Assembly: GCF_000143415.4 (NCBI RefSeq)
Contig: NW_003314302.1
Location: 80,065-144,064, forward strand
DNA length: 64,000 nucleotides
Origin: Selaginella moellendorffii
Lineage: Eukaryota > Plantae > Lycopodiophyta
Direction of reading: 5' to 3'
The notes beneath the pieces were generated by a model that worked only from the letters and a program-made list of their open reading frames with translations, made no database searches and was not told the origin of the DNA. The position numbers were made by a program, and so were the translations under genes. Positions 1 through 64,000 of the stretch are shown in pieces (position 1 is the stretch's first letter; each line of letters starts with the position of its first letter).

Positions 1-189
1 GAACAAAGCAAAAATCTGTAATAATAACATATTTCACAATGCTATTAATTTTTCTCTATAGGAGATGTTACAAGGGAATGCTCATAAAGTTCCTTAACAA
101 ATCATTGAGTCCTTAAACTTATGTAGAGTAATTATGCCAAGATTGGTCTAAGGTTACTAAGGCAATGGGCAAAGCTCAAAATAGGTAAC

Positions 190-605
190 AATATGATAAA
201 GATAAGCATTATTGGGATGTACTGTATCAAGTGGGAGACCAAGTTTGGTTATCTTTATGAAATTTGAATATTAAAGGATCTTTAGTTTTTACTAAAATAT
301 GCTAGTCCCTATTAGGTACTCAAGCAAATAGATGATATATTTTATTAGTCAAATCTTCTAAAAGAGACAAGTTTACATGATATGTTTCATGTTAGTTTAT
401 TAGCCCTATATCATGAGAATTCTAACTACTCTATAGAAGTTTGTCTAGCACCACAAGTTTATGATAGTGAATTTGAGTATGAGGTTGAAGCAATTCTTTT
501 ATCTTGCAAAACATGTGATAGTTGAATCAAAGAATATTCAGTTAAGTGGAAAGTTTACCCAACTTGGGAACCTATTAGGAATTTTATATATGCTTATAGA
601 GTATG
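190..605 (+). mobile_element. Decayed Ty3/gypsy (chromovirus-like) integrase C-terminus and chromodomain remnant
   Basis: Manual translation gives YQVGDQVWLS, LHDMFHVSLL, EYEVEAILL and EYSVKWKVYPTWEP, broken by stops/frameshifts; AT-rich. Confidence 0.8.
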
Positions 606-2537
606 AAAATTATAATAAAAAGTAGTTTTTATAAACCTTTATAATAAATCTTGCAAATCAATAAAGTAACACATTTCTTTCAATCCAAAGTTTATTTAGT
701 TTATCATATTTGCCAAACACCCTCACTATCATGCCTCATTTGTTAATCTTGTTTTGGTTTATGTGTTATTTATTGCAAGTTCCTAAATCTTCTAATGAGG
801 CATATCTACAAAATGTAGAGAGTGTCCTAGACCATATGATGATGTTCCCACATCCTAATTCATAATCTATTCACCATTCCATATTCATTAAGTTTTTAAA
901 TTTGTTATAGAGATTAACTCTTGGGATTGGAGTGAAAGCTCAAAGCAAGAGTTCCTCTAAAGGGGTGAGGGGGCTCCAAATGTATGGTAATGATAATAGT
1001 TGGAAGCACAAGCAACTATTTGAGACACTAGTTTGGAAATTATTAGGCTATATCATTCCTTATTTTGTATTCGATTTAAGCCTAAGCCTAAATTCCATAC
1101 TACTTTAATTGGTGGGGTACCCACCTCCTCAAATTAGGCCATTGGTATGCCAAAATTATGCCAAACACTGTCCGACACTATTTTGCATATAGGAATTAAT
1201 TATAGAAAGCTAATGCTTGTAGGGGAATTTAAGTGTATACTAGACCCATGTTTTATAGCACAACAAGCTTAAAGTTTGACTTCAAATTCAGATGCATTAC
1301 ATTTATAGTTTGTGTCTCCATCAAATCCTATCTTGAGCTGTAATTGAAAACAAATTAATCTACATTAGGTTCGGCAAGAATTGCTTCCATAGTCTTTATG
1401 ACAAATGCCATGGCTAAAGAGAAATAAAAGCTAAGACTCATCATATTCTCTTCTTCCTCTATATCAGAATTGGCAAAATAAAAATCTAAATCATAGAAGG
1501 CTTTAAGAATTGGTAGTATCACTCATCAATCTTTAGCAATCTATGCTTCTTGTTGATAAGCCCATTAAGTTGCTTATAAATCTAAATACTCTTTATATTG
1601 ATGCCTAGCCTCTTTTTATATTTGTTAGATTGTCTAGAATAAGATTTCAAACTTCAAACCTTTACTAATCAATTTGAACTCATAAACTAACTAGTTGAAT
1701 CTTCTATATTAATCCTAGATCGAGTCTTTAAACCAATCAATCACAGTTATAACCTTTGGTTTCTAGGTATTACAACTTTTTTTTTTTCATTAAAAAGTTC
1801 GATACTAGCCTTGAGTTCCCTCGAGGTCTAAGAATTGTATCCTTGGCAGCGTCGTGGGGCTGGGTTTTGCTTCGCCCTGGGCGCGATGATAGCCAGGAAG
1901 TCAAAGCTCTCGCAAACTCCGATTGACAGGATTTCTCATCGCAGTGTAGTCTCTTGGACTCGGGCTACTCACAGCTGGTTGGCCTTGGATCTCTTAGTCT
2001 TTGGCGAAGTCGATTCGAGCAGTAGTGGAGCCGCAGGGGTCAGAGGAATTTGATTCCAGCGAGAAGTCTTTCAGATTTCTGGAAGAACAAACGTTGAGGA
2101 CTCCAGTGCTCGAGGAGACGTTTCCAAGCGTGTCAGATAGGAACACTCGTAACGGAGACTGAAAGTGACGAACCGGCCCAAATCCAACCTTCGATCATGG
2201 TCAGATCGTACCTTCAAACCTTGAAATCACCAAAGATGTTATGTGATACTTTGCCTTTAGAAACAACTTACTGTATTTTTTAGGGTTTTTCACGGCATCA
2301 TAGGTTGAATGTAAGAAAATATTGTTATTTTCTATATTGATCATTCTAAAATATATTAAATATAAAACAAATTAAAATTTGAATTTTTTAGGCACTGCTC
2401 TGGAGAATCCTGTCACTTATCTCGCACCGCAGGTCACGGAGATGTTTCGTGCTGTCGGTCCTGGAAACTAGACTCCACCCTTTTGAAACGCGATCCAGAG
2501 AGGACGTCGTAGACTTTGATCCCGTTTTGTGTAACGT

Positions 2538-4989
2538 TCAACTATCTGGCATGTTGGACACTTCCGTCAACCTCGCTTGCTCCCAAAAGTCCTATGCATT
2601 GGCAAACAAGAATTAAGACACACTAAAACATAGCCAGACAAAGCAACTCACAGACGCGAGCTTGTCGTTGATCTCGTGCGGTTTGATGGTTCTCCCCAAG
2701 TCCTATCATCCACAAATGAGTATCAACACAAACAACAGGAATTTAACAACGCTCATAGTACCGAAACGAGCCTGTGCACCAATGTTCCGACCTTGCGTTC
2801 TCCTGTCACAAGAGCGACTACCTCATCGCTTGCTGCGTGTGTACACACCTCAAGGTCTTGCTGGCTAGCCTCCACCAAGCCGCTTCTTCTGTGAAGGTAT
2901 GAGCAGTACACCAAGCTCTGGAAAGCCTTGGGATCCGCTGTTCCAAGACTATTTACATCATGGTACCTCTGCCAAGTCGACAGGGTTCGAAGTACTGGAT
3001 CCGTCACATCCCTGCACAGTGCTACTGTCGCCTTTGCCAAGTGATGCTCCACACTGTATCTAGTTGCATCTACATGCATGATAAAACACCTGTTAGAAAC
3101 TTTAGAGAACTGAAGTACTGTGGGGTTGGACCTGGAAGCCTCACGCTTGGAAAGTCAGCACTGGAATAAGCTGGCAACCAATCGTCGTAACTGTCCACGC
3201 CAAACTCTACAAAATCACTATAGATATCACCACACTTCCAGTACCACAGCTCCTGCAACGCAAGACGTTACTAGCTACATTCAAGGAGACGTAAGAAGTC
3301 TCACCTCCACAAGATATATAACCACAAGACTCGCAGCAGATTCGTCCTCGGCAAGCAGCGGCTTGAAAAGGTGGTATCGTCCAGCGACTGCATTGCGGCG
3401 TATTTGCTCAGCAAGCTCCATGCTTATACAGCTCGAGTCGCCGGGATCTATGTCTTCCATGCTCACCGCAGCCACAAAGTTGACGAAGCTACTCTCGTAC
3501 TTGAGCCTTCGAAGAAACTCAGGGACACTCCGCAGCCATATGTCGCACCGGGTGCGAGCTTGCTCGAGGGAGAAAAGCCCATTGCTGCTCAAGGTTGATC
3601 GCACCTCTTGCAGGAGCGACGAGTTCTTGCATGGCGGCCATCCCATCCGGGCGTATTCCTCGTTGATCTGGTCCACCATGAGCTTGTGCTTGAACTGGCC
3701 CCCGCGGCAGCGCAGCCACGAGTGGAAGAGCCGGGCCATGACCCCTGTTTCACAGTTGAGCTCCAAAATCGACGAGTTGAGCTCCATTTTGGCGAGGAGC
3801 ATGTCGAAGCCGCTGCTCGTCAAGGGACGACCAACTTGTAGACCCTCGCTCCCCGCGGCCTTTATGTCCTGAGATCCAAACGTGTTAGTGAAAGCTGACA
3901 GAAACCAGATTTGGTGCTCTAAGTAACTTGAATGAGCTTCCGGATGAGCGATGCTGGCAGGCTTGCTGTGGCAGTGGCAAATACACTGTCCGCTTGATGT
4001 ACTGTCCCCATCCGCAACGAAAGCCAGCTCTCCAGTTGCTGGAGACCGGCCGAGGAGAGTGGCTTCATGAGATTCTCCTTGTTCGAGTTGAGAGCGAAAG
4101 TCATCGCCAGATCCACTGGCAGCTGATCCGCGAGCTGCGGTGGCAAGGGCAGCTTCATCGGCGGCTGCTCATCTGCATCACCGATCCTCGTTTCGCAGAG
4201 GACGTTCTTGAGCACCTCCATGGCTTTAGAGCGCTCGGAACTATTTGCCACCGAGAGCCACGTATAGAAAAGCTGGCAGAGAGGCTCCGTCACGTCGAAC
4301 ACATCGTGGCGGGGAACCTCGACGAGCTCGTGTTGCGGGGAGCTCGCAGAATCGTGATGAAGCTTCAACTGGCGGTGAACCTCGCAAAGCTCTGGATCAA
4401 GCGAGAAAGGGAGAGCTTCGCTTTTAAAGCATCACTGGAAATACTTACCTAGAGTGATTGCGTCCAGGTCGACGCTAATGCGCTCATTCTGCCTCACGCG
4501 GCCCTACGATCAAGGCTTGGTTTAGATCGATCGAAGAAAGAAAGGAGTTCTTACATAGAGGAAGTGGCTCAGCAAGTGATCGAGTACCCGCCTGTTCCAA
4601 AAGCAATCTGTTCCATACCACTCGACCTGGATAGCAGCATCCTCGACATCGGAGTAGCGGCAGAGATCCAGCGCCAGAGCAACGAAAGAAGCGCCGAAAA
4701 ACTCGAAAGTCCCGGTGGCCACTGACTCCCAAACATCGTAACGCGCCTTGTCGAGAGTGGTGTGACCCCTGGCCGATGATCTGGAGAGCGAGAAGTAGCG
4801 GAGCTCGTCCAGGAGGCTTGGATACAGCGCTACGATCCCACAGTGGCGATAGAGAGCATGGACTTGGTCCTGGAATATCCCGCCGCCATAGCCGCGCAGC
4901 CACGAGAAGAAGGCGCGAATGACATTGACGTCGGTCCAGAAGAGCTTGCGCCGCTCGCGCTCGCGCCACAGAGCTACCCCATCCTCCAT
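2538..4989 (-). CDS. Multi-exon protein of unknown function built from two related halves
   Basis: ORFs 4522-4989, 3919-4368, 3281-3823, 3070-3258 and 2753-3079 join through short GT-AG introns (e.g. CTAT|GTAAGA...CGTAG, CTAG|GTAAGT...ATCCAG, GGAG|GTGAGA...TTGCAG); 3' exons uncertain. Confidence 0.6.
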
Positions 4990-5085
4990 GTTGCCCTAGG
5001 GCCGTTGATGCTTTCCAGAGATCGGACGGTCATGTTTAAAATCATAGCACATTGTTATATATCACAAAAGAAATACTCATAAACC

Positions 5086-5730
5086 CTAAAACAATGGGGC
5101 AGTGCGTGGGAAAAACCCCTTCCGCGGTGAGGCAGCACGCGCTAGGTCTGGATTACTGACCGTGCGCTTTCTTTCAGGAGAAATCGAGCTCGACAGAGAC
5201 GCCACTGGTGCCTCGTATCTTGTGCGGTGACAGAGAGATCGCGCTTGAAAATCCATTGCATGACTGATCGTGATCGAAATCGTTCTTCTTGCTTCTGAGA
5301 TCTTTCCAGGCGGAGACGAACGCGATAGCGGCTGTATCTCCAGCAGCGTTTCCGGTTGTGGCAGGCATTCCCGTTCAAGCGTTCCCGCTTGAAACTTTGC
5401 AAGCTCTTCTTCTGGATCGAAAACTTTTCCAGGCCGAGACTGCAATACTACTGCCTGCATTTCCAAAGGAATCTCCAGTCGTGGCAGCGTCTTCCCTGGT
5501 GAGTGAGCTCTAGAAATGCGAACGAGCTCGCTCTGGATTTCTAATGAGATCTTTCCAGGAGGAGACGAACGCGGTAGCAGCTGTATCTCCAACGCCACCT
5601 CCAATCTCGAGTCCGCTTGAATGTTTGCTAGCTCTTCTTGCTGATTGAGAGCTTTCTAGGCGGAGACGCTACCGGCGCCTGCATCTCCAACGCCATTGGC
5701 ATGTTCTTCCGTGGTAAGTGAGCAACCTGA
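5086..5730 (-). other. Repetitive ORF or pseudogene with LE(I/M)Q...S(P/R)PGK units, frameshifted near 5650
   Basis: 172-aa ORF with recurring SSPPGKIS/HSPGKTL/SRPGKVF; near-identical DNA at ~5298-5342 and ~5547-5591. Confidence 0.4.
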
Positions 5731-5800
5731 ATATATATAGTGCATTGGATAATTCAATGTCGTTCTTAGGGCTCCCTAAGCCCTAAACCCATTTCCAGTG

Positions 5801-8800
5801 ATGAACAAGGGTTTCACTTGGGATGGATTGGACGGCGGCGGTGCTGTGGCCGTGGTGCAATCGCCCTGGGAATTCTCCGGCTACGCAAAGGCTAGCGAGC
5901 AGGAGCATCGCGAGCGCAACACCACGTCCATCGATCACAAGATCAAGCAGCGCCTCAATGCGGGTAAGCAGCTTGCTAGGAATCAGGACAGCGACGAGGC
6001 AGAGGAGGAACTTCTGGAACGCGCATGGGCCAAAGGCAGAAGCGTTGCTCGGAAGAGAAATAGAGACATTGCCAGTGAGGGGAATATTAGCGATGAAAGC
6101 GGTGTAGAGGAGGATGAAGGTGCTCAAGATTCTGATGAAGAGGAGGGAGATGATCTAGACGAGGAAATTGACGAAGATGATATAGAGCAGGATGATGAAG
6201 AAGAGGATGTGGACCAGGACGGTGAAGAGGAAAATGACGATGAGCAGCGGGAAGAAGATCGCGGACAAGACTCTACTGACGAAGATGAGAAAGAACAACT
6301 TGATCACAGTCAGCGAAAGAAAAGTCTCGATTCGAAAAAAGAGAAGGTATGGGAAAGAGGAAAACCATGCTAACAAGATTTTTATTTTTATTTTTATTTT
6401 GTTCTTAATTTGTTTCGTTACTTTTTTTTCTTTGTAGCCTGCAAAAGCCGGGAATACCAACAAAAAGCCGCAGTTTTTTTCTTCTAACCATGGTGCTTCC
6501 TTCAACGCATCGTCTTTCATAGAACTCAACGTCTCACGGCCTCTTTTACGGGCTTGCGACGCTCTTGGCTACCGCCAGCCCACTCCTATTCAGGTAAAAT
6601 GCTGTGATTCACTTTTCATTTTTTCCGTTTTTGATTTTCTTGTTTAGGCAGCTTGCATCCCACTAGCTCTTGCCGGAAGAGACATTTGCGGCAGTGCTGT
6701 GACTGGTTCGGGGAAGGTTTGAAGATGAAGTTGTAATCTATTGTTGTAATCTTACACGTTATCTGCAGACGGCGGCATTTGCTTTGCCTATCCTGGAAAG
6801 GCTTCTGTTTAGACCCCGACGTATACCGGCTATACGGGTTCTTATCATCACTCCAACGAGGGAGCTGGCAGTACAGTACGAGTTGTAGCTACGCATTTGT
6901 CTTTTAACAAACTCTTTCTGTACAGGCTCCATAGCATGATTGAAAAATTGGCACAGTTCACAGATATTAGATGCTCTCTAGTCGTAGGTGGTCTTTCAAG
7001 CAAGGTATGAAAGATTGTTTTTATAAGCTTTGCATTCTGCAATGGTTTTGTAGGTACAAGAAGTAGCTCTTCGAACACATCCAGACATTGTAGTTGCCAC
7101 CCCGGGTCGTATGATTGATCATTTGCGAAATACACAATCCGTTGGCCTCGAAGAACTTGCAATTTTGGTACTGGACGAAGCTGATCGTTTGCTAGAACTC
7201 GGTTTTCGAGAAGAAATACACGAGCTGGTAGAGTTTCATTTACATAGTGTGTTTTGCATCTGATTGCGTGGACTATGCATAGGTGAAACTATGTCCTTCC
7301 AGACGACAGACAATGCTCTTTTCGGCTACGATGACGGACGAAGTATCTGAATTGATCAAGCTCTCACTGAAAAGTCCAGTCAGGCTGTCAGCCGATCCGT
7401 CAACTGAGCGTCCTTCGACGCTCACCGAAGAGTGCGTCCATTAAGTTTGGAAGGAATCTATCTTGACTGTTGTGTTTTTTGCGCAGAGTGATCAGAATCC
7501 GGGCTGGGCATGAAGGAGATAAAGAGGCTATAGTACTTTCCCTGTGCTCACGGTCACTTAAGTCGAAAACAATCATTTTCAGGTTCTTAGTGTTCTATCC
7601 AATGTAAAGTCTTAACCTTTTCTGTTTTTTCAGTGGCACGAAGGTGGAGGCTCATCGCCTCAAAATACTGTTTGGTCTGTCGGGTTTAAAATCAGCTGAG
7701 CTCCATGGGAATCTAACACAAGCTCAACGGCTAGAGGTCTGTGTTTCGTTACGAGCTTTTTATATGACTTGGGGAACTTTTATGCCAGGCATTAGAAGCA
7801 TTTAGGAAGCAGGAGGTAGACTTTTTGATTGCTACGGATGTGGCTGCTCGTGTAAGTATTACATGGCTTTCACTATGTGCAACGAGCTTAAGTTTGTTTT
7901 CAGGGACTCGACATTATAGGCGTTGAATCGGTGATAAACTTAGAGTGTCCCAAGGAAATCAAAACGTAAGCACATCTCTCTGTTTCTATTTGTTATTGAA
8001 ATCCACGTAGTTATGTTCATCGAGTAGGACGAACTGCTCGAGCTGGGAGACATGGCCGTTCAGTCACTTTGATGACTGAACAAGACCGTCTGCTTTTGAA
8101 GGCTGTGGTATGTTGATATGAAGTATACATGTTCACCTTATGAACGTATTGTCTGTCCCTTCAGGCTAAAAGAGCTGGATCCAAACTCCAGAAGCGGGTT
8201 GTCGCTGCTACATCCATTGCATCGTGGCGTGAGCGCATTGAAAAGATGGAAGAAGATCTAGTTCAGATACTTCAACAAGAAAGGTTTGTTTGTGTGGATC
8301 TGAACCTGACTGACTTTTTTGGCTTCAGGGAAGAGAAGTTTTTGAGGAAAGCGGAGATGGAAGCTAACAAGGTGGTGCACTAGGGACTTGTAACTCTTAC
8401 CTTGTGTGTCTTTCATTTATCAGGCACAGAACATGATGGACTACGAGGCAGAAATATTTGCGCGGCCCAAAAAGACGTGGTTTCAGTCTCAACAAGACAA
8501 AACACGCATTGCCAAGGTATCTCCGGCATCGTATGTTACTGAACCATTATAACAATCTGCTCTAACAGGAAGCCAAGGGGCCAGCGCTGAAAAAGAAGGC
8601 TATTAGTGTTGACGAAGGCGAGGAGCTTCAAAAGAAAGAGAAGCGGAAAGCCGAAACAGAGGTAACATACGCGTGGCTATTCTTTCGAGCGTGCCATCTC
8701 ATGTGTTATCTTGACAGAAAGCCTTACCACGTAAGAAGCGCCGGCGCTTAGAAGCCGCCAGAGAGACGGCAGAGGAAGGCGCTGATGAAGACGAAAACCA

Positions 8801-9232
8801 GCATAGAAAGGTGAGAGGGAGAGAGAGTTTTCAATATCTAGAGCTAACTAAGATCCGGGGGACTTCTTTCAACAGGGAGGAGGAAAGAAGAACAAGAACA
8901 ACCCCGGTACATCTCTTGTGGACATCGGCTACAGGCGTGCAAAGGCTGTGAAAGCTGCGGAGAAGGCGAGACAGGAAGGGAGATTTACCCCTAGCAAGAA
9001 GAGCTCTGATGACAGGAAGAGGAAGAAGAAGAAAAAGGATCCTGAGGATGAAATGGTGAGATCGTCTAAACCGGAGGCTGGTGCTTCCAGACGTGATGCT
9101 ACGAACAAGAGGCCCAAGAGAAAACCTGGTGTGTCCAAGCGCTCGTTCAAAAGCAAAGCAAGGTACGGTTTGTTTAACTTTTATGGAAAACTTCAACTTT
9201 TATTTTCCAGGTACAAACGACGCCGGAAATAA
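5801..9232 (+). CDS. RH28: DEAD-box RNA helicase 28 (DRS1/DDX27-like), multi-exon
   Basis: Acidic N-terminus with TTSIDHKI; Q motif [44 protein letters not shown]; ends [14 protein letters not shown]. Confidence 0.93.
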
Positions 9233-9416
9233 AACTTGAGTTTAAACTTGTAAGCAAAACATGATCTTGTCGTGGTCAAGCATCTTGCGAAGAAATTTAT
9301 ATTTTTTGTGGAATTAGTGTCAAAATTCTTTTATTGTGAAGCGCTAAACATTTTGTCTATAGATAGTTTACAATTTTCTTTTATAACTGTAAATTAATAA
9401 CTAATTAAAAATGTAA

Positions 9417-9490
9417 GGCCTATTAGCTCAGCTGGTCAGAGCGTGGTGCTAATAACGCCAAGGTCGCAGGTTCGAGACCTGCATGGGCCA
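9417..9490 (+). tRNA. trnI-AAU: tRNA-Ile, anticodon AAT, intronless
   Basis: GGCCTAT...ATGGGCCA acceptor stem, TAGCTCAGCTGG A box, GGTTCGAGACC B box, anticodon loop CTAATAA. Confidence 0.97.
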
Positions 9491-9541
9491 AATACTTTCA
9501 ACTCCAGAATGAATATTCGTCCATTTTATCAAATGGAGCTC

Positions 9542-10246
9542 TTAAAAGGTTGCAAAGAAGGCACGCATAAGCAACCTGCGAGTGACTCGAAACAAGGCCG
9601 GCAAGAAAAGCACGTCACTCAGAAAATGCTTTCTTCGAGCTGGAAGAAAAACCGCTCTCGGGATGCTCTCTTGTCCATCAACACCATCGGAAGAACTGGC
9701 TCTCTCCTCCACCACCTCCGGATCATCGCTCTCCTCCACGAACAAGCTCATGTAACGATCAATCTCGGAGCTGCTGCTGCTGTTCCTCCCAAAATCACTA
9801 TCATCCATCGCGGAAGTGACATCATCCTCTTCGTCACTGGAGCTCTGGACTGCCTGCTCGACCTCGTCTCCACTGGAATCTCTTCCTGCCTGCACGACCA
9901 TCGTCTCCTCGTCTTCACTGGAATCTCGTCCTTCCTGGCGTTCTTTCACTACCACCTCCTCGACTATCACCGGACGAACAGCAAGTTTCTGGAAGTGCCT
10001 GTAAGATTTTTCTAGTCCCCCAGATTTTTCCAGTCGGCCACTGCCACTGCCCTGTGACTCCTCGGGATTTTCCACTAGCTGCGGCCTACACTCCTCGAGC
10101 AGCAAGCCCAGTCGTCTAAACGACAGCACGCACAGCATCGTGGAGATTATCAGCGGCGAAAAGAAGAGGATGGCGTCGTAGGCGACTCTGAGTAGCAGCA
10201 GCGAGAGCCCGGCAGCCGCCAGCCTCTTCCAGTGTCTCTTCTCCAT
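9542..10246 (-). CDS. Unknown protein, N-terminal hydrophobic segments plus acidic Ser-rich region
   Basis: 234-aa uninterrupted ORF; two hydrophobic stretches then SSxDE repeats. Confidence 0.55.
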   Translation of the reverse strand: MEKRHWKRLAAAGLSLLLLRVAYDAILFFSPLIISTMLCVLSFRRLGLLLEECRPQLVENPEESQGSGSGRLEKSGGLEKSYRHFQKLAVRPVIVEEVVVKERQEGRDSSEDEETMVVQAGRDSSGDEVEQAVQSSSDEEDDVTSAMDDSDFGRNSSSSSEIDRYMSLFVEESDDPEVVEERASSSDGVDGQESIPRAVFLPARRKHFLSDVLFLPALFRVTRRLLMRAFFATF

Positions 10247-10428
10247 TCGGGCCTGTAGAAAAGAGATTCATCTTAGTGATCAAATAGGAAAACAAACTTG
10301 AAGGTACCATTCTTGATTCCCAAGCCAGGTGATGCTGCTGGTCCCCATAGTAGCAAAGAAAAAATTATCTCCACTTACCAGCAAAACCTTTTCTGATATA
10401 TACAGGTTTGTGTTATTGGTGTTTTTGA

Positions 10429-12490
10429 TCAAGATGCCAGCAGTAGCTCGTAAATCTGTCCGGTGTTTTCCCGGCTTAGCCGCTTGAGGCCATCAAAGCA
10501 TCTCCTGCCTCCAATAAACTCGTGACGCTTCATGACGTCGTTACTGCTCCCTCTGGCAGCGTACAAGGCTCGAAGCTTATCAGCGTGCTTCGAATCTGTG
10601 TTGATTGCTACGTTCAACTCCTGTTCCGACAAAGGCTCCTGCATCGATTTGAATCCAGAATGTGAGGAAGTAGAAAAGTCTTAAAACGAAATACAAGCCC
10701 AGACCTGGTAAAACTGATAGATGTTTTCCATTATTTGTTGCCTGGTGAAGCCGTTCTCACAGAAAAATGATCTCGACGACGGTCCCATCTCGGCAAAGCG
10801 GTCCACTGGAAACATGACAGTCAAAAAGACTGCATTATAAATTATCTCCTGCCTTTCACTGCAAAGCAAGCCAGTGTAAGAAAGTCGGGCTAAAACGTAG
10901 GATGCATTGGCTTACCTTTCAGTGAGAGGACGTGCAAACAAATCACTCTCTGATCCCGACGTGTTCCCATTATCAGGAGCATCGAAGAACTCGTCACTGG
11001 GAGAAATTTCGGCGTAAACCTTTGCTGCTGAAGGACAATCCGTAACAGACCAGCACAGGCCATCTAAAAGTGTGGCTCCAGTGATTGGGCGTGGCAATGT
11101 CCGACATGGCTGAAAACGTAACACAACACATTAGAGATATCCATCTAGAAAGCTTCCCTGCCTGTTTACGTTGTCCTCTGCGCCTCCTTACGCCTTCTTT
11201 CGCGTTCTTAACGAGCTCCTCACGTTCTGTTTGAAGAGACTTAACCGCGTCTTCATTCTGCCAGACACCACTGAAATTCAGTAAAAAAAAACTCAAACTT
11301 GGAGAGAAGATGACAGCAAAACAAACCTGCAACGAGCTTTTACTTTGCAAAAGATCAGCCACAAAAGCCAAGTGCCGTGCTAGATCTGTCGATAGTTGCA
11401 CCATGCGCTGCAGCGCATGCTCTTTGAGACTCTTCAACAACCATAATGGCTGACAAAAGAAAAAGACATTAGAGAGCTCGGCAGAACAATGGACCGAAGC
11501 TGTACCCACAGTGACTAGATTACATGTTGACCCCGTATAAGTTAGAAAAGAGTCCCTTTCACAGACAACATGCGTAACATCGGAACCACTGTACCAGTTG
11601 TCAGCAAAAGTCGCACCTTCTTTGCTTGCTCCAGCGACCACCTGTTCCAAGACAGTCACATCTGAGAGACTGACAATTGATTCCTTGTGATTGTTACCTT
11701 CGCTTGCACGTCCTCAGAAAGACACGGATCCAGGTAAAGCGTGAAGCCTCTCAAGAGAAGACCACGCTTGCTCTCGGCATTTGGAGACTCCGCCAGGGAC
11801 TTCACTGAGATGTCCCCGGATTTGCTTTCTTCGAATCTGCTGGGCAAGCAAGCGTGTTCGCCATCGAAAAGTCCCTGTTCCGGAGAAATCACGGCGTTGA
11901 AAAAGGAATTCTTTGACACAGCGTACAAAGATTCGTCCAGACGTTCTGCAAAAACAACGACACTGTCTGACACATCCGCAAGAAAAAAAATAAAATTCAT
12001 ACCATTTAGCTTAGCTGAGTTGATAAACCATGCCAAAGTCACGACGAACAATCCACGTTTTACCCCGTGCTTCAAAGCATGCTCAAACTTTCGTCCAACA
12101 AAGCTGTGCGAGGAGTCAAGGAAAGAGCTAGAAAAAACAAAGCGAGAAACCAAAGAAAATGGTGGATATCTGGACGACCAGGTGTGTACACTGAGGATGT
12201 AGATCCGGACTGTACACTCCACCCATTCTCTCGGTGGCATCTTGGACTTGAGCTCGAACTTCTATGAGGGAAAAATCACCACATTTTATCAGCCAAGGAG
12301 AAGATCCTAGCTAGAAAAGCATACCTTTGGACAGACCAGTGACACAGATGATCAATCCTCTAAACGGTCCATTCGCGAGAGGAGTTCTCGGGACTCGATA
12401 CACCGCCGGCGAGGGCGACGACAATCCAGGAACAAATTGCAGGCTCCGGCATCCTCCACTGTGAACAACATGCCCCCTCTCCTTCGTCAT
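10429..12490 (-). CDS. BRCT-domain DNA repair-associated protein, multi-exon
   Basis: GPFRGLIICVTGLSK, YSPDLHPQCTHLV, GRKFEHALKHG, VVTLAWF; second BRCT VTHVVCE...PLWLLKS; ends QIYELLLAS*. Confidence 0.8.
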
Positions 12491-13082
12491 ACCGCCTCTC
12501 AGCCGCGAAGAAACATGATCCAAAACCCCTCCGCTGCTACAGCGCGTTCGAGAGCAAGAGATCACACACCTAGATCAGCTCCCGCGACGCCACTGCCGGA
12601 TTGAGAAGCGACAAAGCAATCTCAATCGACTCCTGCATTTCCAAGAATCACGGGCCGCCAGCGCGCCACTCTGTGTGATCGGACAAAAAATCCCTGCGCC
12701 AGGGGAGAAAAAGGGTAGAGCCCTAAAATGCCCCGTGAGCTGGAGCCCATCCTCGCCGTCCATACAGTCAACGCGCGGGGGCGTGCCACGTGTCAGGTCC
12801 TGGGGATCGTATCCGTCGGATTTGGCCACGCACACATATAGACTTGGATCGCAAGCCACCTCATTGGGGATTCTCCCGGCCTTAAAATAATCAGTCTTAT
12901 TTGGAGCTAATTTAGTGCCAAATATAGCACCAAAAGCCTTGGTGTGATGGTGAAGGCCGCGCGGCAGCACCGCGACAAGCACGGGCCGGATTAACTTGTT
13001 ATTTTCGCCCTAGGTAAAACTCTCTCGTCGAGCGCTAGCTTTTTCACCTCCATTCTTCTTCCCCAATTCCTTGCCTTCTACC

Positions 13083-14072
13083 ATGGGTTTCTCTAGCAAT
13101 GGGGGTGGTGGCGGCGGCTTCGATGGTGGTAGCGGCGTTGAGGAAGAGAAATGTAGCGCTCCATGGCTGGCATTGACCGCGCCCGTTGACAATGCGGCCC
13201 AGGTCAGCGCCGCTGGGTCAAATGTGGACAGGCGAGGTCCTCCATGGCTCACCGCATTCATCCATTCCGAGTACTTTGTGAGCTGCCAGTGCCCGCGCCA
13301 TTCCGCGAGGAAGTACTTCTGCGTCCAGTGCAAGGTGGGGGTCTGCAAGGCGGAGTCGGAGTCGCAAGCCCACCGGGGTCACTCGTGCCTGCAAGTCCGA
13401 AAGGCGTCGCACGAGAACTCGATCAAGGTCGAGGACATCCAGCCCTTTGTCAACCTGGTCGACATCCAGTTCTTCTACATCAACCACAGCCACATTGTGT
13501 TCATCCAGGCGCGCACGCACCAGCCCAAGATGGTGATCGCGGTGAGCCACTGCAGCGTGTGCCAGCGGTCGCTCATGGATCCGAGCAAGCGCTTCTGCTC
13601 GCTGCAGTGCAAGCTGCGGGCGATCGTGGAGCCGCGCTGCCCCCGGGACCAGGAGCTGACCATGGTCAACGACGGCCGCTCCTCGTGCGCCTACAACCGC
13701 GAGTCAACGGGGCGGCTCACGGTCAACCAGCATCTCCACTACGTCGGCCACTCCAAGGGCCTCGGCGGCGCCGCCAAGATGGCTAGGCCAAAGAAGAAGC
13801 GAAACAAGAAGATGGCGGTGGTGGTCAGCCTGGTCAACCCAGTGGAGCAGGTCACCGCAGGAGTCAGCGAGGTCAGCCTAGAGGTCAAGCCGGCGGTCAA
13901 GCCGGCGGTGTGCTGCTCGGTCAGCGAGGTGGCGACCAGCGCTGACCGGTCGTCGCCCGAGTCAGAGGTTCTAAATGCCGTGGTCAACGAGGACGATGTG
14001 ACGAGCCAGTGCGAGAAAGGGAGTGGCAAGAGGAGGAAGAATCCCAAGCCCGCGAAGAGCCCCACTTTTTAA
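13083..14072 (+). CDS. PLATZ zinc-binding transcription factor, divergent and intronless
   Basis: PPWL...YFVSC...H...YFCVQC...HRGHSCLQVRKAS, IQFFYINH, CSVCQRSL...FCSLQCKL, C-terminal KRRK..P..SP. Confidence 0.88.
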   Translation: MGFSSNGGGGGGFDGGSGVEEEKCSAPWLALTAPVDNAAQVSAAGSNVDRRGPPWLTAFIHSEYFVSCQCPRHSARKYFCVQCKVGVCKAESESQAHRGHSCLQVRKASHENSIKVEDIQPFVNLVDIQFFYINHSHIVFIQARTHQPKMVIAVSHCSVCQRSLMDPSKRFCSLQCKLRAIVEPRCPRDQELTMVNDGRSSCAYNRESTGRLTVNQHLHYVGHSKGLGGAAKMARPKKKRNKKMAVVVSLVNPVEQVTAGVSEVSLEVKPAVKPAVCCSVSEVATSADRSSPESEVLNAVVNEDDVTSQCEKGSGKRRKNPKPAKSPTF

Positions 14073-14208
14073 ATACCTACTATGTAACTACTACTACTAT
14101 ATATACTGTTCTCTAATCAATATAAGCTATGCTATTTAGTTTTTAGGGTTGGCTCGCCCTGGCATTTAGGGTTCTTGCAATGGAGTAAGTGTGTTGCGTT
14201 TTCTCTCG

Positions 14209-15693
14209 ATGGATCTCGGCGATGAGCTGCTGCGCGCCCGCGTCGGCGCCGCAAGGGCGGCGATCGAGGCGCTGTCGGTGGGGAAGATCATGGCGGATTG
14301 CCGCAGGAGTTTGTCGAAGCTGGGAGCGCTCGAGGAGAGATCCGGCCCTCCCGACAGGTAATGTTGCTAATTTATAGCCGAGATTTGAGAGCGCTGGGTG
14401 TCTTGGCAGCTCGAATTTCGGGCATTTCGAGGCATTGATCCAAGTTCTCCAGCACCCCTACGTGAGTGGGATCTGCGGCGTCAACAAGAGCTTTCTGGGA
14501 TCGCCATCGTCTCGAGCTCACGTCGATCTGGTGGGGATGTACGATGGGAAACCGGCATGGATGGTGGTGTCGGATCGAAATCCCAAGCACGTTTCATGGC
14601 CGGAGCTCCGATCCAGGGCAGAGATCCTCGTCCAGGCAGCGGTGGCGAATCCAGTCACTCGACCCGACTTCCTCATCTTCTACTTCGCCAGGGGCGTCGA
14701 GAGGGGCGTGGCCGAGAGCTTCAAGTCGGAGTTTAGCGAGTACCAGATCGAAGTGGACGATCTTCACAAGTTTAGCGAGGTTGAGGCTGGGGAGTGGCTC
14801 TTGGTCGACGAGGATCAGGAAGAGGAATCGCTGAGCAGTAGCTGGATCTCTCTTCCAGTCAAGGCAGCGGTCATGTATCGGCTCAAGGTAGCTCCGGCGA
14901 TCGTCTTCGAGGGAGAGGTTATCAACGCAAACGAATACACAGAGTCTATAGTCGGGATCGTGGAGCACGGCTTGGAGGAGAGTGGCTTCTACAGGATTTT
15001 GAAGGACGTGAGTAGGGATTGGGGTGGCCGGAGTGAGAGAGTCGAGCTCGTGAATCTCGATACCACGGCTTTGATCGGGCTTGTCTGTGGGATCAGCAAT
15101 GGTGTCGCATCGTCTCTGGCTTGGTGCTCTGTCAAGCAGCTGCAAAAGAAGTACTCGAGTTTTGGTCACTTCTTTAAGACGCAGGTATGAAAAGTTCTTT
15201 TTCTTTTCTCTTGCTCTTGACGATGATCGAGGTTACTTTGATCTTCCAGGCACTGCTTGAGCTGGAAAGACCCTTTTTGCGCGAAGTTGCGATGATTTTC
15301 AGAGAGAGGCAACCGATGGTCTCCCAGTTTGCCTGGAAGGAGTTCGATTCAATCGTCTCAGTGATCGGTGGCCCTGACGAGCAGAGAAGAGCGGCAGCTC
15401 TTCACGATTGCTTGAAGTGAGTTTTTTCTCTTTCGATTGAGAAATGCGAGTGTTTTTCTCACACTCTTTGCAACTCCAGGCCTTTTATCGTTCCAGACAA
15501 TCCCTCCGAGAGGGTGATGGCGCTCCCACAAACTGGGAGGATCCATGGAAAACACAAGATAGTTTTTGGAACGGGTGATAGCTCTCAAGCTCCAACGCTC
15601 ACTTCCAACATCTCTTTCGTTCGGGCGGCCATAGCCAAAGGCATGGCTCTTGGCTTTATAGAGCACAGGCCATTGGCTCTCACAAGAGACTAA
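14209..15693 (+). CDS. DUF1308 / UPF0415 (C7orf25-like) protein, multi-exon
   Basis: SNFGHFEA, VNLDTTALIGLVCGISNG, IVSVIGGPDEQRRA, IVFGTGD..QAPTLTSN..FVRAA, EHRPLALTRD*. Confidence 0.85.
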
Positions 15694-16072
15694 ACAATCC
15701 ACCAAAGAGATGCTGTAAATATTCCTTGCGGTGTTCGTTCCTTTGGCTCTGCTACTGACACGTCCATTAGCTTTTACAAGGATATTCTCTAGAACCCAAC
15801 GAATTGGAGACGTGGCTCTCTCACCGTCGTCCACGTTTCCGATCCAATGGCGGCGATTTGTCCCTGTTGCCAAAACCCTCAAGGCCAGTTTCGTCTACGC
15901 CCTAAAATTTGCTTCTTCCAATAGGGTTCTTCGGGCGCCAGAGGTAGCCGCCTCTTTTGTTTTGCAATCTTGATCCATTCCCTAGCTTCTGATCGATGTT
16001 CTTGCGAGAAATCTTGTTGCGCGGAATTTCTCACGTCGCTTGCTCGTTTTCCAGGAAGCCGATGAACTTCTG

Positions 16073-17774
16073 ATGGTGTCCCAGCATTCCGCGAGCAATA
16101 TCTGGTTTCCTGCGGTCACTGTGAACTCGTCCGCGGCCGGGAAGCATGAATCCTCATCGGGAAATCGCGGCATTGAAGCAGAAGAGGATGGGAAATCTAG
16201 CGCTCCCAAAGTGAATTTCAAAGAGAAAACGATCTCCGCGGCCGGCGCAGCTTTCCTGTCAGCTGTCATTGTGAATCCTTTGGATGTAGCGAAGGTACTC
16301 TTTTTCTTTTCTTAAGTTTTCCATGGCTAAGCTTGTGATTTTGCCTTGTAGACTAGGCTCCAGGCACAAGCAGCAGGAGTCCAGTATCAAAATCACATCA
16401 CAGACTCTCTCCAGCACCAGGTAAGCAATCGATTTTTTCTCTCTTTTTTTCCTAGCTTATGGCAGCTTTTCTCTAGGTGCTTGATGGAAAGTGTCCTCCC
16501 GTCTGCCCACGAGGTGGTCCTGCCGAAGTTCCACAGTGTCCCCCGGATTGTTTCCGCTACAAGGGAACTTGGGATGTTTTCTACAAAGTCGTTCGACAGG
16601 CACGATTTCGAGAGTGTGTTTTTACGTTGCATTGACTAATCGAATGAAACAGGAAGGATTCTTACGTCTCTGGCGTGGCACGGACGCAGCACTCGCCATT
16701 GCGGTTCCTACCGTGAGTGTTCGCTCTTCTGCCGGTCTAAGATGGTCTCTAAGTTCATTTCTCGTGAACAGGTTGGGATCTACTTGCCGGTGTATGATGT
16801 CTTTCACGAGTGGCTGGAGGATGTTTCCAAGAGAAACGCTCTTCACATTGAGCCATACACGCCGCTTATAGCTGGTACTGTGGCGAGGTCCCTGGCATGC
16901 ATTGTCTGTGGTCCCATTGAATTAGCTCGGACGCGAATGCAGGTTTGCTCTTTCTTTTCATGTCGAGTTTTGTTTTCGTTGTGCCGATTACAAGCAGAGC
17001 TGAAAGTTTTTACGTGTTTTAGGCTCATAAGGAGGTTCGCCAAGGTGTGAGTCCTCCGGGGATGTGGGCTACAATGTCTGGAGCTTCAGAACGACCGGGT
17101 GGCTCACGTAAGTGCTTTTACAATACCATTGGTTTTCCTTGCATTCTCACCTCGGTTCTTTAGTCCAAAGGGTCAGAGGCTTGTGGACGGGCGTTGGAGC
17201 ACAACTAGCTCGAGACGTGCCCTTCTCAGCGATTTGCTGGAGCATTTTAGAGCCTGTAAGGAGCTCTTTACTTTCTTTTTTTTCTTTCTTGTTTGACGCA
17301 AGCTTTCGCAGATTAGGAAGAGCGTCCGTCAAAGACTTGGCTCGGATAGCGCACTAAGCGTTCTAACCGCGAACGTTTGTGGTGGATTTCTGGCCGGGAG
17401 CATTGCTGCAGCAGCGACGTGTCCTTTAGACGTTGTCAAGACGAGGCGGCAAATACTGGTAAACGTTGGTTCTTCCTCGCTCGTTGGTATCTTACCTTCT
17501 TCTCTGGCAACTGTGAAGGACCCCTCCAAGCGAATGGATTCTAACACTGCCAAAGTCCTGATGACGATCTGGAGGTGAGTTTTTCGCATTCCAATTCGTC
17601 GTTGTTCAAGAGATTGATGCAAGTTCCAACTCCAGGGATGAAGGGCTGAGGGGACTCTTCTCCGGCGTCGGCCCTCGCGTTGCCCGAGCCGGTCCCTCGG
17701 TGAGCATTGTAGTTTCTTTCTACGAAGTGATGAAGCTTTTCATCCATCACACTGGGAGTGATGAAAGACACTGA
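16073..17774 (+). CDS. MTM1: Mitochondrial carrier MTM1-like (SLC25A39/40 family), multi-exon
   Basis: Three carrier motifs PLDVAKTRLQ, PIELARTRMQ, PLDVVKTRRQ; EGFLRLWRG; RVARAGPSVSIVVSFYE. Confidence 0.9.
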
Positions 17775-17918
17775 GCGACGCTCACAGTGGAAGAGGTGAG
17801 CCAATTCTCTCTTCGAAATTTTTTTGGACTGCCAGAGACAATTTTGCGAGCGTGCCAATTTTCTTAAGCACGATTAACTGTACAAATCTGTCAATAAAGC
17901 AAAAAGGGTCTAAAGTCT

Positions 17919-17963
17919 GCCACGTTTACTCCACGTCACTAGGACGCCACGTCATTAGGGCTA
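17919..17963 (+). promoter_or_regulatory. ACGT-core (CCACGTCA) cluster upstream of the kinase gene
   Basis: GCCACGTT at 17919, CCACGTCA at 17931 and 17947; telo-box-like TAGGGTTT near 18035. Confidence 0.55.
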
Positions 17964-18125
17964 GAGTTTGTGTGAGCTCTTTAATTCATTGACTCCTACT
18001 ATTTCCCTTCCAAATATTTTCTTGCACAGTGTCTTAGGGTTTTGGCGTTCTTCCTGCGAGGGTCGATGATCCGGCACAGATCTTCGCACGTGAATTGCCA
18101 GTAGGTCGGATTTTCAGGATTTCGG

Positions 18126-19652
18126 ATGGAGGAATCGAAGGCGCATGGAGCCGATCAGAGCAAGGGTTTTGTCCGCGCGGATCTGCTCAATCTCGCCGAC
18201 CTCGACCTGGATGCTACTCTGGAGAAGCACATAAAGGTCCCGGCCGCTGGAAAGCCCGGCGAGCAGTCGAATCAATCCAGGCCCAGAGTCAGGGAGGAAT
18301 GGGAGATCGATATTGCCAAGCTCCAGCTCAACGACATCATCGCTCATGGAACTTATGGAGTTGTGCACCGTGGCGTCTACAATGGCCAGGATGTCGCGGG
18401 TAAAAAAGATTTCTTTCCTTTCTCGCGCATTTAGTTCCACTGCATCCGATAACATTGGTCCTCTAATTTGTTTTGTTCTTCCCTTGTTTCTTTTGGTTTT
18501 TGATTCCAGTGAAGCTACTAGACTGGGGGGAAGAACAAGCAATGTCACAAGCTCTTGTTAACACCTTACGTGCTTCTTTTCAACAAGAAGTGGCTGTCTG
18601 GCAAAAGTTGGATCATCCCAATGTGACCAAGGTGAATGTTCTTCGCTTTTGTTCTTGGAATTATTTTTTGGTGGGTGTTTACCAGTAGAAGATGACTGAC
18701 TGGGAAGTGGCAGTTTGTTGGAGCTTGCGTCGGATCGCCGGATCTCCAAGTCGCGTCCACCGGTGGATTCGTTCGTATATCTTCGAACATTTGTTGCGTT
18801 GTCGTCGAGTACCTCGCGGGTGGAACTTTGAAGCAGTTCCTCATCCAGCATTGTCGAAAGAAGCTCCGGCTCAAGGTCGTGATCCAGCTAGCCTTGGACC
18901 TTTCCAGAGGGTGAGTTTTTTCGTCCTTCGTTGTACCTTTTTGTTTCTTTTCGCCGCTTCTTTTTTTTTCTTCTACTCTTTTCATTTGTTCGTTTGCTTT
19001 GAGTTACACTTGCAGGCTTGACTATCTTCACTCTAAGAAGATAGTTCACAGGGACGTGAAATCGGAGAATATGCTGCTTGACAATAAGCGGCGAGTTAAA
19101 ATCGCCGACTTTGGGGTGGCCCGCGTCGAGGCTCAGAATCCCAAAGACATGACCGGCGAAACTGGCACGGTGGGATACATGGCTCCTGAGGTACGCAAGA
19201 CTTTTTTTTTTTTTCTCTCCACTTTGTGTCACTGTCTCTTAAGTACTGATTCCCGGGTCCATCCAGGTGTTAGATGGCAAACCTTACAACCGAAAGTGCG
19301 ACGTCTACAGCTTTGGAATCTGCCTGTGGGAGATTTACTGCTGTGACATGCCTTTTGCGGACTACAGCTTTGCAGACATGACATATGCGGTTGTGCACCA
19401 GGTATCGCTACGGATCTTTGCTCTTAGTTTTAAGGAGTTTCTTTTGGTTTTTCTTTTCAGGACTTGAGACCAAACATCCCTGGCTGCTGCCCGCCTCCTC
19501 TAGCGAATATCATGCGAAAGTGTTGGGACGCGAATCCGGATAGAAGACCCAACATGAGCGAAGTCGTCCAGCTCCTGGAAGCCATCGATACGAGAAAAGG
19601 CTCGGGCATGACCCCGACCGAGACGCGATCCGGCTGCTTTTGCTTCCACTGA
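18126..19652 (+). CDS. Raf-like group C Ser/Thr/Tyr kinase (ATMRK1/CBC-like), multi-exon
   Basis: [66 protein letters not shown]; C-terminal GCFCF. Confidence 0.92.
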
Positions 19653-19852
19653 GCAAATTTCACTGGAAAGAACAAAGAGGGGGAACAAGGATGACCAAGA
19701 ACAAAGAAGAACAAGCGAGCAAGCATGGAAGCAAAGAAACAACGCATAGTGTAAGTAGCTTATAAACACCAATTTTTGTGTTCCATTCTTTTTGGTGGTT
19801 TGTGTACATATATATCCTTCCTTCTTATGATTGTTTAATCAGTCACCAAGGC

Positions 19853-19932
19853 GCCACGTCGCATAGACGCCACGTCATAATGAGGCCACGTCAGTATGAG
19901 GCCACGTCACTATGAGGCCAGGTCACTAGGGC
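19853..19932 (+). promoter_or_regulatory. 16-bp-period array of GCCACGTC boxes upstream of NBS1
   Basis: GCCACGTC at 19853, 19869, 19885, 19901 and variant GCCAGGTC at 19917. Confidence 0.75.
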
Positions 19933-19948
19933 TGTCATTCATCCATCC

Positions 19949-22434
19949 ATGGTTTGGAAGCTTGGCGCCCTCAAGAATGCCTCTGCCGGTGAGTTTATTT
20001 TCTCGCGATTCTCCTCTCAGATCTCTCGGCAGATGCTCGGAGCTACTGTTTCACGGCGCCCGGCGCTTACAAGATCGGCAGGAAAGGTAGAATCGATCGA
20101 TTTCTTGGTCCGCTAGATCGAAATATTTCTCTCGTGCCGGCAGATTGCGCGGTGTGCATCGCCACGGACAAGACCGTGTCGCGCGTCCACGCCGAGTTCG
20201 TGGTGCTCCCATTGCCTCCTGGCGAGACGAAATGCGAAGCGATCGTGAGGGATTTGTCCAAGTTTGGGACGTTTCTCAACAAGGGGGCTGGAGGAGGACG
20301 AGCGAGGCCTGTGCTGGAGCTGCAAGGCAAGGAAGCTCCTGTAAAGGATGGGGATGAGATCACGTTTGGAACGGGTAGCAGTACCTTTAGGTCCTCTAGT
20401 TCTTTCTTGGTTTTGCTTTTGCTGATTTTGCCTCGGTGTTTCCAGGGCCACGTACGAGCATTTCTTCTTCTGCGTTTCAGCGTCCCAGGCTCGCAATGTG
20501 ATCTCAAAGGCAAACACTGCTTTTGGTAAGATTTTCTTGAAGAAAGTAGAGCTGAAGTCTGGTGTGATCATTCAAGGGGCACGCTGTGTGGAAAAATGGG
20601 ACGAGGAATGCACTCACTTGCTTGTGGAGGATGGCTCCTCCGTGACAGAAATGGTTTTGATGGCAGTGAGCCAACAAAAGCCGGTCGTGTCATTGAAATG
20701 GCTGGAGGTACTTCTTTTCTTCTCTTTTCTGATGTTTGATTTCTTTCGGTAGAACTATCTGCTTTCTTGTAGAATGTTGCGAGCTCCGGTGGACCCGTAC
20801 AAGAGATTCCAAAGTGCTCCAGGTGAAGCATTGTCATATTAACAACTACTCATTTGATGCATTTGATTTTAGCTATACTCCTACTCTGAAGTTTGAGCTA
20901 GATGAAGGTGATGGCTCAGATGTGAAAGTTGTACAGCCTGGTTCTCGTTTGTCGACTTACGAGGGCATAGCCTTTCTAGCTACATCTCTTCACAAGGTCC
21001 GAACGTTGAGTAAGCCAGAATTATGCTAATAATGTGTTGTCTCAGTATTATTGCAACAAAAACTTATCATCGATTGTCACTGCTGCCGGAGGAACATTAC
21101 AGCTTATTTCCAAGAAAAAAGTTCAGGTACCTAAACTTGGACGAATCAGTTTTGTATTATTATTGATGTTGTTTTTATCAGAATTCAAAGCAGCAACAAA
21201 TCCTCATTGTTCCTCATTTCGTTGAAGCGGAGGAAGACTTCACAAGCTTTCAACATCTTCAAAGAATTAGAGAAAAAAGCTTGGTACTTGGCATCTTGAG
21301 TGGATGCAAAGACATCTCTGCTTTTTACGTCCAGCAAAGTATGCACTTGCATTGCTGTAGTACAGTTTAATATATCTTCGTTTTCAGGCCCTGCAGAAAG
21401 CCAATCTACGGACGCGACTGTTGATCTCCAGGACTCTGACGATGATTCCGACTCCGTGGCCGAGACTCCTCCCAAAGTAATCGTTATTTTTCTATTTCAA
21501 AAAGAGAGCTCACTTCTCGAACCTTACAGAACATCAAGGAACGGGTAAAACAACCCGAGGTCATCAAACGCGAAACATCTCCTCCAGTATCGCGTACGAA
21601 GGCGAAGGGCAAGACTGTTGGTAAGATATGTTGTGTTTTAAGGCCGACTACTATTTGCTACCTGCAGCACTCGAGTCATCGGCTGAATCTCCCACAGCTC
21701 AAAAATGCGTTGGTTCATCGCCCAAAGCAGCCACAAGCGAAAGTATGAAGGACGAAGGAAACGGTAGAAACGTGATCGAAGAATGTGCACTGGCTAACAT
21801 TTTTACTTTGAAACAGGCGAACCAAGTAAGCTGGAATCGTTGGAACGCGATACTGCCCCACTAGCGAGAAGTAAGACGACATTTACAGCAAAAAGTGTGA
21901 AGGAGAAGGAAGACTACGGTGAAGCGATTGACAAGGAGTATGGCGAAGTCAGATACGTCGTGGGACTGGTTGTCCAACAGCCGCAAAACGAAAGGCCTGA
22001 AGTGAGCGGAATCAACTTCAAGAGCTTCCGCAGAGTATGAACTTTGGCTGGTTATATCACGTCAAGTTAACGGTGGTATGCTTTGATCCACAGGTTGGCG
22101 CAGTTCCTGGCAACAGTTTCCACGCGTTTGTGCCGTTTGCTTCAGAGGCATATCGGTAAGGCTATGGCGAGAAGACAAGTTGGACTCTAGTAATCTTTTT
22201 TGTTCTTTCGCAGAGAGACGAGCTACTTTGATGATATAGAGGAAGAGATCAAGCAAGAAAAAAAGAGGGCCGCCGAGGAGGAGCTTGCGGACGAACTCTT
22301 TGAGCTCGACAATGTAAGGAGAGCGTCTTTCTCTTTTCATCTCTTATTCTGCTTTGTTGTTGCAGACCTCGCGAAAGAGACGTCCAAGCACGAAGGCCAC
22401 TACCAGTACCACCACTAAGCGCCGAAGGACGTGA
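19949..22434 (+). CDS. NBS1: Nibrin (MRN complex subunit), FHA-BRCT, multi-exon
   Basis: MVW start; FHA YKIGRKD...VSRVHAEF...DLSKFGTFLN; BRCT CTHLLV...WLE; Mre11-binding NFKSFRR; acidic EEELADELF tail. Confidence 0.9.
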
Positions 22435-22628
22435 GAACGTTCCTAATGAAAGAACATGTAAGAGACGGGGTTTCGTGCGCCAACTTTTTGTTCCTGTGCT
22501 CGAATTCGATCTACCACGAGAAAAACAGGCAAGGAATTTGTGAGAATTTCGTATAGCTTTATGCGTCAAAGTGGATTTCAAGTAATCGCAGCTATTTACA
22601 ATGAGAGAACCTTTTCTTTCTTTTATCT

Positions 22629-24629
<2,001 letters not shown>

Positions 24630-24948
24630 TCATCACATTCGCATCACTGACCTAATTCTCGCCCATTTTTCTAGGTTTCTAGAGCAAGCACTAGAATGGA
24701 TCAACGGTTGGACGATTCTAGCAAGCTCCCTACATCAAGCTCCCATTGGGGCAAAAGCGCCCACTACCTCAAGAACCCTAAACTTGTGGTTGCATATAAA
24801 AAAGAATATACCATTATATATATTATTGCTAGGTTGTTCACTGCCACTTGTGCTACCATAAGAAGCATTGGACCTATCATTTACACTATTGTTACTGAGT
24901 TGTGATAAATAATTATGCTCTTATCGGTAATATCACACACTAATAAAT

Positions 24949-25380
24949 ATGAATACAGCTTTGAAATTATTTTTAGGATTCATGCTTTTCACCTCTTATG
25001 CTATTGTAAGTGTAAAATTTATTCTGTTTAATGAGTAACATTTACTTTTGTAGGGTGATGTGTGTCGAAATTTTAAATTCTATTGCATAGAAATTAGTTT
25101 TATTAGGCAATGGATCCATGTTAGGTGCAGGGGAGATAATGAAAAAGAGTATTCAGATGATCAGTATTATGATCTCGACAAAGTGCTTGGGAATAATGAT
25201 GGAGGTTTAGTGAAAGGAAGTGGCTTTATAGATTCTTGTACTGCTGAAATGTATGATACTTTATTAGTTCTAATATGTGCAACTAGAGAAAAGGGGAAAT
25301 TTATGGAATCACATATAGAAATGAATAATTTCCTAAAATATGAAAATGGTGAACTTAAATTTTGTATTCCACCTTTATAA
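24949..25380 (+). CDS. Secreted cyanovirin-N homolog (CVNH) lectin, copy 1 (exons 24949-25005, 25054-25380)
   Basis: Signal peptide MNTALKLFLGFMLFTSYAI; GT-AG intron; two CVNH half-repeats F..C...C...DLDKVLGNNDGGL and FIDSC...C...EMNNFLKYENGEL. Confidence 0.82.
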
Positions 25381-25449
25381 TCTAGCAAGATTAATAATAG
25401 ATTCATCTGATTTAGAATGAACTTTGATTTTTTGAATGGTATAGAGGCA

Positions 25450-26020
25450 CTAGAATGGCCAACTCCTAGAGACTAAGTTGAAAAAGGATCTATTTAAAAT
25501 CTTGAAGGGTATCTTAATGAAAAGGCATGCTCTTGGTATATCTTGGGGATGTATTTTTGAATCAATTAGATTGTTTTTGGGGAAAGAGAGAGATCCTTGA
25601 ATAGAAAGTGAGGTAGTGGATGAGCCTCCTGACATAAAAGAGCACACTCAGACTAATAGTAATGTCTAGATAGTAGTGACTTGCTATGCTCACATGCTTG
25701 TGTGATATATTGGTGTATTGTCTAGAAACAATGAGTGAGCATGGAGTATGTGGGGGAAGAGGTAAGTGCTGGATTGATGGCTAGGATGGCCAACTCCTCA
25801 AAATCTTCTTAGAATCTTGAAGGGTAAGGTGTATCTCTTGGGATATATCATTATAAAAGAAGGGTGTATTTAAATCAATCCATCAATCAAATTGCTTTTG
25901 GGGAAAGAGAAAGAAAAATCATTGCATGTAGAGTGAGGTAAAAAGGAGGATGAGCTTCTTGACAAACAAGAGCACACTTACACTAAATATAGCTCTTAGA
26001 TAGCACTGATTGCCATGTTT
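25450..26020. repeat. Diverged direct duplication of ~240 bp (~25452-25690 and ~25783-26020)
   Basis: Shared blocks ATGGCCAACTCCT, AATCTTGAAGGGTA, TTTTGGGGAAAGAGA, AGTGAGGTA, AAGAGCACACT. Confidence 0.65.
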
Positions 26021-26029
26021 ACTAGTATA

Positions 26030-26400
26030 TGTTAAGATAAGTTGTGTTCTTGGACCTAAACACACATTTTGATTACTTCACTTTAAACTAACTTTTTGCA
26101 ACTAATTTAACACCTTATGAACATTATAAATGTGCTCCTTCTACATGCCTTCTAAGTGAATCAAAACATTATTGATGAAGTAAGTAATCACTTTTAACAT
26201 TTCACAAAGAACCTCATTTATCATCCATCAAAAAGTCATCAAAATATTATCTAAACTGAACAACATTATCAAAAACTTATACAAACTAAATAGTGTACCA
26301 AAAACAATTTTGGGAACATCTTTATTGGCACTATATCAGTATTTAGAAACAAAATCTAACTTGGTGAATTGGGTGTGTGAATCTTATTTTGTGACAAAGT
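26030..26400 (-). mobile_element. Heavily decayed Ty3/gypsy reverse transcriptase fragment
   Basis: FTKLDFVSKY, DVPKIVFGTLFSLYKFLIMLFSL, FKVK*SKCVF...TYL resemble gypsy RT motifs. Confidence 0.6.
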
Positions 26401-27419
26401 CTAAAAGGAGTATTCAATTTTACATCAATTATTATTAAAATGACTATCTCGGATATGTACTTTCTAATCTTGAGACTTTCAAATGACACTTTTTTCCAAT
26501 ATCTCTTTGACATTAGTGTATAAAATTCTAATCTCCTTCTGTGACTAATGTTGAATATGAACCTTGATTGGACGAGTATCCTTAGTTATAAAGGATGATG
26601 TGTTGCAATCTTGACCCTAAATAATATGTCAAAATTACTGCTACAACACAAAAACTATTAGGGGGATATAAAAATAGAATAAAGAAGTAAAACAAAGCAA
26701 ATAGGAAGTAATAGGGAAACAAAAGTGGTGGAAGAAAATGTAAAAACAAAGGAATGAAATGGAACTAAAATAAGAGGAATAGAAGAAAAATAAAAAAGTA
26801 TAAAACAAAAAGGAGATCAAATTTATACTTAGCATTATTATGCTACAACCAATCTATATCAAGGATGAGGTCAAAAGCTTGACCCCAATGATTGAAGCTC
26901 CAAGCTTGAGATAATTTACACATATAATTATGTTTACCTCATCCCGTGCATATGTATATATACATCTATTGCCATAAAGAATAAAAATTAGTTATACCAT
27001 ATAACACAATTATAAATGGCAACATAGGAAAGTAAATACTAGATGAATTAGTGCTGACTTGATAGTGCTCTTGAAAAAAAAATGAAGGGGTCATATAAAC
27101 CATAAAATTTTCCTTTCTAATTTGCCATATTATTTATTTGACCACCACTACCCTGGCCTTAATTAAATTCTATTGCCAAGGTTCTTACCTATTGTTTTAG
27201 CTTTTACTTGATCCTACTTAGTTTTAGCTACTCACTGCACAAGCAATAGAGTGTCAGCCATCTATCTACAAATTCTCAAATTCTCTCCCAATCCCCCTCC
27301 TTGAGTTACATTAGACTTAAAATTCAACTACACTCTCCATATGCATAAGCAGTCAAGCACACCAAGCCTCCAAGTTCCTAACATCCCTTAATACACCAAA
27401 ATTTTATCATGGGACCCTC

Positions 27420-27613
27420 TGTAAGCAATTAAAAAGAACAACTTGAAAGACGATCCATGGGGTTCAAATATAGAGGGAAATGGCCTATCAACAAAAGTGC
27501 ACCCCCTTTTCTAATCGGTTAAGGGTCTTGGGATATTTGGGGTTAAGCGTCCTTAGGTTTAAATAGTACTGGGCTGGGTGACTTCTTAGAAAGTCCAAAT
27601 TCAAAAGTTTACA
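27420..27613 (+). mobile_element. Solo LTR (194 bp) of a 5S-rRNA-bearing TRIM (Cassandra-like)
   Basis: TGTAA...TTACA termini; flanks CCCTC/CCCTT (5-bp TSD, one mismatch); 5S-like block 27541-27596; homologous to LTRs at 32649 and 33025. Confidence 0.8.
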
Positions 27614-27899
27614 CCCTTTAAATCCCAAATCTTAGATGCATCTCTTACTTCGACTAGGAAGAAATACTATGGCATAATAGCTTGGTATAGATACCTGTAC
27701 TCCCCCACTTCCATCCCGAAAGGAAAGCCCAAACCTCTGGGAAGGAGCAAGGACCAATGAGTCACATAGTACTCAAGTGAGGCATCATTGCACTTGAGCC
27801 AAGAGCACCACAATTGGTTTGTTTTCTAGGAGTGGGAGCTATTTTTAAGCATTTCCTTGGATGGCCTCTATGGCACCATTTGAGTCCATGCTCACTTTC

Positions 27900-30800
27900 A
27901 CTAAGGCCTCTAACCCCCAATTTCAACCTTAAGTCAGTTTGGAAACACTATTGAAGAGTTCCTTCAAGACTAGTTCATAGACTTCACTATCCCTACTATA
28001 CTTTTACAACCTTTTCCAGCTGGGAAACAATTGTTTTATGCCTTTACCCCAAGTATTCAGACTTGGTCTCAGACTCAATCTTGGACTTGATTTCAAACTT
28101 GACTTTAGACTTGGTCTCAAACTCAATCTTGGACTCGGTCTCAGACTCGATCCTGGAACACAAGATGCATCTTTCCCAGCTTTTGGGGAAGTTAGAGGTG
28201 GTAAGCCACCTTACCAATTCAAGCCTTAATCACATAAAGTTTTGTGAACTCACTTAAGGAACTCAAAATCAATTTATTTTTAGAAATACATATATTTTAC
28301 CATTGGGTCAATTTCCAGTTGATCCCACTTATTAATCTTAGGTTCTTGGTGTTTAACCACACTTTCTCCCCAAGTTAGAACTTTACGTCTTGGCGCTTCT
28401 ATTTTGCATATTTGGTTTGCCTTTGTTAAACTCGTTCCAAAGAATCCCTTACTAAATTCTAAATGTTGAATCTTTCCATCGTGAACACCTTCACTATGGG
28501 TAACTCTCTATAATACTCAACTACACCAAGTTTCATGAGATCTTCAATAGCTCACCCATTGATGATTTCGTATGGACTCACCCCGATACTCAAATGTGGT
28601 GAATTGTTATAGCATATTTCCATAAGTCCTAAATGACTTACCCAATTAGTTTGGTCTTTAAAGACATAAGACTGTAAATAATCCCCTAATTGCCTATTCA
28701 CCCAGTCCATTTATTCATCTATTAAGAAGTGTCATTGCCATCATACTTGACTCAATACCCAATACCTTTTTGTGAATGATAAGTTGTGCTAAATTTTAGC
28801 TTAGTGCAATACTGTTCTAAGAGAGTTCTCTAGAACTTATTGGTGAAAATCTTATCTTAATCTGAAATAATTTTTTCTAGCCTTCCCCACACTCAAACCA
28901 TTTAATTAAAGAATAGTTTCGCCACACCTTCTACATCCACTTCCATTGTGGTGGGTATGAAATGTGCCATTTTAGAAAATCAATCCACCAACACGAATAT
29001 CATATTAAACCCCTCACTTAAGGGGGAATCCCATGATGAAGTCCATCATAAAACATTTTCACGATTTAGGAGACTTTGTTACAAACCTTCATTAGCCTTA
29101 GTCATGGCTTTTATTTGCTAAAATATTAAACATCTCTTTATATAATCTTAAATGTCCTTAGTCATGTTTGGCTAATGATACTTCCTTTTCAATAAGCCCA
29201 TCATCTTGGGCACTCTACCATATCTTGTAAGAAGTCTATTATAACACTCTTCTAAGGCTACTTTCTTTAGTTCCCCTTGTGGAACATACACCCTTGCTTG
29301 TTTATAATAAATGAGTTCATTGTGTTTTATATAATCCATTTTCTCTTCTGTAGGTAGCTCGCCTCTCTGATGAGCCTCCCACGCCTCATAGTTCCTTAGC
29401 AAGACTTTTTGTGCTAGACCATCGTCTTTACAGACTATTCGCACATTATCCCAAAAGGTTATTGTTGCACTAGATATCACCAACTTTAAACTTGCTTTTT
29501 GACTTAGAGTGTTTGCTACAATATTTCTCTTCCTAAGTTATATAGAATTTCGTATTCGAATTCGACTGAAGCATTGGCCCACCAATCCTATTTTCCTCGT
29601 AAGTTAGGGTATGACAAAAAGTGTTTTATTACTACATTATCTATATAAACTTTGAAGTGCTTCCTAAGGTAGTGTTGCCACTCCTTGAGCTCTTTGACCA
29701 TTATAAATACTTTTTGTTATAGGCAAGCCACTTTTGCTGAGTATTGTCTAATTTCTTCGAGAAGAATACCACTAGATGGTTATCTTGTTTTAAAACTGCA
29801 CTTAATGCAAAGTTTGAAGTGTCCATTTCTACCTTGTAGTCCTTACCAAATTTTGGTAACACCAATATAGAAGTCTTCCTCAATTTCCTTTTGAAATGGA
29901 CAAATGCCACATTGCATTTTGCTATTCATACTATCTTTCTTTTTCCCATTTAGTCCGTTAAAGGTAGAGTTACATTCAAATAGTGTTTAATAAACTTTTG
30001 ATGGTAGTTACATAGCTCTAAGAATGCCTTTAACTCGTGTACATTCAATAGTCATTCCTATTTTTGGATCGCTTGGACCTTCTTAAAGTCCACTTTAAAA
30101 ATATCCTTGCTTAACACATGCTCAAGAAACTTTATTTCTTTTTTAGCAAAGTCACATTTACTTTTTTTAGCATACAATTTATATTCCCTTAGTTTCTTGA
30201 ACACTTTAGTCAAGTGTTTGGCATACTCCTTTAAATTAACATGTCATCAATATATACAACCACGAAGTGATTAAGGTAGGGTACAAAAATTTGATTCATT
30301 AATATCGAGAATCTTGCTAGTATATTGCACAGCCCAAAGGGCATCACTAAAAACTCAAAGCTTCTATACCTCATTTGATAGGTTGTTTTCTCGGCATCTT
30401 CCTCTACTACCATGATTTAGTAATATTCTGACCTTAGGTAAATTTCGAGAAGTATTTCACCTTTCTCAACCTATTGAATAAATCCTCAATCCTTGGTAAA
30501 TGGTATTTATTCTTCTTTGTATATTTGTTGAATAACCAATAATCTATGCACATGTGCATAGATCTATCTTTCTTTTTCATAAATAAAATTGGTGCCCTAT
30601 ATGGTGATTTGTTCAATCTAATATACCCTTTATCCACCAACTCCTCAAGTTAGCACTTGATCTCCTTAAGTTCTTTTTCATTTAACAGATAGGGGGGATG
30701 AACCACCGCCTTAGCACTCTTGACTAACTCGATTTTATATTTTATCAATCGTGCGGGGGGTAATCCTGTCAATAACTTCTCTAATATGGTATTTTAGAAT

Positions 30801-31460
30801 TGGTTTAACACCTATTGAATCACTAAAGGTATTTTTTCTGTTTCTATCTTTTTTTTTACTCCCCACTTAAAATAAGCATAAAAATGTTGCCATGATTCCT
30901 TTAATGAGTTGTCCTTTGGTGGATATGAGGTTTAAACATGAGTCTTTAGCCTTATATTGCCTTATATTGCTTTACCTTTAGATCTTGGGCTTCCACCATG
31001 GATTGTTTTCCTCAAGCATTCATCAATACCACCAAGCTCCTATATTTTCCATGCAAAGTTATCACAAACCAATTGAATTAATCTATCCTAAAAATCATGT
31101 CAAATCTTGCTATGTTCAACACAATGAAATCCATATATACTTTTCATGTCTCTACTTCGACTTTTGCTTGTTGAAGTCCTTCATCAATGCTTTCAATGTT
31201 TCGGGTACTTGAATAAACTCTATAGTCTTTGATTCACTTAACCATTGCACTATTAATCTGGTTTGCCAGATTATATCTATAACCATAAAATTATTCAAAC
31301 CACCCATGTTAATAAAATTTTAATAAAGCTACCTTCAAACTTCCCTTAGAGGGCTAGTAGATATCTCAAATAATTCTATACCAAAGTCGCTCTTGTAATA
31401 AATAACTTTGAGTTAAGGACTAAATCACATGCCTTAGTTTGGACTTCACCTGACTTAATA
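27900..31460 (-). mobile_element. Degenerate Ty3/gypsy pol region (RT-RNase H-integrase)
   Basis: RT: [52 protein letters not shown]; RNase H: DTSNFALSAVL; integrase: RVYVPQGELK; many stops; LTRs not identified. Confidence 0.9.
28058..28153. repeat. Low-complexity 6/12-bp tandem repeat inside the gypsy 3' region
   Basis: Recurring AGACTTGGTCTC / AGACTC / GGACTT units. Confidence 0.6.
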
Positions 31461-31699
31461 GCCATGAATAACTTTTAGAAAACTTGACTCAATTTTTTAT
31501 TTTGAATTAGCTTTAATAAATATAAACTCCAAAATGAAAGTATATGAAAAAAAATAAAAATTATCAATTGCCTATGCTTGTTGAAAACCATGCACTAAAC
31601 AACTTAATTTACAGACAATACAATTATAACAGATATTTAATAATAAGTTTTTTAATTTTAGCAATAACTAGTTAACTATATTCAAATATTTAATAGATG

Positions 31700-32474
31700 A
31701 ATATTCCACTGAAATAAATTTTCTTTATATTTATTGATGGTTTGAGTTGCACTAGTGGAATTTTTGTGCTAAATACAATAATACATGATCAAATATTAAT
31801 TAATATTAAAACTGTATAAACTGGTATAACAAGCACTTTGCTTTACAATGGTCGCACATCTCATATAACATTTAAAATTCACTTCCAATAAATGAAACAT
31901 AATAGTGAGTTGGAAAAAAAATTAAAGCTATTCAATTACTTATTTAGGATGAAATTAATATGGTTCATACATATGCATTTACAATAGTTGATCATCATTT
32001 GAGATATTTTAAACAAAACAACAGTTGTATTGTTATTATTACTTTTGGGGCTTTTAGAATAAAATTGCCTATAATCCCACATGGCCATAGAGCTGAAATT
32101 GTAGCAATATCTGTTAGAATTAATAGATTGTGGAACACTTTTAGAAATGCAACTACATATTAATATGCTTCTTGAATCAGCTTATATATAATGGGTTGAT
32201 TGGTTGTTGCAAGTGGGAAATAATTATATTTGAGACATTTCATTATCTCTTATTTCTATAATTATTCCTTTTGATCAAATGTTTATGACTTCTATAAAAT
32301 ATTTTGTATTTCCACATTTAGAAGATATCACAAATATAAATTTTTCTGAAAAGGATTTAATTAATAACACTATAATATCAAAATTAAAAAATTACACTTT
32401 AAAATGTAGATGAACCACTATTATGAGGATTTTTCAACTGAATTTTAAACTCAATTACCCTTTTACTACATAAA
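31700..32474 (+). mobile_element. Helitron RepHel PIF1-helicase remnant
   Basis: GITSTLLYNGRTSH..FKI, LI*DEINMV...VDHHLR, FGAFR..LPIIPHGHRAEIV...LWNTF, WLLQVG follow PIF1 helicase motif order; cut by the N gap. Confidence 0.75.
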
Positions 32475-32574
32475 NNNNNNNNNNNNNNNNNNNNNNNNNN
32501 NNNNNNNNNNNNNNNNNNNNNNNNNNNNNNNNNNNNNNNNNNNNNNNNNNNNNNNNNNNNNNNNNNNNNNNNNN
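32475..32574. other. Assembly gap (100 N)
   Basis: Run of n characters. Confidence 1.
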
Positions 32575-32648
32575 TGTATGGGGCCAAATTATTATTAAAA
32601 AACTTGCAATCAATAGTGAAATAATTACTAGTCAATATAAAAAGATAT

Positions 32649-33218
32649 TATAAAAAAATAAAGGGAAAAACTTAATAAACAATCCATAAAAGTTTATATA
32701 TAAAAGAAAAGGCCTATAAATAAGAGTGCATTTCTTTTTTTCAATTGGTTAAAGGTTTTAGAATATTTGAGGTTAAACATTGAATCGTACTAGGCTGAGT
32801 GACATTTTAGAAAGTCCAAATTTAGGGGTTTACATTTGGTATGAAAAAAGTTTCGAATCTGACTCTATTAATTAGCTAAGGGAATCACACCATTTGCTAA
32901 GATTAATATTTGCCTTCAATTGAGATTGATATAAGCGATAGGGTATCAAGAGAGTGGGGCTCTCAAATTATAACTTTCAACTTTTGTTTATGAGAGTGTG
33001 AATTTATAAGAAAGTATAGTGGATTGTAAAAAACTAAAAGGAATAATTCAAAAGACGATTTATAAGGGTTTAACTATAGAGAGAAAGGGCCATAAATAAA
33101 AGTACACCCCCTTTTCCAAATGGTTAAGAATTTTTAGATACTTGTGGTTAAGTGTTTTTTTATTTGAATAATACTAAGTTGAATGACCTCCCAAGAAGTC
33201 CAAATTTAAGAGTTTACA
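32649..33218 (+). mobile_element. Full-length non-autonomous TRIM (~570 bp) with 5S-derived LTRs (Cassandra-like)
   Basis: LTR1 32649-32834 (TATAAA...TTACA), PBS-like TGGTATGAAA, ~190-bp non-coding interior, purine-rich AAGAAAGTATAGTGGAT, LTR2 33025-33218 (TGTAA...TTACA); flanks GATAT/AATAC. Confidence 0.78.
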
Positions 33219-33569
33219 AATACAAGCATTTATTTCTTGAAATACATTAATACCTTTTAACAATGAAACTCCATTCAAAAAGTCAAGAATACAATTTCTT
33301 ATATGTTTGGGTTATTGTCTAACTATTTTAAAATGTAAAGGGCAAACATTTAAATAAGTTTAATGACTATTTATATTACTTTGTTGTCACTCCTAGCCAA
33401 TTATATGTTGCTTTTTCTAGATACACATTACCAAATAATCTACCTATTAAAATACAAAACTCTCCTTGACAAGGACCACAAATTTAATCTAACCCTCAAG
33501 TCTCAACAATTAACACTATATTAAAGAAGTATTATACTAATCATATATAATATTATCACACTATTTTTA

Positions 33570-33785
<216 letters not shown>

Positions 33786-33821
33786 AAAATGCTGAAATTT
33801 ATGCTTTGGAATCTGCTTGTG

Positions 33822-34131
33822 CGATTTTCATTCTTTGTTTTAAGAAGTTTCTTTTATTTTCAGGATAAACATCCCTGGCTGCTGCCCACATTCTCTAGCA
33901 AATATCATGCCAAAGTGTTGAGACGCGAATCTCAATAGAAGACCAACATGAGGAGCTCCTGATGGGCATGACCTCACGGTCTGCTTTTGCTTCTGCTGAG
34001 CAAAAGCCAGGGGAAAAAAGAGGGGTGGGAACAAGGAACATAGAGAAGAGGACAAAGAACAAAGAACAAAGAACAAATGAGTGGCCATGGAAGCAAACAA
34101 ACATCAATTCTTATGTTCCATTTTGGTGGTT
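33822..34131 (+). pseudogene. Decayed copy of the last intron, last exon and 3' UTR of the kinase gene (~19410-19800)
   Basis: AAACATCCCTGGCTGCTGCCC...AATATCATGC..AAGTGTTG..ACGCGAATC...TAGAAGACC shared with source; TGG->TGA stop and deletions. Confidence 0.85.
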
Positions 34132-34291
34132 TCTTTCTTTATTTTTTATTTTTAAAAACGAAGCATAGTTAAAGGCCACTTTGCTTGTTTTAAAACAGAA
34201 GCATAGTTCAAGCCCACTTTCTTTGTTCTTACTGAGTTGTGATAGATAATATTGGTTATGTTGCCATTAGCATAATAGCATAATAACAAGT

Positions 34292-34721
34292 ATGAATGCT
34301 GCTTTGAAATTAGTTTTTGCATTGACGCTTTTCACCTCTTATAATTATGTTGCTGTAAGTGTTATTATTTTTCTGTTTTAGAATTTTTTTTATTTTATTA
34401 TTTTGGCAGGGAGAGGTGTGTCGAGATTTTAAATTCACCTGCAAAGAAATTGCTTTCTTTAGGCAATGGATCCATGTTAGGTGTCCTCCAGATTTTGAAG
34501 ACGAGTATTTAGATCTCAACAGACTTTATGGAAATAATGGTGGGGATTTAGTGCTTGGCGGTGGTTTTCTAAGTTCTTGTAGTGCTGAAATGTATGATAC
34601 TGTATTAGTTACAACATGTAATACTGGAGTAAAGGATGAAGTAAGGACATCGCAAAGAGAAATGAATAATTTCATAAAAAATGAAAATGGTGCTCCTGTA
34701 TTTTGTGTTCCACCTTTGTGA
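34292..34721 (+). CDS. Secreted CVNH lectin, copy 2 (exons 34292-34354, 34410-34721)
   Basis: Signal peptide MNAALKLVFALTLFTSYNYVA; same intron position as copy 1; LDLNRLYGNNGGDL, GFLSSC, EMNNFIKNENG, FCVPPL*. Confidence 0.85.
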
Positions 34722-34930
34722 TTGTGATTTGTATAAATCTGGTCTAGATTTGAGTTAATAAAATTCCTAATATATTTATCTGGTCTAGAGTTGATATTGA
34801 TATTTTTTGGATGGTTTGTCAATAATAGGCAGATGCCAAAGTATATTCTTATTGCAAAAAATGAGGTCAAGGAAGTTTAATTCTTTATCAATGTCTTAAC
34901 CCTATTCTCAGCTCTAGTGAGTGTGTGTTT

Positions 34931-35866
34931 ATGGCGATTCTTCCATGGGGGAGGAGCGCGGCGAGGTTCCTCCTTTTGGCGCTAGGCCTGGCGGTGGCGC
35001 TGCTGGAATCGATCAATGCGGCCGTGGACACGAACCCGGTGTTCAATCCGTGTGGCGACACTAGGGTTCAGGTTCTGGATGGATTCACGTTTGGATTGGC
35101 GTTCAGCAGCAACTCCTCCTTCTTCCTCGGCCGCTCCCAGCTCTCGCCCTGCGATCGCCGCTTGAGCAATCTCTACAGCGGCCGGATCGCGGCGTTCCGG
35201 CCAAGGGTCGACGAGATCAGCTTGCTCACTGTCAACGATACCAGCACCCTCAATGCTGTAAGTCGCTCGCATCTCTTGCGGATCTGGCTGGATCAATGGG
35301 AACTTCGTGTGAAATTGTTCTTGGTTTTCTCGCCGTTCTTTGTTTGTTCTCACTGCGTAGCGATCTTTTCAGGACAATGGAAACGAACTCTACATGGTCA
35401 GCTACGCGGGGAGCCGATTCGGTGCCAGATCCAAGCCACATTTCGTCGGAGACAACGAGAAGATCGTCACAAGTTTCACCCTGGTCAGCTTCTCTTGCAA
35501 GAAGATCAAACAGGATCTTTATAAACATCTCGCGCCCCTCTTTCCCTGTTCTTCCAGGTGCTCGAGTTCCGCAAGGGCCGATTGATCAACATGCTCTGGA
35601 AGGGCAACGATTGCAAGTCGTGCTCCGACGGCCGCGACGATTTCGTGTGCCTCAAGAGCGGCGACTGCGCCGTTCGTCTCTCGCATTGCAGGCATCGCGG
35701 CGGCCGAGTGGATTGCAGCATTGGGATCACTGTCACCTTCTCTGGGACTGACAAGAACAACGTTGTTCTAAACACCTGGTACCAAGTCGCCAAGCTCCAG
35801 CAATACTCCCTCTACAACCTCTACTCGAATCTCAAAAGCTCCGTGTGGAGCCAACTCTTCTTCTAG
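34931..35866 (+). CDS. Expp1-like conserved plant secreted protein, 3 exons
   Basis: Signal peptide; DTNPVFNPC.D..VQ..DGFTFGLAF, LSPCDRRL, FRPRVDEISLLT, VTSFTLVLEF.KGRL.N..WK, FSGTDK, QYSLY.LYSNLK. Confidence 0.82.
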
Positions 35867-35929
35867 CGTTCTAGCGTTTTCTCTTTTGGTTATTTGTATT
35901 TTGTGCTTAACAATGATATACTCTATATA

Positions 35930-37180
35930 TCTAACCTACTATTTGTGCTAACCAATTGAAAGAAACCATGCCGCCAAGATATGTCCGCTGGCCCGCAAAT
36001 GTAGGACAGAATATTAGAGTGATATTCTTTAGGCGGGTGGTCGAATATTCTGGAGCAGAGCATTGTGCCAAAGCTTTAAAATTGCATCTGCTTATGCATT
36101 TGAGTTTCAAATGATTACTTTTGATATTTTGTGGAAACAATGCTGCTCTTAAGGAGAATGTGATACACCTTTGCTCAACTGGTGAGAGTATTGGAGTATC
36201 ATGGCCAGCACCCTTTGCAACCCCTACACACTATTTCTTCTAGTAGCCAGCAGCACCAGTGGTGAGCAGCAGCAAGTGGCAAAACGGCTCACCAGATCAT
36301 CAAAACAGTTTACTATAATCCGTGGGTCTCATGCTTCTTGGTACCTTGTAATGAACGAATGAATGAAAACAAATCTTTTGTTGATTCAAACAAGATTCCT
36401 GGTTGATGAGGGAGGCAGCATTTATGAGGTAGCTCATGACTTGGTCTAGGGTTGCAAATATTCTTTTCCAATTGAGATATAATTCCCTCAACTAAAGGTC
36501 CACATGACAAACTGTATGGAAGAAAATGAAGCAACTAAATCTTTTGGTTGCAACAAGGTGCCATTGGGATCATGATCTGGAATCTGGTATGTTCCCGATC
36601 TAGATGAACACAATACAATACCTTCTGAACCTGATGGGCCAAAGAATTATGCGAGAGAATTATGCTACCATTGACCTTGCAGACACAACTGGACAAGGGT
36701 AGTGGCAAAAACTTTGCTTGTGAACTACACATCGTGGAATGGATCTTGACACTCTGCTTGATGAAAACATTGCCTATGTCCCAGCACACTGGCTTGAATG
36801 AGCATTTGAATGGTGGCTCCAAGGTGCGGATCAAGATCCACCACGGTCAACAAGGATCGGACAATTACTATTGACCCATGGGACGGAAACATCGCAGAAT
36901 TTTGGCACGATACAGAACAGGCTACCACCATCTTCACTCTGAGCTCGGCACTTGGGACATATGCAAAGTGCCATGGGAGGGACGAATTTGCTACTTATGC
37001 GCTCAAGCGATCAAAACTGTCGAATTTGTCCAAGATTGCATAGCTTACGACCAACAGCGAGCTGCAGAACCACTCCTCGACTTCCCAATTCTACTTCAAC
37101 ACAAAAGAACACATTTGACTCGGCAAATACAACACACCTCCACAAAGAGGTGCTGGCCATCCTTGAACCACACCGTTGCC
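35930..37180 (+). mobile_element. Decayed non-LTR retrotransposon (LINE) ORF2 3' part
   Basis: LARYRTGYHHLHSELGTW..KVPWEGRICYLC...FVQDCIAYDQQR resembles the C-terminal zinc-finger region of RTEX/L2-type elements; upstream RT traces weak. Confidence 0.6.
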
Positions 37181-38303
37181 AACTTCAAACGAAACTCTAA
37201 CACCATCTGCTTCAAGCTAAGACATCTCCTACATTCCACCTCCAACTTGAAGATCACCATCATTCCTGTTGTTGTGATCAACTCGACCGTTTTCGTGAGA
37301 TTTACGGACTGGCCAGTAGAGCACAAAAGAAAACAACACCCGATGAAGGCAGCGGTTTTGCACGATGTCCTTCTGATTGCGGGCCAAGCTAGTTAACATC
37401 CGTCTCAGAAAAGCCAAAGTAAAAGGATTGCGTCCCTTGACCACGCTTGACAGGGGCTTGACAACAAACTGGACAGAAGAGTCCTGTAGCAGTGTTTTTC
37501 TAACATTAAAAAAAAAAAAAACAAACAATTCCACCTAGAATGAAACGAAACGAAACGATTTTAGAAGTCACTTTGGAACTCTTTTCACACTCCATTGCAT
37601 AAAATATTCTTGAACCTCAAAATTACATTTGATCACAACAACAGGAATTGCCATGGCTTCAGACATGAGCTCCAAAGATGGCAGCCTCACCGCAAGCGAT
37701 GGCTCTGTGTTCATGCTGAAACGTAGAAAACCCGTAGACATCTCACGACGACCTTAGAAGTCACTGGGTAACTCAGCATTCAAACTCCTACTGCACTGAA
37801 ATAATTATGCCCATTCAACTTCATGCGTTCTTTCTCTGACTTTCTGCTTTCACTTTAGTCCACTTTAGTCCATACAATGGATGGGTCAACCCGTCCATCA
37901 AAGATTTTAGTTTCTCCCCTAAAGTATATCCCTGCCACCCAAGCGATCCAAGTGTGTTCTTGCTGATCCTCCACTGCTGCTGGAAACACGCTCTTGCTGC
38001 TTGAGTTTAGCCATGACTTGCAAACCACAGAGACACCTTGCGTACCCGGCGGCTAAGCTCTGTCATGGCGCGAGCCGATCAATGGAGACTTGCATGCATA
38101 GACCTGTCACTCCCATGTCTTCCCTCCCGTGCTACCCGCCCATTGGCATCCAAAAGCATGTATACCGCTATTGTGCTAGGTTTTTTCTGTAACGGACGTT
38201 TGAGATCTTGACACGTGCGCAACTGTGCCGCCAAGATATTTCCACGTATCGCGGTCGGGAGATATTTGCATCCAGCTAATGTCTTAGGGTTCTAGCGGGT
38301 GCG

Positions 38304-38362
38304 AGAATATTCTAGAGACTTCCTATGCAACATGAATCGCCATAGCTCGCATAGGTATATAA
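38304..38362 (+). promoter_or_regulatory. Heat-shock element plus TATA box of the HSF gene
   Basis: aGAAtaTTCtaGAGacTTCc at 38304-38323; TATATAA at 38356-38362. Confidence 0.7.
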
Positions 38363-38456
38363 TGGCTCCGCCTCTCCCGGGGAGGAGGGAAATTTTTCTA
38401 GGGTCTGGGACATCGTCGCGCAGGTATAGCGATCGTCGCGCGGATGATCTGTTGGA

Positions 38457-40115
<1,659 letters not shown>

Positions 40116-40414
40116 TCATCGCGAGAATCCAGCGTTCTCTTTGGTTGTTTCGTTCTTGACTCGTTCTCGCAATGTTCTGTATGACTTTTTTTGCGTTGAC
40201 TATAAACATGATCGACTACTTTAAACTAAGATTGACCGGGTCCATTCAAGCATAGACGCGTCGCACTGCTAGCCTCACACGTGTCGAAATCCTTACCCCT
40301 TTCGCAGACACGTGTCGCCACGTTCGCAGACAGCTGGCTCCATCCAAGAGAACACGTGGCGCAAATCCTACCGTCGCATTTAATAAAACCAGTTTCATGC
40401 GCATTCAATGGCCG

Positions 40415-41009
40415 CTACGGGAACTCTGCCAAGGCTCGGAGCTTTTGCCTGAAGAATCCGATGGTGGAGCTCGCAACCAGCACTGCGATCTTACTGCAAG
40501 AGCTGCCCAAGGAGAGGCCACTTGTGTTAGCAAGACGATCGATCGATCGATCGATCGCTAGAGCATACCTGTCTATGGGATCATAGTAGTCGTCATCGTC
40601 TTGGTTGAGCACCACGGGATAGCTTTGATCTTGCTGCTGGTAGCAGGGCTTGCGCGGAGAGAGGGCGGGGAGATTGCCGATGGCCACGCCGCAAACGTCA
40701 CACGAGGAGTTCCCTCGGATGCTAAACCACCGCACCGCGCAGTCGACATGAGCAATGGCAAGCTCACCTTTGCAAGCGCAGTCCATTTGGATCCACTCCT
40801 CCTGCTCCACGCCCATCAGGCAAATCCGGCAGGACTGTGACACTCGAGGCTCATCTCGAGACTCGAGACTCCCTGTGCGAGAAAAAAAAAAAAAGGAGCT
40901 ATCTAAAGAACTCGCAAAAATGAATGGAACTTAAGAAGAGCGAACCTGGGATCCTTGCAAGGCCCGACTGCTCGACGAGGATGTGGCTTCTCAAGCTGAT
41001 GGTGTCCAT
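40415..41009 (-). CDS. Small RINGv (RING-CH, C4HC3) protein
   Basis: CRIC...CACKGELAIAHVDCAVRWFSIRGNSSCDVC; short first exon from ATG 41009; 3' structure uncertain. Confidence 0.72.
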
Positions 41010-41756
41010 GACAAATTCATCCCATGCGTCCTTCCACCATCGTCATGTGGGATTGAGTCGTTCGAGAGTCGCTTCGCCTTGTGTGCTCGGTGGGTGAGCG
41101 AGGCGCAATGAATTTCTGTAACAAAAGAAGAACTGTTTTAACTGAAGAACCAAAAATAAAAGCTGTAACGGCGCATAATGAAGAACCAAGGACAGCAGAA
41201 TCGCAGACTAGAGCAGGGAGAGATATATTACCAGCAATCTCTCCTTATTTCGCATCTTCCGCGTCGTCTTCTCCTAGCTGCGAGATTAAGTTGCTAAGTT
41301 TGTAGAACAAGAAGAGAAAAAGCAAAGTTCTCACCTCCCTGGCTTCCTGGCTTGAAAGTTACTACTGGTAAGATTTGTCCATAGCGACAATCCTGCACGA
41401 AAAACAGCAGCTCCATGTTAAAAACCAACAAACTCTCTTTTGCTTTTGAAAGCTCGGTACCTTTTTCTTTGCCAAAGTACAAAAGCCTTCTTTCACAAGA
41501 AAGCGAGTTTTGCTGCACAGAGAGATCGCATGGATAGAGCTCCCACCTGCCTGTGATTAATGTCAGGAAGAAGAGGATTGACTTACCCAGACCAGACTAT
41601 AAATCAAGAATCAATCATCGTTTTCTTATTTCGTTACTATATGTACGAACATACGTAAACTCCCTAAACTCGAGTGAAAAAGATGTGTTTCCATCTTTCC
41701 TGGATAAACTATGCACAAGTTAAAACCGAAAACTCTCCAGTGCAAGTTACCTGCGC

Positions 41757-44416
41757 CTAAGTTGACGATTTCTTGGCTTCGAGGCGATCGGTCATAGCGA
41801 AGAACTCCGAGATGACTTCCAAAGGCAGCCCTTTCGTTTCCGGGACCTTGAGGAAGATGAAAATCCACGACACGAGACAAACCAATGCGAACAGGCTGAA
41901 GACTCCTCCCAGGCCAAGTCGGACGAGGAGAATCGGGAAGAGGTACGTGACGATGATGTTGCACACCCAGAATGTGGCCTGGCACATTGCTATGCAGAGG
42001 CCACGGACCCTTGTTGGAAATATCTCCGAGCACAGGATGTTTGGGATCGGCCCAAATCCCATCACGAACGAGCAAGCGTAGAGCGTCACGCTGAGGAAGG
42101 AAATGACTGCCTGAACGAGCCCGGCACGGAGGTAGTTGTTTGAGAATGTCACGGCCACCAGTGCCAGCAACAACACCGGAAGCGTTGAAAGCAGCAACTG
42201 CCTGTTAAACCAAAGCGTCAAATCTCAAAAGCCTCGTGCTAGCGAAAGCATCTACTCACCGACGGCCAGAATGGTCCATCAAGCGCATGGCCAACACAAT
42301 GCATGGAAGCATGAGCAAGGACGTGGCGGCACTTCCTAGTATAGACGCCGAGTTCGCGTTGATACCAGCGTCCGAGAGTAAAACAGCTAGTCCAGATTGC
42401 TGGAGAATCTGTGGAATGAAGTAGAGCACAGCGTTGATGCCACTAAACTGCAAATAACGAGAAGCAAAAGCTCGGATACATCAAGGGCGAAACTTAAGAA
42501 AGAAAAAAAATCATACCTGCTGTAAGACTTGCAAGCTCAAGCCAACGATAAGAGCTCTTTTGACGCCGCCAACAAATATGTCCGACCACGCAGGCCCGCT
42601 CGTAGCTGTCTGCGTAGGATGAAGCATGGCAGGGCCAACTGGAGCCTCACCGATGATATCCCTCATCGACTGCGCTGGGTGTCCAATTATGGCTGCTGCT
42701 GGAATAGAGTCCCCTTCGGCAATTCCTGGTAACGATGCCGTAGATCCAACAATTCGGCCAGACGCGTCCACTGCCTCCTGCAGCAAGAAAACTCTTCTGA
42801 AGCCGCCTTCCTCTGTATGCCCCGTTCCCTGCTCGGGCTCAGACCATTGCCAGGCCAGTTGCCATCCACCTCCGATTCCCACACTTCCAAGAGACTCCGG
42901 CATGCTTCCATGGTGCATACTGCCACGAGAAACCAGATTGCTTCTACTTCCTCGTCTTTCCGGCACTGTTTCATGTCCCTGTTCCACGTCCTCAAAGGCT
43001 CCCGAGTTGTCCCTGCTTGACACGCCAGACCGCTTGTGAAGTAGCGGCGCTTCGAGGTTCGACTCGTCGAGATTTCCCACCACCCCTTCTTCCATGTCTG
43101 ACTCGTAGCCATTATCGCGTGGCTTGTCCTCCTCTTCCTTGAAATGTGGCTCCTCGGGATAATCACGCTCGTGTCCTTCAACGGCTTGGTGGTGTTCCTG
43201 AGTCTGCTGTACACTTCCGATAAGTTGCACAAGAGGATCCATGAGATGGACGCTCTTCATGCTGAAGCTGGGGAAGGTTGGCACAAGCGAGTGGCCAGCC
43301 GGTTCTTCTACGACTGGGGTGGCAATCCACGCGATACCTTCCTCGGGTGAGTAAAGCTTGATTTGAGACTCGTGTTTTTGCGGGACACCGTTTTCGAGCA
43401 CGTCTTCCGGTGCGGGTTTGAGTAGCCACTCCTCGAGTGATGCCTCACCACCGACACCGAGACCCTCGACAAGAAGAGCGAGCTCCGCTGTCAAACAAAG
43501 GATCAGTCACGAGACAAAAAAGAAGTCACAAAGCGAGTACTTGCCTGAAACGTCGTCTCTGTCGCGTAGCCGCTGTAGAACATACTTAGCTTCCAGCATC
43601 CGGCCTTTGCTTACGAGCCACCTTGGCGATTCGGGCAAGTAAAATATCACCAGCGCCAGGTACAGAAGAGCTGGGATGAGCAAAACTCCCAGCATCATTC
43701 TCCAGCTGGGATCCGCCGTTAGCGACAGGAAGAACACCATAATGTACACGACGAACAGCCCGCCAGATCCCAGGAGCTGTGGAAAAGTTGCCAACTGCCC
43801 TCGGATCTCCGACGGAGCCGTCTCAGCGATGTAAATCGGGACGATGGTCACGACCAGTCCAATGCCAGTCCCCACGAGAAACCGGCTGGCGATGAGCGCG
43901 TAGACGCTTGGCGACCAGAGCATAGCGCACGAGCTTACTGAGAAAAGTGCCGACGATAAGATGAGCATCAGCTTCCTTCCAAGCCAGTCCGCCCCTGGGC
44001 CAGCACAGACTGTGCTACATACAGCTCCAAGGAGCGTGGAAGCCACAACGAAGCCTTCAATAGTGGGCTTGTCTTCCAAATGGAACTCTGGCTTGATATA
44101 AAGCAGTGCACCTAAGATCAAGACGTTAGTGACAAGAAGAAATTATTCGAGAAAATCGCAAAGAAAAACACGAGACGATGGTTTTAAACGAAGCAAGAAG
44201 TGGAAACAGAAAAGCTAGCAAGATCAAGAGATAGTGACAAGAATAAAACATTCGAGAAAGCAAAATCGCAAAGAAAACATGAAACAAAAAAAAATGGATG
44301 CCATACAAAAAGCTGGCTTGAATGTTTGATCACTCACCGGCGATGGCGCCATTGTCCCAGCCCTGGAGAAGATTTCCAAGCGCAGCTGCCAATGCGATTT
44401 TTGTAGCGCCTTGCAT
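41757..44416 (-). CDS. Tonoplast monosaccharide/sugar transporter (TST/TMT, MFS), multi-exon
   Basis: GNLLQGWDNGAIA, PESPRWLVSKG, long central loop with GIGGGWQLAW, QQFSGINAVLY, PETKGLPLE. Confidence 0.94.
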
Positions 44417-44729
44417 TTGACGCGACAAGGAGAGAAGGAGAAGCTAGCTCAAGAACCCTAAGCCCTGGCGAGAAGAAAAGCGCTGCTCAATCGATGAAGA
44501 TCGGGATTGCGTGGCTGCATTATCCGCGCTCCTCCATCGCAAGAACGCGAAAACCTGGCGGTGGATCGATGGATGGAAGAATCGCTGGATCGAAATATTC
44601 CAAGCAGGAAGAAGAGACTCCGTGAGCGTGTCGACGATCTGAAGGCTGCCCTAGCATCGAAACAAAATACTTCCTCGGGACAAAGAGAGGTGGCATCACA
44701 CCTTGGTTCGCGGTGAGGCATATTCTCGT

Positions 44730-44786
44730 CCGACCACGTGTCTGCCCAGCATTTGCGTGACACGTGGATATCTTCCGACGTGGCAC
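44730..44786. promoter_or_regulatory. G-box/ABRE cluster upstream of the TST gene
   Basis: CCACGTGTC, GACACGTGG and GACGTGGC within ~55 bp. Confidence 0.5.
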
Positions 44787-45041
44787 TATTCCATTGCGCC
44801 GCATGGCCGGATATTTGTTCTTTTCCGAATAGTCTGGACTCTATAGCGTCGCGCCAAAATGACCGCCCAGAACGAATCATAGCCGTAGTCACCTGGAAAT
44901 AGAAAATCCCTACCGTTGGATTCATAGTTTAATAAGAGCCGTCAGATTCATTCATTTCATTCATTTCCCACCACCGACAGATTAATAAACCCACAAAACT
45001 CTACCGTTGGATTCATAGTTTAAATAATAGCCGTGGGATGT

Positions 45042-48000
45042 CTAAGCCGCGGCATGGAGCTTGACGAGCGAGGCGTAAGCTCCTCCCTCGACGTGCACCA
45101 AGTCCGAGTGCTTCCCTTTCTCGACGATCGATCCATTCTTCACCACCGCGATCATGTCCGCATTGACGATCGTCGTGAGCCTGTGCGCGACGACGATGGT
45201 TGTTCTGTCCACCATGATCCGGTCGAGCGCCGCCTGGACAACGTGCTCCGACTCGGCATCGAGAGCGCTGGTGGCTTCGTCCAGCAGCAAGATCTTGGGC
45301 TGCTTGATGATAGCCCTGGCGATGGCGATCCGCTGCTTCTGTCCACCCGAGAGTTGGATTCCTCGCTCGCCAACCTGTGTGTTGTAGCCGTCTGGGAGGC
45401 TCGTGATGAACTCGTGAGCGTTGGAGGCCACCGCAGCGTTCACTACCTCCTCGTCGGTCACAGTGCCGTCCTTTCCATACGAGATGTTTGAGCGGATGGT
45501 TCCGGTGAAGAGAATCGGCTCTTGGCTGACAAGACCGATTTGTTGGCGAAGCCATCGTAGCTGGAGCTTTCGGATGTCGACGCCGTCGACCAAGATGTGG
45601 CCTCCATCGGGATCGTAGAATCGCTCTAGGAGATAAATCACTGTTGATTTCCCACAGCCACTTTCTCCGACTAGAGCCAATGTCTGAGGCAAGAAACTCG
45701 AAGTAAGAAAACAAAAAAAAGAGAGAGGAAAACACTACCTTCCCTGCTCGAACGGAGAAGCTCAGGTCGTGGAAAATCGGTACGTGAGACCTGGTAGGAT
45801 ACCGGAAGCTAACGTGCCGAAAGTCAATATGGCCTTTGAGATCCTCTAACTCCCTTCCTGAAGGGTCTGCTGCGTCGATCTTGGACTTCTTATCGATGGT
45901 AGCGAAGATCGAAGCGACGGAAGCTTTCACCTTTGAAAGATCTGGAGCTAGTCCCAGTGTCTGGGAGACACTAAGAGCAGTGAAGATGATAGCAAAGAAC
46001 ACCTGCCAGTGGAAAGAATATCATGAGCACCAAGAAGAAAACGAAAAGATGAAAACTTTCAAGGACCTTAAAAACGTTCTTAAATTCTGTCTTTCCCTGG
46101 CGGACGAGGCGGGCACCATACCAGAAGATGAGAGCTTGCGAACCGAACTGCACGAGAGTGGAGATGGCAAGACCAGCACCACTGATATATCCAATGCGAA
46201 CAGTATTGGCGAGAGGCTTCTTGCACGATTGCTTGTACAGTTCCAGCATCTTCTTCTCCGCACAAAACGATGCAACGGTGCGAATGTTGCTCACTGCGCT
46301 CGTTGCAATTCGGCTCGCTTCTTGGTACGTGGTCTAAAAGAAAACGCTCACAGATTAAACAAGATAGAAGCAGGAAAATGTCTACCTTGGCGTCAGCGCT
46401 AAAGCCCGTCATCAACCTGACTTGGAGAAGGCCGACAATGCTCAGAACAGGCACCATTCCCAGGATGAGAAGAGCTAGCTGCCAGTCTGCAGTGAATGCA
46501 ATTACAAGCCCCGCAACAACGGTTGATCCATTTTGCACGGCCAAGGACAAAGAGTCTCCTACCATTCCTCGAACACTAGCAGCATCCGACGAAAGCCGTG
46601 CACCGATGGCACCACTGATCAACGCAAAAGTTAAGCTGGATTGGAGACTTAAAGATGAAATGTACCTTGAGTTCTCCGGTGTATCAAACCACGAGACTTC
46701 CTGTCGGATGATATTTGAAAAAGTTATTTGCCTGATACGATTAACCAGCCTGCTACCCGCTATTGAAAATGAGAATAAGTTAGAAGGACAAACGACGATG
46801 CTGCCAGCAGCCATCACGACGAACATCAGCGCCCAGAAGTTTGAGTCGGTTTGGAGTTTGTGTGTGTCGAGCTCGAAGAACGTGGCCAGCATACTCGATA
46901 GTAACAGACTGTAGGCTGGAAAAATTATTCCGTGAGCGACTGCGGCCACTGATCCGAAAATAAGTATCGGAAGTTCTGGCCTGTTTAGAGCTGCAACTCG
47001 AAATATGGAGACATCCTTGGGCTCCGCATCCCTGCCCGCTTCAACGTCCTCGCTCGTCTCAGAGCGAAAGCAAAATAAGAAACGCTTTCGTCTGGGCTCG
47101 AGCTCCACAAACTCCATCTCGGGGGCGGCCCCGCCCGATCTCCTGATCGAGAATGACGTGCGGCTTTTTCTACTTCCAAAAGACCATCGTCCCGACCACC
47201 GTCCCGAAGAATTTTTGCTGCCGCTTCTACTCAGAGCCCGTTCATTTGGAGTTGCTACTTGATCGGGATCGACTGCTGGAGCACTTTCTTCGTGCACCTC
47301 TTGAAGTCGGATAAGTTGAGAGTATGCACCGTCGGGATTTTTAAGCAGCTCAACATGTGTACCTGGAAAAGATAGTCATCTAAGACACTGGCGCAGAAGA
47401 CTCGGGATACGTACCTGACTCGATAATGGCTCCATCTTGTACCACAGATATGAGAGACGCATTCTTTACCGTAGAGAGACGATGAGCAACTACAACTGTT
47501 GTGCGGTCGACCATGATCCGGTCAAGAGCTTCTTGAACTACGTGCTCGGATTCAGCATCCAAGGCGCTCGTTGCTTCATCAAGTAGTAAAACACGAGGAT
47601 TCTTTATAATAGCTCTAGCAATAGCGATGCGTTGTTTCTGTCCTCCAGATAACTGCGTTCCCTGCTCTCCAACTTGTGTGTCGAAGCCCTGTGAGAATTA
47701 CTAGAGTTACTCAGGAAAAAAAACGATTTATCAAAACTTACTTCTGGCATCTTGTTGATGAATTTCGAAGCATTAGAGAGCTGGGCCGCAAGTAATATCT
47801 CTTCGTTCGTTGCACCATCTTTTCCATAAGCGATATTTGTTCTTATAGATGCACCGAATAGAACAGGCTCCTGGCTCACAAGCCCAATCTGACGTCTCAG
47901 CCACTGAATTTGTAGCGCTCTCACGTCGTAACCATCGAGAAGAATTTGACCTCCGCTTGGATCATAAAACCTCTCCAGCAAGCTTATAACAGTAGACTTT

Positions 48001-49505
48001 CCACTTCCACTTTCCCCCACCAAAGCAGCCGTTGTTCCAGCAGGTACCTTAAGGCAAAACTTTTTGAATATCTGAACCTCTGGCCTGGCTGGATAAGCAA
48101 AATCTACGTCTTGAAACTCGATATCTCCTTTGAGTGTTCCGGGCGTAATCCCACTCGTATCGAAAGAGTCAATCTGTGGTGTCCGGTTGATAACCTGAAA
48201 CATTTTATATGCAGCAGCTCGACCGGCGGCAAACGCCCCGATACAAGGTGAAGCCTGACCCAAAGACCTGCACAAAAGGAATAAAAAGTTAACGCCAAAG
48301 CTTGAAAGCATATCAAACACTTACATTGCTCCTAGAAGAACGACAATGATTATATTCAGAACTGTACCCCCGCTATACCCCTCATTGATAATTAGCCTTG
48401 AGCCATACCATAACGCCAGAGCATAGCTGTTGAAGAACGTGAACAGAGCAAATCCCATCCCCAATCCAGAGACTAGACCCTGAAAAATGGTGGCCTTATA
48501 TGCATCTTTCAAGGCACTGTTGTAGTCCTCCACAGCCTTAATCTCTCCTGTGAAAGATGCAACCTGATAGAAGCTTCAGATTGTTAGGAGAAATGTGATT
48601 ACAGTGCAAAAAAATCCAAACCATACCGTTCTGATGCCACTGACAACTTGTTCTACTATATTTCCGGCCCTAGCGTACGCAACCTGACCCCTTCCAGCCA
48701 TTTTCGAAACAAGTATAGCGAGTGTAGCTCCTGCAGCAACCAGCAGGGGCAAAGTCGACATCATCACGAGTGTAAGTTTCCATCCCTTGATAAAGGCCAG
48801 AGCAAATCCACCGACGAACGTTGTTACAAACCGTATGAACCTTCCTACCTGCGCAAGATAAAAACAATGAGCAACTTCCAAAAGAATGAAAAAGATCCAA
48901 ACCTTCTCTCCAATGGCATCTTGGATCAAAACAGTGTCCCCCGACATACGCTCGATCACCTCCCCGGTATTCGTTTCTTTATCAAAAAACGAAACATCTT
49001 GACGTAAAGTTGCTTGCAGATAGAGACTCCTGATGCGAGTGGCTTGCCTTTCACCGGTGCAAATCCAGAAAGCAACCTCTGTATGGATATAAAAAACAGT
49101 GAGACCTCTTCAGAGGAAACAATCCATCCATACCACAAAATGATAAAACTGCTGCGCCAGCGCCAAGATAGAGGAATCTCACGGCGACCTGTTCGTCATA
49201 GTCAGCAAAAAGAAATCAAACGAACAAGAAAAAACAGATGAATCCCATACCTGAGAGACAGCATCGAAGAGCTTCCCCGGGTCGCCAAAATTGTTTCCAA
49301 ACGCATTCGTGACTTGGCCCAGGATGAGAGTCATGAAGGGCATCGCGAGACCATTTCCAATCGCTCCCACGGTTCCCAGAAACATGAGAAGGTAGTCCAG
49401 CCTATCGGCAAATGTGAAGAGCTTGTAGAATGGTACCAATTGCTTGGAGGCATCGTCGTGGTGCTCACTCTGTCCGCCTCTAGCTGTGGCGTCCGGCCCA
49501 TTCAT
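45042..49505 (-). CDS. Full-size ABCB (P-glycoprotein/MDR) transporter, multi-exon
   Basis: [11 protein letters not shown] start; two TMD-NBD halves with [33 protein letters not shown]. Confidence 0.95.
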
Positions 49506-49875
49506 CCCTGATCGCCCCAGAAACCACGAACCCAAGCCCGAATTTCAATCGCCCATGGCAAGCCTCCGGGAGTGATCAGAAAGCTGCCACAACAATCTCT
49601 CGGGAGCGTAGTTGCGCTCCACCTATTAGTCGTCGCGCATTGCAGATAGCGACAGTATACCAGCATATGTCCACAGAGATCTATGACCCCACAAACAGTT
49701 CCATCCGGCGGTCCCGTGCTACCCCACACTCGAAACTCTTGTGCACTGCCCATGATCATCGCTGCTGGCTGGAACTCGTGGCGCGGCCGATGGATTGCCG
49801 GAGATCGAAGAGCCCCAAACCCTAATCCAATGCCATGTCACTGGATCCCTCTCCTTCCAAATCTCTCTTTCGAGG

Positions 49876-50346
49876 ATGACCGGAGCTTCCCGACAAACCC
49901 TAAATGCGTTCTTGATTCCCTTGCCTGGCGATGGCAGGCGTGGACGCCGGATCTATATCGAGTACCATGGAGCAAGAAAGAGGAGAAAGAAGAGCTCTAG
50001 AGGACGATCCAGGGTGAAAGTACGAAGGAAGCGAGTGATCTGGAAGGGAATGAAGCGCAAGAGGAGGAAGAGGAAGAGAATCCCTAAAATCCCTATGCTG
50101 ATCCTGGCGACGCTCCTGGAATCCAAGCGCGGCATCAGCAGCGCCGCGATCCTCCACCGAATCAAGCGCAAGTATGGCCCCAATCTCCCCAAGAAATTCC
50201 GGCGATCGCTGGCCAGGCAGCTGCGATCGCTCGCCCGGAGCGGCAAGCTCAAGCGCGTCCACGGCATGTTTGCGCTCACCAGCGCGCTCATCACCAGATC
50301 CCGACACGTGGCAAGATCTCGGCAGAGGGCGGGAGCGCGCAATTGA
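49876..50346 (+). CDS. Arg/Lys-rich protein with a linker histone H1/H5 winged-helix domain (protamine-like candidate)
   Basis: MLILATLLESKRGISSAAILHRIKRKYGPNLPKKFRRSLARQLRSLARSGKLKRVHGMFAL matches the plant GH1 pattern; basic N-terminal arm; start ATG 49876 or 50050. Confidence 0.72.
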   Translation: MTGASRQTLNAFLIPLPGDGRRGRRIYIEYHGARKRRKKSSRGRSRVKVRRKRVIWKGMKRKRRKRKRIPKIPMLILATLLESKRGISSAAILHRIKRKYGPNLPKKFRRSLARQLRSLARSGKLKRVHGMFALTSALITRSRHVARSRQRAGARN

Positions 50347-50812
50347 ATTCTAGGGTTAGGGCTCTTGGATCTAAACGCCATGATCGCCTAGATTCTTCTG
50401 CGAAGAAACACTCCATCTAATTTATCCGAAATAAAAATCCAAGGGAGTTGAATTGGATCACACGACGCGCCAAAAGAGTCAAAAAGAGAAGATGATCGCC
50501 ACTTCGTATCACGGACACGCACACGCTTTTTTAGGGCGGCACGTTGCGCGGGAGAATTCAAATAATTTTTGGGGACCTCACCGTACACATTGGGCCATAG
50601 CATACGGTCTCTGCGACGCTATAGAGCTGTCTCTTTTTGTGTGTGCTCGTAGCTAGGGCTCTTCCTTCCCTGCGCGGCTCGCTCACTGACGCCTTGTCTG
50701 TGATCGCGGCGTGTTCGCTTGCTCAGGGAGGATGGATTTGCGGAAGAATCTTTGCTAGAACACTGGCTGTGCTCGCTTTGATCGTCTCGTTGCGCCTGGC
50801 GTGTAGCAATCA

Positions 50813-51946
50813 ATGAGGCGGCTAAGGCTGGCTTTGCAGCGATTGCGCGCTTTCCGGCTAACAAGGAAGTGTTTCTCGCTCGGTTATCTCAAATCTAGGT
50901 ACAGGGCTAGGAGGGATTCCACCAATTCCAGGAGCTCGCCGCCTAGCAAGCCGCTCTCCATGGCGAAATACGAGAAATCGCGACCGGCATTCATCGGCAA
51001 CAAGCAGCATTGCGGCAAATCGGCGGGGCTGGATCAGCTCCTCCTCCTGGCTTGCAATCCCTGCGCGGTTAGCACCGCCGGGATGGTCGTCGACAGCTAC
51101 AAGTTCCAAATCCAGGGCAAGAAGAAGATCTCGGCCAAGAGCGCCAAGAACAAGGCCGAGAGCGACGAAATTTGGGAGAAAGAGAAGTCCTGGAACATCG
51201 TCACGCAGGTCGGTGACGATTTCGTCACCAAGAAGGTGATCTTGAAGAAGAAGAGCAAGAAGAAGCTCGCGAGGGAGGAGCCGGCTCCAGTGATGAGTGA
51301 TCAGGCCGACTCGGGATCTTGCTCGTCCTCGCGATACCGCCTTAGCACCTCCTCCTCGGCTGCCGACGATCAGAATCACTACTCGTGGGACAAGGAGCTC
51401 TCCTTTGCCAGCGGCGACGATAGATGCCTCGACGAGGATCGCATCAGCTCCGAGTTCCTGGTGGATCGCTTGGAGGCCACTTCCAAGGATGTCTTCATTG
51501 CCCCTCCGGTGGCTTCTGGTGGCCATTTTCTCGATGATTCCTTCTTCTCCCTCGATCACTACATCAGATCTGTCCAGAGCGCCGGTGACAAGCACTTCCC
51601 ATCGCCCGATTGCTCGTCAAAGATCGGCGAGCTGGAGCTGGAGGAGAAGGAGCAGCCAAAGAAGATGGTTTCGTCTTCCAATTGCGGCAGTTGCGATTGC
51701 GGTGCTCTAGCTCACGAGAAGATCCCAGCGGAGAAGAAAGTGGGAGGGGTGGCGGTGGCCAAGTTCTCGGTGGATCCATACCGAGACTACAAGGACTCGA
51801 TGCTGGAGATGAGCGCCGCGAATGGATTGGAGAAGATGAGCGAATTCCGGGAGCTTCTCCAGTGCTATCTCTCGCTCAACCCGCCGGAGTTCCATGCGAC
51901 GATCATGGAGGTGTTCACGGAGCTCTTCTGGCATAGGCTGGTTTGA
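50813..51946 (+). CDS. OVATE family protein (OFP), intronless
   Basis: C-terminal VAVAKFSVDPYRDYKDSMLEM...ELLQCYLSLNPPEFH..IMEVFTEL. Confidence 0.9.
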   Translation: MRRLRLALQRLRAFRLTRKCFSLGYLKSRYRARRDSTNSRSSPPSKPLSMAKYEKSRPAFIGNKQHCGKSAGLDQLLLLACNPCAVSTAGMVVDSYKFQIQGKKKISAKSAKNKAESDEIWEKEKSWNIVTQVGDDFVTKKVILKKKSKKKLAREEPAPVMSDQADSGSCSSSRYRLSTSSSAADDQNHYSWDKELSFASGDDRCLDEDRISSEFLVDRLEATSKDVFIAPPVASGGHFLDDSFFSLDHYIRSVQSAGDKHFPSPDCSSKIGELELEEKEQPKKMVSSSNCGSCDCGALAHEKIPAEKKVGGVAVAKFSVDPYRDYKDSMLEMSAANGLEKMSEFRELLQCYLSLNPPEFHATIMEVFTELFWHRLV

Positions 51947-53424
51947 CGCTTGCTCTATGATCTCGATCGATCGTCTTCGTGGGATATCAAATTCTACTTC
52001 CCGAAGATCAAGGTATGTGTGCAAGAGATCCAGGAAGGATCGCTCATGAATTCACGCAGCTAACAGACAACAGCAGGAGAGATCCATTAAATGGATCATT
52101 GATGAAGAAAGTCAGCACTTCACCAGCATCAATCAAGCAGTGGTTCCTCAGTAACTTCTGAACTGAACTGAAGAACCAGTGGTAAAAGTTCTGGCAATAC
52201 TTGCAAGTTACAACAACCCAGCAGCAGTAAAAAGAAGGATAAAATAGAGAAGAGGCTCCTTCCAAGTTCCATCCAGCCATTGTCTGCTCTCAAGTATATG
52301 TATGATTTCTTTCTCTTGTTTTTTCTTGCTCTCACTTGGATTGGTTGACTCTCCTCTAGTGCAATTGGCACCACAGGATGATTCAGAATTCAGGCCAGCA
52401 CTGACAAAAGGCTGCTCCCACTTTGACTCCAAACCTGTTTTTCTGAATTTGCTGCTTGTTGTGTAGTTGTTGGTGTTGGTCTATTTCATTTCAGAGAGGG
52501 TACCTGGAGAGAGTTTTTTCCATCACTTTTTAAACAAGAAAGCTGCTGTTCTTGTTGAGAGTGTGGCTTTTTTCTTTAAGAAAAATTTATATAAGCTCCA
52601 GTTGATGCTTGAACATATTAAACATTTTCTGCTGTCCTGCGAGGTTGAAGTGTTCTCGATCCTCGTGCAATTCGGAGCGTAACAAACATGCTTCCATGCA
52701 AAACCTTGTCAATGTCAAACATGAGACGATAGCATAAACTTGATGGGAGAGATTAATCAACAATCTCATATGGTTTAATTTGCATGCGCAATAAACGAGA
52801 CATTGTTTCTTCTCTAGATAAATTTCGCACATTCGGGGTTTATGGATGATCGATCGTCTTGTGTTAGTTAGACAACTAACAACACTAACTGGCAAGCAAG
52901 AATAAAGGCCAGATTTAAAGCTGGGCATGATTGCTCTTGTGGGTGTCCACTGTCAGTCCACTAATAACTCTACTGTGGTACTACCAGATCAGCTACACAA
53001 GGGAGTGAGCGTAGCGCGAAAGCAATCTCTTGGATTTTGATGGATCATAGCGAAGGCGCGCCAAGAAAGGAATTTAAATTTTCGAGTGTGAATGGAGGGA
53101 ACAAAACTGTAGCATCAAGCAAGCGAAGCAAGAGCAACGAGTGAGCGTGGGTCTTGCCTTCCAGAAAATGGAAAGAAAGCGGACTACTTGAATGAAAGAG
53201 TGGTGGGCATTTTCATTTTCCAGTGGCAGAAAAGTGTAAGCAAGTGATACCCATCAACTTCTTGGCTCCATTCAAAAAACTCCGCATTTTTTTTGGAATA
53301 CATCCATCAAGCCTGTGATCTTGACTCCATTTATGTCAATTTTTTTGTTTTCTTTTGTACAGCGAAAAGTTTTGCATAGCGCGTTTGCTTACACATCTTT
53401 CTCACGCGGATCTCTTTGCTTTCA

Positions 53425-55982
53425 TCACCTCCTGTAGCGATACCTCTTAAAGTTGAAATAAACATGAAGGATACCTCGCTCGAATGTACACTTGAAGCCT
53501 TTCTTGTGTGAATACTCCCATTCCTTGTTGACAATGCGAAAAGCCTGCAAACACACACACACACACCATCTTAGCAACACGGAAACCAAAAAACAAACAA
53601 GAAAACAACGAGGAACAAATCACTCACAATATCTTCGTATGGAGGGCCTGCGTGAAATCTGATGAGGCACGTCTCCCCGCTGCTTCCATCTCTCTCGATC
53701 GCATAAGTCGGTGCCTTCGTTTTGTCAACGAGGTCGGGATAGAAAATGTTAAATTTGTATCCCTGGACGATCTTCGGCGGCGGATTGTCGTGGTCATAAT
53801 GCGTCTGGTTGTATTTGTTCCACTCGTAGCCCGTGTGGACTCGGTTAAAATACTTGGGCTTTCTCGGGCGGTACTTATCGTGCCACCAGTAAACCTGCAA
53901 AGGCGGAAGCCTAGCATCAATATATCGAAAACAGAAGTTCTACGTACCTGAGATTCCAGATTGACCTCCGCCCCGGATCCAAGTATAGCATCGCCTTCTT
54001 CCATATTTCCCATTGCCTTCAAGGCAATTGCCCTCTCGTGCTCGATGTTTTCCTCTTCGCTGGGACCAGAGGCGTCGTGTAACCTCTTTTGTTGCTCCTC
54101 AAGAACTTCAGCCCTCTTGCGTTCCTACGAAAGAACCCAAGTCACACATGAAATGAAACCAGAAAAACAAAACAGGTTTTAGTGCTTACAAGTTCTGCTC
54201 TGTCGGTCTCGGGATCCACAATCTCGTCAGCTTCATAGTCATGAACCAGCTGAGGCGAAAATGACCCTGGATCGTCGTCGTCGTATACTTCAGGCTCAAC
54301 CTCAGGTGTCGGAGACCTGTTTAGCTCTTCTGTGACCATCGCTTCCTCCTCATCTTCGTTTGAAATCTTGTTTATTTCGGATTCATCGATACGTTGCAAG
54401 TGCTGCTGAAGTACATCCGAGTATATTTCTCGTAGGCGAGCCTGTAATTTTCGTTAGCAATTGTGACAAGGAAATGAACTTTGTGCGTACCTTGGCTTTG
54501 AAGATTTGCAACCTCTTCAATAAGGACTCCCAGAACTCGACAATCTTCGCTGATCCTGACCGCATTTGTTCTTCAATCTTCACTTGTTCTTCTTCCAGTT
54601 GGCGATAGCTCATGTTATGAAGAAGAGTCTTGACGTCCGGATCAACGCTCTTGTGTAGTCCAAAATCGTCCGCCATCAGCTCCTGACCGGGCTCTTCACC
54701 ACGAACTCTAGCTTTATCAACTCCATCCTTTTTAAGTGATTCTGCTAGCTCCCAGTCGCAAACAACCATCATGGCCTCCCAAAAGTCAATGTGCGTTTGT
54801 GTTGTCCTGTCTAGCTCCAGATGCATTCGAATATCGTCACGGAGATCTTCCATCTCTCTGACGGTAAGTCCCTGAAAGCAAAGAATGGTTGAGCAAGACG
54901 AAAATCGAAAAACAGATTAAAAACCTTGAATATCTTATATGGCTCCGTGATGGCAATATCAAACTCGTCGGGAGAATTTAGATTTCTGGACAAAACATCA
55001 ATTGGTTTTGCCCGGCCTTCCTTCAAGCGAATCTCAGCACGCACTTTGCTTTGATCAAAATGAAACTGCAATCCACAATAAAATGTTAGATTTGACTTTA
55101 AAACAATGATATCGGAAAACAAACCTCTTCTTCCTTTTTCTCCCAGTCCTGAAACTCCGCTCTTGCTCGCTCTCTCGCTAGCATGGCCATTTCTTCTTCA
55201 TGTTGAGCCTTTTCTATAGCCCTTTCTTCTCGTCTCTTCTTAACCTTTTCGATTTCTCTCTGCAGAAACAAGAGTTCGTTTTAGTAGCAGCCAGGAGAGT
55301 AACACGTATCATCTTACCATCCGCTCTTTTTGGCGCAGTTTCTCCGCTTTCACGGAGAGATCTTTCAAGTCCATCTTCTTATTTGCTACATCACGTTCTA
55401 TTTTTTTCCTCCACACAAACCTGCGAAAAACAATCAACTCAAAACCGCGAAAAACAATCAACTCCAAACCGAAAATGCCGAATAAACTTCACTCACTTCT
55501 CAGTCAAGTTGGAGTCTCCAAAAGGATTGCTATCGTTGGAATAGCCGGACACAGTCTGCGTTTTAAGCTTCTTCGCTACCCTGGCCGCCTGGACATATGG
55601 CAAATCAAAGTCATGCAGAGAAGAAAGAAAGAAAAAAAATTTGTAGTACCTTTCTTTGAGCTTTCTTCACAAGGTACTCGTTAAGTTCTTCCTCAGTAAA
55701 CTTTCTCCCTTCGTCATCGCTGGAAGAAGCATCGCTCTCGTCGCGCCTCGATTTTCTATGCCTCTTCCTCCGATCTTCTCCATCGGATTCAATCTCCGAG
55801 CCAGAGGTCTCGTCTCTTCTCTTTCTCCTCTTCTCGGATTTCCGCTTCCTCCTCCTCTCCTCGAGCTCGGAATCATCGCTGGAATCGCTGCGCCTCGATT
55901 TCCTGGATTTCCTAGCTCTATCCTCCGCTTCGTCATCGTACCTGCGCGATCGATGCCTGTCCTCCGAGCTGTGGCGTCCCAT
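53425..55982 (-). CDS. CACTIN: Cactin (spliceosome-associated), multi-exon
   Basis: R/S/D-rich N-terminus, FHFDQSKVRAEIRLKEGR, KYRPRKPKYFNRVHTGYEWNKYN, ends FNFKRYRYRR*. Confidence 0.95.
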
Positions 55983-56031
55983 TCTCTGCCCTAGAAACTG
56001 ATAGACCCTAAAATATTTTTTCCCCCTTTGT

Positions 56032-58578
56032 ATGCGTAGAACCCTTCTTTCCATCAAGGATGGATTGGAGCGCCTGGAAACGATCCAGGTAGGAGGATCA
56101 TCACTCTACGCGTCTCTCATCCAATGCTGCGGCGCCGCCAAGGCGATCGAGGAGGGCCGCCGCGTCCACCGCCATCTCCTCCGCTATGGCTATGGCGGCA
56201 ACACGTTCTTGGGAAATCTCCTCATCCAGATGTATCGCCAGTGCGGCAGCATGGAAGAAGCGCGATCCACATTCGATTCCATGGCCAAGAAGGACGTGGT
56301 GTCGTGGAATGCGATGGTCTCGGGGTATTCTCAGGCCGGACAGGGAAGAGAGGCGCTAGATCTCTACCAGAGGATGGATTCCGAGGGCGTGGAGCCGAAT
56401 CGAGTGACGCTGCTGGGCGTGCTGGGCGCCTGTGGAAATTCGCAGCTCTTGGCCGAGGGAAGATCGGTCCACTCGCGAATCCGATCGTCTAGGAGGGAAT
56501 CGGATCTTTCTCTAGAGGCGGCCCTTGTGACGATGTATGCCAGGTGTGGGAGCTTGCAAGAGGCCGAGAAAGTTTTCGATGGGATCTCCCGCAAGAATGT
56601 GGTGTCCTGGACTGCGATGCTCACAGCGTATGCCCAGACTGGGCATTTTCACAAGGCAGTGGAGCTCTATCAGAGAATGGATGTAGAGCCCAACAAGATC
56701 ACATTCGTGGCAGTCCTCACAGCGATTTCCAGCTTGGGCGATCTCAAGCTCGGGGAAAGAATCCACGCAAGGATTGCTGCCTTGAAGATCCAACCGGATG
56801 GTCCTCTCGGGAACGCTCTCATCACCATGTACTCGAGATGCGGGAGGATCGATCAGGCGAGAAAAGTTTTCGATGGGATAGAGCGCAAGGACGTGATCAC
56901 TTGGACGTCGATGATCACGGCTTACACTCACAGCGGGAGAGCTAGAGACGCTGTGGAGCTTTACAGCAAGATGGACGTGGAACCAAACAGCGTGACTTAC
57001 GTAACCGTTCTCAGTGCTTGCTCGGTCCTGGGCGATCTCGATCAAGGCAGAAGAGTTCACTCCCGAGTGACTTCATTGGATCTGCGGGATCCAGCGCTCG
57101 GGACTGCGCTCGTCTCGATGTATGGGAACTGTGGCGGCTTGCTGGACGCCAGGAAAGTTTTCGACGGGATGGAAGAGAAGAACATCATGTCCTGGAACGC
57201 TCTTCTCGGAGCTTACGCACACTTTGGTGGGAAAGACCAGGCTGCGGAGGCACTGGATTTGTTCCGGGAGATGGAGCTTCAAGGAGTCCGTGGCAACGCA
57301 GTGACTTTGATTTGCTTGCTCGGGTGGTGTGCCAACGTTGGAGCTTTGAAACACGGCCGGGCGATCCACCAGCGAGCCAGAGCTGAGAGCCTTCTTCCGG
57401 ATAGAAACTTGGAGACCGCGGTCGTCAACATGTACGCGAAGTGCCACAGGGTCGAAGAAGCTCGTCGGGTGTTTGACAGCATGGAACTCAGAGACGTGGT
57501 CGCCTGGACGTCGATGATCGCAGCTTACACACAGGAAGGCTATCACCCCGAAGCCATGGGACTCTACAAGAGCATGCTTCGCGACGGGGAGATAGAACCA
57601 AACAGCGTCACTCTGGCTGCTGTTCTCGGCTCGTGCTTCGACCTTGAAGACGGCAAAGAGATCCACAGCCGAGCAGTGGCGACCAGGATGATAAAGTCGG
57701 AGCTCGTCCAGAACTCACTGCTCAACATGTACGCAAAGTGTGGCAGCCTGGAGGAAGCGAGCAAGTTCTTCGAGTCCATGGACGAGAGCTCCCGAACGGT
57801 GGTCAGCTGGAACATCCTCCTCACGGCATACACGCAAGCTGGACGCGAAAGGCAAGCCATCGATCTTTACAAAAGAATGGTGGAGACGGAAAGAGTGGAG
57901 CCGGATCAAGGAGCCATCGCCGCGGTTCTAGCAGCGTGCTCGAGCCTGGGAGACTTAAACCAGGCCAAGGAACTCCTCCGCCATCTCCACTCCAACGCCA
58001 ACTTGGAGGCGATGACGAGGAAGAACATTGTGGTGGAGAACGCGATCGTGAACTTACACGCCAAGTGTGGCTTCCTGGACGAAGGGAGCCGGATCTTCCA
58101 CAGGATGGAGCATAAGAACTTGGTGTCCTGGACGGCGATGATAGTGGGATTCGCGAAGCACGGCCACGCCGAGGAAGCCATGGAAATGTACAGGAGGATG
58201 GAGCTCGACGGCGCCGAGCCGGACGACGTGACTTTCATCACCATCTTGGTGGCGTGCTCCCACTCGGGCCTCATCTCCAGCGGCCACGAGTGCTTCACGT
58301 CCATGGCCGCCGAGTGGGAGATCGCGCCCCGGATGGATCACTTCGTGTGCCTGGTGGATCTTCTCGGCCGCGCGGGCTGGCTGGATCAAGCGCAGGAGCT
58401 CGTGGAGACGATGCCATTCGAGCCGGAGCCACTGGCGTGGACGACGCTGCTGGGGGCGTGTAAGATCCACCACGACTTTGATCGCGCGAGGGTTCTCGAG
58501 GAGCTTGTTCTTGAGCGAACTCCACAAGAGTGTGGCTCCTCCCACGTCCTACTCTCCAACATTTACGTGGAGTCCTAA
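56032..58578 (+). CDS. PLS-class pentatricopeptide repeat protein ending in an E domain, no DYW
   Basis: Repeated MY.RCG...A..VFD...KNVVSW..M; C-terminal HFVCLVDLLGRAG...MPFEP...WTTLLGAC...LLSNIY. Confidence 0.95.
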   Translation: MRRTLLSIKDGLERLETIQVGGSSLYASLIQCCGAAKAIEEGRRVHRHLLRYGYGGNTFLGNLLIQMYRQCGSMEEARSTFDSMAKKDVVSWNAMVSGYSQAGQGREALDLYQRMDSEGVEPNRVTLLGVLGACGNSQLLAEGRSVHSRIRSSRRESDLSLEAALVTMYARCGSLQEAEKVFDGISRKNVVSWTAMLTAYAQTGHFHKAVELYQRMDVEPNKITFVAVLTAISSLGDLKLGERIHARIAALKIQPDGPLGNALITMYSRCGRIDQARKVFDGIERKDVITWTSMITAYTHSGRARDAVELYSKMDVEPNSVTYVTVLSACSVLGDLDQGRRVHSRVTSLDLRDPALGTALVSMYGNCGGLLDARKVFDGMEEKNIMSWNALLGAYAHFGGKDQAAEALDLFREMELQGVRGNAVTLICLLGWCANVGALKHGRAIHQRARAESLLPDRNLETAVVNMYAKCHRVEEARRVFDSMELRDVVAWTSMIAAYTQEGYHPEAMGLYKSMLRDGEIEPNSVTLAAVLGSCFDLEDGKEIHSRAVATRMIKSELVQNSLLNMYAKCGSLEEASKFFESMDESSRTVVSWNILLTAYTQAGRERQAIDLYKRMVETERVEPDQGAIAAVLAACSSLGDLNQAKELLRHLHSNANLEAMTRKNIVVENAIVNLHAKCGFLDEGSRIFHRMEHKNLVSWTAMIVGFAKHGHAEEAMEMYRRMELDGAEPDDVTFITILVACSHSGLISSGHECFTSMAAEWEIAPRMDHFVCLVDLLGRAGWLDQAQELVETMPFEPEPLAWTTLLGACKIHHDFDRARVLEELVLERTPQECGSSHVLLSNIYVES

Positions 58579-58579
58579 T

Positions 58580-58740
58580 AGTCAATGCTAGTCAGCGAGT
58601 CCACTGTGGTCACTGTGATTAATGTCGTTGACTAGCTAGTCAATGGTCGATAGTTCGTCTACGTGGGCTCCTACTAATCAACGATGGTCAGCTAGTCCAC
58701 TGTTCACTGTTCAATGTCGTTAGTCAATGGTCGATAGATC
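58580..58740. repeat. Diverged ~55-65 bp direct duplication rich in W-box cores upstream of the FAD oxidoreductase
   Basis: GTCCACTGT..TCACTGT..AATGTCGTT..AGTCAATGGTCGATAG occurs twice; several TTGAC/GTCAA. Confidence 0.6.
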
Positions 58741-58751
58741 ATTCTAATGTC

Positions 58752-60686
58752 ATGGCGCGGGAGAACGCTTTAAACAGATCTAAGCCGAAAGGAGGGAGAA
58801 AGAAGATGATCCTTGCGTGGAACGAAGCAATGTGTGATCGATCTACTCGCAAATCCCTCCTCCTCGCGCTCTTCCTCCTCTTGCCCGCTGCAATCGCCGC
58901 CACTAGATGCCGCTGCACTGCCGATCAATCGTGCTTCCCAAACGCCAAGCACTGGGAGCGATTCAATCTCACAGTGGGCGGCGCTCTCATCCAGGTCCGC
59001 CCACCAGCGTCACCCTGCTATGACGCCGACGGTACCGCGCAGTGCGCCACCGCGCGGGCCAATTGGCACGACAGTGCGTGGCGCTCCACCCAAGTGGGCG
59101 CGGCCGAGCACCCAAACTGGGAGGCCTACGGCACCCAGAGCTGCCCGCTCCCGCCGAACGGTACCGCGCTGCCCTCGGCGTCATCGTGCTCCCAGGGCTC
59201 GGTCCCCGTGCTCGCCGTCAACGTCTCCTCCATCTCGCAGGTCCAGGCCGCGATCCACTTCGCTCGGCAGCATTTCTTGCGGATCGTGGTGAAGAGCACG
59301 GGCCATGACTACCTCGGGCGGAGCTTCGCGCGTGGATCGCTCAGCATTTGGACGCACAATCTCAAGAGCATCCAATTCAGCGAGGAATTCGTCGAGGAGG
59401 GCTGCGATCCCCATTCCAGCGGCGCCTCGGCAGTGGAGGTGGGCGCTGGCGTCCAGTGGCGCGAGCTCTACACCGCCGCCCACGCCCAAGGGAAGCTCGT
59501 CGTGGGTGCGCTTAGCTCCTCGGTGGCTACCGGCGGCGGTTACGTACAGGGCGGTGGGCACAGCCCGCTCTCCGCGGCGTACGGCCTCGCCGCCGACAAC
59601 TCGCTCCAGTTCACGATTGTGACGCCCGACGGTACCGTGCGGTACGCCAACCGGTGCGTTAACCGGGACCTTTTCTGGGCGCTACGCGGCGGCGGCGGCG
59701 GCACCTTCGGCGTGGTTACCGCGGCGGTACACCGCACGTTCCCGGCACCGAGCAACATTCTCTCGGCGGTACACGTGCTTGCCGCCAGCGGCGTGGGGAG
59801 CTACCGCCAGCTGATGGGCCAGTTTACCCAGCTTAGCGCCGCGCTGTACCGCCAGGGCTGGGCGGGCTACTTCGTGATGGGCGGCACCTCGCTGACTCTC
59901 CGCTACCACGCGCTCACCCAGACCACCGCGTTCCACGACCATAGCTTTGGATCGTTCCTGGAGTGGATCGCACGTCACAACGCCACGGTCCGCGCGGTGG
60001 GCGGCGGCGTGCGATCGTATCCCAGCTTCCTGGAGTGGTACAACGACACGATGTGCTCGTTCTACCCGAGCGCCACCGGCGGGGGGATTTGCAACGACGA
60101 TCTCGGCACGAATCGAGTGCTCATCTCCCGCCTCGTCCCCGCCAACGCAATCGAGAGCTCCGGTGGCGAGATCAGCGACGCGCTCGTCACGCTGTTGCAA
60201 TCCAACGCGACGAGCAACGCGATCCTGGGCGTGGCGGTGAGCGGCGGCGCGGCGGCGGCGGTGGCTGGAGACGCAGTCGCGGTGAATCCCGCTTGGAGGC
60301 AAGCGCTGTGGCACATCACCGCCGAGAGCTCCTGGGATGAATCCTCCTTGTTCGCGAGCTCTTCCACTTCCAATTCATCGAGCTCGCCTAGTTCATCCTC
60401 GCCCAGCTCGCTGGATTCGCCGGCGATTGGAGCGTCGATCCGCGAGAGGATGGATCGGTTGACCGCCGCAAATGCCCAGTTGAGGGATCTCACGCCGTGC
60501 TCGGGGGCGTATTTCAACGAGGCCGATTATAACGAGCCAGACTGGCAGCAATCGCTCTTCGGGAATAACTACCAAAGGCTGTTGACTGTGAAGACCCAGG
60601 TTGACCCTCGTGGACTGTTAGTCTGCTGGCACTGCGTGGGCAGCGAGCATTGGTCAACAGATTTGAATTGCCCGGCTTTATCTTAA
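58752..60686 (+). CDS. Secreted FAD-linked oxidoreductase (VAO/BBE superfamily), fungal-type signature, intronless
   Basis: VVKSTGHDYLGRS...GSLSIWTHNLK, GGYVQGGGHSPLS..YGLAADN, DLFWALRGGGGGTFGVV, GAYFNEAD.NEPDWQQSLFG.NY.RL..VK..VDP, CVGSEHW. Confidence 0.9.
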   Translation: MARENALNRSKPKGGRKKMILAWNEAMCDRSTRKSLLLALFLLLPAAIAATRCRCTADQSCFPNAKHWERFNLTVGGALIQVRPPASPCYDADGTAQCATARANWHDSAWRSTQVGAAEHPNWEAYGTQSCPLPPNGTALPSASSCSQGSVPVLAVNVSSISQVQAAIHFARQHFLRIVVKSTGHDYLGRSFARGSLSIWTHNLKSIQFSEEFVEEGCDPHSSGASAVEVGAGVQWRELYTAAHAQGKLVVGALSSSVATGGGYVQGGGHSPLSAAYGLAADNSLQFTIVTPDGTVRYANRCVNRDLFWALRGGGGGTFGVVTAAVHRTFPAPSNILSAVHVLAASGVGSYRQLMGQFTQLSAALYRQGWAGYFVMGGTSLTLRYHALTQTTAFHDHSFGSFLEWIARHNATVRAVGGGVRSYPSFLEWYNDTMCSFYPSATGGGICNDDLGTNRVLISRLVPANAIESSGGEISDALVTLLQSNATSNAILGVAVSGGAAAAVAGDAVAVNPAWRQALWHITAESSWDESSLFASSSTSNSSSSPSSSSPSSLDSPAIGASIRERMDRLTAANAQLRDLTPCSGAYFNEADYNEPDWQQSLFGNNYQRLLTVKTQVDPRGLLVCWHCVGSEHWSTDLNCPALS

Positions 60687-60781
60687 ACCTCATTAATGAA
60701 TGATGTTGACCTAGGTTGACCTGGTCAACGTTTTATATATTAATGTAATTTATTCTAAGTAGAACCTTTAGATTAAGCGCG

Positions 60782-62941
60782 ATGGCGCTCCACAAGGCGA
60801 TGATCCTCCGCCTCGTCCGCGCGCCAGTGATCAGCGACGCGACGCCATTCCTCGCGGAGGATGTGGCGTGCCTCGATCCGGCTACATTCCTGGTCTCGAT
60901 GCTGCTCCAGCGGGTACAAGATGATCACGGCATTCCCTCCGCGGCAATCTCCGCCCTAGCTCCTGTCCGGATCGGCGATCTCACGCCGGGAGCGCGCGCG
61001 ACCGGGCGCGTTCTTCACGGATTTCTCGCTGCCGATGCGCTCAAGATCGACGGCGGCGTCCAGGTACTCACGGTGCTTGAGGATTCTAGCGGGGAATCGG
61101 TGCTGCTCGCGATCAAGCATGCAGTGACGAGCAGTGCCACGGACGTGGAGGTCCGGTCGAAATTTCCCAGGGGGGCGAGGGTAGCGGTCAAGGAGCCGAC
61201 GCTGGCGAGGCCTCTGGACGATCTGGGTGTGAATCTTGACCTGGCGGTGCTTCTCGATGATCCAGGAACTGGTCCCGGCACTCTTTCGCTCATCGCGCTC
61301 GATAATCCGGCCAATGTGGAGGTGCTCTCTTTCCTTGGTGACGATCAGCTCCAGAGATTTCGAGGTATGAGCCACTCCGCTATTCGGATGGAAGGGAACA
61401 AGCTTACTAAAGATGGGAGCTTTGAGGCCGCAGCTCAAGCCTATGGCTTGATCACCACCTCACAGGATGATGACCGCGATCGGACGCTAGCGCTTGCCAA
61501 TCAAGCTGCGTGTTACCTCAAGCTGGGGCGATTTGAGGCTTGCATCAATGCTGCCAGTGCCGCTCTCGAGATGGATCCCAACCATCTCAAGAGTCTCTAC
61601 CGAAAGGCATTGGGTTTGCTCAAGCTCCATCTCTATGACTGGTCGTGCCAGCTCTTGAGAGATTTCGCTGGGAAGGACCAAGCGATCGAGCAGCTCTACA
61701 GCAAGTGCCAGAAGCTCGCCTGGCAAAGCCGGGACAGCAGCAGCATCGCCCAGGAGATTTCCAGCTTTCTTCGTGCGTGGAGCGATGCCTCGGACAGCGA
61801 GACCAAAGCGCCACCAAAGTTTCCAGAGCTTGCCGAGTACGTTGGCCCGGTGGAGATCAAGATGTGTGGAGACCAGAGCAAGAGGCGTGGCCGGGGGCTG
61901 TTTGCGACAAGAAAGATCAACCGAGGCGAGCTTCTGGTCGTGAGCAACGCGGTCATCTTTGAGCGTGGTGACGACCAGTCGGCTTGCAACCGTGACGCTG
62001 CTACTCGGCTGCTCGACATGGCCATGAAATCTCCACGGGCATACAAGCAGCTCCTCAGCCTCGTTTGCGGGGTGGCGGGTGACGAGCGAGAAGTCCCTGC
62101 CATGGAAATCTTCCAGCCGAACTGGACGACTCCGGAGGCTTGGCCGATTAGCAGCACTGACAGCAGCGGCAGAGAGGCGCTTCAAGGCATCGACGTGCAG
62201 AGAACCTTTGAGATCGTCAGCAAGGCTTCCTTCAATCCGAGGTACTCGAAAGGCCTCATCTACGTCGCGACGTGGTTCCTCCCGAGCTTCATCAACCATT
62301 CCTGCGTTCCAAACGTGTGCCAGACGGTGCTAGGAACTTCGGCCTGCTACTTTGCTGCTCGCGACATCGCCGCCGGAGAAGAGCTCGTCCACTGCTACAT
62401 CAATAGCGGCCATCCTTACAGGCGCAAGAGGCTCGCATCCTTCGAGTGTGATTGCAAGAAGTGCCACCTCGAGACGCTGCTGGATGAGGATCTCGTGGAG
62501 GTGAACGGCTACTACAGGGACCTCGCCGAGGCAAACTTCGAGTTCCAGTTCAAGAAGGATCCCGAGGCTGGCAAGGTGGTGAAGAAGCTGGAAGAGGTTC
62601 TCGCGAGCAAGCTCCAGGACGAGGAGGACCGGCAGTGCTTGCGAGCGATCCACTGGTCGCTATACCTCTACTATTACCAGAGGGTGGAGAGTGGGGCGGC
62701 GGTGGCGGTGCCTGGCGGTGGCGTCCCAGCGGCGGAGGTGATCATGGCCTCGATGCACAAGTTCTCGGCGGCCAGCGACACGAATCTGGCTTACATGAAA
62801 TTTCTGGTGGAGTTTGCACGGGACAAGGACGCGGCATGGAGCGTGATAGAGCGAGAGTGGGAGATCAAGCTTGGCAGACAGGAAGATCATCGTGTTGTCA
62901 AGGCCATCGTCGAGAGAGGCCTGGAAATAATCACGGTTTAA
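60782..62941 (+). CDS. TPR + SET domain protein (SMYD-like), intronless
   Basis: TPR EGNK...ANQAACYLKLG...KSLYRKA; SET GRGLFAT, SFINHSCVPN, EELVHCY; post-SET FECDCKKC. Confidence 0.88.
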   Translation: MALHKAMILRLVRAPVISDATPFLAEDVACLDPATFLVSMLLQRVQDDHGIPSAAISALAPVRIGDLTPGARATGRVLHGFLAADALKIDGGVQVLTVLEDSSGESVLLAIKHAVTSSATDVEVRSKFPRGARVAVKEPTLARPLDDLGVNLDLAVLLDDPGTGPGTLSLIALDNPANVEVLSFLGDDQLQRFRGMSHSAIRMEGNKLTKDGSFEAAAQAYGLITTSQDDDRDRTLALANQAACYLKLGRFEACINAASAALEMDPNHLKSLYRKALGLLKLHLYDWSCQLLRDFAGKDQAIEQLYSKCQKLAWQSRDSSSIAQEISSFLRAWSDASDSETKAPPKFPELAEYVGPVEIKMCGDQSKRRGRGLFATRKINRGELLVVSNAVIFERGDDQSACNRDAATRLLDMAMKSPRAYKQLLSLVCGVAGDEREVPAMEIFQPNWTTPEAWPISSTDSSGREALQGIDVQRTFEIVSKASFNPRYSKGLIYVATWFLPSFINHSCVPNVCQTVLGTSACYFAARDIAAGEELVHCYINSGHPYRRKRLASFECDCKKCHLETLLDEDLVEVNGYYRDLAEANFEFQFKKDPEAGKVVKKLEEVLASKLQDEEDRQCLRAIHWSLYLYYYQRVESGAAVAVPGGGVPAAEVIMASMHKFSAASDTNLAYMKFLVEFARDKDAAWSVIEREWEIKLGRQEDHRVVKAIVERGLEIITV

Positions 62942-62959
62942 TTTCGAGGCGAGTCTTCC

Positions 62960-64000
62960 GACAACCCGGCGAACGTGGAGGTGCTCTCTTTCTTTGGCGA
63001 CGATCGCCTCCATGGCGTTCAAGGTACGAGCCCCGCGAGGAGTCAGGATGGAAGGGAACAAGCTCTTCAAAGAGGCCGCTGCTCAAGCCTATGCCTTGAG
63101 CGCATCCCAGCCACCTCAAGAGCGTGTATCGGAAGTCGTCTGCTTTGCTCAAGCTCCATCTCTACGAATGGTCGTGCCAGCTCTTGAGAGATTTCGACCA
63201 AACCATCGACCAGCTATTCGAGAAGTCCCAGAAACTTGCCAGGCAAAGCCGGACAGCAGCAGCATCGCGCGTGGAGTGATTCCAACAGCAAGAGCAAGAA
63301 ACAGCCAAAGTTTCCAGTGCTTGCCGAGTACGTTGCCCCGGTGGAGGTGAAGATGTGTGGAGACCAGAGCAAGAAGCGTGGCCAGGGGCCGTTTAACCGA
63401 GGTGAGCTTGTGCTCGTGAGCAACGCGGTCATCTTCGAGCAGGGTGAAAACGAGTCAGCTTGGGACCGAGACGCTGCTGCTCGGCTGCTTGACATGGCTA
63501 TGAAATCTCCACGGGTATACAAGCAGCTTCTCAGCCTCGTTTGCGAGGTGGCGGGCGACGAGCGAGAAGTCCCCGCCATGGAAACCTTCCGGCCGAACTG
63601 GACAACACCCGAGGGTTGGCCGATTTGCACTGACAGCAGCGGCGGAAGGCATTGAAGTGAAGCGAACCTTTGAGATCGTCAGCAAGGCGTCCTACAATCC
63701 GAGCTCCTCGAGCGGCTTCGTCTACCTCGCAACACCGAGCTTCATCAAGCATTCCTTGCAAAACGGACATTAAAGGTGACCTGCTACTTCGCGGCCCGAG
63801 ACATCGACGCTGGAGAAGAGCTCGTTTACTGCTACATCAATGGTGGCCATCCTTTCAAGCGCAAGAGCCTGAATTTCATGTGCGACTGCAAGGAGTGCTA
63901 CATGGAGACGCTGCTGGAAAACGATCTCGCGGACGACTACTACAGGGACTTCGCCGAGGCAAGCTTCGAGTTCAAGCTCGATGAGGAGGCCGACCGAACG
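62960..64000 (+). pseudogene. 5'-truncated, frameshifted tandem copy of the TPR-SET gene (runs off window)
   Basis: Begins DNPANVEVLSF (cf. 61301); keeps FP.LAEYV.PVE.KMCGDQSKKRG; multiple deletions and frameshifts. Confidence 0.85.

Follow-up and report, generated by a model that had tools for sequence, protein, structure and literature searches.

The Locus and Its Setting

What lies between an ABCB gene and an OVATE-family gene in the lycophyte Selaginella moellendorffii? The window that we analyzed (a stretch of 64,000 nucleotides of contig NW_003314302.1, from whose first letter all positions below are counted) holds between these two an open reading frame (ORF) of 156 codons plus a stop (49876..50346, plus strand), intact in both haplotypes and with its frame unbroken back to a TTG at 49795. 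The first coding exon of the ABCB gene occupies 49250..49511 on the minus strand, with splice joints that read CT..AC on the strand shown and GT..AG on the minus strand; its ATG stands at 49511 on that strand, so the two lie head-to-head, just as a preliminary description of this DNA had said. The ABCB introns are 54–63 nt long, and the product called on the other haplotype is a protein of 1281 aa with the Pfam domains ABC_membrane and ABC_tran. On the far side, the OVATE-family gene (50813..51946, plus strand; Pfam Ovate, 70.7 bits) is the downstream neighbor, and it also served as our plus-strand control for read direction; its product falls in a protein cluster in which the members with names come from S. 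moellendorffii.

The frame between them has no gene model. On the other haplotype (scaffold GL377600.1), nothing is called between ABCB and OVATE, and the product of the ORF is missing from a collection of 5.8 billion proteins. The GH1 gene described here is thus unannotated in both haplotypes; the preliminary description had remarked that it would be easy to miss, and it has been missed twice. Its stretch of DNA is unique within the window (a repeat or transposable element origin was discarded on that ground), and tblastn found no further paralogs inside these 64 kb. A possible polyadenylation signal, AATAAA, lies at 50430..50435 on the plus strand, 84 nt past the stop codon, as a sequence motif only.

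The ORF has telobox or telomere-like motifs, three in all, on either side of it. Two copies of AAACCCTAA begin at 49817 and 49895 (49817..49903, plus strand) in the upstream region that the ABCB and GH1 genes share, the second of them inside the upstream extension of the ORF, and past the stop codon, at about 50351, stands a telomere-like TAGGGTTAGGG. Teloboxes are elements typical of many housekeeping promoters, and the TRB proteins that bind them themselves carry a GH1 domain.

A Short, Basic Protein with the Predicted Fold of Histone H1

The claim that an ORF for a GH1 winged helix occupies 49876–50346 stands. Pfam Linker_histone (PF00538) matches residues 81–130 of the translation at 28.5–28.7 bits (E 1.6–1.8e-6), with the profile aligned at positions 15–64 of its 74 only; this profile search had been proposed as a check in the preliminary description, and its 28.5 bits compare with a gathering score of 22.4 bits. 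Residues 69–156 alone give an identical score. The residue strings quoted in the preliminary description are all present in the translation, and Linker_histone is the sole Pfam match: neither an AT-hook (RGRP) nor a Myb/SANT domain was found there by Pfam or by sequence.

The structural model points the same way. For a 98-aa version of the protein (from Met59, see below), AlphaFold2 with a 125-row alignment gave helices at residues 14–24, 31–45, and 50–64 and a hairpin at 67–76, with pLDDT values of 83–92; the alignment behind this good model was made up of H1s, and a model from the single sequence was poor (pLDDT 58.6, the hairpin missing). The model superimposes on the H1 globular domains of chromatosome structures with an rmsd of 1.3–1.6 Å (5nl0_Z, 1.3 Å over 75 columns and TM 0.82 by target; 7xvl_o, TM 0.78), and it is by TM score and rmsd to H1 domains, not by Foldseek E-value, that we judged the fold. 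Foldseek against the PDB returned no matches at E <= 0.001, its E-values being weak for so small a domain, and a PDB sequence search with the ORF found no H1 at E <= 1, the top match being an ETS winged helix at E 0.15. Together with the Pfam match and the likeness to H1 structures, the model predicts that the ORF encodes an H1-type winged helix of three helices and a beta-hairpin wing, occupying residues 69–135 (50080..50280, plus strand).

It is a very basic one. Over its 67–68 positions, the GH1 region counts 17 basic residues against 1 that is acidic, and Lys and Arg make up 63% of residues 31–68 of the translation, just before it. Helix 1 is atypical: it falls two residues short of its H1 counterpart, it is very hydrophobic, and the Pfam profile does not reach it. 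After the domain comes a tail of just 21 aa (50281..50343, plus strand), predicted to be disordered in the model of the 98-aa version (pLDDT < 50), with 6 Arg (29%), no Lys, and two RSR motifs. A short tail in place of the long Lys/Ala/Pro tail of H1 is what the preliminary description had seen, and we see it, too.

That description had also said that positions where Lys is typical are often Arg, and the numbers bear it out. The fraction R/(K+R) over the GH1 block is 0.53 at this locus; among 122 canonical plant H1s, the median is 0.15 and no value exceeds 0.33, and the canonical H1 of S. moellendorffii itself stands at 0.18. Where canonical H1 has FKK, QLKK, and KVK, this locus has FRR, QLRS, and RVH; the canonical wing KVKxSFKL has become RVHGMFAL, with two conserved lysines gone (one to His and one to Ala), and in helix 2, an acidic EE has become KR. 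The Lys-to-Arg shift is real, and it lies outside the range of the 122 plant H1s.

A Sister Locus and an Old Duplication

Does the ORF have relatives? A word-indexed search of 5.8 billion proteins with the 156-aa translation found nothing at E <= 0.01, because the ORF and its closest relative share no 5-residue word. An exhaustive phmmer search with residues 69–156 against 1.84 billion representatives found that relative: there were five matches at E <= 0.001, all of them GH1 proteins. The best was SELMODRAFT_424901 (E 1.8e-10, 43–46% identity over GH1) with its haplotype twin SELMODRAFT_423943, and the others were canonical plant H1s or H1 fragments, the S. moellendorffii histone H1 included. 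When we searched with a profile built from a mixed alignment, canonical plant H1s were all that came back, without any additional Arg-rich protein. No ortholog in any other species turned up.

The paralog (UniRef D8SRD2 and D8SNA8, “H15 domain-containing protein,” for SELMODRAFT_424901 and SELMODRAFT_423943) is likewise intronless, short, and shifted toward Arg (R/(K+R) 0.55 over the GH1 block), and it has a basic head before the motif R(V/I)PK. It differs in its tail and in its surroundings: roughly 55 residues there, made up of RS repeats and runs of Arg, compared with 21 aa and a shorter helix 1 here, and lipoyl synthase and helicase genes as neighbors there, compared with ABCB and OVATE here. 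Read without splicing, the paralog ORF has 148 aa in one haplotype sequence (L001) and 143 aa in the other (L002), composed of a basic RS head, the GH1 domain, and the tail. Its public model, of 112 aa, splices from a GT at 6290 to an AG at 6530, which removes the in-frame RS/poly-Arg tail (L001:6290–6447, L002:6290–6432). Between haplotypes, the 447-nt paralog ORF differs by 1 substitution and one in-frame 15-nt indel, whereas its flanks differ by 13 substitutions per 1001 nt and 20 per 1153 nt (1.3–1.7 per 100 nt; Poisson p ~0.01 for the ORF). Because the ORF is conserved in this way, the RS/poly-Arg tail looks as if it were coding. Literature searches on the identifiers SELMODRAFT_424901 and SELMODRAFT_423943 found no paper.

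In a tree of 125 sequences over just 70 GH1 columns (a tree with long branches, built without Marchantia PRM, GH1-HMGA, and TRB), the ORF pairs with its paralog in a clade (SH-aLRT 99) on a stem of ~2–2.8 changes per column from 120 canonical plant H1s. The two have derived states in common: KRG for ERTG, a KYG, and RV.G.FA for KVKxSFK. The preliminary description had proposed a phylogeny with bryophyte and fern H1 variants and MpPRM and had held that a grouping with canonical H1 would speak against it; our tree sets the ORF apart from the canonical plant H1s, with the Selaginella paralog as its only companion. Judged by these residues and by its position in the tree, this locus belongs with SELMODRAFT_424901/423943 to an Arg-rich mini-H1 lineage of Selaginella, so far known only from S. 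moellendorffii. The divergence of the pair (dS 1.12, dN 0.56 over 68 codons) makes the duplication an old one.

Could all of this be an accident of composition, an ORF that arose by chance in promoter sequence rich in GA and in GC and that matches the domain spuriously? Such a region yields runs of Lys and Arg in one frame of three, and long ORFs (135–142 aa, one of them spanning 49953–50381) also cross the GH1 stretch on the opposite strand. These two overlapping minus-strand ORFs, however, match no Pfam family, whereas the plus-strand ORF scores above the curated cut-off, its five matches in 1.84 billion proteins were GH1 proteins in five cases out of five (Pfam and phmmer having both been run with composition correction), and it joins its paralog with a support of 99. 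We regard a chance ORF as highly improbable.

Where Does the Protein Begin?

The ORF as reported may be longer than the protein. Met59 (ATG at 50050) corresponds in position to Met1 of the paralog, and the RIPK found here aligns to RVPK there. The paralog, too, has a GA-rich leader before its ATG, and an in-frame stop stands 9 nt upstream of that ATG. At our locus, the in-frame upstream extension (49876..50049, plus strand) consists of 32 nonbasic residues followed by the “basic N-arm,” a GA-rich stretch that reads as Lys/Arg in one frame of three. Three out-of-frame ATGs, at 49904, 49931, and 49967, fall between 49876 and 50050, and the last of them has an ideal context (accATGg), two bases out of the ORF frame. 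GC3 is 0.79 in the core from Met59 on, 0.60 in the upstream part, and 0.76 in the OVATE coding sequence; we discarded GC3 as evidence of strand, since the third codon positions are common to the minus-strand ORF at 49953–50381.

A comparison of haplotypes (this scaffold against scaffold GL377600.1 of GCA_000143415.2) treats the two parts of the frame very differently. The upstream part, 49876–50049, has 4 substitutions in 174 nt (2.30 per 100 nt), all of them nonsynonymous (F12C, K39E, V49L, and R50Q), whereas the core, 50050–50346, has 1 in 297 nt (0.34 per 100 nt), synonymous at L80, together with one in-frame 3-nt insertion that adds an Arg. All four amino acid substitutions between the haplotypes therefore fall upstream of Met59. 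Around them, we count 5 substitutions in the 364 nt of the ABCB leader and promoter region (49512–49875, 1.37 per 100 nt), 6 in the 466 nt of intergenic sequence after the stop (50347–50812, 1.29 per 100 nt), 11 in the 1134 nt of the OVATE coding sequence (50813–51946, 0.97 per 100 nt), and 171 in the whole aligned 13 kb (12,988 nt, 1.32 per 100 nt). The single change in the core compares with 3.9 expected (Poisson p ~0.10), a deficit that is not significant alone.

On these grounds, the constrained unit is most likely a protein of 98 aa (99 in the other haplotype) that would run from the ATG at 50050 to the stop (50050..50346, plus strand): a basic head of 10 residues, the GH1 domain, and the 21-aa tail. 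At most, the protein would have 156 aa. The preliminary description had made much of a very basic N-terminal arm. That sequence is there, and its frame is open, but it lies upstream of Met59 and carries no sign of constraint at the protein level (K39E and R50Q being cases in point); it is probably, for the most part, an unconstrained leader, either not coding or not constrained.

RNA over the ORF Comes from the Other Strand

Is the gene transcribed? We compared the 5001 nt at 47800–52800 with two contig runs (X1 and X5) and two stranded raw-read RNA runs (X16 and X17), sampling ~9 million reads from each stranded library, the tissues of which are unspecified. The neighbors gave us the direction: the ABCB gene, on the minus strand, had only first_mate_on+ reads at a depth of 5–54, and the OVATE gene, on the plus strand, had almost only first_mate_on- reads at a depth of 35–84. 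Over the ORF (49804–50304), the depth was 3–4 in X16 and 0–1 in X17, and the reads were first_mate_on+, which is to say minus-strand RNA; this minus-strand coverage, which over 49512–50360 has a depth of 3–5 in X16, ends between 50305 and 50471. Sense RNA over the ORF was essentially absent from X16 and X17 (one partial read, or a coverage of 0.25 in one bin only, no more than noise).

The contigs tell us what the minus-strand RNA is. In X1, five spliced junctions between ABCB exons lead into one block without a break, 49249–50360, and X5 (49303–50363) reaches from the interior of ABCB exon 1 to that same start of the leader. Antisense RNA thus covers the whole ORF (49512..50360, minus strand; seen in X1, X5, X16, and X17) as the long 5′ leader, of ~850 nt, of a minor form of the ABCB transcript. 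The RNA that crosses the ORF in public runs is ABCB leader, not GH1 gene, and we discarded the contigs X1–X5 as proof of GH1 expression, X1 being joined to ABCB exons and the stranded reads being minus. The long ABCB form starts near 50360, beside TAGGGTTAGGG; the main ABCB start is at ~49640–49800, where the depth falls.

The preliminary description had held that a lack of transcription would count against its reading, and in two stranded libraries of unspecified tissue, this is what we found: only antisense RNA. Because those tissues are unspecified, the silence is not decisive, and it neither refutes nor supports an expression limited to sperm. Silence in vegetative tissue is also what the sperm hypothesis predicts.

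Some smaller observations from the same 5001 nt may be recorded here. Past the OVATE stop (51946), a minority of reads has a small GT..AG intron at 52010–52075 on the plus strand, with alternative acceptors at 52058 and 52075. At 48264–48323 on the minus strand, three X17 reads have a splice site that is off by one base at a 57-nt ABCB intron (a skip of 58, one extra C), which probably reflects noise in splicing or a difference between alleles. In X16 and X17, the RNA is heterozygous (~30–60% of reads) at the positions where this scaffold differs from GL377600.1; the plants that were sequenced must therefore have both haplotypes and express ABCB and OVATE from both alleles.

Is the Gene Alive?

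A silent, unannotated ORF invites a simple suspicion: that this is a recently silenced, decaying pseudogene of an Arg-rich mini-H1, the frame of which is open only for lack of time and the sole RNA of which is the ABCB leader. Much that we have described would fit. The stranded reads over the ORF are antisense, no gene model exists, the poly-Arg/RS tail of the sister is missing, helix 1 is degenerate, and wing lysines have been lost; the ATG with the best context, at 49967, misses the frame by two bases, which is what one would expect after a 5′ frameshift, and the N-terminal part differs between haplotypes by 2.3 substitutions per 100 nt, every one of them nonsynonymous.

Against this stand the age of the duplication and the state of the core. 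The frame has been kept in both haplotypes, the sole indel is one of 3 nt, the single core substitution is synonymous, and the GC3 of the core still matches that of coding sequence. We simulated neutral decay of the 98-codon core with an indel rate taken from the haplotypes (32 gaps per 166 mismatches). With substitutions alone, the probability that the frame stays open is 0.06 at d = 0.56; with indels at the haplotype rate, it is <0.01 already at d = 0.1 and ~0 over the divergence of the paralogs. An old duplicate with its frame still open must therefore have been under selection over most of its history, and with a dS of ~1.1, any silencing would have to fall in roughly the last tenth or less of the time since duplication. 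The sequence thus argues for long-term selection on this copy. We find a recent pseudogene less likely than a living gene, though we take it seriously.

What we have, then, is probably a real lineage-specific mini-H1 gene. Stated in full, our reading is that this locus, one of two dispersed mini-H1 loci in Selaginella, holds a coding sequence, free of introns and so far unannotated, for a very basic protein of the linker histone fold with a shift toward Arg, and to this we assign a probability of roughly one-half. Of the two loci, this one is the weaker.

What Might a Tail-Less, Arginine-Rich H1 Do?

The preliminary description saw here a candidate protamine-like protein that would condense the chromatin of flagellated sperm. 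Part of this idea holds up well: the fold is derived from H1, the shift to Arg is there, and the paralog carries a tail of protamine type. Part of it does not: this locus has no such tail, and its N-terminal arm is probably not coding or not constrained. Set beside what makes a protein protamine-like, the locus has the H1 winged helix and the raised Arg, and the extended basic tail rich in Arg and Ser is found only in the sister.

Canonical H1 requires a long basic C-terminal domain for condensation. Since that domain is missing, the protein would be a compact H1-like binder, not a protamine precursor, and for such a protein, it is unlikely that it would condense chromatin alone or yield a protamine by cleavage. 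Its winged helix may bind DNA or the nucleosome, as GH1 domains do, with extra Arg and Lys taking the place of acidic and neutral surface residues, and it may be expressed in a cell type that is rarely sampled. We put male gametes first among the candidates for one reason only, the protamine-type RS/poly-Arg tail of the sister locus. If active in sperm, the protein would be a compact companion to its poly-Arg sister; otherwise, it may compete with H1. A sperm role for this locus would be plausible.

Known systems beyond the paralog allow a comparison. One is canonical plant H1 itself (S. moellendorffii SELMODRAFT_419956), with which the ORF has the GH1 fold in common at 36–38% identity over the domain, but the Lys/Ala/Pro-rich C-terminal domain is missing here, conserved wing lysines have been replaced, and the stem is very long. 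H1-derived protamine-like proteins are established in animals. The PL-I sperm nuclear basic proteins, like our ORF, have a winged-helix H1 core and raised Arg, but animal PL proteins are long and end in extended basic tails; because the ORF groups with its Selaginella paralog among plant H1s, its origin is independent of theirs. A language-model search for look-alikes, the results of which are leads only, gave as the closest match a cluster of H15-domain proteins most frequent in molluscs (0.86), with a “protamine-like” cluster from arthropods in eighth place (0.80).

Among land plants, H1-derived protamines are established in Marchantia polymorpha, for which D’Ippolito et al. (2019, J Biol Chem 294:16364) reportedly described them together with male germ-specific H1 histones. 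Compared by description only, the Marchantia protamines resemble our ORF in being H1-related, Arg-rich, and from a land plant with flagellated sperm. In passages of two papers that cite the Marchantia work (PMC10858212 and PMC13251019), these protamines are presented as cut from H1 precursors, whereas this locus has no tail to cut. Our literature searches for sperm nuclear basic proteins of lycophytes found nothing, and a search upstream of this locus and of the paralog for DUO1-type MYB sites (RRCSGTT), a test of low power, found none.

The other use to which a working gene could be put lies outside sperm. A tail-less GH1 protein might occupy the H1 site, on nucleosomes or on DNA, without condensing chromatin, competing with H1 or modulating it under stress or at a particular stage. 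Plants do use GH1 outside classical H1, in the GH1-HMGA and GH1-Myb (TRB) proteins, and plant GH1-HMGA proteins are reported to antagonize H1; the tail of 21 aa in place of a long basic C-terminal domain and the teloboxes in the upstream region would both suit such a role. Yet the ORF is set apart from GH1-HMGA and TRB by its domain content, with neither an AT-hook nor a Myb/SANT domain, its nearest relative has a protamine-type tail rather than an HMGA or Myb partner, and neither library showed sense RNA. We find a non-sperm competitor of H1 improbable.

Implications

Small intronless basic genes escape public gene models, and the RNA coverage over an ORF of this kind can come wholly from the opposite strand. 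Evidence of “expression” from unstranded reads would have misled us here.

To our knowledge, Marchantia is essentially the only flagellate land plant for which we have sequences of sperm chromatin proteins, and no such protein has been described for a vascular plant. What would it mean if Selaginella had its own? We can imagine a two-locus family of H1-derived, Arg-shifted proteins that packages spermatozoid chromatin, the tail-less member seating itself on nucleosomal or linker DNA and the poly-Arg sister doing the condensing, with the locus described here silent in the sporophyte, perhaps by way of the antisense ABCB leader. Among vascular plants, such a protamine-like system would be the first, arrived at independently of animals and of liverworts. 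We offer the scheme as a speculative one and think it unlikely to hold. If true, an H1 lineage specific to Selaginella would be the third independent run along the path from H1 to protamine, and it would have repeated the Lys-to-Arg shift that animals made.
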